DNA of 64,000 bases from Mobula hypostoma (lineage: Eukaryota), in assembly GCF_963921235.1 (NCBI RefSeq), contig NC_086097.1:80416001-80480000 (forward strand). The letters are read 5' to 3'. How positions within the stretch are numbered: the stretch's first letter is position 1; every line of letters begins with the position of its first letter. Position numbers and translations under genes: made by a program. The notes below the pieces were generated by a model. The model worked only from the letters and a program-made list of their open reading frames with translations, was not told where the DNA came from and did not search any database. This document shows positions 1 through 64,000 of the stretch, piece after piece.

Positions 1-622
1 AACTTTCTCGGTACTTTTCAAGGTAAATTTTAAGCCTAACCCTTTGACGGAAATATTTGGTATTGTTGGAGGAAAAGACTTTATTTTGGAGACACCTGAT
101 TTGCATATTGTGTTTTTTATTTCTCTTATAGCTAGGAGGGCGCTCTTGCTTAAATGGAAGGATGCTGTTCCGCCTACTCTTGCTCAATGGTGACGTGATG
201 TTATGTCATGCTTAAGTTTAGAGAAGATCTGTTGCTCAGTTTTTGAATCTAGCCAAGACTTTTATACATTGTGGGGACCATTTTTGAGTTATTTTCAAAA
301 CCTTTGATTTTTTGTAAAAGTACGGATGGTGGCTAATAATACACTTACTATATGATAAGGGTTTCCCCCCCTTTTTTCTTGCTTTTCCTAACAGCTCTGA
401 CTTTGGTAGTGGGTTTAGATTTTTTTCTGCATAACAAAATTATTATATTTCAATATTACAATTTAATCTAATTTTTTATGAATACAGGGTATTGTGATTG
501 TGAATGTATTTTTATTATAATGTATTTGGTACTATTTTATTTTTTTCTTTTGACTTATAATATATATCTCCTTGGACACTATATTCCTTTATGCAGTGAC
601 TAATAAAATTATTGAAAGAGAA
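1..622 (+). mobile_element. 3' end of an L1-clade LINE (ORF2 C-terminus, 3' UTR, A-rich tail)
   Basis: Frame from nt 2 reads ...ARRALLLKWKDAVPPTLAQW*RDVMSCLSLEK, matching the L1 ORF2 C-terminus at ~51045-51147. T-rich UTR follows, with AATAAA at ~602. Confidence 0.8.
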
Positions 623-629
623 AAGTAGT

Positions 630-1268
630 AAAAAACAATTAAGAAAGCAAAAGAAACTGAAACTAATTATCAAGGAATGCAAAATGAAGTAATAAAATAT
701 TTGCCAGACACATTAATAAAAATGAGGAAGGCTGTAATGGGAATGTAGCGATTAACTAACAAGCAGGACAACAGATCTGTTAATGATAAGGAAATGGGAG
801 GAATATTAAATCATTACTCTGCTCCAGCATTCACAAGGGGTATAAAACAGGGGGACATGTAAAAAGAAATAAACATTTAACATAGGAAAAGTTGATTCAG
901 TGGATAAACCAATCAACACAAGTAGTATAAAACCTCTGGTTTAATTGAATTATTCCCATTAAGCTTGAAGGAATCTAGGGATAATATAGCAGAAACGTAA
1001 TACATATGAGATTGTAGTGCCAAGAAACTTATGGATAGCCAACATAATACCCACACTTCAGATGGATCAGGGACAGAACTTAATCATGGATTATAAACCA
1101 AAAAATTTAATATCAGTGCCAAGAAATACATTGGAATCCCTGTTAGAGGAGAGAATAAAATCATAAGACCAAAAGCATAACAATGAATAGTTGGTTAGAG
1201 AAAATCTTGACTAAGCTTATTGAATTTTTGAGGAGGTAGCTCTGTCAATGATGGTAATGCAGTTGATT
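630..1268 (+). mobile_element. Highly decayed CR1 LINE fragment
   Basis: Remnants of the CR1 RT motif KSCLTNLIEFFEEV...GNAVD at ~1200-1267. Confidence 0.5.
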
Positions 1269-1329
1269 TCCCTTCAATTCAGCCCTCTTCTTCACTTTTG
1301 AAATTTCCTTAAGTCAAGGGCAATTTGCT

Positions 1330-1740
1330 TCCACTTTGGTTTAATGGATTCTGAGGTCTGGCCAAAGCAGAAACCACAGATTCTTCCATGGAAGGGGCAG
1401 CGGATGGCTGACAAGACAGATGCAAAAGTAGTTTGTGAGGTGGCACACCACTTCTCCTGCTTAGACAGGGCTTCTATCTGTTTCTGATGCATTGACTTGA
1501 GGTTGTCTATACTATCCATAATGCTCCTTCTCTACTTTGGAAGATCATGGGCTAGGGATTCCAAAGAGGCAGTTGTGATTGTGCAATTTTCAAGGAGGCT
1601 TTGAGCATATCCTTGAATATTTTCCTCTGCTTGCCACATTCCATGTTAGAGCTTGGAATAGAGCATCTGCTTTGGAAGATTGGTGCCAGACATACAGCAT
1701 GTGGCATAGCCTTCCCAATCCAGTTGACCAAATTTTACTG
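1330..1740 (-). mobile_element. RTE-clade LINE 3' fragment
   Basis: Minus strand reads GKQRKIFKDMLKASLK (RTE GGQRKRFKDxLKxSLK-like) and a terminal Cys-rich CPFHGRICG motif. Confidence 0.6.
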
Positions 1741-3237
1741 AAGTTCAAATTCTTTGCTTTTATCATTTGCTTTGGATTAGCAGATTTTATTGAGACAGAT
1801 TGACTTAAATTTTGATGTGCTCTACAGGTTTATTTTTGCAACAAGTACTGAGATACAGTGAAAAAATTTGTTTTGCATGCCATCCGTAGAGATCATTTCA
1901 AAGTAATACAGTGGAAAAGCAAAGACAGAATGAAGAAGTTTGGTAATTGGTTATTATAGCCATAGGTAAAAAGGTATGGTGATAACCTTTGTTTTTGTAT
2001 GGCAACCACAAACATATGAAGTGCAGTGAATATTAAAGGCCATAATTACCTCCTCCAGATGTGAAAAGCAAAACATACTGACTGTGAAGACGAGTGAGTG
2101 ATATTATCAGATTCTGGAGTGAATATTAAAGTTCTAGTTATAGTCATAAAGAAGGGCCTTCACTCCGAAACCTTAACTCTGTTTCTCTTTCCAGAGGTAA
2201 AGCTTTCATTCCTGGTAGAATGCTTGCAGAATTATCTATTTTTATTTCAGGCTATCAGCTTAGGTAGTTTTTTTTCTAAATATGCCTTTTATAGTAAAGT
2301 CCATCTGCTTTGCCGGCATCCTTTAGGAAATGACATCTGCTATGATTACCTGTCCCGGTTTTAGTGTCTTGAAACCCACAGCAAGTGTGATGAGCTCTTA
2401 ACTCCCCTTAAAAATGGTCCAGCAATCAGATGGAGCAGGGCAATAAATGCTTGCGTATCCATCTATAAGACTGAGTCCTACTCCTTGCCACACTTCATGG
2501 CATGGTCTACATTTCATGAAGACTCAGTGCAGAAACCACAGCTCAATTTTCTGAATGATCCAGTTATATCTGACAACTTGTACTTAATACTCCTATCGTT
2601 TCAAGCCCAGAGTGAGGCAGCCCAGGATTCATTTATGTTGACAGCTCCCCAGCTGTAAGCAATATTTTTGTGGGCCACAATGGAAACAAAGAACTTGCAT
2701 TTATTTAATGTTTCCTATATCCTCATGGCACCTCAGAGCACTTCAGAACTTATTAGTTACTTCTTAATTGAAAAGACTGTTATTAAGACAGAACAGCTGC
2801 CAACATGCATACAGCACAGCAAGGTCCCATAACGGCAATGTTTATTTAATTTGTTTTGAATGTGTTCAGTGAAAATTACAGAGAACTTCCTGATCTTCTA
2901 AAAAGTATTGTGTGTTCTTTCACATTTACCACAACAGACAGAATTAATTTTAATTCACGTCCAAAAGCTGGTATCTCCAACATGGCGTTATGTCTTCTGC
3001 AGTGCACGCAATTTCACACAGCAATCACGTCCTCGAATGCCACCCGTCAACCACCACCATCCCCCACTACCAACTCTGCAACCACATTGCAGCTTTCTCC
3101 TGGACAGTTTCTTTCAGAGCCATTTTATAGAATTTTTTTAAATCTTTGACATTGTTGGTATGTTTATTATTGTTAGTACAGTGATATTTGGGTTAACTTT
3201 GGTCTAGAGAGTGAATTATTTTATGTTAAGAACTGAT

Positions 3238-3400
3238 TTAGATTCAGACTCAGATTCAGATTTATTTATCACATGTATATTGGAACATACAGTGAAATGT
3301 GTCATTTGCGTTAACAGGCAGCACACCCAAGGATGTGCCGGGGGCAGCCCACAAATGTCACCACACATTCCCATGCCAACATAGCGTGCCCACAATTCTC
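3238..3400 (-). mobile_element. 3' tail of a SINE or non-autonomous retroposon
   Basis: Reverse complement resembles the 3' half of the V-SINE at 51616-51945, with an (AGATTC)n-like tail. Confidence 0.55.
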
Positions 3401-6400
3401 AGCAGAGCAACACAAGCAGCAGCAGCAGCAACAACAAGACAACAACAGCAAAATAAGCCTCTTTCCCACCCTAGCACCCACACACACAGGAAGGCCTCCA
3501 GCCCAGGACAGGCCACCCCTGGGCCTCTAATCTTTGGCCCTCAGACTTACAGACATTGGGCTTCCAACTTTGGACATCAGGCTTTACATCTTTGCTCACA
3601 GAAATCTGGACTTCGACCTTGTTCTTTGGATTTCGCTGACGTTCTGGGGATCACCCACAGGACTTGCTGATCGCAGGTTTGACCTTTGGGCCTCCATTCC
3701 AGGACTCACGTATTCCTCCAGCCCTTGTGATTCCCACCTCACCAACCTGAGGAACATTAGTCTCCTTAGTGTCTGCCAACTGATGTTCAACTGCGGAGTG
3801 CTCTGACCTGGACTCGGAACATGAGCTCCTGCCCAGACTCTTCATTTACCAACAGCAGGAAGATATTGAAGAGGCATTTATCTTTGGTTGGTAAAGTTAA
3901 ATAAAGTTGGACAATGACTGGTGATAAACTCACTTCTACACATTTGGCTCCACAGACAAGAGAACGTTATTGGGTTAACACAAGAGACTTCAATGACACA
4001 AAGACTGAATCAAAGTAAGGGATCACCTACTAATTTATCCTGTCGGAAAAACATTCTCACTCAATCTTGGGTCAGTATAAGTATGGCTAAATACAGTTCA
4101 ATTAGTGCTAGATTACACAAACACCATGATGCAAATTCATTTGTAGTGTTCCAACCCCTAGCATTTCCATTGCAGCTCTGACAAACTTTGAGATCATAGC
4201 GAAATCAATAGCTCTGTGATTGGTTTTCAAACTGGTGTAAAAAAACTAAGATCAAGACTTCCATTCTCTTGTAAATTTAATGCACTGCCATTGTAAACTA
4301 GAAAGTACATAGAATAAAAACATTCAGATTTGTAGTTACAGCTTGCTGATTTAAGAAATTTTGCAGCTGAAATTGATTTTTACATTTAGGTTGGGTTTTT
4401 GCATCAAATGGGAACAATGAATTGTAAAGACAGGAATAAATCACTGTTTCTACCCATTGCTCAGTCCTGTACCAGAATAATAGAGCATACAGCATAACAA
4501 AGGATTCTTTATTTGTCATTTGTAATATTGCCTGTGACCTCTTTTGTTTTAGTTTCTTTGTTTTGTTAGTTTCTTTCAGGAATATATTACGGTGTGAAGC
4601 TACACCAGGAGGCTAACACTGGCAGTTTAATTAATCCATGAAGACAATATAAAATTGTGCAAACACCAGGGTAATGTTACTGGGAAAATCTCTTAAATAA
4701 TCATCAGCTTAATAAGATGCAGGATAGTCAGTCCCTTGACATTTCACAGAGAGGGAAGCTCAAGCTGAAGAGATGGAATGCTGACAATTTTAATTTCAGT
4801 GCAAGGCTGGCAACACTGGGGAGAGGAGGCTGCATGCACAACCAATAAAACAAGGTCAGCCATTGTATAACAAATCTCCTGGGGTCTCAGATGCCAAAGG
4901 GCTTTAACTGGTTGATCTTATCTTGTGCAGACATTCAGTCTTACTAATTATTTGTTCTTCTGTATCAAAGCTTTGGCTTTGGGAGGGAACAATATTCTTT
5001 CAGGGTTTACACACAACAACTACCTTAATCATTTTTGCATTTTCTCAAGGAGTTGCCAGAATAGAAATTTCCTTCCCATCTTCCAACAGCAATGTTTAAT
5101 AGTTTAAGTCAGGTGCTCTTTTATATCAACACACCGGTATCTGCACACAAGAGCACACATGAAATAATGTGCATTTCAATGTTAATTGGTTCTAAAACAT
5201 ATATAAGTGTTGGATAAAAATGGATTTCCAGATCAGTATTGGCAGCTGCTAAAAGATGGTTTGAAGGCACAGTGAAGTGCTCTCAAAGGAGAGCATTAAA
5301 TGACAGCAAGCAGAATGGGAGAATATTTAAGGATATTTTAAAGTATGAGAACTGAGTGCATGCCAAGCTATGCAATCACAATCAGAATAAATAAACATAA
5401 CATTATTTAATATAATTAAGAACTGAAGTTAGTGAGATTTAATACACTAGCACTTTATGCAGCACTTTGTAGCAAGCACAGCATAAAGGAAAATAAACGT
5501 GACTGAAACCTAGCAGAGCCAATAAAAAAAATCACAGCCTGAAAGACTATAAACAAATTCCAATTACTCAACCACACAGCTAACAATTACAGTACATTCA
5601 ATTAGCTTGCCAAACCTTTCACAAATTTTCTCTGAATAAGTTACTCAATATTCGTTAATAACAATAAAAACTTACTGCCTCAATCATATAAAGTTTTTGC
5701 TTATTCGAGGACTGTGCAAGATTTTACCTTCATTATTAACATTTTTACCATTGTTCATCACTGGTGTAAGGTATGAAGGTTCAGGGTGGTGTTTGGAGAA
5801 CATATCAAACAGTTAGAAGTTGGTAGGTATGACATTGTGGGCATCACTGAGTTGTGGCTGAAAGAAGATCAAGTTGGGAGCTTAACATCCAAGAATGCAC
5901 ATTGTATCGAAAGGACAGGCAGGTAGGCAGAAGGGACGGAGGGAGCTCTGTTGGTAAAAAATCAAATGAAATTAAGACCTTAGAAAGAGGTGACATAGAA
6001 TCAGATGATATAGAATCCTTGTGGGTAGAGTTAAGAAATTGCATGGGTGAAAAGATCCTCATAGGAGTTATATACGGGCTTCCGAATTATAGCTGGGATG
6101 TGGGGTACAATCTACAATAGGAGGTAGAAAAGGCTTGAAAAAGGGAGAATGTTGTGATAGTCATCAGGGATTTCAAAATGCAGGTAGATTAGGAAAATCA
6201 GGTTGGTGCTGGATCCCAAAAGAAGGTGTACATAGAATGCATATGAGATGGCTTTCAGAGCAGGTTGTATTGGAGCCCACTAGCAAGAAAACAATTCTGG
6301 ACTGCTTGAACCAGATTTAATTATAGCGAGCTTAAGGTAAAGGAACCCTCAGGAGATAGTAATCATAATCTGTTAGAATTCACCTTCCAGTTTGAGAGGG

Positions 6401-6417
6401 AGAAGCTAAAATCAGAT

Positions 6418-7904
6418 AGACATAGAACATAGAAAACCTACAACACAATACAGGCCCTTTGGCCCACAAAGTTGTGCCGAACATGTCCCTACCTTAGAAA
6501 TTACTGGCTTACAGAAAGCCCTCTATTTTTCTAAGCTTCATGTACCTATCTAAAAGTCTCTTAAAAGACCCTATCATATCCACCCCCACCACCGTTACTG
6601 ACAGCCCGTTCCACGCACTCACCACTCTCTGAGTAAAAAACTTACCTCTGACATCTCCTCTGTACCTACTCCTCAGCACCTTAAACCTGTGTCCTTTTGT
6701 GGCAACCATTTCAGCCCTGGGCAAAAGCCTCTGACTATACACACGATCAATGCCTCTCATCATCTTATACACCTCTATCAGGTCATCTCTCATCCTCCGT
6801 CGCTCCAAGGAGAAAAAGCCGAGTTCACTCAACTTATTCTCATAAGGCATTTCCCCAATCCAGGCAACATCCTTGTAAATCTCCTCTGCACCCTTTCTAT
6901 CGCTTCCACATCCTTCCTGTAGTGAGGCAACCAGAACTGAGCACAGTACTCCAAGTAGTGTCTGACCAGGGTTCTATATAGCTGAAACATTACCTCTTGG
7001 CTCCTAAATTCAACTCCAAGATTGATGAGGGCCAATACACCATACGCCTTCTTAACTACAGAGTCAACCTGAGCAGCTGCTCTGAGTCCAAGATCCCTCT
7101 GATCCTCCACACTGCCAAGAGTCTTACCATTAATACTATATCCTGCCATCATATTTGACCTACCAAAATGAACCACTTCACACTTATCTCGGTTGAACTC
7201 CATCTGCCACTTCTCAGCCCAGTTTTGCATCCTATCAATGTCCTTCTGTAACCTCTGACAGCCCTCCACATTATCCACAACACCCCCAACCTTTGTGCCA
7301 TCAGAAATTTACTAACCCATCCCTCCACTTCCTCATCCAGGTCATTTATAAAAATCACGAAGAGTAAGAGTCCCAGAACAGATCCCTGAGGCACTCTACT
7401 GGTGACCGACCTCCATGCAGAATATGACCCGTCTACAACCACTCTTTGCCTTCTGTGGGCAAACCAGTTCTGGATCCACAAAGCAATGTCCTCTTGGATC
7501 CCATTCCTCCTTATTTTCTCAATAAGCATTGCATGGGGTACCTTATCAAATGCCTTGCTGAAATCCATATACACTACATCTACGGCTCTACCTTCATCAA
7601 TGAACTTAGTCACATCCTCAAAAAATTCAATCAGGCTCGTAAGGTACGACCTGCCCTTGACAAAACCATGATGACTATCCCTAATCACAATATACCTCTT
7701 CAAATGTTCATAAATCCTGCCTCTCAGGATCTTCTCCATCAACTTACCAACCACTGAGGTAACACTCACTGGTCTATAATTTCCTGGGCTATCTCTACTC
7801 CCTTTCTTGAATAAAGGATCAACATCCGCAATCCTCCAATCCTCCGGAACCTCTCCCGTCCCCACTGATGATGCAAAGATCATCACCAGAGGCTCAGCAA
7901 TCGC
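6418..7904 (-). mobile_element. 5'-truncated CR1 LINE (RT and 3' end) inserted in the host CR1
   Basis: ORFs 7149-7988, 6829-7278 and 6509-6850 carry [27 protein letters not shown] and YCAQFW. (CATAGAA)n tail at 6418. CAGAT flanks both sides (6413-6417, 7905-7909). Confidence 0.9.
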
Positions 7905-8547
7905 CAGATGCATTTGTATTACAGTGGAGTAAAGGGAATTGCAGAGCAATGAGAGAAGAGCTAACCAAAGTTCATCATAAGGTGACACTAGCAGGAATGA
8001 CTGTAGAACAGGAATGCTGTGGTTTCTGGGGGCAATTCAGAAGGTACAATATAAATACATCCTAAAGATGAAGTAGTATTCTAACGTGAGGATGAGGCAA
8101 ATGAAGTTGATAAAGGAATTCAAAGACAGCATAAAAGCAAAAGAGAGGGCATATAACTTATCAAAAATTATTGGGACGTTAGAGGACTGGAAAGCTTTTA
8201 AAAACCAACAGAAGGCAACTAAAAAAGCAATAAAGAGAGAAGAGATGAAATATGAAGGTAAGCTAGCCAATAATATAAAAGAGGATACCAAATGGTTTTT
8301 CAGATGTACGAAGAGTAAAAGATGCGAAAGAGGATATTAGACCACTGGATAATGACACTGGAGAGGTAATGATGGGGAACAAAGAAATAGCAGACAAACC
8401 TATTAAGTACTTCACATCAGTCCTCACTGTGGGAAACACCAGCAGTATGCTAGAAATTTGATAATATTAATAGGCAGAAGTGAGTGTAGTTGCTATAACT
8501 GAGGAGAAGGTGCTTGGATAGCTGAAAGTTCTGAATAAGTATAAGTC

Positions 8548-10728
8548 CATAAGACCATAAGATCATAAGATATAGGAGCAAAATTAGGTCATTCAGCCCA
8601 TCGAGTCTGCTCTGCCATTCTATCATGGCTGATCTCAGATTCCACTCAACCCCATACACCTGCCATATCCTTTGATGCCCTGCTCGATCAGGAAATGATC
8701 AACTTCCACCTTAAATATACCCATGGACTTGGCCTCCACTGCAGTCTGTGGCAGAGCATTCCACAGATTTACTACTCTCTGGCTAAAGAAAATTCCTCCT
8801 TACCTCTGTTCTAAAAGATCGTCACTCAATTTTGAGGCTGTGCCCTCTAGTTTTGGATACCCCCACCATAGAAAACACCCTCTCCACAGCCACACGATCT
8901 AATCTTTTCAACATTTGGTAGGTTTCAGTGAGATCCCCCTGTATTCTTCTAAATTCCAATGAGTACAGGCCCAAAGCTGCCAAATGCTCCTCATATGTTA
9001 ACGCCTTCATTCCCAGAATCATCCTCATGAACCTCCTCTGGATTCTCTCCAACGACAACAAATCCTTTCTGAGATATGGGACCCAAAACTGTTGACAATA
9101 CTCCAAGTGCAGCCTGATTAGTGTCTCATAAAGACTCAGTATTATCTTCCTGCTTTTATAGAACATAGAAATAGTACAGCACAGTACAGGCCCTTCGGCC
9201 CACAATGTTGTGCTGACCCTCAAACCCTGCCTCCCATATAAGCCCCCACCTTAAATTCCTCCATATACCTGTCTAGTAGTCTCTTAAACTTCACTAGTGT
9301 ATCTGCCTCCACCACTGACTCAGGCAGTGCATTCCACACACCAACCACTCTCTGAGTAAAAAACCTTCCTCTAATATCCCCCTTGAACTTCCCACCCCTT
9401 ACCTTAAAGCCATGTCCTCTTGTATTGAGCAGTGGTGCCCTGGGGAAGAGGCGCTGGCTATCCACTCTATCTATTCCTCTTATTATCTTGTACACCTCTA
9501 TCATGTCTCCTCTCATCCTCCTTCTCTCCAAAGAGTAAAGCCCTAGCTCCCTTAATCTCTGATCATAATGCATACTTTCTAAACCAGGCAGCATCCTGGT
9601 AAATCTCCTCTGTACCCTTTCCAATGCTTCCACATCCTTCCTATAGTGAGGTGACTAGAACTGGACACAGTACTCCAAGTGTGGCCTAACCAGAGTTTTA
9701 TAGACCTGCATCATTACATCGCGACACTTAAACTCTATCCCTCGACTTATGAAAGCTAACACCCCATAAGTTTCTTAACTACCCTATCCACCTGTGAGGC
9801 AACTTTCAGGGATCTGTGGACATGTACCCCGAGATCCCTCTGCTCCTCCACACTACCAAGTATCCTGCCATTTACTTTGTATTCTGCCTTGGAGTTTGTC
9901 CTTCCAAAGTGTACCACCTCACATTTTTCCAGGTTGAACTCCATCTGCCACTTCTCAGCCCACTTCTGCATCCTTTCAATATCTCTCGGCAATCTTTGAC
10001 AATCCTCTACACTATCTACAACACCACCAACCTTCGTGTCATCTGCAAACTTGCCAACCCACCCTTCTACCCCTATATCCAGGTCATTAATAAAAATCAC
10101 AAAAAGTAGAGGTCCCAGAACAGATCCTTGTGGGACACCACTAGTCACAATCCTCCAATATGAATGTACTCCCTCCACCACCACCCTCTGCCTTCTGCAG
10201 GCAAGCCAATTCTGAATCCACCTTTCCAAACTTCCCTGGATCCCATGCCTTCTAACTTTCTGAATAAGCCTACCGTGTGGAACCTTGTCGAATGCCTTAC
10301 TAAAATCCATATAGATCACATCCACTGCACTACCCTCATCTATATGCCTGGTCACCTCCTCAAAGAGCTCTATCAGGCTTGTTAGACACGATCTGTCCTT
10401 CACAAAGCCATGCTGACTGTCCAATTCCTCTTGAAATAAATGCCAACATTGTATTTGCTTTCTTTATCTCAGACTCAACCTATAAGTTAACCTCTGGGAG
10501 ACTTGCATGAAGACTCCTAAGCCCCTCTGCACCTCTGAGATAATTTAGTCCCATTTACATAATAGTATGTACTATTGTTCCTTTTACCAAAATGCATTAT
10601 CATACATTTCCCAATAGTGTATTCCATCTGTCACATCCAATTTGTTCAAGTCCTGCTGAAATCGCATTGCTTCCTCAGCACTATCTACCCCTCCACCTAT
10701 CTTTGCATCATTTGCAAACTTTGTCACA
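8548..10728 (-). mobile_element. 5'-truncated CR1 LINE, split by another CR1
   Basis: (CATAAGA)n tail at 8548. RT C-terminus LEYCQQFW..LERIQRRF at 8822-9158; resumes at 10423-10728 (KFANDAKIGG). Confidence 0.8.
9159..10422 (-). mobile_element. Young 5'-truncated CR1 LINE (third nesting level)
   Basis: ORFs 9756-10424 ([33 protein letters not shown]) and 9220-9633. Tail at 9159. Confidence 0.9.
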
Positions 10729-11076
10729 AGGTCAGCTGGACCAGATGGACTACACCGCAGTTTTCTGAAAGGAAATGCTGAAGAGATTTGTGGAGGCATT
10801 AATAATGATCTTTCAAGAATCACCAGATACTAGAGTGGTTCCCGAGGACTGGAAAATTGTAAATGTCATTCCACTCTTAAGAAGTGAGAGAGGCAAAAGG
10901 CAGGAAATTATAGGACAGTTAGTTTGACTTCAGTGGTCGAAAAAATTTTGGAGTCCTATATTAAGGAAAAGGCTTTGGGTTACAGTTTTTGTAGGCAAAT
11001 GATAAAATAGGCCAAAGTCAGCTTGGTTTCCTTGGGAAATTGTGCCTGTCAAATCTGTTGGAATCCTTGGAAGAAA

Positions 11077-12535
11077 TCCAGTGGAATAAAGGAAATTACA
11101 ATGGCATGAGAGGGGAGATAGCCAAAGTTGTCTGGAAAGGGACACTAGCAAGAAGGACAGCAGAACAGCAATGGCTGGAGTTTCTGTGAAAAATGAGGGA
11201 AATACAAGACAGTTATATTCCAAATAAGAAGACATTTTCGAATGGAAGGACACTACCGTGGCTGACAAGTGAAATCAGAGCCAAAGTAAAAGCAAAAGAG
11301 AGGGCATACAAGTGATCCAAAGCTAGTGGGAAGATAGATGATTGGGAAGCTTTTAAAAACTTGCAGAAGGTCATTAGGAAGGAAAAGATGAATTATGAAA
11401 GGAAGCTGGCAACTATTATCAAAGAAGATACTAAAAGCTTTTTTTAAGTATATAAATGGTAAAAGAGAGTTGAGGGTAGATATAGGATGAATAGAAAATG
11501 ATGCAGGAGATATTGTAATGAGAGATGCAGAGATGGCAGAGGAATTGAATGCATATTTTGCATCAGTCTTCACAGTGGAAGACAACTGCAGTACACCGGG
11601 CATTCAAGAGCATCAGGGAAGTAAAGTATGTGCAGTGAAAATTGTGACTGAGAAGGAGCTCAGGAAGCTTAATGGTCTGAGGGTGGATAAATCTCCTGGA
11701 CCTGATGGAATGCTCCCTTAGGTTCTGAAGGAAGTAGCTGGAGGGATTGTGGAGGCGTTAACAATGATCTTTCAAGAATTGATAGATTCTGGCATTTTAC
11801 CGGATGACTGGAAAATTGCAAATGTTACTCCACTATTTAAGAAGGGTGGGAGGCATCAGAAAGGAAACTATAGACCTGTTAGTCTGACATCATTGGTTGG
11901 AAAGTTGTTGGAATCGATTGTTATGGATGAGATTACGGAGTACCTGGAGGCACGTCATAAATTAAGCCAAAGCCAACATGGTTTCCTGAAAAGATGGTCA
12001 TGCCTGACTGACCTACTGCAATTTTTTGAGGAAATTACAGGCAGGGTCAACAAAGGAGATGCAGTAGACGTGGTGTACTTGGATTTTCAGAAGGCCTTTG
12101 ACAAAGTGCTGCCCATGAGTCTGCTTAGCAAGATAAGAGCCTATGGAATTACAGGGGGGTTACTAGCATGGGTGGAGCATTGGCTGATCGGCAGAAAACA
12201 GACAGTGGGAATCTATTCTGGGATCCTATTCTGGCTGGTTGCTGGTTACCAGTGGAGCTCCACAAGGATCAGTGTTCAGACAGCTGCTTTTTACGATGTA
12301 TGTCAATGATTTGGACTATGGGATTAATGGACGTGGCTAAGTTTGTCGATGATAAAAAAAATAGGTGGAGGAGTGGGTAGTGTTGAGGGATCAAAGGGTA
12401 TGGGTTTGGGGAGAAGGTAGGGGAGTGGGGATGACTGGAAGAATTGGATCAGCCCATGATTGAATAGTGGGGAAGACTCAGTGGGCCAAATGGCCTACTT
12501 CTGCTCCTATATCTTATGGTCTTATGATCTTACGG
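11077..12535 (+). mobile_element. CR1 LINE with an internal deletion, inserted in the host CR1
   Basis: Linker and RT (KSPGPDG, NYRPVSLTS, DFQKAFDKV, KFVDD), then a jump straight to the 3' UTR at ~12388 and a (TCTTATG)n tail. Confidence 0.8.
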
Positions 12536-13352
12536 TTTAAATAACAGGCAGGATAGGCAAAGGAGAGTCAATATATGGTGTTTTCTTGGATCTTCAGAAA
12601 GACTTTGACAAGGTGCCACATATGAGACTACTTAACAAGATAAGATTCCATGGTATTACAGGAAAGATACTAGCATGGATAAAAGATTGCCTGCGTGGCA
12701 GAAGGCAAAGAGCGGGAACTCTCCAGCAGCCGCCAGAAAAGGCCCCCTTTATTCCCGCTCTTTGTTTTCTGCCAGGCAGGCAGTCTTTTCTTGGTTTTGG
12801 GACAGCTTCTTTTCACGTTATATGTCAATGATTTGGATGACAGAATTGGTGGCTCTGTGGCCAGATTTGCGGATGATGCTGAGATAGGTGGAGGGGGAGG
12901 TAGTGTTGAGGAAGCAGGGAGTCTGCGGAAGGATTTAGACAGATTAGGAGTATGGGCAAAGAAGTGGCAATTGGAACATAGTTTACGAAAATACATGGTC
13001 ATGCACTTTGGTGGAAGAAATCAAAGCATGGATTATTTTTTAAACAGGTAGAAAATTCAGAAACCAGAGTTGCAAAAGGATTTGAGAGCCCGCGTGCAGG
13101 ACTTATTCCCTAAAGATTAATTTGCAGGTTGAGTCAGTCAAAAGAAAGGCAAATGCATTGTTAGTATTCGTTTTGAGTGAACTGGAATATAAAAGCAAGT
13201 TGTAATGCAAAGGCTTTATAAGGCATTGATCAGACTGCACTTGGAGTACTGTAGGCAGTTTCGGGCCCCTTTTCTGAGAAAGAATGTGTTGGTATTGGAG
13301 AGGGTCTAGAGGAGGTTCATGAGAATGATCTAATTAAAGGGTTAACGTATGA

Positions 13353-13364
13353 TATATACACACA

Positions 13365-13402
<38 letters not shown>

Positions 13403-13577
13403 AGCGCACACACACACACACACGCAAGCGCACACACACACGAGGAAATCTGCAGATGCTGGAATTTCAAGCAACACACATAAAAGTTGCTGGTGAGCGC
13501 AGCAGGCCAGGCAGCATCTCTAGGAAGAGGTACAGAAGAGGTACAGTCGACTTTCGGGCCCAGACCCTTCGCCGTCA
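13353..13577 (-). mobile_element. Penelope-like-derived short retroposon with a (TG)n tail
   Basis: (CA)n at 13358-13441 on the + strand. Body matches the hairpin family at 45927-46130. 13-bp TSD GGTTAACGTATGA at 13340-13352 and 13578-13590. Confidence 0.7.
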
Positions 13578-14060
13578 GGTTAACGTATGAATAGTGTTTG
13601 ATAGCTCTGATCCTTTACCTACTGATGTTTAAAGAAGGAGTGGGGGTGGGGAAAGAGGGATTTCATTGAAACCTATTGAACATTGAAAGGCCTAGATAGA
13701 GTGCATGTGGAGAAGATGTTTCATATAATGGAGAAGTCTAGGACCAGAGAGTACAGCCACAGGTTAGGACATCCCTTTAGAACAGAAATGAGAAGGAATT
13801 TATTTAGTTACAGGGTAGTGAATCTGTGGAATTCGTTGTCACAGATGGCTGTGGAGGCCAAACCATTCGCTGTACTTAAAGTGGAGGTTGATAGATTCTT
13901 GATTAGTAAGGATATCACAGGTTACAGGGAGAAGGAAGAAGAATGTCCTTGAAGGGGGTAATAAATCAGCCATGATGAAAATGCTTGTGGAGCTTAATGA
14001 GCCAAATGGCCAAATTCTGCCCCTATGTCTTCTGGTTTTATTTCATGACCTCACTGCTAA

Positions 14061-14421
14061 CGTCACGGCATGCTCACAAAGGACTGGACCTAGGTCGTAG
14101 AGGAACGGCAGGATCCCCAGGAAAAGACAGAAACAGAAGGTTAAACATTGGAATCAGAGCCTCAGTGGAACAACTGAGCAACACCACAAGGTAATTCATC
14201 CTTTCCAACACAATGACCCGACTAAAGCACTGAATGGGAGTGGAGTCCTCTTTAAATAATCATAAAATCCAGGAAACATGTGTCAGCCACAATTAACCTG
14301 ACAAAGTTAAACCGAAAATGCAAGGGCTTACCAACTCTAGTTAAGATATTGATTAGTAAACACAGGTGCTCAAAAACTCTGGAAGCTCAACTGTCTATGG
14401 CAAGCCACAGGGCTCTTGACA
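14061..14421. mobile_element. Solo LTR (361 bp)
   Basis: Ends CGTCA (TGTCA-like)...TGACA. 5-bp TSD GCTAA at 14056-14060 and 14422-14426. Confidence 0.65.
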
Positions 14422-14774
14422 GCTAATGGGTGTAGTCAAATTGGGTGGGAATTTATTGAATGATTTTGAACTGTATCCTTGGGCAAGATTTACCTGAACA
14501 AGTTTCCACTTCATTGGGTAGATGTCTGCATTGTTTTGTACTGGCATAGCTTGGCTAGGGGCTCAGCTACAGCTTGAGTGAGGATTTTCAGCTCTGCCAT
14601 TTGGACGTTGCCTGGTCCCGCCGATGATTTGTATCCCGTGTCCATATCCATTTCTTGTTATCACACCCATTGAGTCAAATTTGCTGTTGACTGGTTCTCA
14701 TGCTGATGTGGATGCTAGGAGGAAGTTAAGATGAGCCATTTGGCTCTTTTGGCTGGAGATGGCAGTAAATATTT

Positions 14775-14995
14775 CATAGAGTCAGAGAGCACGACAGCAC
14801 AGAAACATGTGCTTCAGCGCATGCTAAACTGTTACTCTGCCTAATCCCATTGCCCAGTACTTGGACCATAGCCCTCCATATCCTTCCATCCATGTACTCA
14901 TCCAAACTTCTCCTAAATCTTGCATTCGAACCTGCATCCGTCTCTTTTGGAGGCATGCATCCCATGCTCTCACGGTCCTTCCAGTGAAGAAGTTT
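14775..14995 (-). mobile_element. Old CR1 3' fragment
   Basis: FRRSLDEYMD-like CR1 C-terminus plus 3' UTR. Confidence 0.55.
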
Positions 14996-15576
14996 TTTTA
15001 AAATTTTGACAATGAAGTTTGTCTTGTCTCTTCTTCCTGGCTCAGAAGGACATAGGAATGGTCTTAAAAATCAGAACATTAGTTTTTGGGTGGAGTAAGA
15101 TAGCAGACCTTTGATCATAGCTGTTGGTTCTGAGATTGCTTTTCACTGCTGATTAATATGATAAGTGATCATGTATTGGAGTTTGTCATAACAGCTGCTG
15201 TCCCTGGCATATCCTTCTATGCTGCATTGAATGACAATTGGTCCTTAAGTTTTCTAGGAATGGTAGAATAAGGGACATACAGTAGAAGGAAAAAAGGTTG
15301 CAGATAGGGGTGGGGTTCCTACTGCTCCTCATAGCCTACAGTGCATCATAGAAGCCCAGTTCTGAATCAGCCCCATTTAGCATGGTGGCAATGCTATGCA
15401 ACAGAATGGTGGGAAAGTGGGAATTTCTCTCTTTAGGACTGTGTGGTAGTCTCTCCTACCAAACTGTCATGGACAAGATGCATTTGTGACAGTTAGGTCA
15501 ATCAGATCTCTCCCTGTCAGGAAATGTAGAAGAGGCATGACCCAAAAACAGAGATGGAGATCATTATAGCAGTAAA

Positions 15577-16064
15577 TAGAAACATAGAAACATAGAAAAT
15601 AGGTGCAGGAGTAGGCCATTCGGCCCTTCGAGCCTGCACCGCCATTTATTATGATCATGGCTGATCATCCAACTCAGAACCCAGCCTTCCCTCCATACCC
15701 CGTGACCCCTGTAGCCACAAGGGCCATATCTAACTTCCTTTTAAACATAGCTAATGAACTGGCCTCAACAGTTTGCTGTGGCAGAGAATTCCACAGATTC
15801 ACCACTCTCTGTGTGAAGAAGTTTTTCCTAACCTCGGTCCTAAAAGGCTTCCCCTCTATCCTCAAACTGTGACCCCTCGTTCTAGACCTCCCCAACATCG
15901 GGAACAATCTTCCCGCATCTAGCCTGTCCAATCCCTTTAGGATCTTATACGTTTCAATCAGATCCCCCCTCAATCTTCTAAATTCCAACGAGTACAAGCC
16001 CAGTTCATCCAGTCTTTCTTCATATGAAAGACCTGCCATCCCAGGAATCAATCTGGTGAACCTT
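15577..16064 (-). mobile_element. Young CR1 3' fragment inserted in the Gypsy 3' LTR
   Basis: ORF 15674-16177 (RFTRLIPGM...RVVNLWNSLP). (CATAGAAA)n tail. Very similar to 55735-56225. Confidence 0.9.
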
Positions 16065-18320
16065 AATGATACTTTACTAATAAACTGCACAATAACAAGC
16101 TGCAAGGGGCTACAAAACAAGATGGGACAGATACTTAACTCGACAAGGCAGTAATGCAACTGAAGGCTAGGGAGCAATTGGTTCGTATGAGTGAACCAAA
16201 GACTGTGGATGAGAGCTGGGTTTCAATAGGCTGCAGGTGATGAGTTGGAAATGAGTGGAGGTGACTCTTGTTAGCTGGGTGGAAACTGGGAGGTGCCCGC
16301 CTGTGCAGGCATAACAGGACCCCCTTGCCCCACTAATGATTGAACCCAGCAGCACAGGATGATTCAAATGGGTCCAGTGGAACTCCTTGATGAGCGATAG
16401 ATCCAAGATGAAACTGGGTAGTGCCCAAAACCTCTCCCCTGGGTACTGCACATACCGTCTATGATGCCGTCTACCCATCTACTGGTAAAACACGTAGACT
16501 GGTCCAGCTTCCAACATCCTTGGTTCTTGAGGTGCCAGCTCAGGTGGGTTGAATGGTGTATGGACATCGGGCATGCGGAAGGTAGGTGCGATCCTGAGGG
16601 ATCGCAGTAGCTGTAGATGGTAAGTGACTGGGTTGATGTGAAGGGCATATCTTAAAGGAGCCAATGAACTGGTGTGAGCACTTGCAAGAGTCGATGCGCA
16701 GGATCAGCTCTCAGGTGGACAGCCAGACATGGTTCCCAAACCAGAGTAGTTTGGCTTTGTGTAGACAGCAGTTAACCTGGCAGAAGTAGACACCTTAAGC
16801 AGCTCGGATGACCATCCGTGCCCTCTTCCAAGCATTCCAGCATCAGTGAACCAGGGTGCTGGTGGCAGGATCTCCACTGTTGGCTCCTCTACAGGGAACA
16901 CAGGGGTTGGTAACCAAGAAGCACTTCAAAGGGTGAGATATCTGTGGCAGAGGAGGTGTTTGGATTGTCTGGCCCAGAGCAGATACTTCTTCAAAGTGGA
17001 ATGTTTCGAGGATGCGAAGCATCACAAAAACTTCTCCACTTGCCGATTGGCTCTGTCTGATTGACCATTGGTTTGCGGATGATAGCCAGAGGACAAATTC
17101 ACTGAGGTGTAGAGGAGGGAGTGGAATGCTTACCAGAAGCAGGAGACCAATTGTGGGCCCCTGTCCAACACAATGTCCTGAGGGAAACTGTGGAGGCAAA
17201 CTACACGTTGGAAAACTAGGTCTGATGGAAGTTCAGGGAGGTAAATGAAGTGGGCCACCTTGGAGAACCAGTCCACCACTGTTATGATCACTGCTGCCCC
17301 ATCAGAAGGTGGCAAGTCTGTGATGAAATCCATAGCGATGTGGGACCATGGGTGTCAAGGGACAGGAGCCCCCTACCAGAGGTATTTGCAGGAATTGGAC
17401 TGGGCACATTGAGAGCAGGCAGCGACAAACTGAGGTACACCTGTGATCGTGGTGGGTCACTAGAGCCGGTGCTGTAGAAAATCCAGAGCTGTCAAGCAAT
17501 GAATGGCCGAAGAGGGGAGAAGAGTTGTCACACTGGAGTGCCTCAGAATGCACGGCTGCTGGCAGGCTCATGCGGTTATCTTGTGTCAGCCAGAGCAGGC
17601 TCCTGCTTTAGGGCCTAGCGAATCTGGTTCTCAAGATTCCAGATGATCAGGGTGAGGATCTTTGAGGATGGAATGATGAGCTGAGGGCCAATCTCCTTTT
17701 TAGCTGGATTGAACTATCATGACAGGGTGATGACTTAGTGTTCTTTGAACTGGATCAGTAGGAGATGGTGAAGTTGAATTGCAATAAGAAGAGGGCCCAG
17801 TGAGCCTGAGTTGGCGGGTCTGTTGCATGGATATGAGGTTCTGGTGGTCAGTCAGATCAGGAAGGGCTCGATGTTCCCCATCAGCCAACATCTCCTTTCC
17901 TCCAAGGCCCACTTAATGGTGAGTAGCTCCCTGCCTCCTACTCCATTTTGGTGCTGTATAGATTTGATCATGCGGGGAAGAAGGCACAAGGGTGTGTCTT
18001 CTTGTTCAGTCCTCACTGAGAGAGGATGTTCCCAGCACCCATGTCGGATGTATCCACCTCTACCACAAAAGGTCTGGAAGGGTTTGGACCATGGAGAATG
18101 GGAGCAGTGGTGAAGTATCTTTTGAGCTCCTTGAAAGCGTGGTCCGCTGCAGAGACCGGGTTATCAGTGAGGTTGGTGAAGAACATGTGAGGAGCAGTGA
18201 TTTGGCTGTAGCTACTGATGAAACGGTGATAGAAGTTGCAGAAGTCCATGAAGCACTGTAGTTATTTGAGGGAGCATGATCAGGGCCATTTAACAAGAGC
18301 ATGCACTTTCTCTGGGTGCA

Positions 18321-18697
18321 TTGAATTGAAATTGAACTGAATTGACTTTACTTCTTACATCCTTCACATACATGAGGAGTAAAAATCTTTATGATACGTC
18401 TCTGCCTAAATGTGCAATCACAGTAATTTATAATAAATAAATGTCAGATGTAAGTCAATATAACACAGAAATACACTCAAATCAGCGTGAGTTAATCAGT
18501 CTGATGGCCTGGTGGAAGAAACTGTCCTGGAGCCTGTTGGTCCTGGTTTTTATGCTGCAGTACCATTTCCTGAATGGTAACAGCTGGAACAGTCTATGGT
18601 TGGGGTGACTCGGGTCCCCAATGATCCTTTGGGCCCTTTTTTCATACCTGTCTTTGTAAATGTCCTGAAACATGGGAAGTTCACAACTACAGATGCA
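18321..18697 (-). mobile_element. Rex1/Babar LINE 3' fragment inside the Gypsy pol
   Basis: RAQRIIGDPSHPNHRLFQLLP...RTNRLQDSFFHQAIRLIN, with a (TTGAA)n-like tail. Confidence 0.75.
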
Positions 18698-19920
18698 CTG
18701 GGTTATGCCCTGGGGTGAAAGGATGTAACCCATCAAGGAAATGACCGGGGTATGGAACTGGCATTTTTCTAACTTGCAGTGCAGTTGGTTTTCAAGGAGA
18801 TGCTGAAGGACTAAACGGCGTGACAGACATGGTCTTGGGGGTCCTCGGAGAAGATGAGGATGTCATCGAGGTTAACAAACACATACCTGTGTGCATGTCT
18901 CGAGGTTTCTCATCGTTGATGGCTTGCAAAATGGTTGGACTGTTGCAAAGTCTGAAAGGCATCACCAAGTATTCATAGTGGCCAGTGGGCGTTATGAACG
19001 TCGTCCTCCACTCATCCCCCTGTTGGATGCGGATCAGAGTGCACACACACCATAGATCCATTTTGGCGAAGATCTGGACCCCACGGAGTGTTTCAAATGC
19101 GCTATCAAGTTTTCGGGTAGTGGTTCTTAATAGTGATTTTGTTGAGCCCACGGTAGACAATGCAGGCATGAAGACTCCCCATCTTGCTTTTTAACAATGA
19201 AGAAGCCTGGGGACAGGGATGGTGGATTAAAGCCATGCCGTAGTACTCATGGCTTAGGTCTCGGGAGGGGAGAGAGTACAGACGATCTTGGGGAGTGGTG
19301 GTGCCCAGGAGGAAGGTCGATTGAACAGTCGTGTGGTCTGTGAGGTAGCAGGCTGCTGGTTCCCTTCCACTGAAGGCGATGGCTAAGTCATGGTATTCAT
19401 GTGTGAATTTGCTGAGGTCAAGAGTTCCCTCTGTTTCCATGGATTTACAGGGTGAAGCCAGCTGAGGTTGTAGTCAGGAGGTTCGGTACGTGAGTCCCCA
19501 ACTCAACAATGAACCAGATGACCAGGTGAAGTGAGGGTCATGATGAAGAGTCAGGTGTAACCCAAGACGAGAGGAATGTTAAGTGAGTTGATAAGGAATT
19601 GGAGGGGATTGCAATGGTCTCTGATGCTGATGTGCACAGGCCATGTGCTTGCTCTAACCATCCCAAACCCCAACAGATGTCCATCGATGGCCATTTTGCA
19701 AAATGAGTGAGAGATAGGGTTGGTAGGGAGTCCAAGCTGCACACAAGACTCCAGTCCAGAAAATTTCCTGCTGCTCCAAAATCCACCAGAACCTCCTGTG
19801 TACGTGCAGCCGTTAGGGTGTGGAGGAGGATAAAGAAAGTGAGTCAGGCTCTCATGCTGGAATGAGAGCTTGGGAAGAGCTTACCAGACAGAAGACCCCT
19901 CATCTCTACATGGTGGTAAC

Positions 19921-20025
19921 GCACACAAATTGCTGGAGGAAATCAGCGGGCCAGGCAGCATCTAAGAAAAGAGAACAGTCAATGTGTTGCTCAGATTTCC
20001 AGCATCTGCAGATTTTCTCTTGTTT
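19921..20025. repeat. Penelope-like hairpin family fragment
   Basis: CACACAAATTGCTGGAGGAA..CAGCATCT and TTCCAGCATCTGCAGA motifs shared with the copies at 13440 and 45927. Confidence 0.55.
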
Positions 20026-21294
20026 TCTTCATGGTGGTGCTGTTTTTCCAGATGCGGTGAGCATTTGATGCCTGGGTGATCTGCGGCTCCATTGTAAGCA
20101 TACAAGTTGTTTCTCCACTGATGCTCACGCTCTTTGGATAGAGTTGAGGGAACTCTCCCTAACTGTGTGGGTTCTGCAGTCTGAAATGGTTCTGCGACTG
20201 GAACTGGGGTTCTGGCTAATGATTTGGAAGGTCATTCCATAGATGCTTGTCAACTCAGAGGGCCAGAGTGAAGAGACTTTCAAGGTCAGTGGTCATCTCC
20301 TGGGTAGACAGCTTGTCTTTCAAATGCTCTGAGAGGTCGTGACAGTGATGGGCCAGCAGCGCTTCAGCATTCCAGTCACACTCTGTTGCGAGGTCTCTGA
20401 ATTTCACAGAGTAATTCAGCCCCAAGAGTGAGCCTTGACACATGTGAAGTATCCAATCTGTTGCCCCCTCTCCTCTTCTCAGCTAGCTGGTGCATCTCAG
20501 CGGTGAATTCCTCATCTTTATTGCAAATGGTGGTTTTATTGTCCCATTTAGCAGCTGCCCAGTTCAGAGTTCGTCCAGTCAAGAGAGAGATGACGAAGGT
20601 AATCTTGGCTTGGTCTGTGGAGATACAGAGATGGTTGGACCTCTAAGTGTAAGACACACAGGGAGAGAAAGTTGTGTTATCAGACTCAAGATCCATTAAA
20701 GCTTTTGGCACCAGAATCTTGTTCTCCAAGGAAGGAGGTTGACTGGAGTGGGGTTGCTGTATCAAGACAGAGTTGTTTGAGAGTAACGAGGAAATGGTCA
20801 ATGGTTTCCTGCTGCTTTGAGATTGTGTGCTCCTGTTGATGATGGCTTCCTTTAAGCAAGCATACTCTGCGGGGTCAATCATTGGTTCACCCATCCTGTC
20901 CAGAAATGTAAAGGATGCTTGACCCAAAAGCAGCGCAGTGAGGACAATTTTAGCAGTAAATGGCATTTTACTTATAAATGACAAAATAACATCCACAAAT
21001 AGCTACAAAACAAGAGCAAACAGGTACTTAACACTTTAAGCCAGCAAGGTAACTGAAGGCTGGGAGCAACTGGCTGGTTCAAAGGGCAGAGCTGGGTTTA
21101 AATAGGCTGCAGGTGACGAGCAGCAGGTGACTCCTGTTAGCTGGGGTGGAGACTGGAAAGTGCCTGCTTGTGCAGACCTGACAATCCCTTGTTTGTTTCA
21201 CACACCATCTATTGAAGATCACCTCTGGCAACTCTATGCTTCAGGAAGTGGCTAGCTCAGTGATAGCTCTTCAAATCACTCTCTGCACAGGGGA

Positions 21295-21478
21295 TTTATT
21301 TATTTATTTCGAGCTAGAAGACAATAACAGGCCTCTCTAGCCCAACAAGCCCATACCTCACAATTACACCTATGCAACTATTTAACCTACTAACCTATAT
21401 ATCTTTGGAATGTGTGAGAAAACTGGAGCACCCAGAGAAAACCCACATGGTCACAGGGAGAATATATAAACTCCTCCA
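21295..21478 (-). mobile_element. V-SINE fragment
   Basis: AAACTGGAGCACCCAGAGAAAACCCACATGGTCACAGGGAGAA is the reverse complement of the V-domain seen at ~51710-51760. Confidence 0.6.
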
Positions 21479-22674
21479 CCCTGGGTACATTCTGTATATT
21501 TTCTGTTTTCAGTACTTCTCCAAAACATTATTCAATATGAAGGAGAAATACCTATTCATCAGTTGATGGTGGACAATAATCACCAGGTGGTCTCCTTTCC
21601 TGTGCTTGGCTGTTGTTATGAAGCATCTAAGGCCTTCAGAGGCAATGTTGAGAATTTTCAGCACTATTCTTTCCTGCTTTATATCACCTTTGGTGGATCT
21701 GTCCTACTGTTGAGATAGACCATTTCCACAGCTTGTGATGGAGGATACTCACCGAGATCTTTGAGAGTCTAACATAACTTCTGGTCAATACGGTGCCTGC
21801 ATACAACACTTCTTTGGTCACCATCTTCTGGATAGATTAGGAAGCCATATTTCACTGCTTTTATGCCTTTTACATTAGTTTCTTTTCATCTTAGATGTGA
21901 TTCTGGAGCTGCTGGAGCCTGTGAATTGCTGTTTAGAGATTGTTTGGGTATTTCAGTGCTCTGCAGACTCAGCGGATTCCAGAAGACGAGAAACAGCATG
22001 AGCAAACCTCATGGGGGGCAGGCTGCGGGATGGGCGCAAGCCGATGTTTGACTCCATTCCGCTGATTAAAGTGATGAGGGAGATTGGAAGTTTAAGACAA
22101 ATACAGAAGGTGAGCACTGGCTGCCAGTCTTTTGATCGCTCTGCTACCGGAGAGGGGGAGCCTGCCTTTGTTCCCAGAGAAAGTCACCAGGTTTTCAGCA
22201 GTTTGGATATGGACTTAGATGATAGACTTTTTTCAGTCTCGTTTTTTTTTATATTCTGTGTTTTTCACCTGGTCATTCTCATTGTTCTTGTGTGGGGAGG
22301 GGAATTTGGGGGTCAATGTGTCTGTTCCAGTTTGTTCATGTTTTTGTGTGGGAGGAATGATTTGGGGGTTGATGATCTTGCTGCCATTCTTTTATTTCTT
22401 GGTTTCATGGCTATCTGGAGAAGAAGAATTTCAGGGTTGTATACTTTGATAATAAATTAACATTTGAACCTTTGCAAGGCAGATGGGGGGAGGGTGGTTG
22501 GTGGATGGGTCCTGTTTCCATGACCTCATTTGTTGTCCAATGTGAAGTTAGAGGTCCAGTTGGCTTCGTTCTTCATTTTAATACAGCATTTTTGATGCAA
22601 TTCAAAATCTTGTTCTACTCTTTCTGGAGGCTGGTTAAGAATTAACCACATTACTACAGTTCTGAATTCACTCA

Positions 22675-25600
22675 TAGAAACATAGAAAATCTACAGCACA
22701 ATACAGGCCCTTCGGCCCACAAAGTTATGCCAAACATGTCCATACCTTAGAGCTACCTAGGCTTTACCCATAGCCCTTTATTTTTCTAAGCTCCAGGAGT
22801 TTCTTAAAAGACCCTATTATTTCTGCCTCCGCCACTGCTGCTGGCAGCCCATTCCACGCACTCACCACCCTCTGCGTAAAAAAAAACTTACCCCTGACAT
22901 CTTCTCTGTACCTACTTCCAAGAACCTTAAAACTATGCCCTCTCATGCTAGCCATTTCAGCTCTGGGGCAAAGCCTCTGACTATCCACATGATCAATGCC
23001 TCTCATTATCTTGTACACCTCTATCAGGTCACCTCTCATCTTCTGTCGCTCCAAGGAGAAAAGGCCGAGTTCATTCAACCTATTCTCATAAGGCATGCTC
23101 CCCAATCCAGGTAACATCCTTGTAAATCTCCTCTGCACCCTTTCTATGGTTTCCACGTCCTTCCTGTAGTGAGGCAATCAGAATTGAGCATATTACTCCA
23201 AGTGGGGTCTGACCAGGGTCCTATATAGCTGCAACATTACCTCTCGGCTCTTAAACTCAATTCCACGATTGATGAAGGCCAATACATCGTGTGCCTTCTT
23301 AACCATAGAGACAACTTGTGTAGCAGCTTTGAGAGTCCTGTGGACTCGGACCCCAAGATCCCTCTGATCCTCCACACTGCCAAGAGTCTTACCATTAATA
23401 CTATATACTGCCATCATATTAGACCTACCAAAATGAACCATCTCACGTTTAAATAGGTTGAACTCAATTTGCCACTTCTCAGCCCAATTTTTCATCCTAT
23501 CACTGTCCCATTGTAACATCTGACAGCCCTCCACACTATCAACAACACCCCCAACCTTTGTGTCATCAGCAAATTTACTAACTCATCCCTCCACTTCCTC
23601 ATCCAAGTCATTTATAAAAACCACAAAGAGTAGGGGTCCCAGAACAGATCCCTGAGACACACCACTGGTCACCGACCTCCATGCAGAATATGACCCATAA
23701 ACAACCACTCTTTGCCTCCTGTGGGCAAGCCAGTTCTGGATCCACAAAGCAATGTCCCCTTGGATCTCATGCCTCCTAAGTTTCGCAAAAAGCCTTACAT
23801 GGCATACCTTATCAAATGCCTTGCTAAAATGCGTATACACTACATCTACTGCTCTACCTTCATCAATATCTTATCCTCTTGCTCTTCACAAACTTGCAGA
23901 ATGCCTTGGGATTTTCCTTAATCCTGTCTGCCAATGCCTTCTCATGGCCCCTTCTGGCTCTCCTAATTTCATTCTTAAACTCCTTCCTGCAAGCCTTATA
24001 ATCTTCTAGATTCTTATCATTACCTAGTTTTTTGAACCTTTCGTAAGCGCTTCTTTTCTTATGACGAGATTTACAACAGCCTTTGTACATCACTGATCTT
24101 GTACCCCACTATCCTTTCCATGTCTCGTTGGAATGTACCTAATGAGAACCCCACGCAAATATCCCCTGAACATTTGCCACATTTCTTCCATGCATTTCCC
24201 TGAGAACATCTGTTTCCAATTTATGCCTCCAAGTTCCTGCCTGATAGCCTCATATTTCCCCTTACTCCAATTAAACATATCCCTAACTTATCTGTTCGTA
24301 TCCCTCTAATGCTATGGTAAAGGAGATAGAATTGTGATCACTATCTCCAAAATGCTCTCCCACTGAGAGACCTGAAACCTGATACCTGACCAGGTTCATT
24401 TCCCAATACCAGATCAAGTACAGCCTCTCCTCTTGTAGGCTTATCTACATATTGTGTTAAGAAACCTTCCTGAACACACCTCACAAGCTCTACCCCATCT
24501 AAATCCCTCACTCTAGGGAGATGACAATCAATACTTGGGAAATTAAAATCTCCCACCAGAACAACCCTATTATTATTACTCTTTTCCAGAATCTGTCTCC
24601 CTATCTGCTTCTCGATGTCCCTGTTACTATTGGGTGGTCTATAAAAAACACCCAGTAGAGTTATTGACCCCTTCCTATTCCTAACTTCCACCCACACATA
24701 CTCCGTAGACAACCCCTCCATGACTTTCTCTTTCTCTGCAGCTGTGACACTAGCTCTGATCAACAGTGCCACGCCCCCACCTCTTTTGTCTCTCTCCCTA
24801 CCCTTTCTGAAACACCTAAAACCTGGCACTTGAAGTAGCCATTCCTGCCCCTGCACCATCCAAGTAATGGGCATAACATCATAGCTCCAAGTGCTGATCC
24901 ATGCTCTAAGCTCATCTGCTTTATTCATAATACTCCTCGCATTAAAATAGACACATCTCAAACCATTAGACTGAGCGTGTCCCTTCTCTATTGCCTGCCT
25001 ATCCTCCCTTTCGCACTGTCTCCAAGCTTTCTCTGTTTGTTAGCCAACCTCCCTTTCCTCCGTCACTTCAGTTCAGTTCCCACCTCCCAGCAATTCTAGT
25101 TTAAACTCTTCCTAACAGCCTTAGCAAACCTTCCTGCCAGGATATTTGTCCTCCTCGGATTCAAGTGCAACCCATCCTTTTTGTACAGGTCACACCTGCC
25201 CCAGAAGAGGTCCCAATGATCCAGAAATCTGAATCCCTGCCCCCTGCTCCAATCCCTCAGCCACGCATTTATCCTCCTCTTCATTCTATTCCTATACTCA
25301 CTGTCACGTGGCAGAGGCAGTAATCCCGAGGTGACTTCCTTTGAGGTCCTGCTTCTCAACTTCTTTCCTAACTCCCTGTAGTCTGTTTTCAGGACCTCCT
25401 CCCTTTTCCTACCTATGTCGTTGGTACCAATATGTACCACGACCTCTGTCTGTTCTCCTTCCCACTTTAAGATATTGTGGACGCGATCAGAAACATCCCG
25501 GACCCTGGCAGCTGGGAGTCAAACTACCATCCATGTTTCATTCCTGCGTCCGCAGAATCGCCTATCTGACCCTCTTACTATAGAGTTCCCTATCACTGCT

Positions 25601-26110
25601 GCCATCCTCTTCCTTTCCCTACCCTTCTGAGCCACAGGGCTAGACTCTGTGCCAGAGGCATGACCATTGTTGCTTCCCCCAGGTAGGCCGTCCCCCCAGC
25701 AGTACTCAAGCAGGAATATTTATTGTTAAGGGGGACAGCCACTGGGGTACTCTCTAGTACCTGCTTCTTGCCCTTCCCTCTCCTGACTGTTACCCTCTTC
25801 TCTGTCTTCTGTGGTCCTGGACTGACTACCTGCCTTTAGCTCCTCTCTATCACCTCCTCACTCTCCCTGACCAGACGAAGGTCATCAAGCTGCGTCTCCA
25901 GCTCCTTAACGCAGTCTCTAAGGAGCTGCAGCTCGACGCACCTGGTACAGATGTGGTCGTCCAGGAGGTCGGGAGTCTCCAGGACCTCCCACATCTGACA
26001 CCGAGCACAGAACACCGGCCTCACGCACATACTTTCTGTCTTTATTTTAAACAGGTAACTTACCTGGTCTCGGCCCTTTATCGTCGATGCCCCATTGAGC
26101 CATCGTTTGC
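22675..26110 (-). mobile_element. Near full-length CR1 LINE with ORF1 (zinc finger + SGNH esterase) and a decayed, internally deleted ORF2
   Basis: ORF1: CARCQMWEV..HICTRC (25836-26030) and HIGTNDIG..DGLHLN (25096-25440). EN: YFNARS, GVFYRPP, GDFN (24341-24961). RT pieces at 23193-23840; (CATAGAA)n tail at 22675. Confidence 0.9.
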
Positions 26111-26164
26111 AGTTCCAGTGTAACAGCTCAGTTACAAACTAAAGGATACAAAATGAAAGATGTG

Positions 26165-27310
26165 AGGCTATGAGTTCAAATCCTAGCAAAATAGTTGTAT
26201 CATCACCAAATTTATAGATGGTACTTGAGCTATACCTAGCCACACAGTCATGGGTATAGAGAGAGTAGAGCAGTGGGCTAAGCACACACTCCTGAGGTGC
26301 ACCATTTTTGATCGACAGCAAGGAGGAAATGTTATTACCAGTCTGCACAGATTGTGGTCTTTTGGTTAGGAAGTTGAGGATCCAATTGCAGAAGGAGGTA
26401 CAGGGACCCAGGTCTGCAACTTATCAATCAGAATTGTGGGAATGATGGTGTTAAATGCTGAGCTATTGTCAATGAACAGCATCCTGACATAGGTGTTTGT
26501 ATTATCCAGGTGGTCTAAGGCCGTGTGAAGAGCCATTGAGATTGCATCCGCCATTGACCTATTGTGGCGATAGACAAATTGCAGTCGGTCCAGGTCCTTG
26601 CTGAGGCAGGAGTTCAGTCTAGTCATGACCAACCTCTAAAGCATTTCATCACTGTAGATGTGAGTGCTATTGGGCGATTGTCGTTAAGGCAGCTCACATT
26701 ATTCTTCTTAGGCACTGGTATAATTGCTGCCTTTTTGAAGCAAGTGGGGCTTCTGCCTGTAGCAGTGAGAGGTTGAAAATGTCCTTGAATACTCTAGCTA
26801 GTTGGTTGGCTCAAGCTTTCAGAGCCTTACCAGATAATCCATCAGGGCCTTCTGCTTTACGAGGGTCCACCCTCTTTAAAGACAGCCTAACATCAGCCTC
26901 TGAGACAGAGATCACAGGGTCATCAGGTGCAGCAGGGATCTTCACAGCTGTAGTTATATTCTCCCTTTCAAAGCGTGCATAGAAGGCATTGAGTTCTTCT
27001 GGTAGTGAAGCATCACTGCCTTTCACGCTATTGGGTTTTGCTTTGTAGGAAGTAATGTCTTGCAAACCTTGTGAGAGTTGTTGTACATTCGATGTCACCT
27101 CCAACCTCGTTCAAAATTGTCTCTTCGCCCTTGAAGTAGCCCTCTGCAACTCATACTTGGTTTTCTGATACAGACCTGGGTCACCAGACATGAATGCCAC
27201 AGATCTAGCTTTCAGCAGACAACGTACCTCCTGGTTCATCCACAGCTTTTGGTTTGGGAATGCACAGGTAGTCTTTGTAGGCACACACACATCCACACAG
27301 GTTTTGCCAC
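26165..27310 (-). mobile_element. Rex1/Babar LINE internal fragment (RT)
   Basis: [67 protein letters not shown]. Confidence 0.85.
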
Positions 27311-27429
27311 ATAGTGATGCCTCTGGAGTGAGACTTTTCCCTAAAGCATAGTGCCCCCTTACACAATAGGAGATGCGGAGACGGCCAATTTGAGGATAAT
27401 GTAAGGATGTGAAGCATACCCAAAACTAA

Positions 27430-28915
27430 GGTTCTATTGCCTTTGTCAGAGCTGGGGAGCAGCCAATACCTGCCAAAAGAACATCTGCAGGCATTCTGAC
27501 CTCTGCAAGGGACTGGCAGCTGTTGATGGACCTTGAAGGGCAGCTGAAGTTCCACAACCATATGGCAGCCACCACCCTGCAACCAGACATTGTCCTAATG
27601 TCTGAGTCTACTAAGCAAGTGGTGCTGCTGGAGCTGACAGTCCCATGGAAAGATAGCTTGGAGGAGGCCTTTGAAAGGTGTGACAAGAATACACATAGAT
27701 AAGATGTTAGCTGTCCTGTGTGATCAGCAGTTGGTCTGCCACCTGTCTTCAAGAGAGAGATAAGGAACACAATGAAACAGCATCTGGAGATGTGTAATGA
27801 AGGGACGGGAGAGAGCGAGCTGTCTGGAGCGGCTCCCCCTTTGAACCCTGAACTGTTTGAAGTGATGGACAGGCGATACCCCAGCAGGGGGATAAAAAGG
27901 GACCGGTTCGCTAAGGCAGGACACACACGACACCCGAGGTAACGAGACCCTGGAAGCAGTGCGCCTCTCACGAGTCGGTGGGAAGTATTGGACAACGCAC
28001 AGGGTGGAAAGGTACGATCAGCAGGAACCCGGTGTGTGTCCGCCCTTGCTTGGGTACCGGGTTCACTGCAGAGGATCGACCGCATCTGGAGGAGGGGTCA
28101 CAGTCGGTGACCTCAGGTGACATCACCAAGGACCTGCCCAAAAGCTGCTTGTGAGCAATTATCGCCGGTCTGTGAGTGGAAGCTGTTTCTGAATAATCAG
28201 TCGTTCCCGTTCTCTCTCTCTCTCTCTCCCCCCACGTTGTCCATCGCCATGGCAACGATTACTGCGAACTGAACTACTAAATTGGACTGAACTTTGTGTC
28301 ACTTTGAAATTGGTCATTTATCCCTAGACAACGATAGAGCTTGATTGATGCTGTTATCTTAATTCTGTGCACATGTGTGTTTATCATTGCTGAACTGTTG
28401 CATTTATTATCCTTTCGACTACTGTGTTGCTTGTTTCTTTAATAAAACTTTCTTAGTTCTAGTAATCCAGACTCCAACTGAGTGATCCATTTCTGCTGGT
28501 TTGGCAACCCAGTTACGGGGTACGTAACAAAGGAAGCTCTCCAAGTACACAGGACTAGTCAGCAACTGTCAGCAGGCTGGATGGAGAGTGAGGCGTCTCC
28601 CAGTGGAGGTTGGTTGCAGGGGATTCATAGCCCATTCTTGAGTTAGGGCCTTCAGCATTTTGGGCATCCAGGGAGAGAGGAAGAGGAGAGCCATCTGCAG
28701 CACCACCAATGCAGCAGAGAGGGCCTCAAGATGGCTGTGGCTCAAAAGAAGGGAGACATGGAGTCGTAAGTAGCTAGCCATCTGAACACAAGCTGGGGTC
28801 TGATCAGCCCTGCCTGGGTCACCTGGAGGAGGTTGTATGATGTTGAAAGACCCGAAACACCCGATGATTCCAGGAACATCACTGAAGATGTGTCCAGAAG
28901 CATCAATAGATGTAT
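27430..28915 (+). mobile_element. HERO-like non-LTR retrotransposon 3' end (restriction-like endonuclease), split by a solo LTR
   Basis: TTLQPDIVLMSESTKQVVLLELTVPWKDSLEEAFER, then the LTR, then KLSKYTGLVSNCQQAGWR..PVEVGCRGF..AERASRWLWLKR. This is the PD..E..K RLE signature. Confidence 0.75.
27679..28529 (+). mobile_element. Solo LTR (851 bp)
   Basis: TGTGAC...GTAACA ends. 4-bp TSD AAGG at 27675-27678 and 28530-28533. GATAAAA at ~27891 and AATAAA at 28441. Confidence 0.85.
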
Positions 28916-29391
28916 GTACACAGTCTTTACTAACTTCAAAATATCATCGGCTGTCCACTTGAAGTTTCAATTGATTTTAACACTCCTATTGTGAATTTTG
29001 ATTGATCATGCGAGTAAAGAATTTAAACATATACAATTTACAACGATCAATATCTGTAACTGATAAGCCAATTCTGTATAAAAATCACAATATTCCTTTC
29101 AGACTTCAGCACAGTGTGGGTGACACTGTTCTCCTTGTGCACAAGTTATGTAAAAAGAATGCTTGAATTGGAAGGGTGCGTTTATTTTGGGGCCAGTTAT
29201 TTTAGGTATTTTACTTCGTATTACTATTGGTGAAAGCAGTGACTTTGACAGATGGATAGGAAAGGTTTGGAGGGATATGGGCCAAATAGAGGCAATTCAG
29301 AATCAGAATCAGGTGTATTATCATCGGCATATGTTGCGAAATTTGTTGTTTGGGACTAGCTTAGATGGGCCTTTTAGTCATGGTTGAGTTA

Positions 29392-29525
29392 GAAACATAG
29401 AAAACCTACAGCACAATACAGGCCCATCAGCCCACAATGCTGTGCTGAACATGTACTTACTTCAGAAACTACCCGCGATTACCCATAGCCCTCTATTTTT
29501 CTAACCTCCATGTACCTATCCAGTT
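29392..29525 (-). mobile_element. CR1 3' tail fragment
   Basis: (CATAGAAA) tail and LDRYMEVRKIEGYG; same 3' end as the copies at 6418 and 22675. Confidence 0.75.
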
Positions 29526-30351
29526 CAGACATCCCACTTCTCCCGGAAGTTCCAGGAGTCTCCTTCAAATTAATAGTGGCTCCCTGATGCCCGCAAATTA
29601 TATACAATGTCCCGGAAATTGATTTTTTTGAGAGCGAGTGTGAGAGAACGCGCGAGAGAGAGAGCGAGAGAGCGAGCGCAAAAGCAAGAAAGCAAGCGCG
29701 AGAGAGAGTGAGTGACCATGAGAGAGAGAGCGAGAGAGCGAGAGTGAGAGAGAGAGGGAATGAGAGCAAGAGCGAGAAAGCAAGCGCGAGAGAGAGTGAG
29801 AGCGAGAAAGCAAGCACGAGAGAGCGAGAAAGCAAGCACGAGAGAGCGAGAGCAAGAGCGAGAAAGCAAGCACGAGAGAGTGAGAAAGCAAGCAAGAGAG
29901 CGAGAGCAAGAGCAATAGCGAAAGTGAGAGCGAGAAAGCAAGCGCGAGAGAGAGAGAGCACGTGATAGAGAGAGAGCAAAAGCGAGAGCGAGAGAGTTCC
30001 AAAAAAAGTCAGAGTGGCAGAGTGTTCCAAAAAAAAATAACACGTACATCACCCCAGATTACACTAAAGTGTACCCCTGCCTAATGGGGGACAAAAATAA
30101 TGACAGTGTTTCTCACTGCACTGTTCGCAACAGTGACTTTTCTATTGCCCACGGTGGGTTAAAATGTAAAAGACATGTTGAGGTGAGTTTAACAGGTGTC
30201 ATTCGTTCATTAGCATAGCTAACGTTATTTTAACTAGCTGACCAGCTGCTAAGGAGCTACTCTATTGCAAACATCCCACCTCTCCCGGAAGTCTCCCGCA
30301 AATTGATGATGCCACCTCCCTGAAAGGAGTTTTTGCAGGGTGGGATGTCTG
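29526..30351 (+). mobile_element. Non-autonomous hAT-like DNA transposon with a 6-bp TSD
   Basis: 12-bp TIRs CAGACATCCCAC / GTGGGATGTCTG. TSD CCAGTT at 29520-29525 and 30352-30357. BED-finger-like remnant CTVRNSDFSIAHGGLKCKRHVE at 30117-30182. Confidence 0.8.
29630..29996. repeat. Compound GA-rich microsatellite/minisatellite (GAGAGC / GAGAAAGCAAGC units)
   Basis: Directly visible, inside the hAT element. Confidence 0.9.
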
Positions 30352-32218
30352 CCAGTTGAGCAGACATGGAGGTCTAATTCTGTACTGTATTGCTCTCTGA
30401 ATCTACATAAAGCAATACACAAGAATCTGACACTAGCCAGACCAACAAAACTAGATTGGAGACTCCTTTGTCGATCATTCTTTCCACCACCCGTGTACCG
30501 CACCACTTTGTGTACAAGCAGGCTGCAACAATTTGCCAAGGTCTATTTGACAGCACCTCTCAAAATCAAAAATGTCTATCTCCAAAAAAGGCTGCTATGG
30601 CAGCAACTGCAAATGGGCATTCTTACCAATATAACTTTGGGGGAAAATATACCGTCCCTTCTTTGTTATCAAAACCCCGGAATTTCCTTTCTGTATCTTC
30701 ACCATGCAGATTGCATTGTTATAAGGAGGCAGCAGTAGTGGCTTTTCAGGAGGACTGTCAGATTAAATGACAAATACCATCCTCGTCACTGACACCCACA
30801 TCTCCTGAAAATGTAGGGAACGTGTAGATTGCTGACTACATGCAGTATCAGGACCATTAACTGGGAATGCTTGAGGCCAGAGGTAGCAAGCAGAGACTGA
30901 GCATTTCTTAGGTATGTTCCCCTGGGGTTTGTGTGTCATGATGCAGGACAGGAGGCTCGAAGGCAATTGCAGACCAATGTCTGAGAAACTTGGGGTGGAG
31001 CGCCTTGGAGTCTGAGGGCAATGTAATCTTGCATGGCAGTGCTGTTTTCTGACATGTTTGGCTCCCTTGACATGACAGCACTGTGGATATTCTTGACAAA
31101 CTATGCTTCTGATGTGTCTACATAATGACTTGACAGCAATCACAAGGCATTTGGATGTTCATTAAGGATTAAAAATTCCAGTTGTTAATATTATGGGACA
31201 CTAATAGCAGCTTGGACAGCGGCTCAGAATTCCTTCATGATTGCCTCTTCTACTGCTTTTGCTTGCCGGCACTCTTTGGTGCATTTGGCAATGAAATGGA
31301 ATAGGGGCCCTGTGGCCTGGGCGATGTTATGACAAATGGCATACTGCCTGATCATCCTCAACTCTCTTGTCATTGCCTGGAAGAAGCTTGCAGCCAGGAA
31401 GGAGGTTGATTGCTGTCAGCAATGTCACTGCTGCTAAGCAGCATTGTGGATAGCTGCTTAATCTCCTCGGCAGACATTGACAGTCCTACATTCTGAGGAA
31501 AAACACTTAAAATTTGAAATGAGAAAACAGATAATCTTAACAACCTCCGTTAAAGGACAAGGATGGTGGCATGTTGCTTATAAACAAATTTGTGGTTCAC
31601 CCTGCTAAGAGCAAACTTTTACGATGTGCACAAAAATGAAAAATTCAAAGCATTTTGGACTATTACCTCAGCTCACTACCTATTTTTTGTGTTTATAAAG
31701 TCTGTCAAAGAAACCATGTGACAGGATACTTGAACTTTAGTGCAAAATGGTAATGAAGCTGATTTCCGAATGCTAAAATAGAAGAATAGGAAAATAAGAG
31801 AAATCAATTACATTTCAGCAATTGGAAAACTCTAGGCAGAAACCAGGTATTCAAGCAGTTGAAATCAGCTGGGTGATTTGGGCTTGATTACAGTGTTTTC
31901 TCTCATTATCTTGAATGTTAATCTGATTTCTATGCTGCTGCCAAGGGCACTGCTCTCTTTGTATCCGTCTGTATTTTCATCTGATATTCTGGTATATTGC
32001 TTCCCTATCTTATGAAGATAACAAGAGGATATGGTTTCAATGGAGGTTCTAGAAGGCTCCTTAATCAACAGAGGGAGAAAGGGATAGGCCACATGCTGTC
32101 ATAGAAACCTACACCAAGGAAACAGAACTATTGAACCATTAGTTTGCATACTTATTCACTCATTCCTTTTGTTCTCCGCACATTTCCGTTTTCAAGAACA
32201 TCTTGGGAAGTTTACAAA

Positions 32219-35200
32219 CCATAAGACCATAAGATATGGAAGCAGAAGTAGGCCATTCAGCCCATTAAGTCTGCTCCACCATTCAATCATGGGCTGATCC
32301 AATTCTTCCAGTTATCCCCATTCCCCTGCTTTCACCCCATACCCCTTGATGCCCTGGCTAATCAAGAACCTATCTATCTCTGCCTTAAATACACCCAATC
32401 ACTTGGCCTCCAAAGCTGCTCGTGGTAACAGATTCCACAGACTTACCACCCTCTGACTAAAGTAATTTCTCTGCATCTCAGTTCTAAAAGGACATCCTTC
32501 AATCCTGAATTCGTGCTCTCTCGTCCTAGAATCCCCTACCATGGGAAATAAATTGACCATATCAAATCTGTTCAGGCCTTTTAACATTCAGAATATTTCT
32601 ATGAGATCCCCCCTCATTCTCCTGAACTCCAGGGAATACAGCCCAAGAGCTGCCAGACATTCCTCATATGGTAACTCTTTCATTCCTGGAATCAATTTCC
32701 TGAATCTTCTCTGAATCCTCTCCAATGTAAGTATATCTTTTCTAAAATAAGGAGCCCATAACTGCACACAATACTCCAAGTGTGGTCTCACGAGTGCCTT
32801 ATAGAACCTCAACATCACATCCCTGCTCTTATATTCTATACCTCTAGAAATGAATACCAACATTGCATTCGCCTTCTTCACAACCGACTCAACCTGGAGG
32901 TTAACCTTTAGGGCATCTTGCACAAGGACTCCCAAGTCCCTTTGTACCTCTGCATTTTGAATTCTCTCCCCATCTAAATAATAGTCTGCCCATTTATTTC
33001 TTCCATCAAAGTGCATGGCCATACAATTTCCAACGATGTATTTCATTGGCCACTTCTTTGCCCATTCCTTAAACTATCTAAGTCTCTCTGTTTCCTCAAC
33101 ACTATCCGCTCCTCCACTTATCTTTGTATCATTGGCAAATTTAGCCACAAATCCATTAATAGCATAGTCCGAATCACTGACATACATTGTAATAAGTAGT
33201 CCGACCCTGTGGAACTTCACTGGTAACCGGCAGCCAGCCAGAATAAAATCCCTTTATTCCCACTCTGTTTTCTGCTGACCAGCCAATGCTCCATCCACAC
33301 TAGTAACTTTCCTGTAATTCCATGGGCTCTTATCTTGCTAAGCAGCCTTATGTGCGGCATCTTGTCAAAGCTCTTCTGAAAATCCAAGTACACCACGTCT
33401 ACTGCATCTCCTTTGTCTATCCTACTTGTAATTTCCTCAAAAAATTGCAGTAGGTTTGTCAGGCAGGATTTTCCTTTCAGGAAACCATGCTGGCTTTGGC
33501 CTACCTTGTCATGTGCCTCCAGGTACTCTGTAATCTCATCCCTAACAATCAATTCCAACAACTTCCCAACCACTGACATCAGTCTAACAGGTCTATAGAT
33601 TCCGTTCTGCTGTCTCCCACCCTTCTTAAATAGCAGAGTAACATCTGCAATTTTATAATTTATACTTTATACTTTATTGTCGGCAAACAATTGATACTAG
33701 AACGTACAATCATCACAGCGATATTTGATTCTGCGCTTCCCGCTCCCTGGATTACAAAACAATAGTAAATATTAAAAATCTAAATTATAAATCATAAATA
33801 GAAAATAGGAAAATGGAAAGTTACGTTAGTGCAAAAAAACCGAGAGGCGGGTCTGGATATTTGGAGGGTACGGCCCAGATCCGGGTGGGGATCTGTTCAG
33901 CAGTCTTATCACAGTTGGAAAGAAGCTGTTCCCAAATCTGGTCGTATGAGTCTTCAAGCTCCTGAGCCTTCTCCCAGAGGGAAGAGGGACGAAAAGTGTG
34001 TTGGCTGGGTGGGTCATGTCCTTGATTATCCTGGCAGCACTGCTCCGACAGCATGCAGTGTAAAGTAAGTCCAAGGACGGAAGATTGGTTTGTGTGATGT
34101 GCTGTGCCATGTTCACGATCTTCTGCAGCTTCTTTCGGTCTTGGACAGGACAACTTCCATATCAGGTTGTGATGCATCCTAGAAGAATGCTTTCTACGGT
34201 GCATCTATAAAAATTAGTGAGGGTTTTAGGGGACAGGCCAAATTTCTTTAGTTTTCTCAAGAAGTAACGGCGCTTGTGGGCCTTCTTGGCAGTGAACTCT
34301 GCTTGGTTGGACCAAGTCAGGTCATTTGTGATATTGACCCCGAGGAACTTAAAGCTTTTGACCTGTTCCACTTGTGCACCACCGATGTAAATTGGGTGGC
34401 GTGGTCTACTACTCCTTCTGAAGTCAACAACCAATTCCTTCGTCTTGCTGACGTTGAGGGATAGGTTATTGTCTTCGCACCATGCCACCAGGTTCTTAAT
34501 TTCCTCTCTGTACTCAAACTCATCATTACCCAAGATACGGCCTGCAATTGTTGTGTCATCAGCAAACTTCTATATTGAGTTCGATGGAAACTTTCCAGTC
34601 ATCCAGTACAATGCTAGAATCTATCAAGGAGACTTATCCACCCTCAGACCATTAAGTTTCCTGAGCACTTTCTCCGTCATAATTGTCACTGCACAAACTT
34701 CACTTCCCTGAGCTCTTGAATGTCTGGTATACTGCAGACGTCTTCCACTGTGAAGACCGATGCAAAATACACATTCAGTTCCTCTGCCATCTCTGCACCT
34801 CTCATTGCAATATCTCCAGCGTCATTTTCTATTGGTCCTATATCTACTCTCGACTCTCTTTAACCTTTATATACTTAAAAAAAGCTTTTAAAATCCTCTT
34901 TGATATTAGCCACCAGCTTCCTTTCATAATTCATCTTTTCCTTCCTAATGACTATCTTAGTTTCTTTCTGCAAGTTTTTAAAAGCTCCCAATCCTTTATC
35001 TTCCTACTAGATCTGACTTCCTCATATGCCCTGTCTTTTGCTTTTACTTGGTCTCTGACCTTCACTTGTCAGCCACGGTAGTGTCCTTCTGCCCTTTAAA
35101 AATTTCTTCTTATTTGGAATATATCTGTCTTGCACTTCCCTCATTTTTCGCAGAAATTCTAGCCATTGCTGCTCTGCTGTCCTTCCTGTAAAAGTCTCTT

Positions 35201-35640
35201 TCCAGTCAAATTTGGCCAGTTCCCCTCTCATGCCATTGTATTTTCCTTTATACCACTGAAATACCGACACATTGGATTTTATTTTTTTCCCTGTCAAATT
35301 TCAATGTGAACTCAATCATATTGTGATCACTGTTCCCTAAAGGTTCTTTAACCTTAAGCTCCCTTATCACTTCCGGATCATTGCACAACACCTAATCTAG
35401 TGCAGCCAATCCCCTAGTGGGCTCAACAACAAGCTGTTCTAAAAATCCATCCCTTAGACATTCTACAAATTCTCTCTCTTCAAGTCTAGTACTGAGCTGG
35501 TTTTCCCAATCCACTTTCATGTTAAAATTGTAACGATTATCATGACATTGCCTTTCTAACACACCGTTTCTATCTCCTGCCATAATTTGTAATCCACATC
35601 CTGGCTTCTGTTTGGAGGGCTGCATACAACTGTATACAGT
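32219..35640 (-). mobile_element. CR1 LINE (EN remnant, RT, 3' end) split by a Rex1 insertion
   Basis: (CATAAGA)n tail at 32219. ORFs 32588-33046, 33217-33579, 35022-35297 and 35392-35676 carry CR1 motifs. Confidence 0.85.
33655..34590 (-). mobile_element. Rex1/Babar LINE 3' portion
   Basis: YREEIKNLVAWCEDNNLSLNVSKTKELVVDFR..FKFLGV..FYRCTVESIL and LPSGRRLRSL..TTRFGNSFFP. (TATACTT)n tail. Confidence 0.85.
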
Positions 35641-35719
35641 GGGCAATTGTTCTCTTGTCTGGAGGAAAAGTGACATATTTGAAAAACTCTAACACAATTG
35701 TAATTTTTTTAATACACTA

Positions 35720-36458
35720 CGTAGCCCCCTGGTAAGCCTCAGGCTCGCTCAGCTCGCTTTTGTCTAGGGGAGCAGCCTGCAGCCCCACCACCCCGCCAAA
35801 CTGGGTAATCAAGTTTGTGTGGATGCTGTGTGATGTATCCCACCCCGCCAAATAACAGACACCATATGCGATTAAATGATTACACTTTATAGGTCTTACC
35901 GGAAGTATGTAATTAACAATGTTAAAATATAGAAGGGAAATAAAATAAAATATAAAAGGAAAATAAAAGGCGCCAAACTTATCAGAGTTCAACCACTTCG
36001 TGCACAACCGTTGGAGCTCAAGTAACGGAGTCTTCTTTCCACCATCCGATCTCCTCCGACCTCCTCGACCCGCCACCTGGGACCAACCACGGTAATCGAC
36101 CAGATGCTGCACATGAGTCTGTCTTCGTCTCCTCTCCTCGCCGAAGACCCTTGACCTCGGACTCCCGCTCAGGTTCGGTCCCACCGTCCAGGGTCACAGC
36201 ATCGCGTCTCCTCTCTCTGTCCCCATCGCGCCTTCTGCCTCAAAGCCCGCGAAAAATAGCTTACAGACACACAAGAAAGAATAACACCAATCCCAATTGA
36301 TTAGCAAATGAATACAATTCTTTTTATAACCCAAACAAGCTGCTAGTGAGAGAACTTTCTCAGCAGTTATTATTACAGAAAAGCCATTTTAATTACAACA
36401 TAACAAAGAAGCCATTTTTTTAGCCTTCGTGGTAACATAAAAGAAGAAACCCCTTACA
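35720..36458 (-). repeat. 3' LTR of the myosin-carrying Gypsy element
   Basis: Direct repeat of 38988-39701 with scattered substitutions and small indels. Confidence 0.92.
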
Positions 36459-36472
36459 CTCTTCCCCCCACC
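36459..36472 (-). promoter_or_regulatory. Polypurine tract
   Basis: Minus strand GGTGGGGGGAAGAG directly upstream of the 3' LTR. Confidence 0.85.
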
Positions 36473-36751
36473 AAATAAAGTCATGTCCTCATGACTTCTA
36501 AATAACTCGCCAACCACCCCTGCAGACACAAAAACCCAATCCAGGTACGAACAGTCACATTGCTCCCCAAACAGTAGTCCTTACGCCCAGTTCCACAGGC
36601 GCTACACAGGCCAACCTATCTGGGAGTTTCCTAATCCTCCGAGACCTCCATACCTCCTCACCTAAGCCCTTCGTGCAGGGACACTACCGGGGATAGCTCG
36701 GGTCTGCTTGCCAAATCCTCTCTCAAACTCTCACTCAAACCCCCACCGCAA

Positions 36752-38248
36752 CTAGGAGCCCCCTGTCCAGGGCCCTACCTCTTTTCCTTCAGTGTCCTGC
36801 TGTAACCCAGGCTGCCCACAGATAGCCCTCCCCACTACACCTGACTCAGTGGGAGAAGGGCCAAAAGTCTCTTCCTCAATCAAGGGGAAGTTAGCGAAAG
36901 GCAGCATGTACCACACATCCAGCACATCATCTTTCGAATCAGTATTCTTCCTCATTCCCTCGATCGGTAGCTGATGTTTGATTTTCTCCAGAATGAAGCA
37001 CTTAGCCTGGGCTGCCTCTGCAGCCTCTTCAGCCTCCTGCAGTCGAGACGTCAGCTTCTTCTCTGACTCCTCCATCTCTCGCCCCAGTCTCAGCAGTTCT
37101 GACTCACACTTCATGTCCGTCTCCATCAGGGACGCAATTACACCACCAGCTACTTCCAATCTGTTCTGGATTGATTTCTTGAGTTTCTGCTGATCCTTTT
37201 GAAGGTTGGTCATGGTGTTGTCTCTCTGGATTAATTCATCAGTAAATGACCGCAGTTTCGGATTGGAATTACATTTCCCTGTCTCCACTTTGACGAGCAT
37301 GAACTCCAGTTCTTCAATGGTTGTCCAGGGCTCCGGCACTTGTCTCACATCATCGTCCCCAAAGGCAAATCCAAACCCGAGGCGATCATCCACATACGCC
37401 AAAACTCCAAACACCTCCACATCCCCCATGGTCTTCCTCATGCCCCGCGGGAAGGTTGCAAGGGCTGCAGATATGCCCTGGGGCATCTTTTCGGATCGGA
37501 AGAATCCTAGGGGACCTATAACGGCTGTCTTCTCCTTGTCGGCCTCACTCATCAAGATCTGGCAACATCCACTCCTCAGATCCAACACATTAAACCACGT
37601 AGCACCACACAAACAGACCATCTTGTCTTCGGCCCTCAGGACCGTATTCTGGTCAATGACAGTGCGCCTGTTCAGAGTCCTATAATCCACACACACGCTG
37701 CCTACGTCTTCTACTGCTACAGGGGCCAGTCGCCGCGACCTCTCTCTCACTGAGGTATCTTCAGCGGTCAACTCCCCTCCCTCGTGGTATTTCGGAGCGT
37801 CTACTAAGAGGGTCTCACTCTCAGGTACTTCCCCCAGGCTGTACCATAATCGGTTCTCGTTTAAATTCGGCACCGGCCCAAGGCTGCTACACCCGTCCTC
37901 ACAAGCAGCTCGAAATGCTGGGTGCACAGACAATACCCCCATGAACTCCAGTGTCACTGACCAATAATCTTCTTCTGGATAATCACTGGCACTGGTACTC
38001 CAATTCTCCAGTGCCCTTAATGTTGTCAAGGGTAAATGCTTCAGAAACCAGTTGTAAAGCGAACTGTACAACAACTTGACCTGCGCCCCGGTGTTGAGGA
38101 TGGCTTTAGCATAGCTTCCATCTATCCGTAATGACACATGGGGGCGTGGTCCCTCTAAGCCTTCAGGAATAGGGTCTTTTCCTTTCGGAAGTTCCTTGGT
38201 ACATTGCTGGGAACATGCTCCCCCAGAGATCCCAAGCCGTTCCCCCAC
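36752..38248 (-). CDS. Chimeric pol-like ORF (498 aa): inactivated aspartic protease, truncated RT, myosin heavy-chain rod fragments, pol tail
   Basis: AILNTGAQV (DTG to NTG), [38 protein letters not shown], then aa 309-430 myosin-like ([16 protein letters not shown]). Expression and start codon unknown. Confidence 0.7.
36959..37324 (-). pseudogene. Captured sarcomeric myosin heavy-chain (class II) coiled-coil fragments, possibly MYH16-like
   Basis: Three blocks match myosin rod sequences as recalled: [15 protein letters not shown] ~ [40 protein letters not shown] ~ RLEEAGGATS..EAE(F/L)..[38 protein letters not shown] ~ [31 protein letters not shown]. Confidence 0.85.
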
Positions 38249-38986
38249 TGGGCCTCCACTAAGTTTCCCAACACCTCTCTGATCAGCTGAACAACTGAGG
38301 GAGGGGCTGATCCCCTTAAATGATCACCCTGGCACTGCAACCAATTTAGCTGCTCTCCTAGCCAGAGAAGATACACCTGACAGCTTTTCCCCAATCTCCT
38401 GACACAGGTATGGAAAGCCCCTCATGCACTGCATTTTACTTCCAGTCGAACCAGACGCATTTTCCCCCGCTTTCAGATAACTGGCAGCTGTCACTATGGG
38501 GTAATTGACCCTAACAGTTCTAACACCGTCACCAGCCCGCCTACTCAAACTTTCAACCAATCCCTGTCGCTGTCCCTCAGCTGAGCACTGCCACTCATCT
38601 AACAACCGAGAGATCTGCTCCGCCCACCTCTCGTACGCCTCCGCCCCTTTAGGGATGGACACTATCCCAAAAACCAGGCGGAGCCTGCCATAGCTGGAAC
38701 ATTGATTCACAGACACTACCTCCGAATCAGACCACTCTTTCCTCTCTCTCCTAACAGTATGGACAGCCCATGGTCCCGCCTCACCTGGCAGTCCCACCAC
38801 CAACTGGTCAGCGCTAGTCTGAACTTGAACAAAGACCTTTGTGGTAGTAAGTAATAAGCATAAGTAATGCAGCTTCCCACAGAGACACACATTACTAACT
38901 GCAATCCCACAGAGATATAGCAGCACTGATTTAAACAGGGCAATCACATAGCACACCACTGAATCAAATCTCGGACACAGCCCCAA
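38155..38986 (-). pseudogene. PNMA-like Gypsy gag (shortened, frameshifted)
   Basis: YGRLRLVFGIVSIPKGAEAYERWAEQ..LLDEWQCS..QRQGLVESL resembles the PNMA/Gypsy capsid motif. Split across ORFs 38324-38986 and 38155-38394. Confidence 0.75.
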
Positions 38987-38987
38987 A
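38964..38987 (-). promoter_or_regulatory. Primer-binding site, tRNA-Pro-like (degenerate)
   Basis: Minus strand TTTGGGGCTGTGTCCGAGATTTGA next to the 5' LTR, versus canonical Pro PBS TGGGGGCTCGTCCGGGAT(TTGA). Confidence 0.65.
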
Positions 38988-39701
38988 TGTAGCCCTCTGG
39001 TAAGCCTCAGGCTCGCTCAGCTCGCTTTCGACTAGGGGGAGCAGCCTTCGGCCCCGCCAAACTGGGTAATCAAGTTTGTGTGGGTGCTGTGTGATGTACC
39101 CCACCCCTCCAAATAACAGACAGTACAGCATATGCAATTAAATGATTACACTTTATAGATCTTACTGGAACTAAGTAATTAATAGAGATAAAATATAAAA
39201 GGAAAATAAAAGGCATCAAACTTATCAAAGTTCAACCACTTTGTGCACAAGCGTTGGAGTTCAAGTAACGGAGTCTTCTTTCCACCATTCGATCCCCTCT
39301 GACCCCCTCGACCCACCACCTGGGACCAACCACGGTAGTCGACCAGACGCTGCACATGAGTCTGTCTTCGTCTCCTCTCCTCGCCGAAGGCCCTGGGCCT
39401 TGGACTCCTGCTCAGGGTCGGTCCCGCCGCCCAGGGTCACAGCATCGCATCTCTGCTTTCTGTCCCCATCGCGCCTTCTGCCTCAAAGCCCGCGAACAGT
39501 AGCCTACAGACACACAAGAAAGAATAACACCTATCCCAATTGGTTAGCAAATGAATACAATTCTCTTTATAACCCAAACAAGCTGCTAGAGAGAGAACTT
39601 TCTCAGCAGTTATTATTACAGAAAAGCGAATTGCATTATAACATAACAAAGAAGCCATTTTATTAACCTTCGCAGTAACATAAAAGAAGAAACCCCTTAC
39701 A
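38988..39701 (-). repeat. 5' LTR of the myosin-carrying Gypsy element
   Basis: TG...CA ends; direct repeat of 35720-36458. Confidence 0.92.
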
Positions 39702-40166
39702 ACTAGAACAGGCGTTATGATCATGGGTTAATATCTCTTGATATTGTATATTTTCACCTCATTTCAATCCTCTATCTGAATATTTGAAAGGGTATTTCCA
39801 TTGTACCATTAATCACACAGAATCTGCCTACCAAATCTTTACTTATCCTTGTATTCGATTTAGTTAATTAACAATTGACTAAAACCTTTAGCTGATATTA
39901 TAATTCCTGTCCTTGAATTGGAAGCCATGAGGGAAACCTAATAATGGGCTTCCCCTGCATCATTCAGACGATATTGGCAGACTGTGAATACATATAAAGT
40001 AAATTTAATATCATAGTATGCATATATGTCACCATATACCACTTTAGGTTCATTTCCTTGTAGGCATTTACTGGAAAATAAAGAAATGCAATAGAATTTA
40101 TTAAAAATTACAAAAAGGCAAAAACTGACAAGCAACCAATGTACAAAGGAAGACAAATCGTGCAAA

Positions 40167-41060
40167 TTTTTTTTTATTTCAAAATATACTTTATTCAAAA
40201 ATAAATATATACAATAAACCATTCAATAACTTTTCATCCTTTACATACGTTTCCATTATACTCGGTACATATCTGTATTTATAGCCACCCACGTGGCACT
40301 CCAGTAGTTCAGCTTAGCATATCATTGTTGAGGGGTATACTCCTCGCCCACCGACCCCTCCCACTCCCACAGGTGGAGAAACCTATACTGTGGTCCTTCC
40401 CCACCGGGCCCTTGCGGTGGCTGCACCAAGTTTCAGTGCGTCCCTCAGCACGTACTCCTGCAGCCGAGAATGTGCCAGTCGGCAGCATTCTCCCACGGAC
40501 ATCTCCATGTGCTGGTAGATCATCAAGTTTCGGGCCGACCAAAGAGCGTCTTTCACCGAGTTGATGATCTGCCAGCAGCACCGGATGTTTGTCTCCGTGT
40601 GCGTCCCCGGGAACAGCCCGTAGATCAGAGAGTCCTCTGTTACGCAGCTGCTGGGGATAAAACGTGACACTAGCCCGTCCATCCTCCTCCACACCCTCTT
40701 TGCGAACTGGCGGTGTGCAAAGAGGTGGGTCACAGACTCCTCCTTACTGCAGTCCTCCCGTGGGCAGTGGGGTGCGGAGACGACGTTCCGGGCGTACAGG
40801 AGGGCTCTGACTGGGAGGCCCCTCTCACTGCCAGCCAGGCGAGGTCTTGGTGCCTGTTGGTTAGATCTGGCGATGAGGCATTTTGCCAGATGAACTGGAC
40901 AGTCTGCTCAGGGAACCACCCCACTGTGTCCATCACGTCCTTCTCCTGCAGTGCCTGCAGGACACTACGTGCCGACCACTGCCTGATGGCCCTGTGGTCA
41001 AAGGCGTTCTCCTGGAAGAACTTTGCTACGTAGGACAGGTATGCCGGCAACGACCATAAC
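40167..41060 (-). mobile_element. Tx1-clade LINE 3' end, inserted in an older Rex1-type tail repeat (~39990-41320)
   Basis: WQNASSPDLTNRHQDLAWLAVRGA, CPREDC..ESVTHLF, CWQIINSVKDALWSARNL. Poly-A tail, seen as a T-run at 40167. Confidence 0.75.
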
Positions 41061-44000
41061 ACAAAAGAAGTAAATAAATAATACTGAGAGTATGTGCTGT
41101 AGAGTGATTGAAAGTAAGTCTATAGGTTGTGGAGTCACTTCAGCATTAAGGTGAATGAAGTTATCCAGACTGATTCAGGAACCTGATGGTTGAAGGGTAA
41201 TGTTTCTGGACTTAAGGCTCCTTTACTGCCTGCCTGATGGTAGAAATGAGAACAGAGCATGGCCTGGATAATGGAGGGTCTTGATGACGGATGCTGCTTT
41301 CTTGTGACAGCTCTCCATGTAAATTTGCTCACAAACAGATTGGACAACCAAAGCAGTTTGGATTCCACTGAAAAGTCTTCAACCTAAAGAACTAACTCTC
41401 TTTCCACTTCTGCAGGTATCACCGGACCTGCTGAACATCTCCAGCATTGTTTGATTGCACTTTCAAATTTCAAGCTTCTGCAGTTCTTTAATGTTCAAGC
41501 CAAGCCTTGATATCACATATTAAGAAGCTGCATTCATGAAATTCCAGGAAGGAGGTAGGTTAATTGGGAAGCAAAGAGTAATTAAGAGGTAGGAATAAAG
41601 TAGGATGTTGAGCAAGTACTCTGGAACTGCAATTTTTGTCAGGCATAGATGCACATTCCACATTCAGGCATGCATTTAACAGAAGGCTGTGTTCTGGGCA
41701 AACATTTGCAAAACAGACCTCAACTACCATTAGACACCTGACTTACCAAGATCCTGCAGCAGGTTTGAGCGCTTGGTTTCTCATTTGTTGCCTGCAATAA
41801 TACAAAGCACCTTCCCATATAGCATGGAAAAGTCAGATTTTTAACTAACACTGAAGAAATTCAGTTAAAGCCTGTTTCAGCGTTTATGACAATAAACAAA
41901 CCTAATCTAGTCTATTCAAACTTTGAACATTTGGTAGAACTTTACACAATCAGTGTTGAAAGCCATTTGATGCCACTGTAAAAGCCCGATATTCTCCAAG
42001 CAATGGTCTCAGTATATCTGATTTGAAAATCTTTTTATGTTGGCATACAAATTTAGTGATAAAAAAAATCCACTTCAGAACACCTAAAATCATTCCACTA
42101 TCTGGTGGCACTTCTGAGTTTGTCTCAGTTGAATGCTTCAATGCATATGCGGTTTCTGTACCAAATTAAAACTGTGATCATAAACTGTAAATCTGATCGT
42201 CAGACACCTCTTCCAGTAAATGACGACACACATTTGTCTCATCTTCGTTTTACACTAGATGCTGCCAGCATCCGTAATATGGCACAGATAAGAAGGTGAG
42301 ATGAAAAGCACTATCACACTTGTGTGTGACTTCAGAAATATTGTCTGTATAGCTATCAGGTTTTTGAAAGTTGGTGTAAGAGCTGGGCGGCAAGGAGCAG
42401 AAAAGAACAATAAAATGCACATTCAGAATCCATTCCTTTGAGTCATTGCTTGATGTGCTTTGCCTTTAAGGATATGTGATGTGTAGCCTCAAAATGTAAA
42501 TTAACTGCTTAGAATTCAAGAGAGCAGAAGCACACTAGGATAAATAAGGTGCACTAATGCTGCATGCTACTGCAATCACTTTGCCATTGCATTCAACTGT
42601 AAACAAGATATCCTAAATGACAGTGTATTCATTAATTTACTAGCAGCAGCTTGTGCAAGGTTTCATAGCCTGGCAAGCTTTTGTGTTTAGGACCTGATAT
42701 ACTTGCATCTGCAAGCAGTTCATGTCCATTCAAAGATACTTCTCACTGTAACCATTTATCTGTTACTGCCTTTTTAAATCTTATCAACTCTACCCGTATT
42801 AAAAAAAACACAAATCCGTGCAGGCTGCCAATATTTGGTATTAGATTCCTTTGAGCATATTCATAACATGGATAACCAACATAAATATGTCACACTGTCA
42901 TTAAACTATAGGCATTGAAAAATGAAGTCAGCTTCTCAGGAAGATATTTCTTCATGTTCAGTTCTTGGTTAACAAGAAACCATAAAATAGGTAATTGAAA
43001 TAAGAAAACTCAGCATTTAATCTTCACATATTACGCTCGATGTCATTATAATATGTGGATAGCTGAACAGACCATCTTGAAGACACGAGAGACTGCAATT
43101 GCTGGAAACTGGAGCAACAGAAGATCTGGTGGAACTCAGTGGGTTGAGCAGCATCTGTGGGAGGAAAGGGTTTGTAAAGGTTTGAGTTGAAATGCTGCAC
43201 CGGGAAGACCATCGTTAAAGCATGTCCGAGAGTCACAGAGAAGTAGGATGGAAACAGGTCCTTTCGACCAACTGGTTGATGCAGACCACAGCATCCTCAC
43301 TGCTAGTCCCAGCTGCCTATGTTCAGCCCGTAACTCAGCAAACCTTTCCTTCATTGTACCTACCCAAATGCTTTTTAAACGGTGCAGTTGTATCCACCTC
43401 CGTGACTTCCTCTGGCAGCTCACTCCAGGTACTCACTACCATCTGTGTGAAGAAGTTACCTCTCAGATCTCTTTTAAATCTCTACCCTGCTTTCTTGCAG
43501 CTGTGCCCTCCTTAGGAAAAAGATTATGACTGCCCACCTTGTCCATGCACCTCATGATTAGCCATAAACTTCTATGAGGTCACCTCTCATTTTCCTATGT
43601 TCCAAGCAATAAAAATGCAGCATAGCCAAGCTTTCCCTATAACTCAGGCCCTCTAGTCCAGGCAGCATTTTCATAAATCTCTTCTGCACCTTCTTATAGC
43701 AGGGTGACCAGAAATGTACACAATGGGGCTTCCGCCTGCAGCTCGATGGAGTAATACATAAATTTTTCGGCTGCCTTTAATTCCTCCTTTTCCCCAGTTT
43801 AAACCTTGAATTTTTAACTTTTATTTCTTGGAGCTTAGAGGGAAATAGTTGTCATTATGTCATATCCTTTAAGAAGTGGAAAGCAGCCTTCTGAATCCAG
43901 CAATGGAAAGCAAAAAACTTTGAAAGAAAAATCGGAAGATATGCCTGTCTGGGCTGAGCGTTTGGAACGTGCGTTGATGGCTCTCGACAACAAAATAGAC

Positions 44001-45499
44001 AATAACACTTCTGAGTTGAAGTCGTTCCGACAGAGTTTTCAGACTATTGTGGAAAATATTATTTCCTTGAATACTGAGTTTAAAGAATCGAAACGTCAGG
44101 TTGTGGATATTTCAACCCGCTTGGAACAGGCTCAGTGTAAAATTGTTGACTTAGAGGCGAAGTTTCGTTGGAATAATATTCGAATTAACAGATTGAAGGA
44201 AGGCTCTGAGGGTGGGAATTTATTGGACTATTTTGCCAATTTGTTTCAATCTTTGTTTCCGGATATTCTACCTTAGCCTCCCGATATTGAAAGAGCTCAT
44301 AGGATTTCCACATTGAATTCTCAGATCTCAGGTAAAACTTGGCCAATTTTGGTCAATTTTCTTCGCTTTAAAGTTAAAGACCAAATCATAAAATGTGCAA
44401 GGAAACAGAGAGTTTTTAAATGTAACAGTTCCGAGATCTGTTTTTACGAAGACTATCCACGGGAAATTATGGAACAGCGGATGAAATTTGTCCCAGCTAT
44501 GAAAATTGCTCATGCAAAAGGACTTTATCCATCACTTTGCTATCCTGCTAGATTAAAATTATTTCCTAAAGATTCTGCACCTCGTGTGTTTTCGGATCCC
44601 CAAGCGACATTGGACTTCATTAACTCTATTGTGCAGTCAGCTGACGCATGAAGGATATTTGGGTTGCTGAATAATTTTCTGAAAGAAAACAGGCTTTGAA
44701 GATTTTTGATTTGCTGAAGATTTCCTTTGATCCATGAACTATTTAAAGAAGAAGTGAACTTCTTGGTTTGACTAATGAATGACTTTTTTGAAGTCTGTTT
44801 GTTATATGGAGTGAACTAACACAGTGGACAGATTATTAACTGGTTTGATTATATGCTTCTTTTTTTCTTTTCTTTTATTAATTAAGTGATAGCTTTCATA
44901 GTTTATATAGACTCTTTCTTATATAGTGAGGAGTGTTCAGAATAGATAATTAGTTTTAGCTTCTTTTATTAAAAAAGTTGGGTTGTAAGCTAAAGGAATA
45001 ATGGTGCCTTTTTCTTGTTAGAGATTGTATTGTTTAGGTTTAAAAGCATTGTTTTGATGCTTTTGGAGACTGTTTTTGCATTCCCTAGTTCAGGGGTACT
45101 CAAAATTTTTGGAATGCGGACTGGGTTTAATATTGACAATATTCTTGCCGACCAGCTCAACTGGTTGGGGGGGGGGTAGGGTTGCCAACAGACAAGAGTA
45201 GCAGTCAAATACGTTGTGTTTACCCCGAGAAAGACTACAATTACTATGAAGCCTTGTGCGGGCACCAGTGCGCATGCGTGTACGTGCCGATTTTTTTTCT
45301 ACAAATCATTTTTGGCGATTCTGTTCGGGGAGGGGGGTGTTAATCACGACCGGAATATAAGTGATAAGTGGCTAATACACTCAATTTCGTTTCTAAAAGG
45401 GGTTATCTAACGAATTTAATATTAAACACACAGCTCATATTTTCCTCACATGAATATAGTGATGTCAATTATCAGGGGAGGACAGGGGAGCTCGAAGTA

Positions 45500-45735
45500 A
45501 GTGTTGAATGAACTTCCATTAGAAGTGGTAGAGGCAGGTTCGATATTACCATTTAAAGAAAAATTGGATAGGTATATAGACAGGAAAGGAATGGAGGGTT
45601 ATGGGCTGAGTGCAGGTTGGTGGGACTAGGTAAGAGTAGCGTTCGGCATGGACTAGAAGGGCCGAGGCGTTTGGCATGGACTAGGAGGGCCGAGATTGCC
45701 TGTTTCTGTGCTGTAATTGCTATATGGTTATATAA
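45500..45735 (+). mobile_element. CR1 3' fragment inside the hAT element
   Basis: NELP.EVVEAG..FKEKLDRY plus CR1 3' UTR. Confidence 0.65.
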
Positions 45736-45926
45736 GTAAGTCAATAGCATCATAACATTTTAAGTAACATTTGGATATTAAACACACAGCACATATTTTC
45801 CCCGTATGAACATATAAAATAATTGCAACACACCAATATCACTGAATCAGTGGGAGCCCTGGGCTTGTTTCCCTGCAACAAGACGGTCCTATCGAGGGGT
45901 GATGGGAGACAGTGATACTCTAAGGG

Positions 45927-46130
45927 GCAACATACATCAAAGTTGCTGGTGAACGCAGCAGGCCAGGCAGCATCTATAGGAAGAGGTGCAGTCGACGTTT
46001 CAGGCCGAGACCTTCTCGGCCTGAAACGTCGACTGCACCTTTTCCTATAGATGCTGCCTGGCCTGCTGCGTTCACCAGCAACTTTGATGTATGTTGCTTG
46101 AATTTCCAGCATCTGCAGAATTCCTGTTGT
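45927..46130. mobile_element. Penelope-like hairpin element
   Basis: 84-bp inverted arms (45927-46010, 46014-46097) with a 3-nt loop. 13-bp TSD ATACTCTAAGGGG at 45915-45927 and 46131-46143. Confidence 0.8.
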
Positions 46131-46575
46131 ATACTCTAAGGGGGTTCCTCAGGTCCAGTCTATTCCACAATTTAGTTTTCGTTGCATTCATTGCAGAAAA
46201 TTCTGCTTCGCAGAGATATATTGAAAATGGAAGCAACGTTTTCAGTGCTTTTGTGGCTATCTCAGGATATGTAGCCTTGACTTTGATCCAGAATGCCGGC
46301 AGAGATGTTATGTCAAACATACTTTTCAGCCCGCCGTCATTTGCAAGCTCGAGGAGTTGATCTTCTTCCTGCGTTGACATGGATGCCGCGCGCATAATGA
46401 CCCTGCATGCGTTCAAGCTCAACAGTGGGCGTGACAGGGAATGAGGAAAGGTTCAGCTGACTCATATCACCAAATCATATCGTTTCCTCGCGGTCCGGTA
46501 GCGCATGCTTTGCGACCTGGTTCCAGTCCGCGGCCCAGTGGTTGGGGACCGCTGCCCTAGTTTATTTTCAATGAT

Positions 46576-47066
46576 TAGTCATAGTCATAGTCATACTTTA
46601 TTGATCCTGGGGGAAATTGGATTTTCGCTACAGTGGCTCCATAAATAATAAATAGTAATAAAACCATAAATAGTTAAATAGTAATATGTAAATTATGCCA
46701 GGAAATGAGTCCAGGACTGGCCTATTGGCTCAGGGTGTCTGACCCTCCAGGGCAGGAGTTGTGAAGTTTGATGGCCACAGGCAGGAATGACTTCCTATGA
46801 TGCTCTGTATTGCATCTCAGTGGAATGAGTCTCTGGCTGAACGTACTCCTGTGCCCAACCAATATGTTATGTAGTGGATGGGAGACATTGTCCAAGATGG
46901 CATGCAACTTGGACAGCATCCTCTTTTCAGACACCACCATGAGAGAGTCCAGTTCCATCCCCACAACATTACTGGCCTTATGAATGAATTTGTTGATTCT
47001 GTTGGTGTCTGCTACCCTCAGCCTGCTGCCCCAGCACACAACAGCAAACATGATAGCACTGGCCAT
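46576..47066 (-). mobile_element. Rex1/Babar LINE 3' fragment in the L1 inter-ORF region
   Basis: ASAIMFAVVCWG..ILDNVSHPLH..RKSFLPVAIKLHN, with a (TAGTCA)n tail. Confidence 0.8.
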
Positions 47067-50000
47067 TAACTATAAACATCTTTTTTCTGCTTCTCTGCTG
47101 GGTTTTCTTGTCTTAGGGTCATGTGATTTCTTTGTAAAGGGGAGGGGGGGAATTGGGAGAAAAACTTTAAAATCACTATTTATATTGAGCCGCACGCGGA
47201 GTTCTGCCTTTTCTTTTCTCTTTGTGGAGGCATTCCGGCTTTTTTCTTCCTTTTTCCGGATTTCTACCTTTTGGGATGGTGGGAGGTTTCGGGGTATTTT
47301 TGCATTTTGGGGTTTATTACAGGATTTTTTTTCAGGTTTTTTCCCGTTATGGAGCTCCAGAGCATACGTGTTTTCTATATGGTTATACTCATCACTGCCG
47401 TCTTTGATTAGCCCACAATTGTATGCGTGTATTTTCGGGTTTAAAACAATATTCTATGGTTATTAAACAGATAAATGTTATTAGTTGGAATGTACGTGGC
47501 TGGAATCACCCTATTAAGCGAAAGAAGACTTTTAAAATTATTTATCGATTCCAGCCCAATATAATTTTTGTTCAAGAAATGCATATCAGAATGGGTGATC
47601 AAAATAGATATTTTAAAACATGGAAGGGCCTTCAATATCATGCTACTTGTCAAAATAAAACAAAGGGAGTATCTATTTTTATTAAATCTAATATTTTATT
47701 TATCCAAGAAGATATTGTCTCAGATATCAATGGTAGATTTTTAATTATTATAGGAACAACTTGTAATGTCCTGGTTAATCTATATGGACCTAATGTAGAT
47801 AATCCTTCTTTTTCAAAAAATGTATTTGGTATATTACCAGACTTAAATGAATATATGCTACTGATGGGAGGTGAGTTCAACTGTTGTTTAAACCCTTTGA
47901 TTGATAAGAGTTCAACCACTCAGCAGCTTCCGAGTTGTTCAGCATCCCTTATTAATTCCTTTTTAATTGATTATGGTTTGATAGAAATATGGAGAAATCT
48001 ACATCCTAATGATAGAGATTATTCTTTTTATTCACATGTCCATAAAAAATACTTGTGAATTGATTATTTTATAGCTGATTTCCGATTTTTGTCCAAAGTC
48101 CAGAAATGTGAATATGATGCTATTGCTGTCTCAGATCATGCACCTTTAAGCTTAACTTTTGAATTAAATGATGTTAGTAATGTAAACTTGCCTTGGCGTT
48201 TTCCAGAAAACTTATTGCAAAGTTCGGACTTTGTCAAATTTATAGAGATTCAAATAAAAGATCTTTTTCTTTTTAATAATGCGGGAGATGTGTTGAAATT
48301 GATTACATGGGATACATTTAAAGCGTATTTGCGAGGTCAGAAAATCTCCTATTTGTCTAAGCTTAAGAAACAGACAAAAATAGAGTCAGATAGGATTTCA
48401 AAACAAATTAAAGACTTGGATAACACTTATGCAGTTTCTCTGAATATTGATTTATTTAAACGGGGGTTGAACTTCAATCCCAATATAATTTATTATTAGC
48501 TTATCCTATTGAAAGAAATTTGCTTAAATTAAAAAGTCACTTTTATGTGTTTGGAGGTAAAAGTAATAAGCTATTAGCATCCCAACTAAAAGCAGTCAGA
48601 GCTAAAAGACAAATTTAAAAAATTCGTAAGGGAGATGGTAAATTAGCTTGTAATTATGAAGATATTAATAAAATTTTTGAAGACTATTACAGTGAACTCT
48701 ATAAATCTCAGTTTCCAGCTGATCCTTCTAAAATGAATGCCTTTTTGCAAAAGATTGATTTTCCTAGAGTATCTGTTGAACAAACTCTTGATACTCCTTT
48801 TACTGAAAGAGGAATTCAGAAAGCTATTTTTTCAATGCAATCTGGTAAAGCTCCTGGACTGGATGGTTTTTCTGTAGGATTTTATAAAAAATCTGAAAAT
48901 GTGCTTACTCCTTATATGTTGGAAAAGCTTAAAGATTCTTTTTTGTTAGGAGAGTTACCTTCTACATTTTATGAAGCTTCTAGTTCTTTAATTCTTAAGA
49001 AAGATAAAGATCCTACTGATTGTGCTTCATATAGACCTATCTTATTATTAAATGTAGATGCCAAAATTCTTTCAAAAATAATGGCTAATCGGTTGGAGAA
49101 TATACTAGCTAAAATTATTTCTCAGGACCAAACAGGTTTTATAAAGGGTCGTTATTCTTTTTCTATCACTCGGAGACTGTTAAATGTTATATATTCATCC
49201 CTCTCGAAAACTCCCCAATGTGTTGTTTCTCTTGATGCTGAAAAGGCATTTGATAGAGTTGGATGGAAATATTTATTTAATGATTTAGAGAAATTTAGCT
49301 TTGGTACTAATTTTAATAAGTGGATTAGAATGATATACAAAGGTCCTATTGCCACTGTGATTACTAATAACTGTAGATCCCCCTTTTTTCGACTTTTGCG
49401 GGGTATGAGATAAAGATATCTGTTAAGTTCTTTATTATTTAATTTGGTGCTGGAACCTTTGGCTATTGCACTTTGTGAAGCTAAGGATATTCAAGGAATT
49501 TCCATAAATGGGACTATTCAAAAGATTTCCCTTTATGCTGATGATCTCTTAGTTTATATTTTGAATCCTGAAGAATCTATTCCTAATTTATTGAAATTAT
49601 TAAATGAATTTGGAAAGTTTTCAGAATATAAATTAAACCTGCATAAAAGTGAATTATTTCCTTTAAATGATTCTGCTTTTATATATGATGATATTCCTTT
49701 TAAAGTTATGGATTCTTTTAAATATTTAGGTATTATCATCACTAAAAGTTATGGAGACTTTTATAGAGCTAATTTAGTTCCCTTAGTGGATTTTATGAAG
49801 CAATTATTTTCTAGATAGAATCCTCTTACACTTTCGTTAGTTTCTCGAATTCATGCAGTTAAAATGATGATCTTACCAAAATTTTTATATGCATTTCAAA
49901 ATACTCCTTTTTTTTAACGAAGAAGTTTTTTGATCAGTTTGATTCTATTATTTCATCTTTTGTTTAGTATTATAAAAGACCAAGAATTGGGAAATGTCAT

Positions 50001-51615
50001 TTACAAAAATTAAAAAAGGATGGAGGTCTTGCTTTGCCTAATTTAAGAATGTATTATTGGGCGGTTAATATACGCTATGCGTGTTCTTGGTTATATTGGA
50101 CCGATAAAAATGAATGACCACCATGGGTTGATCCGGAATTGAAAGCTGTGAAACAATTTCACTTTAAGTTCATTCTTAGGAGCTTCTTTACCTGTACAAT
50201 TAGCCAAAATTTCTATTTTAAATGTAAATCCTATGATTAAGCAGTCATTACAAATTTGGTACCAGTTTCGTAAGTTTTTTAATCTTAAAAAATTTAACCT
50301 TTTTAGTTTAATTTATCGAAACAATTTATTTAAACCTTCACTTAGTGATCCTACCTTTTCTCTTTGGAGGAATAAAGAAATTTATTCCTTTATGGACTTG
50401 TTTCAAGAAGGCCGATTGATGTCCTTTGAGAGATTAGTAACTAAATACTCTCTTTCACACTCACACTTTTTGCAATATCTTCAGGTCAGAAATTTTTTAC
50501 AATAATATTTAAGTAATTTTCCATATATGCAAGATTCTGACCTGTTAGATATTATTTTAAAAATGAACCCTTTAGTGAAAGGTTTTATTGGGAAAATTTA
50601 TAATTTACTATTACAACAGGATAATTATTCTTTATTTAAGATTAAGCAAGTTTGGGAAAGAGAGCTTAACATGATCTTGATAACAGAGGATTGGTTGCGA
50701 AGTTTGAAGTTAGTTAACTCTTCTTCGATTTGCGCCAGTCATTCTCTAATTCAATCAAAAAGTGTACATCGTTATTATTTGATAAAGGAGAGACTGTCTA
50801 AAATATTTCCTAACGTTAATAGTCAGTGTGATAGATGTAAAACTGAGATAGCTACGTTAACACATATGTTTTGTTCGTGTTCTGTACTGAAACAGTTTTG
50901 GAAATCTAGTTTTTCTACAATTTCTAAAGCTTTAAAAATTAATTTACAACCTAATAAATTGACAGTTTTGTTTGGTGTAATTCCTCAATATATTCATGGT
51001 ATTTCTACATCAGACCAACATGTAATTGCATTTGTTACATTATTGGCTAGAAGGATTATCTTATTAAAATGGAAAGATGCTTCTGCTCCCACTTTGATAC
51101 AATGGTTCTCTCAGGTGATACTATGTCTTAGTTTGGGAAAAAATTAGAAGCCGAACTTTTGATCCTCAATTTGACTTTGAGAAAAGGTGGGGCTCTTTTG
51201 CCTGTTACTATCATTTGATTTGAGTTAATTAATATGGTTCCCTTCTGATTCTTGGGTAAATGGATTTGGTTGGCGGATTGATGTCTTTTTTTTATGGAAG
51301 CTTGTATGGTGTATAGCTCCGGGTTTGTGCTCCACATGGTTTTTCCTTTCTCATTTTTTTTTGTTAGCTGGGGTTTTTTTTTAGTTAGTAGGGGTTCTTT
51401 TTTCCTTCTTTCTTTTTTCCAAATAAAATAGCTTTAACATTTTGTTTTTTATAATTAATATTATTTATTGATATATTGTTTAGCTTGGTTAATAGTTTGA
51501 CTCTTCTTATACATATTGATATATTGACTTGATTATTTCAATGTTTTTTTTGTTGTCCATTTTCAATATTAATAAAAAGATTTAAAAATGAAATGAGAAA
51601 TGTATACAATACTCT

Positions 51616-51945
51616 GGATGACACAGTAGAGTAGCAGCTAGTGTAATGCTTTACAGCACCAGCGAATGGAGTTCAATTCCCATTGTTATCTGTAAATAGC
51701 ATGTACATTCTACCTGTGACCACATGGGTTTTCTCTGGGTGTTCCATTTTCCTCCCATTTCAACGGCACACAGGTTATTAAGGTGAGTAAGTTCTGGGCA
51801 CGGTATGTTGATGCTGAAAGCATAGTGACACTTGCAGGCTGCCCCAATACATATTCGGACTGTGTTGGTCATTGCTGCAAAACAAGCCATTTCACTGTAT
51901 GCTTTGATGTTCTGTACATGTGATAAATAAAGCTAGTCTAACCTA
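51616..51945 (+). mobile_element. tRNA-derived V-SINE (HE1-like)
   Basis: A/B-box-like head (GGAGTTCAATTCCC), V-domain (CATGGGTTTTCTCTGGGTGTTCCATTTTCCTCCCA) and an AATAAA tail. Confidence 0.7.
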
Positions 51946-54900
51946 ATCAATACCCACCATTGGTGTGGCCTCACCAATGATTTATACAACTGCAAAATAA
52001 TGTCCCTACTCCTAAACTCAACGTCCTGACAGATGAGAGTCAGCACTCCAAAAGCATTTTACATCACCCTTTCTACTTCCAGTGAACTGTGAACTCGTAC
52101 TCTCAGGTCCAACTTTTCCACAACCCTCTTCAAACTCCTACCCTGGTATCACCTCACACTTATCTAAGTTGAAAACCATTTGCCATTCCTCTGTTCATTT
52201 CTCGATCTGATCAAGATCCCTTTGCAACTCAGTGTAACCGGCATCATGATCAACAACACCCTCTAATTTAGTATCATCAGCAAACCTGATAACTGATTCC
52301 ACCTTGCTAGCCGCCACCCCCCCCCCCCACCGAATCCCATGCCACCTCACCTTCTGGACCAGCTTGGCATGCAGGACCTCGTCAAAGGTCCAGGTAGACA
52401 ACATCTACCGTCCTACCTTCATCTATTCCCTTCGATACCTCTTTGTAAAACTCAAAGATTCATCAGACATGATCTCCCACAAAATGATGCTGACTATTCT
52501 TGATCAAGCTTTGACATTCCAAGGGAGAGGAGATCTTATTCCTCAAATTCCCTCCAGAAACTTACTTACAAATGCATTTAGGCTCTCTAGTCTGTACTTC
52601 TCTGGTCATTCCTTGCCACCCTGCTTGAATAATGGAATAATGTTAGCCTCTTCCAGTTTTCTGGAACTTCATCCGTAGCTAATGATGAAGCAAATCTACA
52701 AATGGTACAAGGGCCTCTATCATTTCATTCCTGGTCTTCCATAAGGTCCATGGCTGCTCTTGGCCAAGCCCACTTTACTGTGCTTGAAGGCTGCAAATAC
52801 CTCCTTCTTCGTAATAACCATGACCTTACTACTGATGACCTCATTTCTTTGGCATCTGTGACATTCTTATTAGTAATTAGCAAGGAAAAATAGACATTAA
52901 AACTCTCAGCCATCTCCTGTGCTTCCAAGCACAGTCAGCCCTGATGGTTTTTAAAAGGATTTAGTTCCTATCTAGTCACTCTTTCACTGTTAATATAACT
53001 GAAGAACCTCTTGGGATTGTCTTAAATCCTGCCTACCAAATCCCTCTTGCCCTCGTTTTGTCCTCCAGATTTCCCTCCTAAGCCTGGTCTAAAACTTTTT
53101 AAATTTGAAGAGGGATTCTTCAATTCACATGTAATGTAGAAGTTCAAATCCTATATTACGTATAGATTGTAAAACCTGTTCAGTCAAGTATGAATTTTCT
53201 TCAGCAAGAAATTTATTACAATGCCTTCACAATCAATTAAGTGATCACAGAGGAATTTAGAGACAAACAATATTAGGTTATTGGTAAGAAACCCTGGCTC
53301 CTATGTTTGTGAGTAATCAAATTAGGTTCATAACATCGCAATAATAGCATATTTTCTATAAATATCTTCAACAGCTCGAGACTACATTGTTAATCCTATT
53401 TACCAAGCTGTCACAGAAAGGTCATATCGTGAGGATATGTCAAAAATTATTGACTAGACCAAGAAATGCCTCCAACTCTTGCATACTAATAGAAGCAGAT
53501 AGAAAAAAAACTCATTGCTTCCATCTCCTCCCCAACCTTCGGAGTACCAAACTTGTTACCCAATAAAACAAATATAATTCCAAACCCTGCAAAGATGAGA
53601 ATTTGAACAGAGATTTATTGTGGGCTGAACAGGAAAATCTCCCTCTAATTCATCTAAGACATTATGTGGTACCTTTTTTTTTCAGTTTCCATATCACAAA
53701 CAATGCAATGGGCATTGGGTTATCATCCCCTGGTGGTTCCTCAAAAGCTGAAGATCCACTTACATTCTCCAACCACTGGCTTATAGCAATTCATACCTGA
53801 AGTGCCTTCAATTACGCATTGAAATGGGTGGTAAATGCTTATGTCTCATGTCCATCACTGTCAAAACACTCTGGAGTTGTAACTTGGCAACATACACCCC
53901 CAATGCTATATTCCCTGTAGTTGTCTCTGTACAGATGTTTTCCCCGTACAGCAGTGAGCTCGTGTCCCATTGTTAAGAACTCACCAGCGTCTTAGAGCAA
54001 GTTCTGCAATTCTGCCACAAGAGCTCAGAAGCATTTATTTATTTTTATTTTTTTATTTATTGAGATGCAGTGCAGAATAGGCCCTTCTGGCCCTTTGAGC
54101 TGCACCTCCCAGCAGTGCCCCAAGTTTAGACCACAATGCTACCTCCTGCCCCAATATCAACTGTTTACCCCTTTTTGTTAAACCTCCCTCATTACAGTAA
54201 TGGTTCCTTCAGGCTCCGAAAATTGGAACAACTGCACTTAAGCTTTACCTTTTGGGAAGGTGGGTGCAGAAATATTTAACAGTTAGCTCTCCTCCAACTC
54301 CCATTTTGGTTTCTGTAAGGGGTGTAATTGACTAAAATGTGCTGGCTCAGCAGGCTAGCAAAGAATAAATTAAATTGCCAAGAGACTAAAATTCAGCAGG
54401 AGTGATGTTCACATTGCAGATTTGTAAATACTATAACCTATATCCTATATCCTATTGCTTCTGGAAATTGTCTTTGCTTCATATTGAAACATTTTTCACA
54501 TTTGAAGCTCTCTAACCTTTTAAGGAATGCTGATCAAAGTGAATTCCAGAACAATATGGACAGAGGCCGTTGAAAAGAAATGTCCAACATTCAAATCTTA
54601 CCCTTCTGTTTCGTGTGGCTCAGTTGATGCCCCACACTGTACTGAAGGAAGGTCATACTGTTGAAGTTGCACTCTTTTGGATTATATGCCAAACTGGTAC
54701 CCTAACTACTCTCCAGAGACATGAAGGATCTTGTTGCATTGCTATGAAGAAAATCAAGGAATTATCCTTCTATTCTGGCCAATGTTTATCCTTCAATCAA
54801 CATCACATTACAGTATCACTTTGCTGTAGATCAGACGTGCTGTCTGAATGTTAGCTGTGTACATTTGGACAGGTAGTACAATTTGAAAAGTATTTCATTG

Positions 54901-55734
54901 AAGAGCTTTGCAATCTTCTGAACCATGAACAATGATTTATAAATACATCTTCCTTTTCCCTTCTGATGAAAGAACCTAATTGCTATGGTGATAACTAAAT
55001 AGTTTTATTTCCAGACCCTAAGAGTATATCTGACATCGGACAACAAAGGTATGCCAGAAAAGAGCTATTGTAACAGAATGCTTATTCCTTTCAGGAGGCC
55101 TTTTAGCATTCACTTAATGATGTGAAACTACTATCAATATTAAAAGCAGGTTACGTTTGTGAGCCTCTCTCATGAAATTCTTACTTTTTCTGCACACAAT
55201 TCCTGTACATTAACATTATTTAGAAATCTCTGCAACTATATTGGCTTTTAACATTCAAAAAGCATATTTCAGGAGAATAATGGATATTAATGGCCTTCCT
55301 ACTCTAATGCTAACTTCAAAATAATGCTAAATCATTGAGCTCCACTATTAGATTGAAGCTACTGTCCGGGAAAAAGTCCAGAAAATGGGCATCAAAGTTT
55401 TTACCTATAGCACTTTTACTGGCCACTTTAAATATGCATATTGCGGTCCCATCCTGCTCATAAATTAATTTACAAATGGGACCTGGAGTTTGAATTTATG
55501 GCATTTATAATGGGCATTAAAGCAGTGATGGGCCTCTCAACAAGCAACACCCAAGCTGAAATATTTGGGCCCTTCAGGAAATCAAAGTTCAAGAAGTTCA
55601 AAATAAATTTATTATCAAAGTACATATGTGTCACCAAATACAACTCCGAGATTCATTTTCTTGCGGGCTTTCACAATAAATACATGAAGCACAGTAGAAT
55701 CAATGAAAAACCTCCCCCAACAGGATGGGAAAAC

Positions 55735-58502
55735 AACATAGAAACATAGAAAATAGGTGCAGAAGTAGGCCATTTGGCCCTTCGAGCCTGCACCGCTATT
55801 CAGTATGATCATGGCTGATCATCCAACCCAGAACCCTGTACCTGCCTTCTCTCCATACCCCCTGATCCCTTTAGCCACAAGGGCCACATCTAACTCCCTC
55901 TTAAATATAGAGAATGAACTGGCCCCAACTGTTTCCTGTGGCAGAGAATTCCACAGATTCACCACTCTCTGTGTGAAGAAGTTTTTCCTCATCTCAGTCC
56001 TAAAAGGCTTCCCCTTTATCCTTAAACAGTGACCCCTCGTTCTAGACTTCCCCAACATCGGGAACAATCTTCCTGTATCTAGCCTGTCCAATCCCTTTAG
56101 AATTTTATATGTTTCAATCAGATCCCCCCTCAATCTTCTAAATTCCAACGAGTACAAGCCCAATTCATCCAGTCTTTCATCATATGAAAGTCCTGCCATC
56201 CCAGGAATCAATCTGGTGAACCTTCTTTGTACTCCCTCTATGGCAAGGATGTCTTTCCTCAGATTAGGGGACCAAAACTGCACACAATACTCCAGGTGTG
56301 GTCTCACTAAGGCCTTGTACAACTGCAGTAGTACCTCCCTGCTCCTGTACTCGAATCCTCTCGCTATGAATGCCAGCATACCATTCACCTTTTTCACTGC
56401 CTGTTGTACCTGCATGCCCACTTTCAATGACTGGTGTATAATGACACCCAGGTCTCGTTGCACCTCTCCTTTTCCTAATCAGCCACCATTCAGATAATAA
56501 TCTGATTTCCTGTTTTTGCCACCAAACTGCATAACATCACATTTATCCACATTAAATTGCATCTGCCATGAATTTGCCCACTCACCTAACCTATCCAAGT
56601 CACCTGCATCCTCTTAGCATCATCCTCACAGCTAACACTGCCGCCCAGCTTCGTGTCATCCGCGAACTTGGAGATGCTGCATTTAATTCCCGCGTCTAAG
56701 TCATTAATATATATTGTAAACAACTGGGGTCCCAGCACTGAGCCTTGCGGTATCCCACTAGTCACTGCCTGCCATTCTGAAAAGGTCCCATTCATTCCCA
56801 CTCTTTGCTTCCTGTCTGCCAACCTATTCTCTATCCACATCAATACCATATCCCCAATACTGTGTGCTTTAAGTTTGCACACTCATCTCCTGTGTGGGAC
56901 CTTGTCAAAAGCCTTTTGAAAATCCAAATATACCACATCCACTGGTTCTCCCCTATCCACTCTACTAGTTACATCCTCAAAAAATTCTATGAGATTCTTC
57001 AGACATGATTTTCCTTTCACAAATCCATGCTGACTTTGTCGGATGATTTCACCACTTTCCAAATGTGCTGTTATCACATCTTCAATAACTGACTCTAGCA
57101 TTTCCCCCACCACTGATGTCAGGCTAACCGGTCTATAATTCCCCGGTTTCTCTCTCCCTCCTTTTTTAAGAAGTGGGGTTACATTAGCCACCCTCCAATC
57201 CTCAGGAACTAGTCCAGAATCTAAAGAGTTTTGAAAAATTATCAGTAATGCATCCACTATTTCTTGGGCTACTTCCATAAGCACTCTGGGATGCAGACCA
57301 TCTGGCCCTGGGGATTTATTTGCCTTTAATCCCTTCAATTTACCTAATATCACTTCCCTACTAACATGTATTTCCCTCAGTACCTCCATCTCACTAGACC
57401 CTCTGTCCCCTACTATTTCCGGAAGATTATTTATGTCCTCCTTAGTGAAGACAGAACCAAAGTAGTTGTTCAATTGGTCTGCCATGTCCTTGTTCCCCAT
57501 GATCAATTGACCTGTTTCTGATGGTAAGGGACCTACATTTGTCTTAACCAATCTTTTTGTTTTCACATATCTATAAAAGCTTTTACAGTCAGTTTTTATA
57601 TTTCCTGCCAGTTTTCTCTCATAATCTTTTTTCCCTTTCCTAATTAAGCCCTTTGTCCTCCTCTAATGAACTCTGAATTTCTCCCAGTCCTCAGGTGTGC
57701 CACTTTTTCTGGCTAATTTGTATGTTTCTTCTTTGGAATTGATACTATTCCTAATTTCCCTTGTCAGCCACGGGTGCACTACCCTCCCTGGTTTATTCTT
57801 TTGCCAAACTGGGATGAACAATTGTTGTAGTTCATCCATGCGATCTTTAAAAGCTTGCCATTGCATATCCACTGTCAACCCCTTAAGTATCATTTGCCAG
57901 TCTATCTTAGCTAATTCACGTCTCATACCTTCAAAGTTACCCTTCTTTAAGTTCAGAACCTTTGTTTCTGAATTAACTATGTCACTCTCCATCTTAATGA
58001 AGAATTTCACCATTTTATGGTCACTCTTACCCAAGGGACCTCTCACAACAAGATTGCTAATTAACCCTTCCTCATTGCTCAATATCCAGTCTAGAATGGC
58101 CTGCTCTCTAGTTGGTTCCTCGACATGTTGGTTCAGAAAACCATCCCGCATGCATTCCAAGAAATCCTCTTCCTCAGCACCCTTACCAATATGGTTCACC
58201 CAATCTATATGTAGATTGAAGTCACCCATTACAACTGCCGTTCCTTTATTGCACGCATTTCTAATTTCCTGTTTAATGCCATCCTCAACCTCACTACTAC
58301 TGTTAGGTGGCCTGTATACAACTCCCACCAGCGTTTTCTGCCCTTTAGTGTTATGCAGCTCTACCCATATCGATTCCACATCCTTCCAGCTAATGTCCTT
58401 CCTTTCTATTGCGTTAATCTCTTCTCTAACCAGCAATGCTCCCCCACCTCCTTTTCTTTCATGTCTATCCCTCTTGAATATTGAATATCCCTGAATGTTG
58501 AG
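55735..58502 (-). mobile_element. Young CR1 LINE with most of ORF2 (EN + RT) and few disruptions
   Basis: ORFs 57663-58568 (EN), 56883-57566, 56586-56882 and 55819-56463 (RT). (CATAGAAA)n tail. Confidence 0.92.
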
Positions 58503-58852
58503 TCTTATTCTGATTTTGATCTGAGATGTAAATTTCAAAAATGTTATTTTCAATTGTACATGATACATTTATTCAACTTAAACACATCTGTTGCTTACAG
58601 ACCAAATTATTTAAATCGTCCAGATATTGATACAAACTGTGGCTATATCTGCCAATATAAGTCAGTGCCATCTCAAGTTTAATAATTTAAGCAAAATTTT
58701 CAATCACATTACCATCTAAATAATGTGAACTGCAGCATCCCAGAACAATTCCCAGAAGAGCTGTTCAACGTGCCAGCTTCCGATCAGTCTATTTTTAATT
58801 ATGTTCTTTGTTTGGTGGAGAAGTCAATTTCCAATCCATATGGAGTCACTCG

Positions 58853-59087
58853 ATACTGCAGATGAAAAAAAAAGGGCTGCTGGAGGAACTCAGCAGATCA
58901 GGCAATGTCTGTGGAGGCAAAGGGATATATGGCATTTTTAGTCAAGACCCTGCATTGGGACTGGAATTGTAAAGGGGAGATAGGCAGTATCAAGACTTTA
59001 TATTGGATATCTCCTCTTCATACTATCAGTCCTGAATATGCATCTTAACTGGAAATATTTACCATCTCTTTGCCTTCACAGATGCTA
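58853..59087. repeat. Decayed Penelope-like hairpin repeat
   Basis: CTGCAGATG..GCTGGAGGAACTCAGCAG..TCTGTGGAGGCAAA pairs loosely with TTTGCCTTCACAGATGCT. Confidence 0.5.
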
Positions 59088-59351
59088 TAAACATTATTCC
59101 TTTTTAAAAACATCACACAAAATGTTATTACACAGAAAGATCCTGTACTGTAAATCGTTAATTATTTCCAGTACTGAATGAGAGGATCCTCACGGGTTCA
59201 TTGTCTGTTCAGAAGTCTGATAATGGAGGGGAGGAAGCTGTTCCTAAAATGCTGAGTATGAGTTTTCAGGCTCCTGTATCTTATCCTTGATGGTAGTAAC
59301 TCAAAGAGAGCATTACCCCGGTGGGGTCCTTAATGATTGACGCCACATTCT

Positions 59352-59640
59352 TCTGCAACTGTGTTACCATCCTTGTGATGTCACTGCCCCACGTCTTTTA
59401 TATCCCTCCCTGTCCCCTTTGGAATATCTAAACCCTGGAACATTCAGCATCCTTTCCTGCCCTTGTGACAGCCAAGTCTCCATAATGGTCACAACATTGT
59501 AGCTCCATGCACTGACCCACGATGTAAGTTCATAACACTTGTTCCTGATATACCTTGCATTAAAATAGATATGCTTCATCCCATTGAACTGACTGCAATT
59601 TTGCCCTATCAACTGCTTATCCTTCCTCACAGTCTCTCTT
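59352..59640 (-). mobile_element. CR1 EN N-terminal fragment
   Basis: IYFNARYIRNK..ETWL..VPGFR. Confidence 0.7.
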
Positions 59641-59644
59641 AATG

Positions 59645-60715
59645 TTGCATCTGCCTTTATGCAAACTGCTCCAATATGCTTACCAACAGAACCGCTCTAC
59701 AACAGATACCATAGCATCTGTCATGCACCTGGCCCTAGCACACCTAAAAAAGAATGACACTTATGTCAGAATGCTAATTCTGGATTTCAGTTCAGCATCC
59801 AACACTGTTTTACACAGATCTTGGTGAACAAACTTCTACTCCTCGGTCTAAATACACCACTGTGCAACTGAGTGTCGGACTTCCTAACCAGCAGACGTCA
59901 GACAATCATGAGACACAACCGCTCCTCCCTCCCCATCATCCACAAGAAGGGTGCCCCAGGGCTGTGTGCTGAGCCCACTGCTGTACACTCTGCTCATCCA
60001 TGACTGCCCGGCCAAACACCTGACATTGTCTAGTTTGCCGATGACACAACATTGGTGGGGCTCATCACCAACAATGATGCGCAGCCTGCAGAGAGGAAGT
60101 GGAAAAGTTTGAGGCCTAGTGCCAGGGAAATAACCTCTTCCTCAGCGTCAACAAGACTAAGGAGATTATTGATCTCCGGAAAACACACACCACTCACACC
60201 ACGACATATTGGTGGCACTGCTGTGGAATCTGAGAGCAGTTTCAAAATCTTGGGAGCACATATCTTGGACAACCTCTCATGGTCTCAGAGCACATCCTAA
60301 AAAGTCAAGTAAGCTCACCAATGCCTCTACTTTTCTGAGGGGGCTGAAGAGAGCTGCACAATGCACTTCAATACTCAAGATCTTCTACAGAAGCACTGTT
60401 TAGACCATCCTAACATACTGCATTCCTGTGTGGTGCGGAACCAGCTCTGCAGCGGACAGCAGGGCTCTACAACGGGTAGTTAAAACTGCCCAACGCATCA
60501 GTGCCTAGATATACAGCCTACCCACCATCAAGGGAATACTGTATATCTGCAGAAGGATAGCAGAAAAAGGCTAGTGATATTATAATGGATCCTATCCACC
60601 CTGCTTATGAACTGTTTGTCCCAGAGCCTGCACAGTATCCACTCCAGGACCACTAGACTCAAAAACAGTTACTTCCCACAAGCCATCAGACTAACCAGCA
60701 CCTCCGACCATGAAC
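59645..60715 (+). mobile_element. Degenerate Rex1/Babar LINE (RT and 3' end)
   Basis: LQYAYQQNRST, YVRMLILDFSSASNT, PQGCVLSPLL, FADD, RTTRLKNSYFPQAIRL. Confidence 0.8.
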
Positions 60716-61524
60716 CCGCCCCCCCCACCAGCCTCACCACCACTATATCAGCATCAGCCACACCTCTCCACAGCATGTCAGCACCCGTCATCCCCCTATG
60801 CACTGCCACTTTACGCCTACACTCCACACCTCATATACCTACACTGACACAATCACTGTCCTACTTTCTTTCCATCTGCCCTTCTGCTACCTGGAAGAGC
60901 TTCTCTTGCCAAGAGTCACTTAATCATTTCCTGTCAGAGTCACCTTATGTTCAGATACTCCGGCCCCTAGTGTCCCTGGTATAATAATAATAATAAGGTA
61001 TAAGGTATCTATTGAGATATATGAGCTACACCTTAACACACTTAATCTCTCTCCTATATACTGATTCATCACCACATTTGATTCAGCTTATGACAGTGGT
61101 GTCATTAGCAAACTTAAACATGGCATCAGAGCTGTGCTTAGCTACACAGTCATATATGGAAAGTGAATAGAACAGGGTCTAAGCACACAGTCATGTGGTT
61201 CACCTGTGCTGATGGAGGCTGACTTTCACCAATCCTCATTGAAGCCTCTTGAACCAATGTCTCGAGCCACTCTAACATAACCCGCTCCAATAATGGCCGC
61301 TTCCACAATGGCTACTCTGATTAACCCTCAACTCTGTTTACTGGCCCTTGTCAAGTGCCTAATTAAACAATGATCTCAACCCGCCGAATATCCTGACTGG
61401 CCCCGCACACTTTTTCAAAGCTTAAGCTCAAATTCCACAAACCAATGGCTCTGCAAATTGCAAGAGTGTCAATTATAGGAGGGTCTGTGGTGAGTTGCAG
61501 TTTCTGACATCAAGCAACCTTTTT

Positions 61525-61825
61525 CCTGTAAGGTTGGGTGAGACTAGAACCAGAGGTCACCGGTTTTGGGTGGTAGGTGAACTATTCAAGGGTAGTTTGA
61601 GGGTGAGTTTCTTCACTCAGACGGTGGAATAAGCTGCCAGCATAAGTGGTTTATATGGGTTCATCTTGTAACATTTAAGAGAAGTTTGAATAAGTGCATG
61701 GATGAGGTAGGTTTGGAGATCTATGATCAGGGTACAGGTAAATAGGACTAGGTAGAAGACCAAGCTGGCACAGACTAGATGGGCCAAATGGCCTGTTTTG
61801 TGCTGTAGTTCTTTATGATTCTATA
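61525..61825 (+). mobile_element. CR1 3' fragment
   Basis: TRTRGH..FFTQ..WNKLP-like remnant plus CR1 3' UTR (GGGCCAAATGGCCTG, TCTTTATGATTCTAT). Confidence 0.65.
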
Positions 61826-64000
61826 ACCATTCTTCAGCTGTCAAATTCTGAACTTATTTAGGATACTTCTTTACAGACAAAAATAGAATTACATGAGGTC
61901 AAAGGTAATCACAATAATCTAGAGTTCATCTTCTGCTAAAATTGGGTTCTCACAAAATTATATATGACAATGTGAATTTTCAAACCACCCCAGATTAGAT
62001 GAATACCGTAAGCAGGTGCTTCTTGATATGTCCCAAGTTAAAAGGTTGAGAAATCTATAGTGATCATCTAACAACTACCTGTGTGCTTTAACTATCTGTT
62101 ATAAATGTCACCCATTGATTTACGTCACTGTATTCTGACTTACTTGTGCATACAGAAGGTGCACTTTATGTTATAGAATCAGATGCCTTCAGAAAATATG
62201 ACCAAATATTTGGACTCTTGTTCCACATTTAGAGCAATGTTCAGTATTTGGATGCTGAAGCCTTTACATGGTAGAAAGAAAGAACAAACTCAATTTCTCA
62301 GTTAATACCCAATAGGGCAAGTCATCAAGCTGTACAATACTCACACTGTAAATGATAAAGAATTCAGCCAGAAATGGTAAACAGGATGATGTGGCATCAA
62401 GTCAATAAATATTGTGTTATCTCATTCTCTTTGGTACAATTATATTTATAAAAACATTTACAACAAATAATATATAATAATGGGTTATATTTTGCAATGT
62501 AATTAAGAGCGGTTGGAATTAGTTTGACCATAGTGTTAGGTTTCTAAGCACTTTTTGTTTGCTTTGCAAGTTGTGGAAATTATAAACAGACAACAGTATG
62601 AGAAAACTGGGATCTGGGACATGAATAAACAAGAAGACAAACTGTGTACTTCTTTAACTAATCAGATTTATGTAGATAGTCCACTTAGAAGCATAGAACA
62701 GTTGAATGCAAGGTAGCATACAGAAAGAGAAATTGGTGTAGAAAAATTAAATCAGGTGAAAGAAAAACAAAGACAGAAATCTAAAAAACAAGTGTGTTTT
62801 AAAATACAACATCTTAAAACTTTCCCCCAAAGCATTTGCACCAGGTCTGGTTAATTTCTAGTGTTGGGAAAGTGGTGCAGAGATGGCATTGAAGTAGGGT
62901 TAAGCCCTAATATTGGGACTATGCCAAACACCCTGGTATCAAATCTCATAGTCCAACCATGAAGTCCAGGTGAAAACAGTCAGCCTCACTCCAAAAGGAT
63001 GCTAGAGTCCAGTGATGTGGCCTCTGGTCTCACAGGGAGAAGACCTATCATTAAACTATACATTTGTCTTCAGGAGACTTTAAGAAAATGAGGGAATTCA
63101 AGATAAAAATTGGGAAATCAATTAATATTTGAATCTTTAATAAACAACTAAAACACATAAACAATTAAACTCTAAAAAAGAACATTTTTTTCTTAGTATC
63201 TAACTTTCCCTCCATGCCTCTCACATTTTTCTCTTTCAATCCCTATTGAAGTCAATCAGGCTTCCAGATCCTGAACTAGGTAAGGGGTGGGCAGCTCTCT
63301 TACGGTGCTGAATTCATAAGATGATTCCTTAGGGTGAAGCTGGGTAAACTCAGCAAGTTTGGGCTTCACTGCTGACCTCCAGGTGGAATCCAATTGGGGA
63401 ATGAAATATCAGATTTAGGCTTTTCAATCTGTCAACTCAATTTTAAATTTTCATGTCTGACAGTGCCCATTCCTGGGTTTGGGACTTTCTGCAGCTTTTA
63501 CAGCTGAACTTTAGTGATCCTGGTCAGAACTGCCAGCAATAGCCAGCAAGATCAGCCCATTACCTCAAAGGTTTGGGAAGGAGCATTGATGTGCAAAGTC
63601 TATGGAGCATGAATCTTTTGCTTGAATGCAGGATAAAATCTAACTTTTTTTGCCATACTTGTGGAAAATAAATGTATGCACTGGAACTGGACCCACTGAT
63701 GCATGTTTTGATCCATAGAAATATTATTTTGCCAATATTATATAATGTTAGTAATCACATCCAGATCATAAGTAAAACTGGCTTAGTGCACTGGACATTT
63801 GTGCAGCTTGAGACACATCCAATGACATTAATCAATGTTCATTAGTCATGCAGTATTTAATGACCTTATGCAATGTACACGCTCCGTTTCCAATTTTATC
63901 CACAGAAATTGGCTGTTAATAAGGCAGCATAATGACTTTCATTTATAGCCTCCAAGAAACCAGGGAACAAACCATTTAGCAGGTTTGCAAGAAGGTGTGA

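What the first reader, a model, noticed from the sequence alone, without database searches (positions are those of the whole stretch)
35720..39701. Gypsy LTR retroelement that has captured myosin heavy-chain rod sequence in frame with its reverse transcriptase
Seen directly: a complete LTR insertion (paired LTRs, ACTA TSD, PBS, PPT). Its 498-aa pol-frame ORF runs protease-like, then RT up to YVDD, then ~120 aa of heptad coiled coil, then a pol-like tail, with no RNase H or integrase. From knowledge of myosin II rods: aa 309-430 (36959-37324) match sarcomeric myosin heavy-chain S2/LMM, e.g. [16 protein letters not shown] vs [16 protein letters not shown]. By recall, [14 protein letters not shown] and DELIQRD look closer to MYH16 than to MYH7. 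Inference: a non-autonomous Gypsy family transduced host myosin mRNA, analogous to retroviral oncogene capture, and was then mobilised in trans. The cis signals are kept and the TSD is clean.
Basis: partly seen in the sequence, partly recalled or inferred. Interest (0 to 1): 0.92.

Follow-up and report, generated by a model that had tools for sequence, protein, structure and literature searches.

The report
Dead jumping gene carrying myosin fragment
This is a decayed copy of a crippled Gypsy-type jumping gene that long ago swapped part of its copying enzymes for a spliced piece of a muscle myosin gene and then spread, cargo included, to many places in ray genomes, where gene-prediction pipelines sometimes mislabel it as myosin.

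Summary
Window 35720-39701 (minus strand) is a complete LTR insertion: 739/714-nt LTRs 92% alike, ACTA target duplication, PBS-like site and polypurine tract. Inside lie a truncated PNMA-type gag, a protease remnant, and an internally deleted RT that ends at YVDD. Then come about 43 codons of RT/RNase H relic and 96 codons (36968-37255) of myosin rod in three joined pieces. The last 71 codons are the parental Pol C-terminus.

The myosin call is solid. In 1.84 billion proteins, the only hits outside the family were striated myosin tails. Pfam Myosin_tail_1 itself does not score the segment.

A longer-cargo sister copy is intron-free across a host exon junction, so the source was spliced mRNA. 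On limited sampling, a tree and AU test put the cargo with MYH16 rather than MYH7/fast myosins, though outside shark MYH16.

It is a family: 40 of 40 scored genomic matches carry the same junctions (1043 first-look candidates), with unrelated flanks. Relatives occur in Mobula, Hypanus and Hemitrygon proteins.

An abundant autonomous Gypsy family shares its PPT, PBS region, LTR ends and Pol tail. Copies decay neutrally.

This is a new member of a known kind, LTR-mediated retroposition. The scan already found this family on another piece of the genome.

The parts
35716..35719 (.). Target-site duplication, ACTA on the + strand
   Evidence: The same four bases directly flank both LTR outer ends.
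35720..36458 (-). 3' LTR in element sense, 739 nt
   Evidence: Direct repeat of 38988-39701, 92.2% identical, K2P 0.083. Starts TG; its last dinucleotide differs from the CA of the other LTR at a CpG.
36459..36472 (-). Polypurine tract abutting the 3' LTR
   Evidence: A 14-nt purine run. Near-identical runs sit at the same place in L069 and in the autonomous relative L070.
36473..36754 (-). 3' untranslated internal region plus the ORF stop codon (36752-36754)
   Evidence: Window about 36432-36659 matches the pre-LTR region of L070 at 68% over 233 nt.
36755..36967 (-). Tail: last 71 codons, derived from the C-terminus of the parental Pol, downstream of integrase
   Evidence: tblastn to the end of the L070 pol frame: 48% over 60 aa, E 3.8e-7. 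DNA 73% over 143 nt. Coordinates.
36968..37063 (-). Myosin piece 3 (32 codons), matching MYH7 about 1395-1421 in PDB numbering
   Evidence: PDB phmmer E 4e-9 to an MYH7(1361-1425) construct. 18/31 identical to the host sarcomeric exon, z 8.7, 0 of 200 shuffles. Shares the motif AAEAAQA with shark MYH16.
37064..37162 (-). Myosin piece 2 (33 codons), matching MYH7 about 1150-1182
   Evidence: HMMER domain aligned to MYH7 1135-1182. Host exon e: z 6.6, 0 of 200 shuffles.
37163..37255 (-). Myosin piece 1 (31 codons), matching MYH7 about 973-1003
   Evidence: Weak alone (host exon b: z 2.8, 2 of 200 shuffles). It is homologous to the start of the longer L069 cargo. That cargo matches MYH7 973-1090 at E 3.4e-7 and host exon b at z 8.5.
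37256..37384 (-). Scrambled relic of the RT C-terminal part and RNase H (43 codons); not myosin
   Evidence: The matching L069 stretch aligns to the RNase H of autonomous L070: z 8.8, 0 of 500 shuffles. The window stretch is DNA-homologous to that L069 stretch (87 of 100 aligned nt, gappy, read in another frame). Alone it is not significant (z 1.5, 55 of 500).
37385..37765 (-). Reverse transcriptase remnant ending at YVDD (37385-37396), with an internal deletion in the fingers
   Evidence: Pfam RVT_1 E 1.7e-6, 28.3 bits, just under the 29.6 cut-off. tblastn to L070 RT: 41% over 260 aa, E 1.5e-43, with a 31-residue gap.
37943..38170 (-). Protease remnant; catalytic aspartate substituted, and 51 residues missing relative to P0002
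   Evidence: tblastn to the L070 protease region: 52% over 132 aa, E 3.4e-31. Pfam RVP only faint (E 0.065). Gap seen in the alignment to P0002.
38324..38326 (-). Stop codon between the gag frame and the pol frame; private to this copy
   Evidence: 0 of the 21 other copies that cover this codon read a stop there.
38378..38659 (-). Truncated PNMA-type Gag (N-terminal part only)
   Evidence: Pfam PNMA E 1.6e-12, 47.6 bits, profile positions 6-99 of 161. tblastn to L070 gag: 29% over 200 aa, E 5e-15.
38970..38987 (-). PBS-like region next to the 5' LTR
   Evidence: A TGG-initiated stretch begins 2 nt after the LTR. It is homologous to the same region of L069 and L070. The priming tRNA was not identified.
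38988..39701 (-). 5' LTR in element sense, 714 nt
   Evidence: Direct repeat of 35720-36458, with TG...CA termini.
39702..39705 (.). Target-site duplication, ACTA on the + strand

Best explanation
The locus is one dead copy of a non-autonomous Ty3/Gypsy-type LTR retrotransposon family of batoid fishes.

Origin. Its ancestor was an autonomous element of the type seen in L070: PNMA-type gag, protease, RT, RNase H, integrase and a long Pol C-terminal extension. During reverse transcription inside a virus-like particle, the RT most likely switched from the element's RNA to a co-packaged, spliced mRNA of a sarcomeric myosin heavy chain related to MYH16, and then back. This replaced the distal RNase H and all of integrase with a stretch of myosin rod, in the sense orientation and in frame. 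This is LTR-mediated retroposition.

Spread. The chimera kept the LTRs, PBS, PPT, leader and 3' end. Proteins of autonomous relatives could therefore copy and insert it, giving at least hundreds and probably about a thousand copies. Lineages then lost different internal pieces of gag, protease, RT, RNase H and the myosin cargo. The window's subfamily keeps three short cargo pieces.

Shown: the anatomy; myosin homology; the intron-free cargo; shared junctions across copies; independent insertions; a related autonomous family with matching cis signals; neutral decay of copies.

Inferred: the template-switch mechanism, helper-dependent mobilisation, and an origin before the manta and stingray lineages split.
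For: Anatomy.

Myosin homology:
- PDB phmmer with the window segment: the top 10 of 13 hits are myosin II heavy chains, best E 4e-9.
- With the longer L069 cargo: 11 of 11 hits are myosins, with query 32-150 aligned to MYH7 973-1090 at E 3.4e-7.
- Whole-library phmmer over 1.84 billion representatives: 26 hits at E <= 1e-3. Fourteen are family ORFs, 2 of them with RVT_1. All 12 others carry Pfam Myosin_tail_1 at the cognate profile region.
- The best real myosin hit is a pig MYH16 fragment: E 1.2e-9, 100% identical to pig MYH16.

Collinear match to host sarcomeric exons b, c, e and l: z 8.5, 5.7, 9.4 and 4.9, each 0 of 200 shuffles. The b|c junction is intron-free with the same 8-residue spacing as the host.

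Family:
- 1043 first-look candidates for the 501-nt junction probe. 40 of 40 scored matches cover at least 498 nt; the 39 that are not the window itself are 90-93% identical.
- 29 of 29 fetched copies span both cargo junctions.
- 15 clean 3' flanks are unrelated; among all 17 flank rows the highest identity is 47.5%.
- Target duplications of the window copy, L069 and L070 all differ.

Helper:
- 32311 first-look candidates for the RT-RNase H region. The 135 scored are 76-86% identical to a Hypanus Gypsy Pol.
- L070 carries RVT_1, RNase H, Integrase_H2C2 and rve in that order.
- L070 matches the window element in protease, RT, tail and 3' UTR at 68-73% DNA identity. LTR patches reach about 80%, the PPT is near-identical, and the PBS region and TGTA...ACA LTR ends correspond.

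Decay: 29 of 29 other copies have an in-frame stop and 28 of 29 a frameshift, at scattered sites. dN/dS between the window copy and L069 is 0.64-1.12 by segment.

Other species: predicted proteins of Hypanus sabinus, Hemitrygon akajei, Mobula birostris and M. hypostoma carry the same chimera. Contigs of runs from two coded organisms bridge the cargo's 5' (RNase H relic-myosin) junction.

Mechanism precedent: Tan et al. 2016, PMC5131818 (abstract and passages read).
Against: - Pfam Myosin_tail_1 does not score the window ORF, P0001 or the 221-aa L069 cargo, even at E <= 10.
- Window piece 1 is barely significant alone.
- The cargo is only 41% identical (40/96) to the one host sarcomeric gene reconstructed. 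No host MYH16-type exon was seen among the 150 scored matches, so the actual source gene was not found.
- Microsimilarity at the fusion points, the hallmark of template switching, could not be examined because the junctions are too decayed.
- Only one autonomous copy was compared, and it is 68-82% identical. A closer helper may exist, or the true helper may be extinct.
- No transcript evidence was obtained.
- Copy numbers are first-look candidate counts plus 40-150 scored matches, not a census.
Confidence: 0.85

Rival explanations
1. Classical read-through transduction, as proposed for retroviral oncogenes. An element sat upstream of, or inside, the myosin gene. A read-through transcript was spliced into downstream myosin exons. 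One template switch with a normal element RNA then restored the 3' end.
For: The 3' cargo junction lies inside a host exon, as a non-homologous switch would give. In the window and L069 subfamilies the cargo begins at or within a few codons of the start of host exon b. Tan et al. cite this route as an alternative (passage).
Against: Other subfamilies carry cargo reaching much further 5'. More than 100 scored genomic matches cover pig MYH16 fragment residues 3-170 or more without interruption. Narcine P0137 also extends upstream of exon b. The exon-b start is therefore a later deletion end, not the capture point. The original 5' junction was not seen.
Confidence: 0.1
2. DNA-level origin. A LINE-made processed myosin pseudogene landed inside a resident Gypsy copy, and that composite was later transcribed and retrotransposed.
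For: The genome does hold intron-free myosin pseudogenes outside LTR elements, of the non-muscle type, for example C18:48745523-48746731 with 6 stops. An intron-free cargo fits this route as well.
Against: The cargo replaces RNase H and integrase rather than interrupting them. It is in frame and in sense. It is a partial mid-mRNA fragment with no A-run at its 3' junction. This is the pattern described for template switching.
Confidence: 0.05
3. The cargo matters to the element. The gag-to-tail fusion frame, or the coiled coil in it, was kept by selection in the active lineages, for example for multimerisation or to keep the RNA translated and stable.
For: - No stop is shared by most of the 29 copies, so the subfamily founder's 523-codon frame was open.
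- The window's gag-pol stop is private: 0 of 21 other copies have it.
- L069 has one 812-codon frame, and Hypanus P0002 a 729-residue model.
- Simulated neutral divergence of 5-10% leaves a 523-codon frame open in only 0.4-6% of trials.
- Myosin and RT segments give dN/dS 0.64-0.65.
Against:
- dN/dS rests on 13 synonymous against 31 non-synonymous changes and is not shown to differ from 1. Gag, protease and tail give 0.9-1.1.
- 18 copies differ from the window copy by the same 1-nt indel near the end of gag. Continuity of gag with pol in the founder is therefore not established.
- The RNase H relic and the linker before the protease are read in different frames in different subfamilies.
Confidence: 0.12
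4. There was no capture. The heptad stretch is a generic or convergent coiled coil native to the element.
For: Pfam Myosin_tail_1 does not match. Coiled coils attract spurious similarity.
Against: - No non-myosin coiled-coil protein reached E <= 1e-3 among 1.84 billion proteins.
- Matches are collinear with the rod and specific to striated myosin.
- The autonomous relative has RNase H and integrase at that position, with no coiled coil.
- The cargo forms a clade beside MYH16 in the tree.
Confidence: 0.02

Closest known systems
LTR-mediated retrocopies of animals (Tan et al. 2016, Genome Res 26:1663, PMC5131818; abstract and passages read)
   Same: A partial, intron-free host mRNA segment replaces part of the internal ORF of an LTR retrotransposon. 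Both LTRs are kept. The cargo is in sense and can be in frame. [quoted passage not shown]
   Different: [quoted passage not shown] Here the chimera became a long-lived multi-subfamily repeat with about a thousand candidate copies in several ray genera. The microsimilarity at fusion points that defines their model could not be checked.
Bs1 of maize, an LTR element carrying fragments of three host genes (seen only as described in the review PMC13317346, passages)
   Same: A non-autonomous LTR element with transduced, partial host coding segments forming a hybrid reading frame.
   Different: Bs1 is a plant element carrying three different genes. This is a vertebrate Gypsy element with one cargo gene, broken into pieces by later internal deletions. 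I recall Bs1 as low in copy number; I did not check that here.
Acutely transforming retroviruses: oncogene capture and helper dependence (recalled; Swain and Coffin 1992 seen only as cited)
   Same: Host mRNA sequence replaces pol-region genes. The cargo is fused in frame to viral reading frames. The element is defective and depends on a helper.
   Different: No evidence that the cargo gives any advantage. The cargo is a structural rod fragment without the motor domain. The element spread in the germ line as a repeat rather than as an infectious agent.
Non-autonomous LTR elements copied by autonomous relatives (MaLR by MERVL, named in the introduction of PMC5131818; ETn by MusD, recalled)
   Same: Shared LTR ends, PBS and PPT with an autonomous family, together with loss of working pol genes.
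   Different: As I recall, the internal parts of those elements are not recognisable host coding sequence.

Membership tests
Ty3/Gypsy-type LTR retrotransposon | Paired LTRs with TG...CA termini and a short (4-6 bp) target-site duplication | tested here: met
   LTRs of 739 and 714 nt, 92.2% identical. Both start TG; one ends CA and the other differs at a CpG. ACTA lies on both sides.
Ty3/Gypsy-type LTR retrotransposon | PBS next to the 5' LTR and polypurine tract next to the 3' LTR | tested here: met
   A TGG-initiated stretch starts 2 nt after the 5' LTR and a 14-nt purine run lies before the 3' LTR. Both are homologous to those of L069 and L070. The priming tRNA was not identified.
Ty3/Gypsy-type LTR retrotransposon | Pol domain order protease, RT, RNase H, integrase (integrase after RT) | tested here: met
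   Met in the autonomous relative L070: RVT_1, RT_RNaseH, Integrase_H2C2 and rve in that order, with the protease region upstream. The window copy keeps protease and RT remnants in that order.
Autonomous (self-sufficient) retrotransposon | Intact protease, RT, RNase H and integrase | tested here: not met
   The protease catalytic residue is substituted and 51 residues are missing. RT lacks part of the fingers and everything after YVDD. RNase H is a scrambled relic. No integrase match.
LTR-mediated retrocopy (Tan et al. 2016) | An intron-free, usually partial host mRNA segment replaces part of the element's internal ORF, between two LTRs | tested here: met
   Cargo collinear with host exons b, c, e and l, with b|c joined without an intron in L069. 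RNase H relic upstream and Pol tail downstream.
LTR-mediated retrocopy (Tan et al. 2016) | Microsimilarity between mRNA and element at the fusion points | not testable with these tools
   Junctions are about 50% diverged from any source at protein level. Reading them would need founder sequences, which I did not build.
LTR-mediated retrocopy (Tan et al. 2016) | No LINE hallmarks (poly(A), nested target duplication) at the cargo | tested here: met
   No A-run at the myosin-tail junction of the window copy. Not examined in other subfamilies.
LTR-mediated retrocopy (Tan et al. 2016) | Secondary retroposition of the chimera | tested here: met
   40 of 40 scored matches share the junction probe. 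15 clean flanks are unrelated. Target duplications differ.
Myosin II heavy-chain rod (Pfam Myosin_tail_1) | Match to the Pfam Myosin_tail_1 profile | tested here: not met
   No Myosin_tail_1 row for the window ORF, P0001 or the L069 cargo, even at E <= 10. HMMER's filters drop most weak, biased matches.
Myosin II heavy-chain rod (Pfam Myosin_tail_1) | Significant, collinear, family-specific sequence similarity to myosin rods | tested here: met
   All 12 non-family hits in 1.84 billion proteins carry Myosin_tail_1; 10 of those 12 score above its cut-off.
MYH16 (superfast/masticatory myosin) as source paralogue | Groups with MYH16 rather than with MYH7/fast-type sarcomeric myosins | tested here: met
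   Tree: cargo clade plus MYH16 (plus one long teleost row), support 97/96. AU test rejects cargo with MYH7/fast type (p 0.017) and does not reject cargo with MYH16 (p 0.455). Groups were named after the tree was seen, and only two paralogue classes were sampled.
MYH16 (superfast/masticatory myosin) as source paralogue | Nests within chondrichthyan MYH16, as expected for a capture from the host's own MYH16 | tested here: not met
   AU test rejects cargo with shark and chimaera MYH16 as one clade (p 0.011). At 84 diagnostic columns the cargo rows split about evenly, for example L069: 10 MYH16-like, 9 MYH7-like, 17 neither. Long-branch effects cannot be excluded.

The most novel reading that the evidence does not exclude
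The myosin rod was more than a passenger. Active lineages of this chimera kept a single long gag-protease-RT-relic-myosin-tail reading frame open through tens of percent of sequence divergence and several frame changes. That would imply that translation through the cargo, or the coiled coil itself as a multimerising module on a Gag fusion, helped this parasite-of-a-parasite outcompete its helper for packaging. Its cargo would also preserve the sequence of an MYH16-sister myosin that no longer exists as a gene in rays.
Probability: 0.12. Interest if true: 0.7.

Novelty: new member of a known kind. Interest (0 to 1): 0.45.

Why it matters
Capture of host gene fragments by LTR retrotransposons is documented, mostly as single young loci. 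This case shows that in a vertebrate such a chimera can become a successful, long-lived, multi-subfamily repeat shared by manta and stingray lineages.

It gives a natural series of copies for studying how helper-dependent LTR elements evolve. Earlier notes of this scan report Gypsy chimeras with other cargoes (RBM25, SUDS3) in the same genome, which I did not check. If they hold, this genome's Gypsy machinery is unusually prone to such events.

There is also a practical point. The family contaminates gene annotation. Public gene models named 'myosin-16-like', 'myosin heavy chain, cardiac muscle isoform-like' and 'transmembrane protein 192 isoform X1' contain these copies.

Tried and rejected
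1. Expression. No RNA holder was listed. The four runs laid are contigs whose RNA status is only a guess. Nothing can be said about transcription or small RNAs.

2. Pfam Myosin_tail_1 gave no match.

3. BLAST of the cargo against the first 30 host myosin loci, which turned out to be non-muscle-type genes and pseudogenes, found nothing (best tblastn E 0.96).

4. I rejected this: it is an RNase H relic. The PDB domain for it had i-E 61 and host exon a gave z 1.0.

5. I considered that the cargo starts exactly at a host exon boundary, which would favour splice-mediated capture. I rejected this after and Narcine P0137 showed longer cargoes.

6. Selection on the frame is unconvincing: dN/dS is near 1 and the simulation is undermined by how the open copies were chosen. 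By my own hand count, about 82 of 148 repeat-type matches have no stop in about 170 codons. That is close to neutral expectation for young copies.

The least-deleted subfamily was therefore not seen as DNA.

8. The word-indexed protein search with the L069 cargo returned only one family member and no myosin. The whole-library search was needed.

9. Look-up of earlier findings by sequence found nothing.

10. No paper linking a myosin fragment to an LTR element in cartilaginous fish turned up in the held library.

11. Structure and complex prediction were not run.

Full report
OBSERVATION

Two direct repeats bound it: 35720-36458 (739 nt) and 38988-39701 (714 nt). They are 92.2% identical over 708 aligned positions, with 7 gap events and a K2P distance of 0.083.

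Read in element sense, both repeats start with TG. One ends with CA and the other differs at a CpG. The four bases ACTA lie directly outside both ends. A TGG-initiated PBS-like stretch starts two bases inside the 5' LTR. A 14-nt purine run abuts the 3' LTR.

The pol-frame ORF is 523 codons from stop to stop (36752-38323). A 230-codon gag frame (38324-39016) precedes it in the same frame, separated by a single stop. No second copy of the element lies in the window.

DOMAIN CONTENT

- Gag. Pfam finds a PNMA-type Gag covering only profile positions 6-99 of 161 (E 1.6e-12).
- RT. Pfam gives a weak RVT_1 match just under its cut-off (E 1.7e-6, 28.3 against 29.6 bits).
- Protease. The Pfam match is faint (E 0.065).

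Comparison with an autonomous relative from the same genome, L070, is clearer:
- gag: 29% over 200 aa, E 5e-15
- protease region: 52% over 132 aa, E 3.4e-31
- RT: 41% over 260 aa, E 1.5e-43, with a 31-residue gap in the fingers
- last 60 residues before the stop: 48% identical to the extreme C-terminus of L070's Pol, downstream of integrase, E 3.8e-7

The protease catalytic aspartate is substituted in the window copy. 51 protease residues present in a stingray relative are missing. No integrase is left.

IS THE COILED COIL MYOSIN?

Yes, by several independent tests.

- PDB, window segment. Of 13 hits at E <= 1, the top 10 are myosin II heavy chains. The best is an MYH7(1361-1425) construct at E 4e-9. 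The other three hits have E 0.2-0.9.
- PDB, sister subfamily. L069 carries a longer cargo of 221 aa. All 11 hits at E <= 0.01 are myosin II heavy chains. Residues 32-150 align to MYH7 973-1090 (E 3.4e-7).
- Whole library. phmmer of the L069 cargo against 1.84 billion cluster representatives gave 26 proteins at E <= 1e-3. Fourteen have no myosin domain and are family ORFs, two of them with RVT_1. All 12 others carry Pfam Myosin_tail_1 at the cognate part of the profile, 10 of them above the cut-off. No other kind of coiled-coil protein reached the threshold.
- Host exons. Against the exons of one host sarcomeric myosin gene (C68, about 15.39 Mb), the L069 cargo matches exons b, c, e and l in that order. 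The z scores are 8.5, 5.7, 9.4 and 4.9, each beaten by 0 of 200 composition-preserving shuffles. Exons a, d and k do not match.

Against this, Pfam Myosin_tail_1 itself never scores the window ORF, P0001 or the L069 cargo, even at E <= 10. I attribute that to divergence and bias filtering. It is still a failed membership test and is recorded as such.

BOUNDARY CORRECTION

The 43 codons straight after YVDD (37256-37384) include the stretch [12 protein letters not shown]. It is not myosin.

- The corresponding 82 residues of L069 align to the RNase H of autonomous L070 (z 8.8, 0 of 500 shuffles).
- A Mobula hypostoma family protein (P0128) shows the same RNase H motifs more clearly.
- The window stretch is DNA-homologous to the L069 stretch (87 of 100 aligned nt). 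The alignment is gappy and the stretch is read in a different frame.
- Alone the window stretch is not significant, either against RNase H (z 1.5, 55 of 500) or against myosin (PDB domain i-E 61; host exon a z 1.0).

The myosin-derived part of the window copy is therefore 36968-37255, or 96 codons. It consists of three joined pieces of 31, 33 and 32 codons. These correspond roughly to MYH7 973-1003, 1150-1182 and 1395-1421.

SPLICED ORIGIN AND LATER DELETIONS

In L069 the cargo runs through the host b|c exon junction without an intron, with the same eight-residue spacing as the spliced host protein. The source was therefore processed mRNA.

Relative to L069, the window copy lacks 92 cargo residues. 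Hypanus P0002, Hemitrygon P0125 and Mobula P0128 and P0138 each lack different parts. The joints fall in similar rod repeats, for example around an LEE(A/S) motif, not at exon ends.

More than 100 scored genomic matches cover residues 3-170 or more of a pig MYH16 fragment without interruption. Longer cargoes reaching further 5' therefore exist. The cargo start in the window's subfamily, close to the start of exon b, is a secondary deletion end. I had briefly taken it as a sign of splice-mediated capture and withdrew that reading.

I could not read a long-cargo copy as DNA.

FAMILY

A 501-nt probe across the RT-relic/myosin region has 1043 first-look candidates. 40 of 40 scored matches cover at least 498 nt. 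The 39 that are not the window itself are 90-93% identical.

Of the 30 loci fetched, 29 are other copies, 89.6-92.6% identical over the ORF. All 29 span both cargo junctions, and only one indel of 9 nt or more falls inside the cargo.

Seventeen loci contain the outer end of the 3' LTR. Two of these rows are misplaced ends. The 15 clean flanks are unrelated. Across all 17 rows the highest ungapped identity between any two 40-nt flanks is 47.5%.

The three complete elements examined have three different 4-bp target duplications. These are independent integrations, not segmental duplications.

With a stingray family protein as probe there are 1589 first-look candidates and 150 scored matches. The best is 71% identical. 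Several subfamilies therefore coexist. L069 is 75-86% identical in DNA to the window copy.

HELPER

The RT-RNase H part of a Hypanus Gypsy Pol (P0003) has 32311 first-look candidates in this genome. The 135 scored matches are 76-86% identical.

I examined one such copy, L070. Its coding region is broken into three frames. Its LTRs are about 95% identical and it has a 4-bp target duplication. It carries a full PNMA gag, then RVT_1, RNase H, Integrase_H2C2 and rve.

L070 matches the window element in several parts:
- protease, RT, tail and 3' UTR at 68-73% DNA identity
- LTR patches at about 80%
- a near-identical polypurine tract
- a homologous PBS region
- LTR ends of the form TGTA...ACA

This is what a helper, or a cousin of the helper, should look like. 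Trans-mobilisation itself remains an inference.

STATE OF THE COPIES

All 29 other copies have at least one in-frame stop, and 28 of 29 have a frameshifting indel. The stops sit at 29 different site-and-codon combinations, mostly at CpG-containing arginine codons. None occurs in more than 6 of the 28-29 copies that cover its site. The subfamily founder therefore had this frame open, and the copies have decayed independently.

The window's stop between gag and pol is private: 0 of 21 other copies have it. However, 18 copies differ from the window copy by the same 1-nt indel near the end of gag. Continuity of gag and pol in the founder is therefore not settled.

dN/dS between the window copy and L069, by segment:
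- gag: 1.12
- protease: 0.91
- RT: 0.65
- myosin: 0.64
- tail: 0.97

This is close to neutral.

Simulated neutral change of 5-10% leaves the 523-codon frame open in only 0.4-6% of trials. But the open copies were chosen for being open. I treat selection on the frame as a minority reading.

SOURCE PARALOGUE

The best real-myosin hit in the whole-library search is a fragment 100% identical to pig MYH16 (E 1.2e-9, 54.8 bits). MYH7-type hits score 46 bits or less.

I aligned the cargo rows with 11 MYH16 sequences, one lungfish MYH7-like protein, the host C68 gene and myosin fragments. The cargo shares motifs with shark MYH16, such as [14 protein letters not shown] and ELL.L.

Identity of the window cargo:
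- to shark and chimaera MYH16: 51-55% (49-53 of 96)
- to lungfish MYH7-like: 47%
- to the host fast-type gene: 41%

The maximum-likelihood tree (197 columns, 26 rows) gives three well-supported groups:
- a cargo clade including Narcine P0137 (98/94)
- that clade joined to MYH16 plus one long teleost row (97/96)
- these separated from the MYH7/fast group (99/99)

AU tests:
- cargo with MYH7/fast type: rejected, p 0.017
- cargo with MYH16: not rejected, p 0.455
- cargo nested in chondrichthyan MYH16: rejected, p 0.011

At 84 columns diagnostic between the two classes, the cargo rows split about evenly.

The source looks like a relative of MYH16 rather than the sharks' MYH16 itself. Long-branch effects, the naming of groups after seeing the tree, and the sampling of only two paralogue classes all limit this conclusion.

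Among the 150 scored genomic matches to the pig MYH16 fragment, no exon-like match above 58% identity appeared. I could not locate a host MYH16 gene. That is not proof of absence.

OTHER SPECIES AND ANNOTATION

Family ORFs appear as predicted proteins under these public names:
- Hypanus sabinus: 'transmembrane protein 192 isoform X1', 52% identical to the window ORF over 596 columns
- Hemitrygon akajei
- Mobula birostris: 94-95% identical to L069
- Mobula hypostoma: 'myosin-16-like', 'myosin heavy chain, cardiac muscle isoform-like' and 'striated muscle-like'

The host genome is thus manta-like. It is not Hypanus, since the best match to P0002 is 71%.

Narcine bancroftii 'myosin-6-like isoform X4' (P0137) shares derived cargo states and internal deletions, and is sister to all other cargo rows. 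Whether it lies in an LTR element is unknown.

In the tree the two stingray rows nest among the Mobula rows. At least two subfamily lineages therefore seem older than the split of manta and stingray lineages. This is an inference.

Contigs of four runs from four coded organisms cover all 30 bins of the internal region. One contig each from two organisms bridges the cargo's 5' junction, between the RNase H relic and the myosin.

AGE

With K2P 0.083 between the LTRs, the window insertion would be about 40-80 million years old. This assumes a neutral rate of 0.5-1e-9 per site per year. That rate is my assumption, not a measured figure for rays.

The cargo is only about 40-55% identical in protein to any myosin, while copies within a subfamily differ by about 10%. 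The capture therefore long preceded the bursts.

COMPARISON WITH WHAT IS KNOWN

The structure matches LTR-mediated retroposition as described for animals by Tan et al. 2016 (PMC5131818; abstract and passages read). In that model:
- a partial, intron-free host mRNA replaces part of the internal ORF between two LTRs
- the event arises by template switching at microsimilarities inside the particle
- the chimeras are transcribed as pseudo-LTR retrotransposons and can be retroposed again

It also parallels Bs1 of maize, which I saw only as described in the review PMC13317346. In structure only, it resembles defective oncogene-carrying retroviruses (recalled).

What stands out here is the scale and persistence of the secondary amplification in a vertebrate. 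I found no paper on a myosin-carrying LTR element in cartilaginous fish.

Earlier notes of this scan already describe the same family on another piece of this genome (e1-7791871). They also describe Gypsy chimeras with RBM25 and SUDS3 cargo. I saw those notes after my own tests through. They agree with my reading and supplied the lead to Tan et al.

VERDICT

This is a new member of a known kind.

Not shown:
- the switch mechanism (microsimilarity is unreadable)
- the identity of the source gene
- helper dependence
- any expression
- any function of the cargo

Noticed in passing
L070:6994-7643 (autonomous relative, G000:C40): The C-terminal extension of Pol, downstream of integrase, holds about eight tandem 84-nt (28-residue) repeats that are 92-96% alike. 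The chimeric family's tail derives from the region just before them.
   Followed up: no
G000:C18:48745523-48746731, C50:30689110-30689772, C184:304888-305403, C157:172388-172903 (L031-L034): Intron-free, stop-riddled stretches matching hundreds of Myosin_tail_1 profile positions, of non-muscle myosin type. They look like processed myosin pseudogenes unrelated to the Gypsy cargo.
   Followed up: partly
G000:C68:15.31-15.89 Mb: A tandem array of at least seven sarcomeric myosin genes, judged from repeated hits to one rod exon spaced about 65-210 kb apart. One more lies at C2:160.93 Mb.
   Followed up: partly
whole genome: Among 150 scored matches to a pig MYH16 fragment, none looked like a genuine MYH16 exon. 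The best exon-like hits, at 57-58%, belong to the fast-type cluster. Rays may lack a canonical MYH16, or the search missed it.
   Followed up: no
P0141 (Dallia pectoralis, a teleost): A 172-residue predicted protein joins an AbLIM anchor domain to a diverged MYH16-like rod fragment. It sits on a long branch beside the MYH16 and cargo clades. Unexplained; possibly another captured fragment.
   Followed up: no
P0134 (database protein; species not looked up): A predicted protein fusing a Complex1_LYR domain to a piece of the family's myosin cargo. Probably a gene model that swallowed a repeat copy.
   Followed up: no
window 35392-35688 (minus strand): A 98-codon open frame lies directly beside the insertion site. 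I did not examine it. It may be a fragment of another repeat into which the element inserted.
   Followed up: no
L069:791-3229: This sister-subfamily copy reads the linker before the protease and the RNase H relic in different frames from the window copy, yet stays open for 812 codons.
   Followed up: partly

Follow-up and report, generated by a model that had tools for sequence, protein, structure and literature searches.

Acute transforming retroviruses capture cDNA of cellular oncogenes and carry the spliced sequence in frame with remnants of gag and pol, and they are defective and depend on a helper. LTR-mediated retroposition has been reported from flies, mosquito, zebrafish, chicken and mammals (Tan et al. 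2016, Genome Res 26:1663, PMC5131818). In the cases set out in that paper, partial intron-less copies of mRNAs take the place of a portion of the ORFs inside LTR elements, the switch points show microsimilarity, multi-switch chimeras (with more than two switches) occur, and the chimeras can be re-mobilised as non-autonomous elements. Plant LTR elements with captured gene fragments, namely maize Bs1 and the rice retrocopies, are cited in the same source (PMC5131818).

The element considered here lies on the reverse strand of the window, the 64,000-nucleotide stretch of Mobula hypostoma DNA that was analysed. It is very likely a non-autonomous Ty3/gypsy element with an in-frame fragment of host myosin cDNA, a fragment that was probably derived from mRNA and probably shortened twice at direct repeats later on, before the element was amplified. 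A sequence-only reading of the same stretch had described the insert as an in-frame mosaic of three non-contiguous, intron-less segments of the myosin rod; that observation is confirmed, and its interpretation by way of a spliced donor is largely supported by the sequence comparisons below. No published description of this myosin-carrying element was found in literature searches.

Anatomy of the element

The element is 3,982 bp long (35720-39701; this and all other window features given below are on the reverse strand) and is flanked by a target-site duplication, TAGT, with its upstream copy at 39702-39705 and its downstream copy at 35716-35719, the end alignment placing the same four nucleotides at the outer edge of both LTRs. 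The LTRs were delimited from direct repeats and LTR alignment: the 5' LTR (714 bp, 38988-39701) starts with TGTAAGGGG and ends with GGGCTACA, the 3' LTR (739 bp) occupies 35720-36458, and the two are 91.7% identical (649 matches and 59 mismatches over 708 aligned positions; JC distance 0.088). A candidate primer-binding site that begins with TTTGGGGCTGTG follows the 5' LTR, and a polypurine tract (GGTGGGGGGAAGAG, 36459-36472), read directly from the sequence, abuts the 3' LTR.

The first coding part is a gag remnant of the PNMA type (38324-38987; Pfam PNMA PF14893, E 1.6e-12), ended by a single in-frame stop at 38324-38326 right after which the pol frame begins, so that the two frames abut in the ORF list. 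This second open frame (36752-38323) has 523 codons and contains the myosin insert. Its upstream portion is a remnant of protease and reverse transcriptase (37328-38323) that extends through YVDD and about 20 further residues, carries internal in-frame deletions, and has the protease motif NTG, not DTG; RVT_1 matches it with E 1.7e-6, short of the Pfam cut-off. Among long sequences, those nearest to it are polyproteins of autonomous Ty3/gypsy elements, in which RVT_1, RT_RNaseH and rve domains are present. In BLASTP comparison with the autonomous stingray gypsy polyprotein P0129, identity is 44% over RT and 44% over PR, and relative to P0129 the window frame retains PR and RT only to shortly past YVDD, with internal gaps. 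Downstream the frame closes with the C-terminal tail of the element's own pol (36752-36949, to the stop codon), recognised by tblastn against autonomous copies in the same genome: the 66 residues that follow the myosin insert correspond to the pol C-terminal end, with 45-58% identity to the sequence located 3' of the integrase in those copies. The myosin sequence thus sits between the RT remnant and the pol tail, in frame at both ends, and in the window copy it replaces most of RNase H and all of integrase. Since this copy has no integrase, and its PR and RT are broken, it is non-autonomous. The LTRs, the target-site duplication and the polypurine tract, together with the gag-PR-RT-RNase H-IN order of the autonomous relatives, are those of Ty3/gypsy elements (Metaviridae).

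The autonomous gypsy family is abundant in the same genome, where a first look gave 10,216 integrase candidates. A piece of 93 residues from the integrase of a stingray gypsy polyprotein is 96-97% identical to many same-genome copies (loci L071-L080), some of which have frames of more than 1,000 codons; for a transposon common to different ray families this identity is strikingly high, and it suggests that the rate is slow, that activity is recent or that the spread was horizontal. The surroundings of the window element also hold other open frames. Abutting frames at 32588-34569 contain non-LTR RT-like sequence (..FADDTTIAGRI..) and form a LINE remnant beside the element, and overlapping long open frames at 40309-41119, just upstream of the 5' LTR, are possibly the remnant of another retroelement.

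The myosin insert and its donor gene

Translation of the reverse strand at 36959-37324 agrees exactly with the protein that had been quoted in the earlier reading. When the insert was searched against PDB chains with phmmer, it matched human MYH7 with E 2.9e-7 and an MYH7(1361-1425) construct with E 4.2e-9, three stretches of the query aligning to human cardiac MYH7 at about 954-1005, 1135-1182 and 1372-1422; a longer sister form of the insert (form A, described below) gave E 5.4e-16 against MYH7. On the 122 residues of the insert Pfam did not call Myosin_tail_1 (PF01576) at E up to 1, and gave weak coiled-coil families instead. Sequence comparison establishes without Pfam that the insert descended from a myosin gene, of which it is to be regarded as a fragment rather than as a myosin.

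In a sliding comparison with the batoid fast-muscle myosin P0067 the insert shows constant offsets of 950, 1093 and 1301. The three blocks are therefore collinear, in the native myosin order that had been claimed for them, and the separations, which had been put at roughly 140 and 200 residues, measure 143 and 208 in P0067 numbering. The limits of the blocks required some revision. The join between blocks 2 and 3 (37072-37067) agrees with the position originally given (37066/37067), but the outer limits of the insert are 37327-36950 and not 37324-36959, and the join between blocks 1 and 2, which had been put at 37180/37181, is actually at 37162-37152, so that KKSIQNRLE belongs to block 1. Two additional blocks were entertained and ruled out: one at offset 1168 (NLQKDQQKL versus NLQRVKQKL), the stretch being donor exon b, and one after the insert, compared with myosin 1440-1455, the sequence from KNTDS on being the pol C-terminus.

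The same genome contains the donor, a muscle-type class II myosin heavy-chain paralog (G000:C68:14,524,969-14,737,159; loci L087-L116) whose rod exons follow one another in collinear order along more than 212 kb of the C68 plus strand. Every exon border mapped has AG/GT, and the joined exons give an open frame. Because the locus contains rod parts present in no element form, it is a gene rather than a row of fragments of the element. It was reached through the electric-ray protein P0260, the lead that came from a whole-library HMMER search in which nearly all of the 35 hits were element-borne ORFs of myliobatiform rays; P0260 led to forms D and E of the element and to two exon-sized matches at C68:14.61 Mb. 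Ranking of candidate donors among 105 sarcomeric myosins was uninformative. The fast-muscle cluster (C68:15.3-15.9 Mb) and a gene on C2 were rejected as donors, with only 30-34% amino-acid and 49-69% nucleotide identity, and the reading that the capture is extremely old, which came from comparison with these wrong paralogs, was abandoned.

Other myosin sequences of this genome may be recorded here. The compact fast-muscle myosin cluster, in which one whole gene takes up about 23 kb, has the donor some 0.6 Mb upstream of it. Between C68:15.31 and 15.89 Mb there are at least 8 matches to one large rod exon (Pfam positions about 269-403), roughly 30-210 kb apart, and this region is a tandem cluster of sarcomeric myosin genes. 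Elsewhere, C18:48745314-48746731, C50:30689110-30689772, C21:138691427-138692201 and others are intron-less multi-exon matches to the myosin tail with in-frame stops; they look like processed pseudogenes of non-muscle-type myosins, unrelated to the element.

Summed over local alignments, and with five bases of exon i left out, 339 of 390 nt of the insert (87%) are identical to donor exons, and the insert is made of parts of seven of these, a, b, c, g, h, i and j. In the direction of the element it starts with the last 57 nt of exon a (37271-37327, ending in GTNIEELESTLVKVETEKQ; 57/67 identical, with an ambiguous lead-in included), passes through the whole of exon b (105 nt, 37166-37270; 89/105 ungapped, over exon positions 1-105), and enters the first 13-14 nt of exon c (37152-37165; 13/13 for 37165-37153), which contain the first internal join, J1. 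The 3' end of exon g follows (..EEAGGVTASQ, 37127-37151; 31/34 nt for 37162-37129), and then the first 60 nt of exon h (IEMNKKRESELLRLRRELEE, 37067-37126; 51/60), inside which lies the second internal join, J2/3. The last 5 nt of exon i (37062-37066) match at 3 of 5 positions, the gene having TCCAA and the insert TCAGA; their assignment is supported by ..EES-x-KKL.., which has the same length and frame as ..EESKKKL.. in the spliced donor. The insert ends with the first ~112 nt of exon j (36950-37061; 98/111), and one 21-residue stretch of this piece is identical in protein to the donor.

Four exon-exon junctions are crossed exactly, a/b at 37271/37270, b/c at 37166/37165, g/h at 37127/37126 and i/j at 37062/37061, and no intron sequence was found at any of these four in the window copy. 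The corresponding donor introns measure 38,885, 19,393, 2,681 and 24,248 nt, 85 kb together. Capture of the gene's genomic DNA is therefore excluded. The spliced mRNA donor that had been proposed on the evidence of block 1 is thereby supported for blocks 1, 2 and 3 alike, all of which cross exon junctions without the donor's introns of 2.7-38.9 kb. None of the blocks is confined to a single exon, since block 1 runs from the last part of exon a through the whole of exon b into 13 nt of exon c, while g/h is spanned by block 2 and i/j by block 3, and they are not contiguous in the donor, where 429 nt of cDNA are skipped and then about 208 codons (paralog numbering). The proposal itself had referred to block 1 crossing ENK/VKNL, taken for an exon junction as in human MYH7, with no intron. 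The mapped exon junctions show that this one, at 973/974, belongs to the fast-muscle paralogs; the donor's own first junction, ..EKQ/NSEQK.., is located five codons upstream of ENK/VKNL and still within block 1.

Joins, sister subfamilies and constraint

J1 lies at an 11-nt repeat, AGATTGGAAGA (37162-37152), that occurs both in exon c (positions 4-14) and in exon g (positions 52-62) and is flanked by mismatches on both sides; the donor cDNA has lost 429 nt here, or 143 codons. Present-day copies of the long forms A and B have a right-hand repeat that has drifted, so that 7 nt of repeat (TGGAAGA) are left at the flanks of J1, placed 276 nt apart, and these flanks are intact in 9 of 12 copies in one sample of the two forms and in 5 of 7 in another. 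When random in-frame deletions of 90-417 nt were made in the same sequences, microhomology of at least 7 nt occurred in 0.1% of 77,000 trials. J2/3 lies at GAGGAG (6 nt, ELEE motif; 37072-37067), where exon h positions 55-60 equal exon i positions 187-192, and a wider motif, GAG-TTG/CTT-GAGGAG (..ELEE..), matches at 10 of 12 nt; upstream of it the insert reads exon h (..RE-L/M-EE), and downstream exon i and exon j (S-x-KKL). The loss at J2/3 is about 208 codons, a figure that comes from the numbering of paralog P0067 and not from that of the donor itself. The shared LEEA-like motif that had been noticed at the junction of blocks 2 and 3 is thus ELEE(A/S), with GAGGAG as the exact microhomology. 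Template switching by RT at microhomology, which had been suggested on the strength of that motif, fits the joins but is indistinguishable from microhomology-mediated DNA deletion in a master copy.

Both non-contiguous joins fall inside exons, and at J1 and J2/3 there is no GT after the left break and no AG before the right break, which argues against aberrant splicing. No copy was found to retain any of the donor sequence that follows position 60 of exon h and precedes position 187 of exon i, so that J2/3 may be either a later deletion or part of the capture. The outer fusions are less clear-cut. J0, from RT to myosin, is located in the window copy at GGG/TGG (37327-37325) and is a secondary deletion at GGG, as comparison with sister form A reveals a loss of 237 nt at this point. 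The original 5' fusion, of an RNase H fragment to myosin, has no clear microhomology in today's copies, and the 3' fusion (..IEVEE of myosin, then K-N/R-..T-D/S-S of pol) has no obvious shared bases in them. In these copies, then, it is the internal joins alone that display the signature of template switching.

A genome search with the 366-nt short form gave 836 first-look candidates, which is not a curated count. All 40 candidates scored are 363-366 nt long and 90-92% identical, and since they span the full length of the query they share both internal joins. Among 12 loci that were fetched, 7 passed a fuzzy pattern match, every one of these with the same joins; the other 5 failed the patterns. 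The mosaic is a trait of the family and not a local accident. Copies number in the hundreds and are dispersed over many contigs, the window copy has its 4-bp target-site duplication, and the element has gone through further rounds of transposition as a non-autonomous element.

Sister copies with longer myosin inserts, for which the sequence-only reading had proposed a search as deletion intermediates, exist at high copy number in the same genome, and also in stingrays; among annotated ORFs, five that come from devil rays and a stingray show the same fusion with longer myosin parts. Forms A and B have about 92 extra codons between blocks 1 and 2. Form A aligns with 151 residues of myosin without a gap, and it too crosses further exon junctions at which no intron is present. 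The long segment shared by A and B gave 706 first-look candidates (150 scored), and the 5' myosin segment 735 (150 scored). Forms D and E are rarer (132 candidates, 26 matches). Form D is 90-97% identical in nucleotide sequence to donor exons a-e and j, also crosses c/d, d/e and e/f, and has a different join, without block 2. J2/3 is common to the stingray form and to every ray form that has block 2. What had been taken for an RT extension of forms A and B is actually an RNase H fragment (P0129 residues 1161-1195). Each form also has losses of its own: form C, to which the window copy belongs, is without 237 nt where RT meets myosin and without a further 276 nt within the insert, form B is without 120 nt, and A and B are without 9 nt that C and the stingray copies retain and without 78 nt of RT. 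Because each subfamily has its own deletions, no present form is the parent of another, and all descend from a fuller ancestor.

Element-borne ORFs have also entered public ray annotations (P0126, P0127, P0250, P0253-P0257 and P0283), where they are recorded as "myosin-16-like", "putative uncharacterized protein MYH16" and "myosin heavy chain, striated muscle-like", and further as "transmembrane protein 192 isoform X1" (TMEM192) and "SDHAF3 isoform X1". These names are likely misannotations caused by the myosin-carrying gypsy family, which would thus pollute the gene annotation of ray genomes.

No evidence was found that the myosin piece is functional. The heptad register, whose preservation the sequence-only reading had contemplated, is not kept, 143 and 208 leaving remainders of 3 and 5 on division by 7, and the continuous heptad and 28-residue register that characterises the myosin rod is absent from the insert. 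Nei-Gojobori dN/dS for the myosin part is 0.57-0.70 in frame and 0.40-1.07 in the two wrong frames, in a test biased by the picking of copies by similarity; the in-frame values lie inside the wrong-frame range, so no codon-level constraint is detectable. All five family-level deletions measured (237, 276, 120, 78 and 9 nt) are multiples of three, which is the only hint of constraint, and some copies have frames of up to about 830 codons that run from gag through the insert. That the coiled-coil is no mere passenger, the open gag-PR-RT-myosin-pol-tail frame having been kept through at least five independent family-level deletions, seems improbable; if it were so, a Gag fusion with a borrowed coiled-coil would be of help to the defective element in entering its helper's particles or in exploiting them. 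A functional role of the myosin piece is unlikely, and the piece would be a passenger.

Origin of the insert and comparison with known systems

The proposed course of events is that RT, working within a virus-like particle, changed templates between the RNA of the element and the mRNA of myosin, by which the fragment would have entered the element. Later internal deletions would have arisen likewise by RT switching, not in DNA. The internal shortening at short direct repeats probably preceded the multiplication of the family, for which the abundant autonomous gypsy family of the same genome may have supplied the enzymes.

That the likeness to myosin is merely a product of coiled-coil composition, arising by chance, has practically no probability: the weak coiled-coil families that Pfam gives on the 122 residues in place of Myosin_tail_1 would agree with it, but it is already refuted by the 87% nucleotide identity to seven collinear exons of one gene, and the protein E-values of 5.4e-16 (sister form A) and 2.9e-7 (insert) speak against it as well. 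That the donor transcript had skipped exons or been aberrantly spliced before it was captured is very unlikely. Whole exons are indeed skipped, d, e and f in the case of J1 and several in that of J2/3; however, the location of both joins inside exons, the lack of GT after the left or AG before the right break, and the continued presence of exons c-f in sister forms are not what such splicing would leave.

Two further alternatives concern the molecule that was copied or cut. The element might have acquired the myosin sequence as DNA, the source being a processed pseudogene (retrocopy) of the myosin gene that already existed and not an mRNA copied in a particle, and the end product would look identical; intron-less myosin retrocopies do occur in this genome, one example being G000:C18:48745314-48746731, which covers Pfam positions 514-993 in one piece with stops. 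The retrocopies seen are nevertheless of non-muscle type, no free retrocopy of the donor paralog was present among the 26 matches of the search for forms D and E, and the in-frame fusion at both ends, inside pol, fits the replacement during reverse transcription that is described for LTR-mediated retroposition in PMC5131818, so that this origin appears decidedly improbable. Rather more probability, though still well on the unlikely side, attaches to the possibility that the two joins are genomic deletions in a master copy, produced by replication slippage or microhomology-mediated end joining instead of RT switches. Short direct repeats at deletion ends mark such DNA-level processes too, and each join, being fixed throughout entire subfamilies, arose a single time; against this, the copying lineages contain many further deletions (the same 237, 276, 120, 78 and 9 nt), which are typical of error-prone reverse transcription, though not decisive.

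With capture from mRNA and subsequent shortening as the preferred reading, the family would constitute a natural vertebrate record of an LTR retrotransposon taking up a spliced mRNA and then whittling it down. Donor, intermediate subfamilies and end product are found in one genome, with breakpoints resolved to the base, and it is unusually plain that the origin was spliced, given donor introns of 2.7 to 39 kb. The kind of event, LTR-mediated retroposition, is already known; the present family is a new member of it that is well documented and has an unusually high copy number.

The element resembles acute transforming retroviruses in that spliced host sequence is fused in frame to gag/pol remnants in a defective element that needs a helper. 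It differs from them in being a Ty3/gypsy element without env that carries a fragment of a structural rod without evident activity, and in its germ-line transmission and intragenomic amplification. With the plant captures, as they are presented in PMC5131818, it shares the non-autonomous LTR element, the fragments of host cDNA and the helper-dependent multiplication, whereas here the host is a vertebrate, there is one donor gene, and the deletions form an in-frame series. The closest likeness is to the chimeras of Tan et al. (2016), in which, too, a host insert replaces part of an LTR-element ORF and is intron-less though its parent has introns (PMC5131818). Within the account given in that paper (PMC5131818), however, the cases are young and of single or low copy number, whereas the myosin-carrying family has hundreds of copies per subfamily and several subfamilies, with the same junctions found also in stingray ORFs. 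Further points of difference from the cases described there are that here the fragment is in frame with gag-pol, that microhomology is found at the internal joins and not clearly at the outer fusions, and that a series of deletion derivatives stands beside an identified donor with giant introns (PMC5131818).
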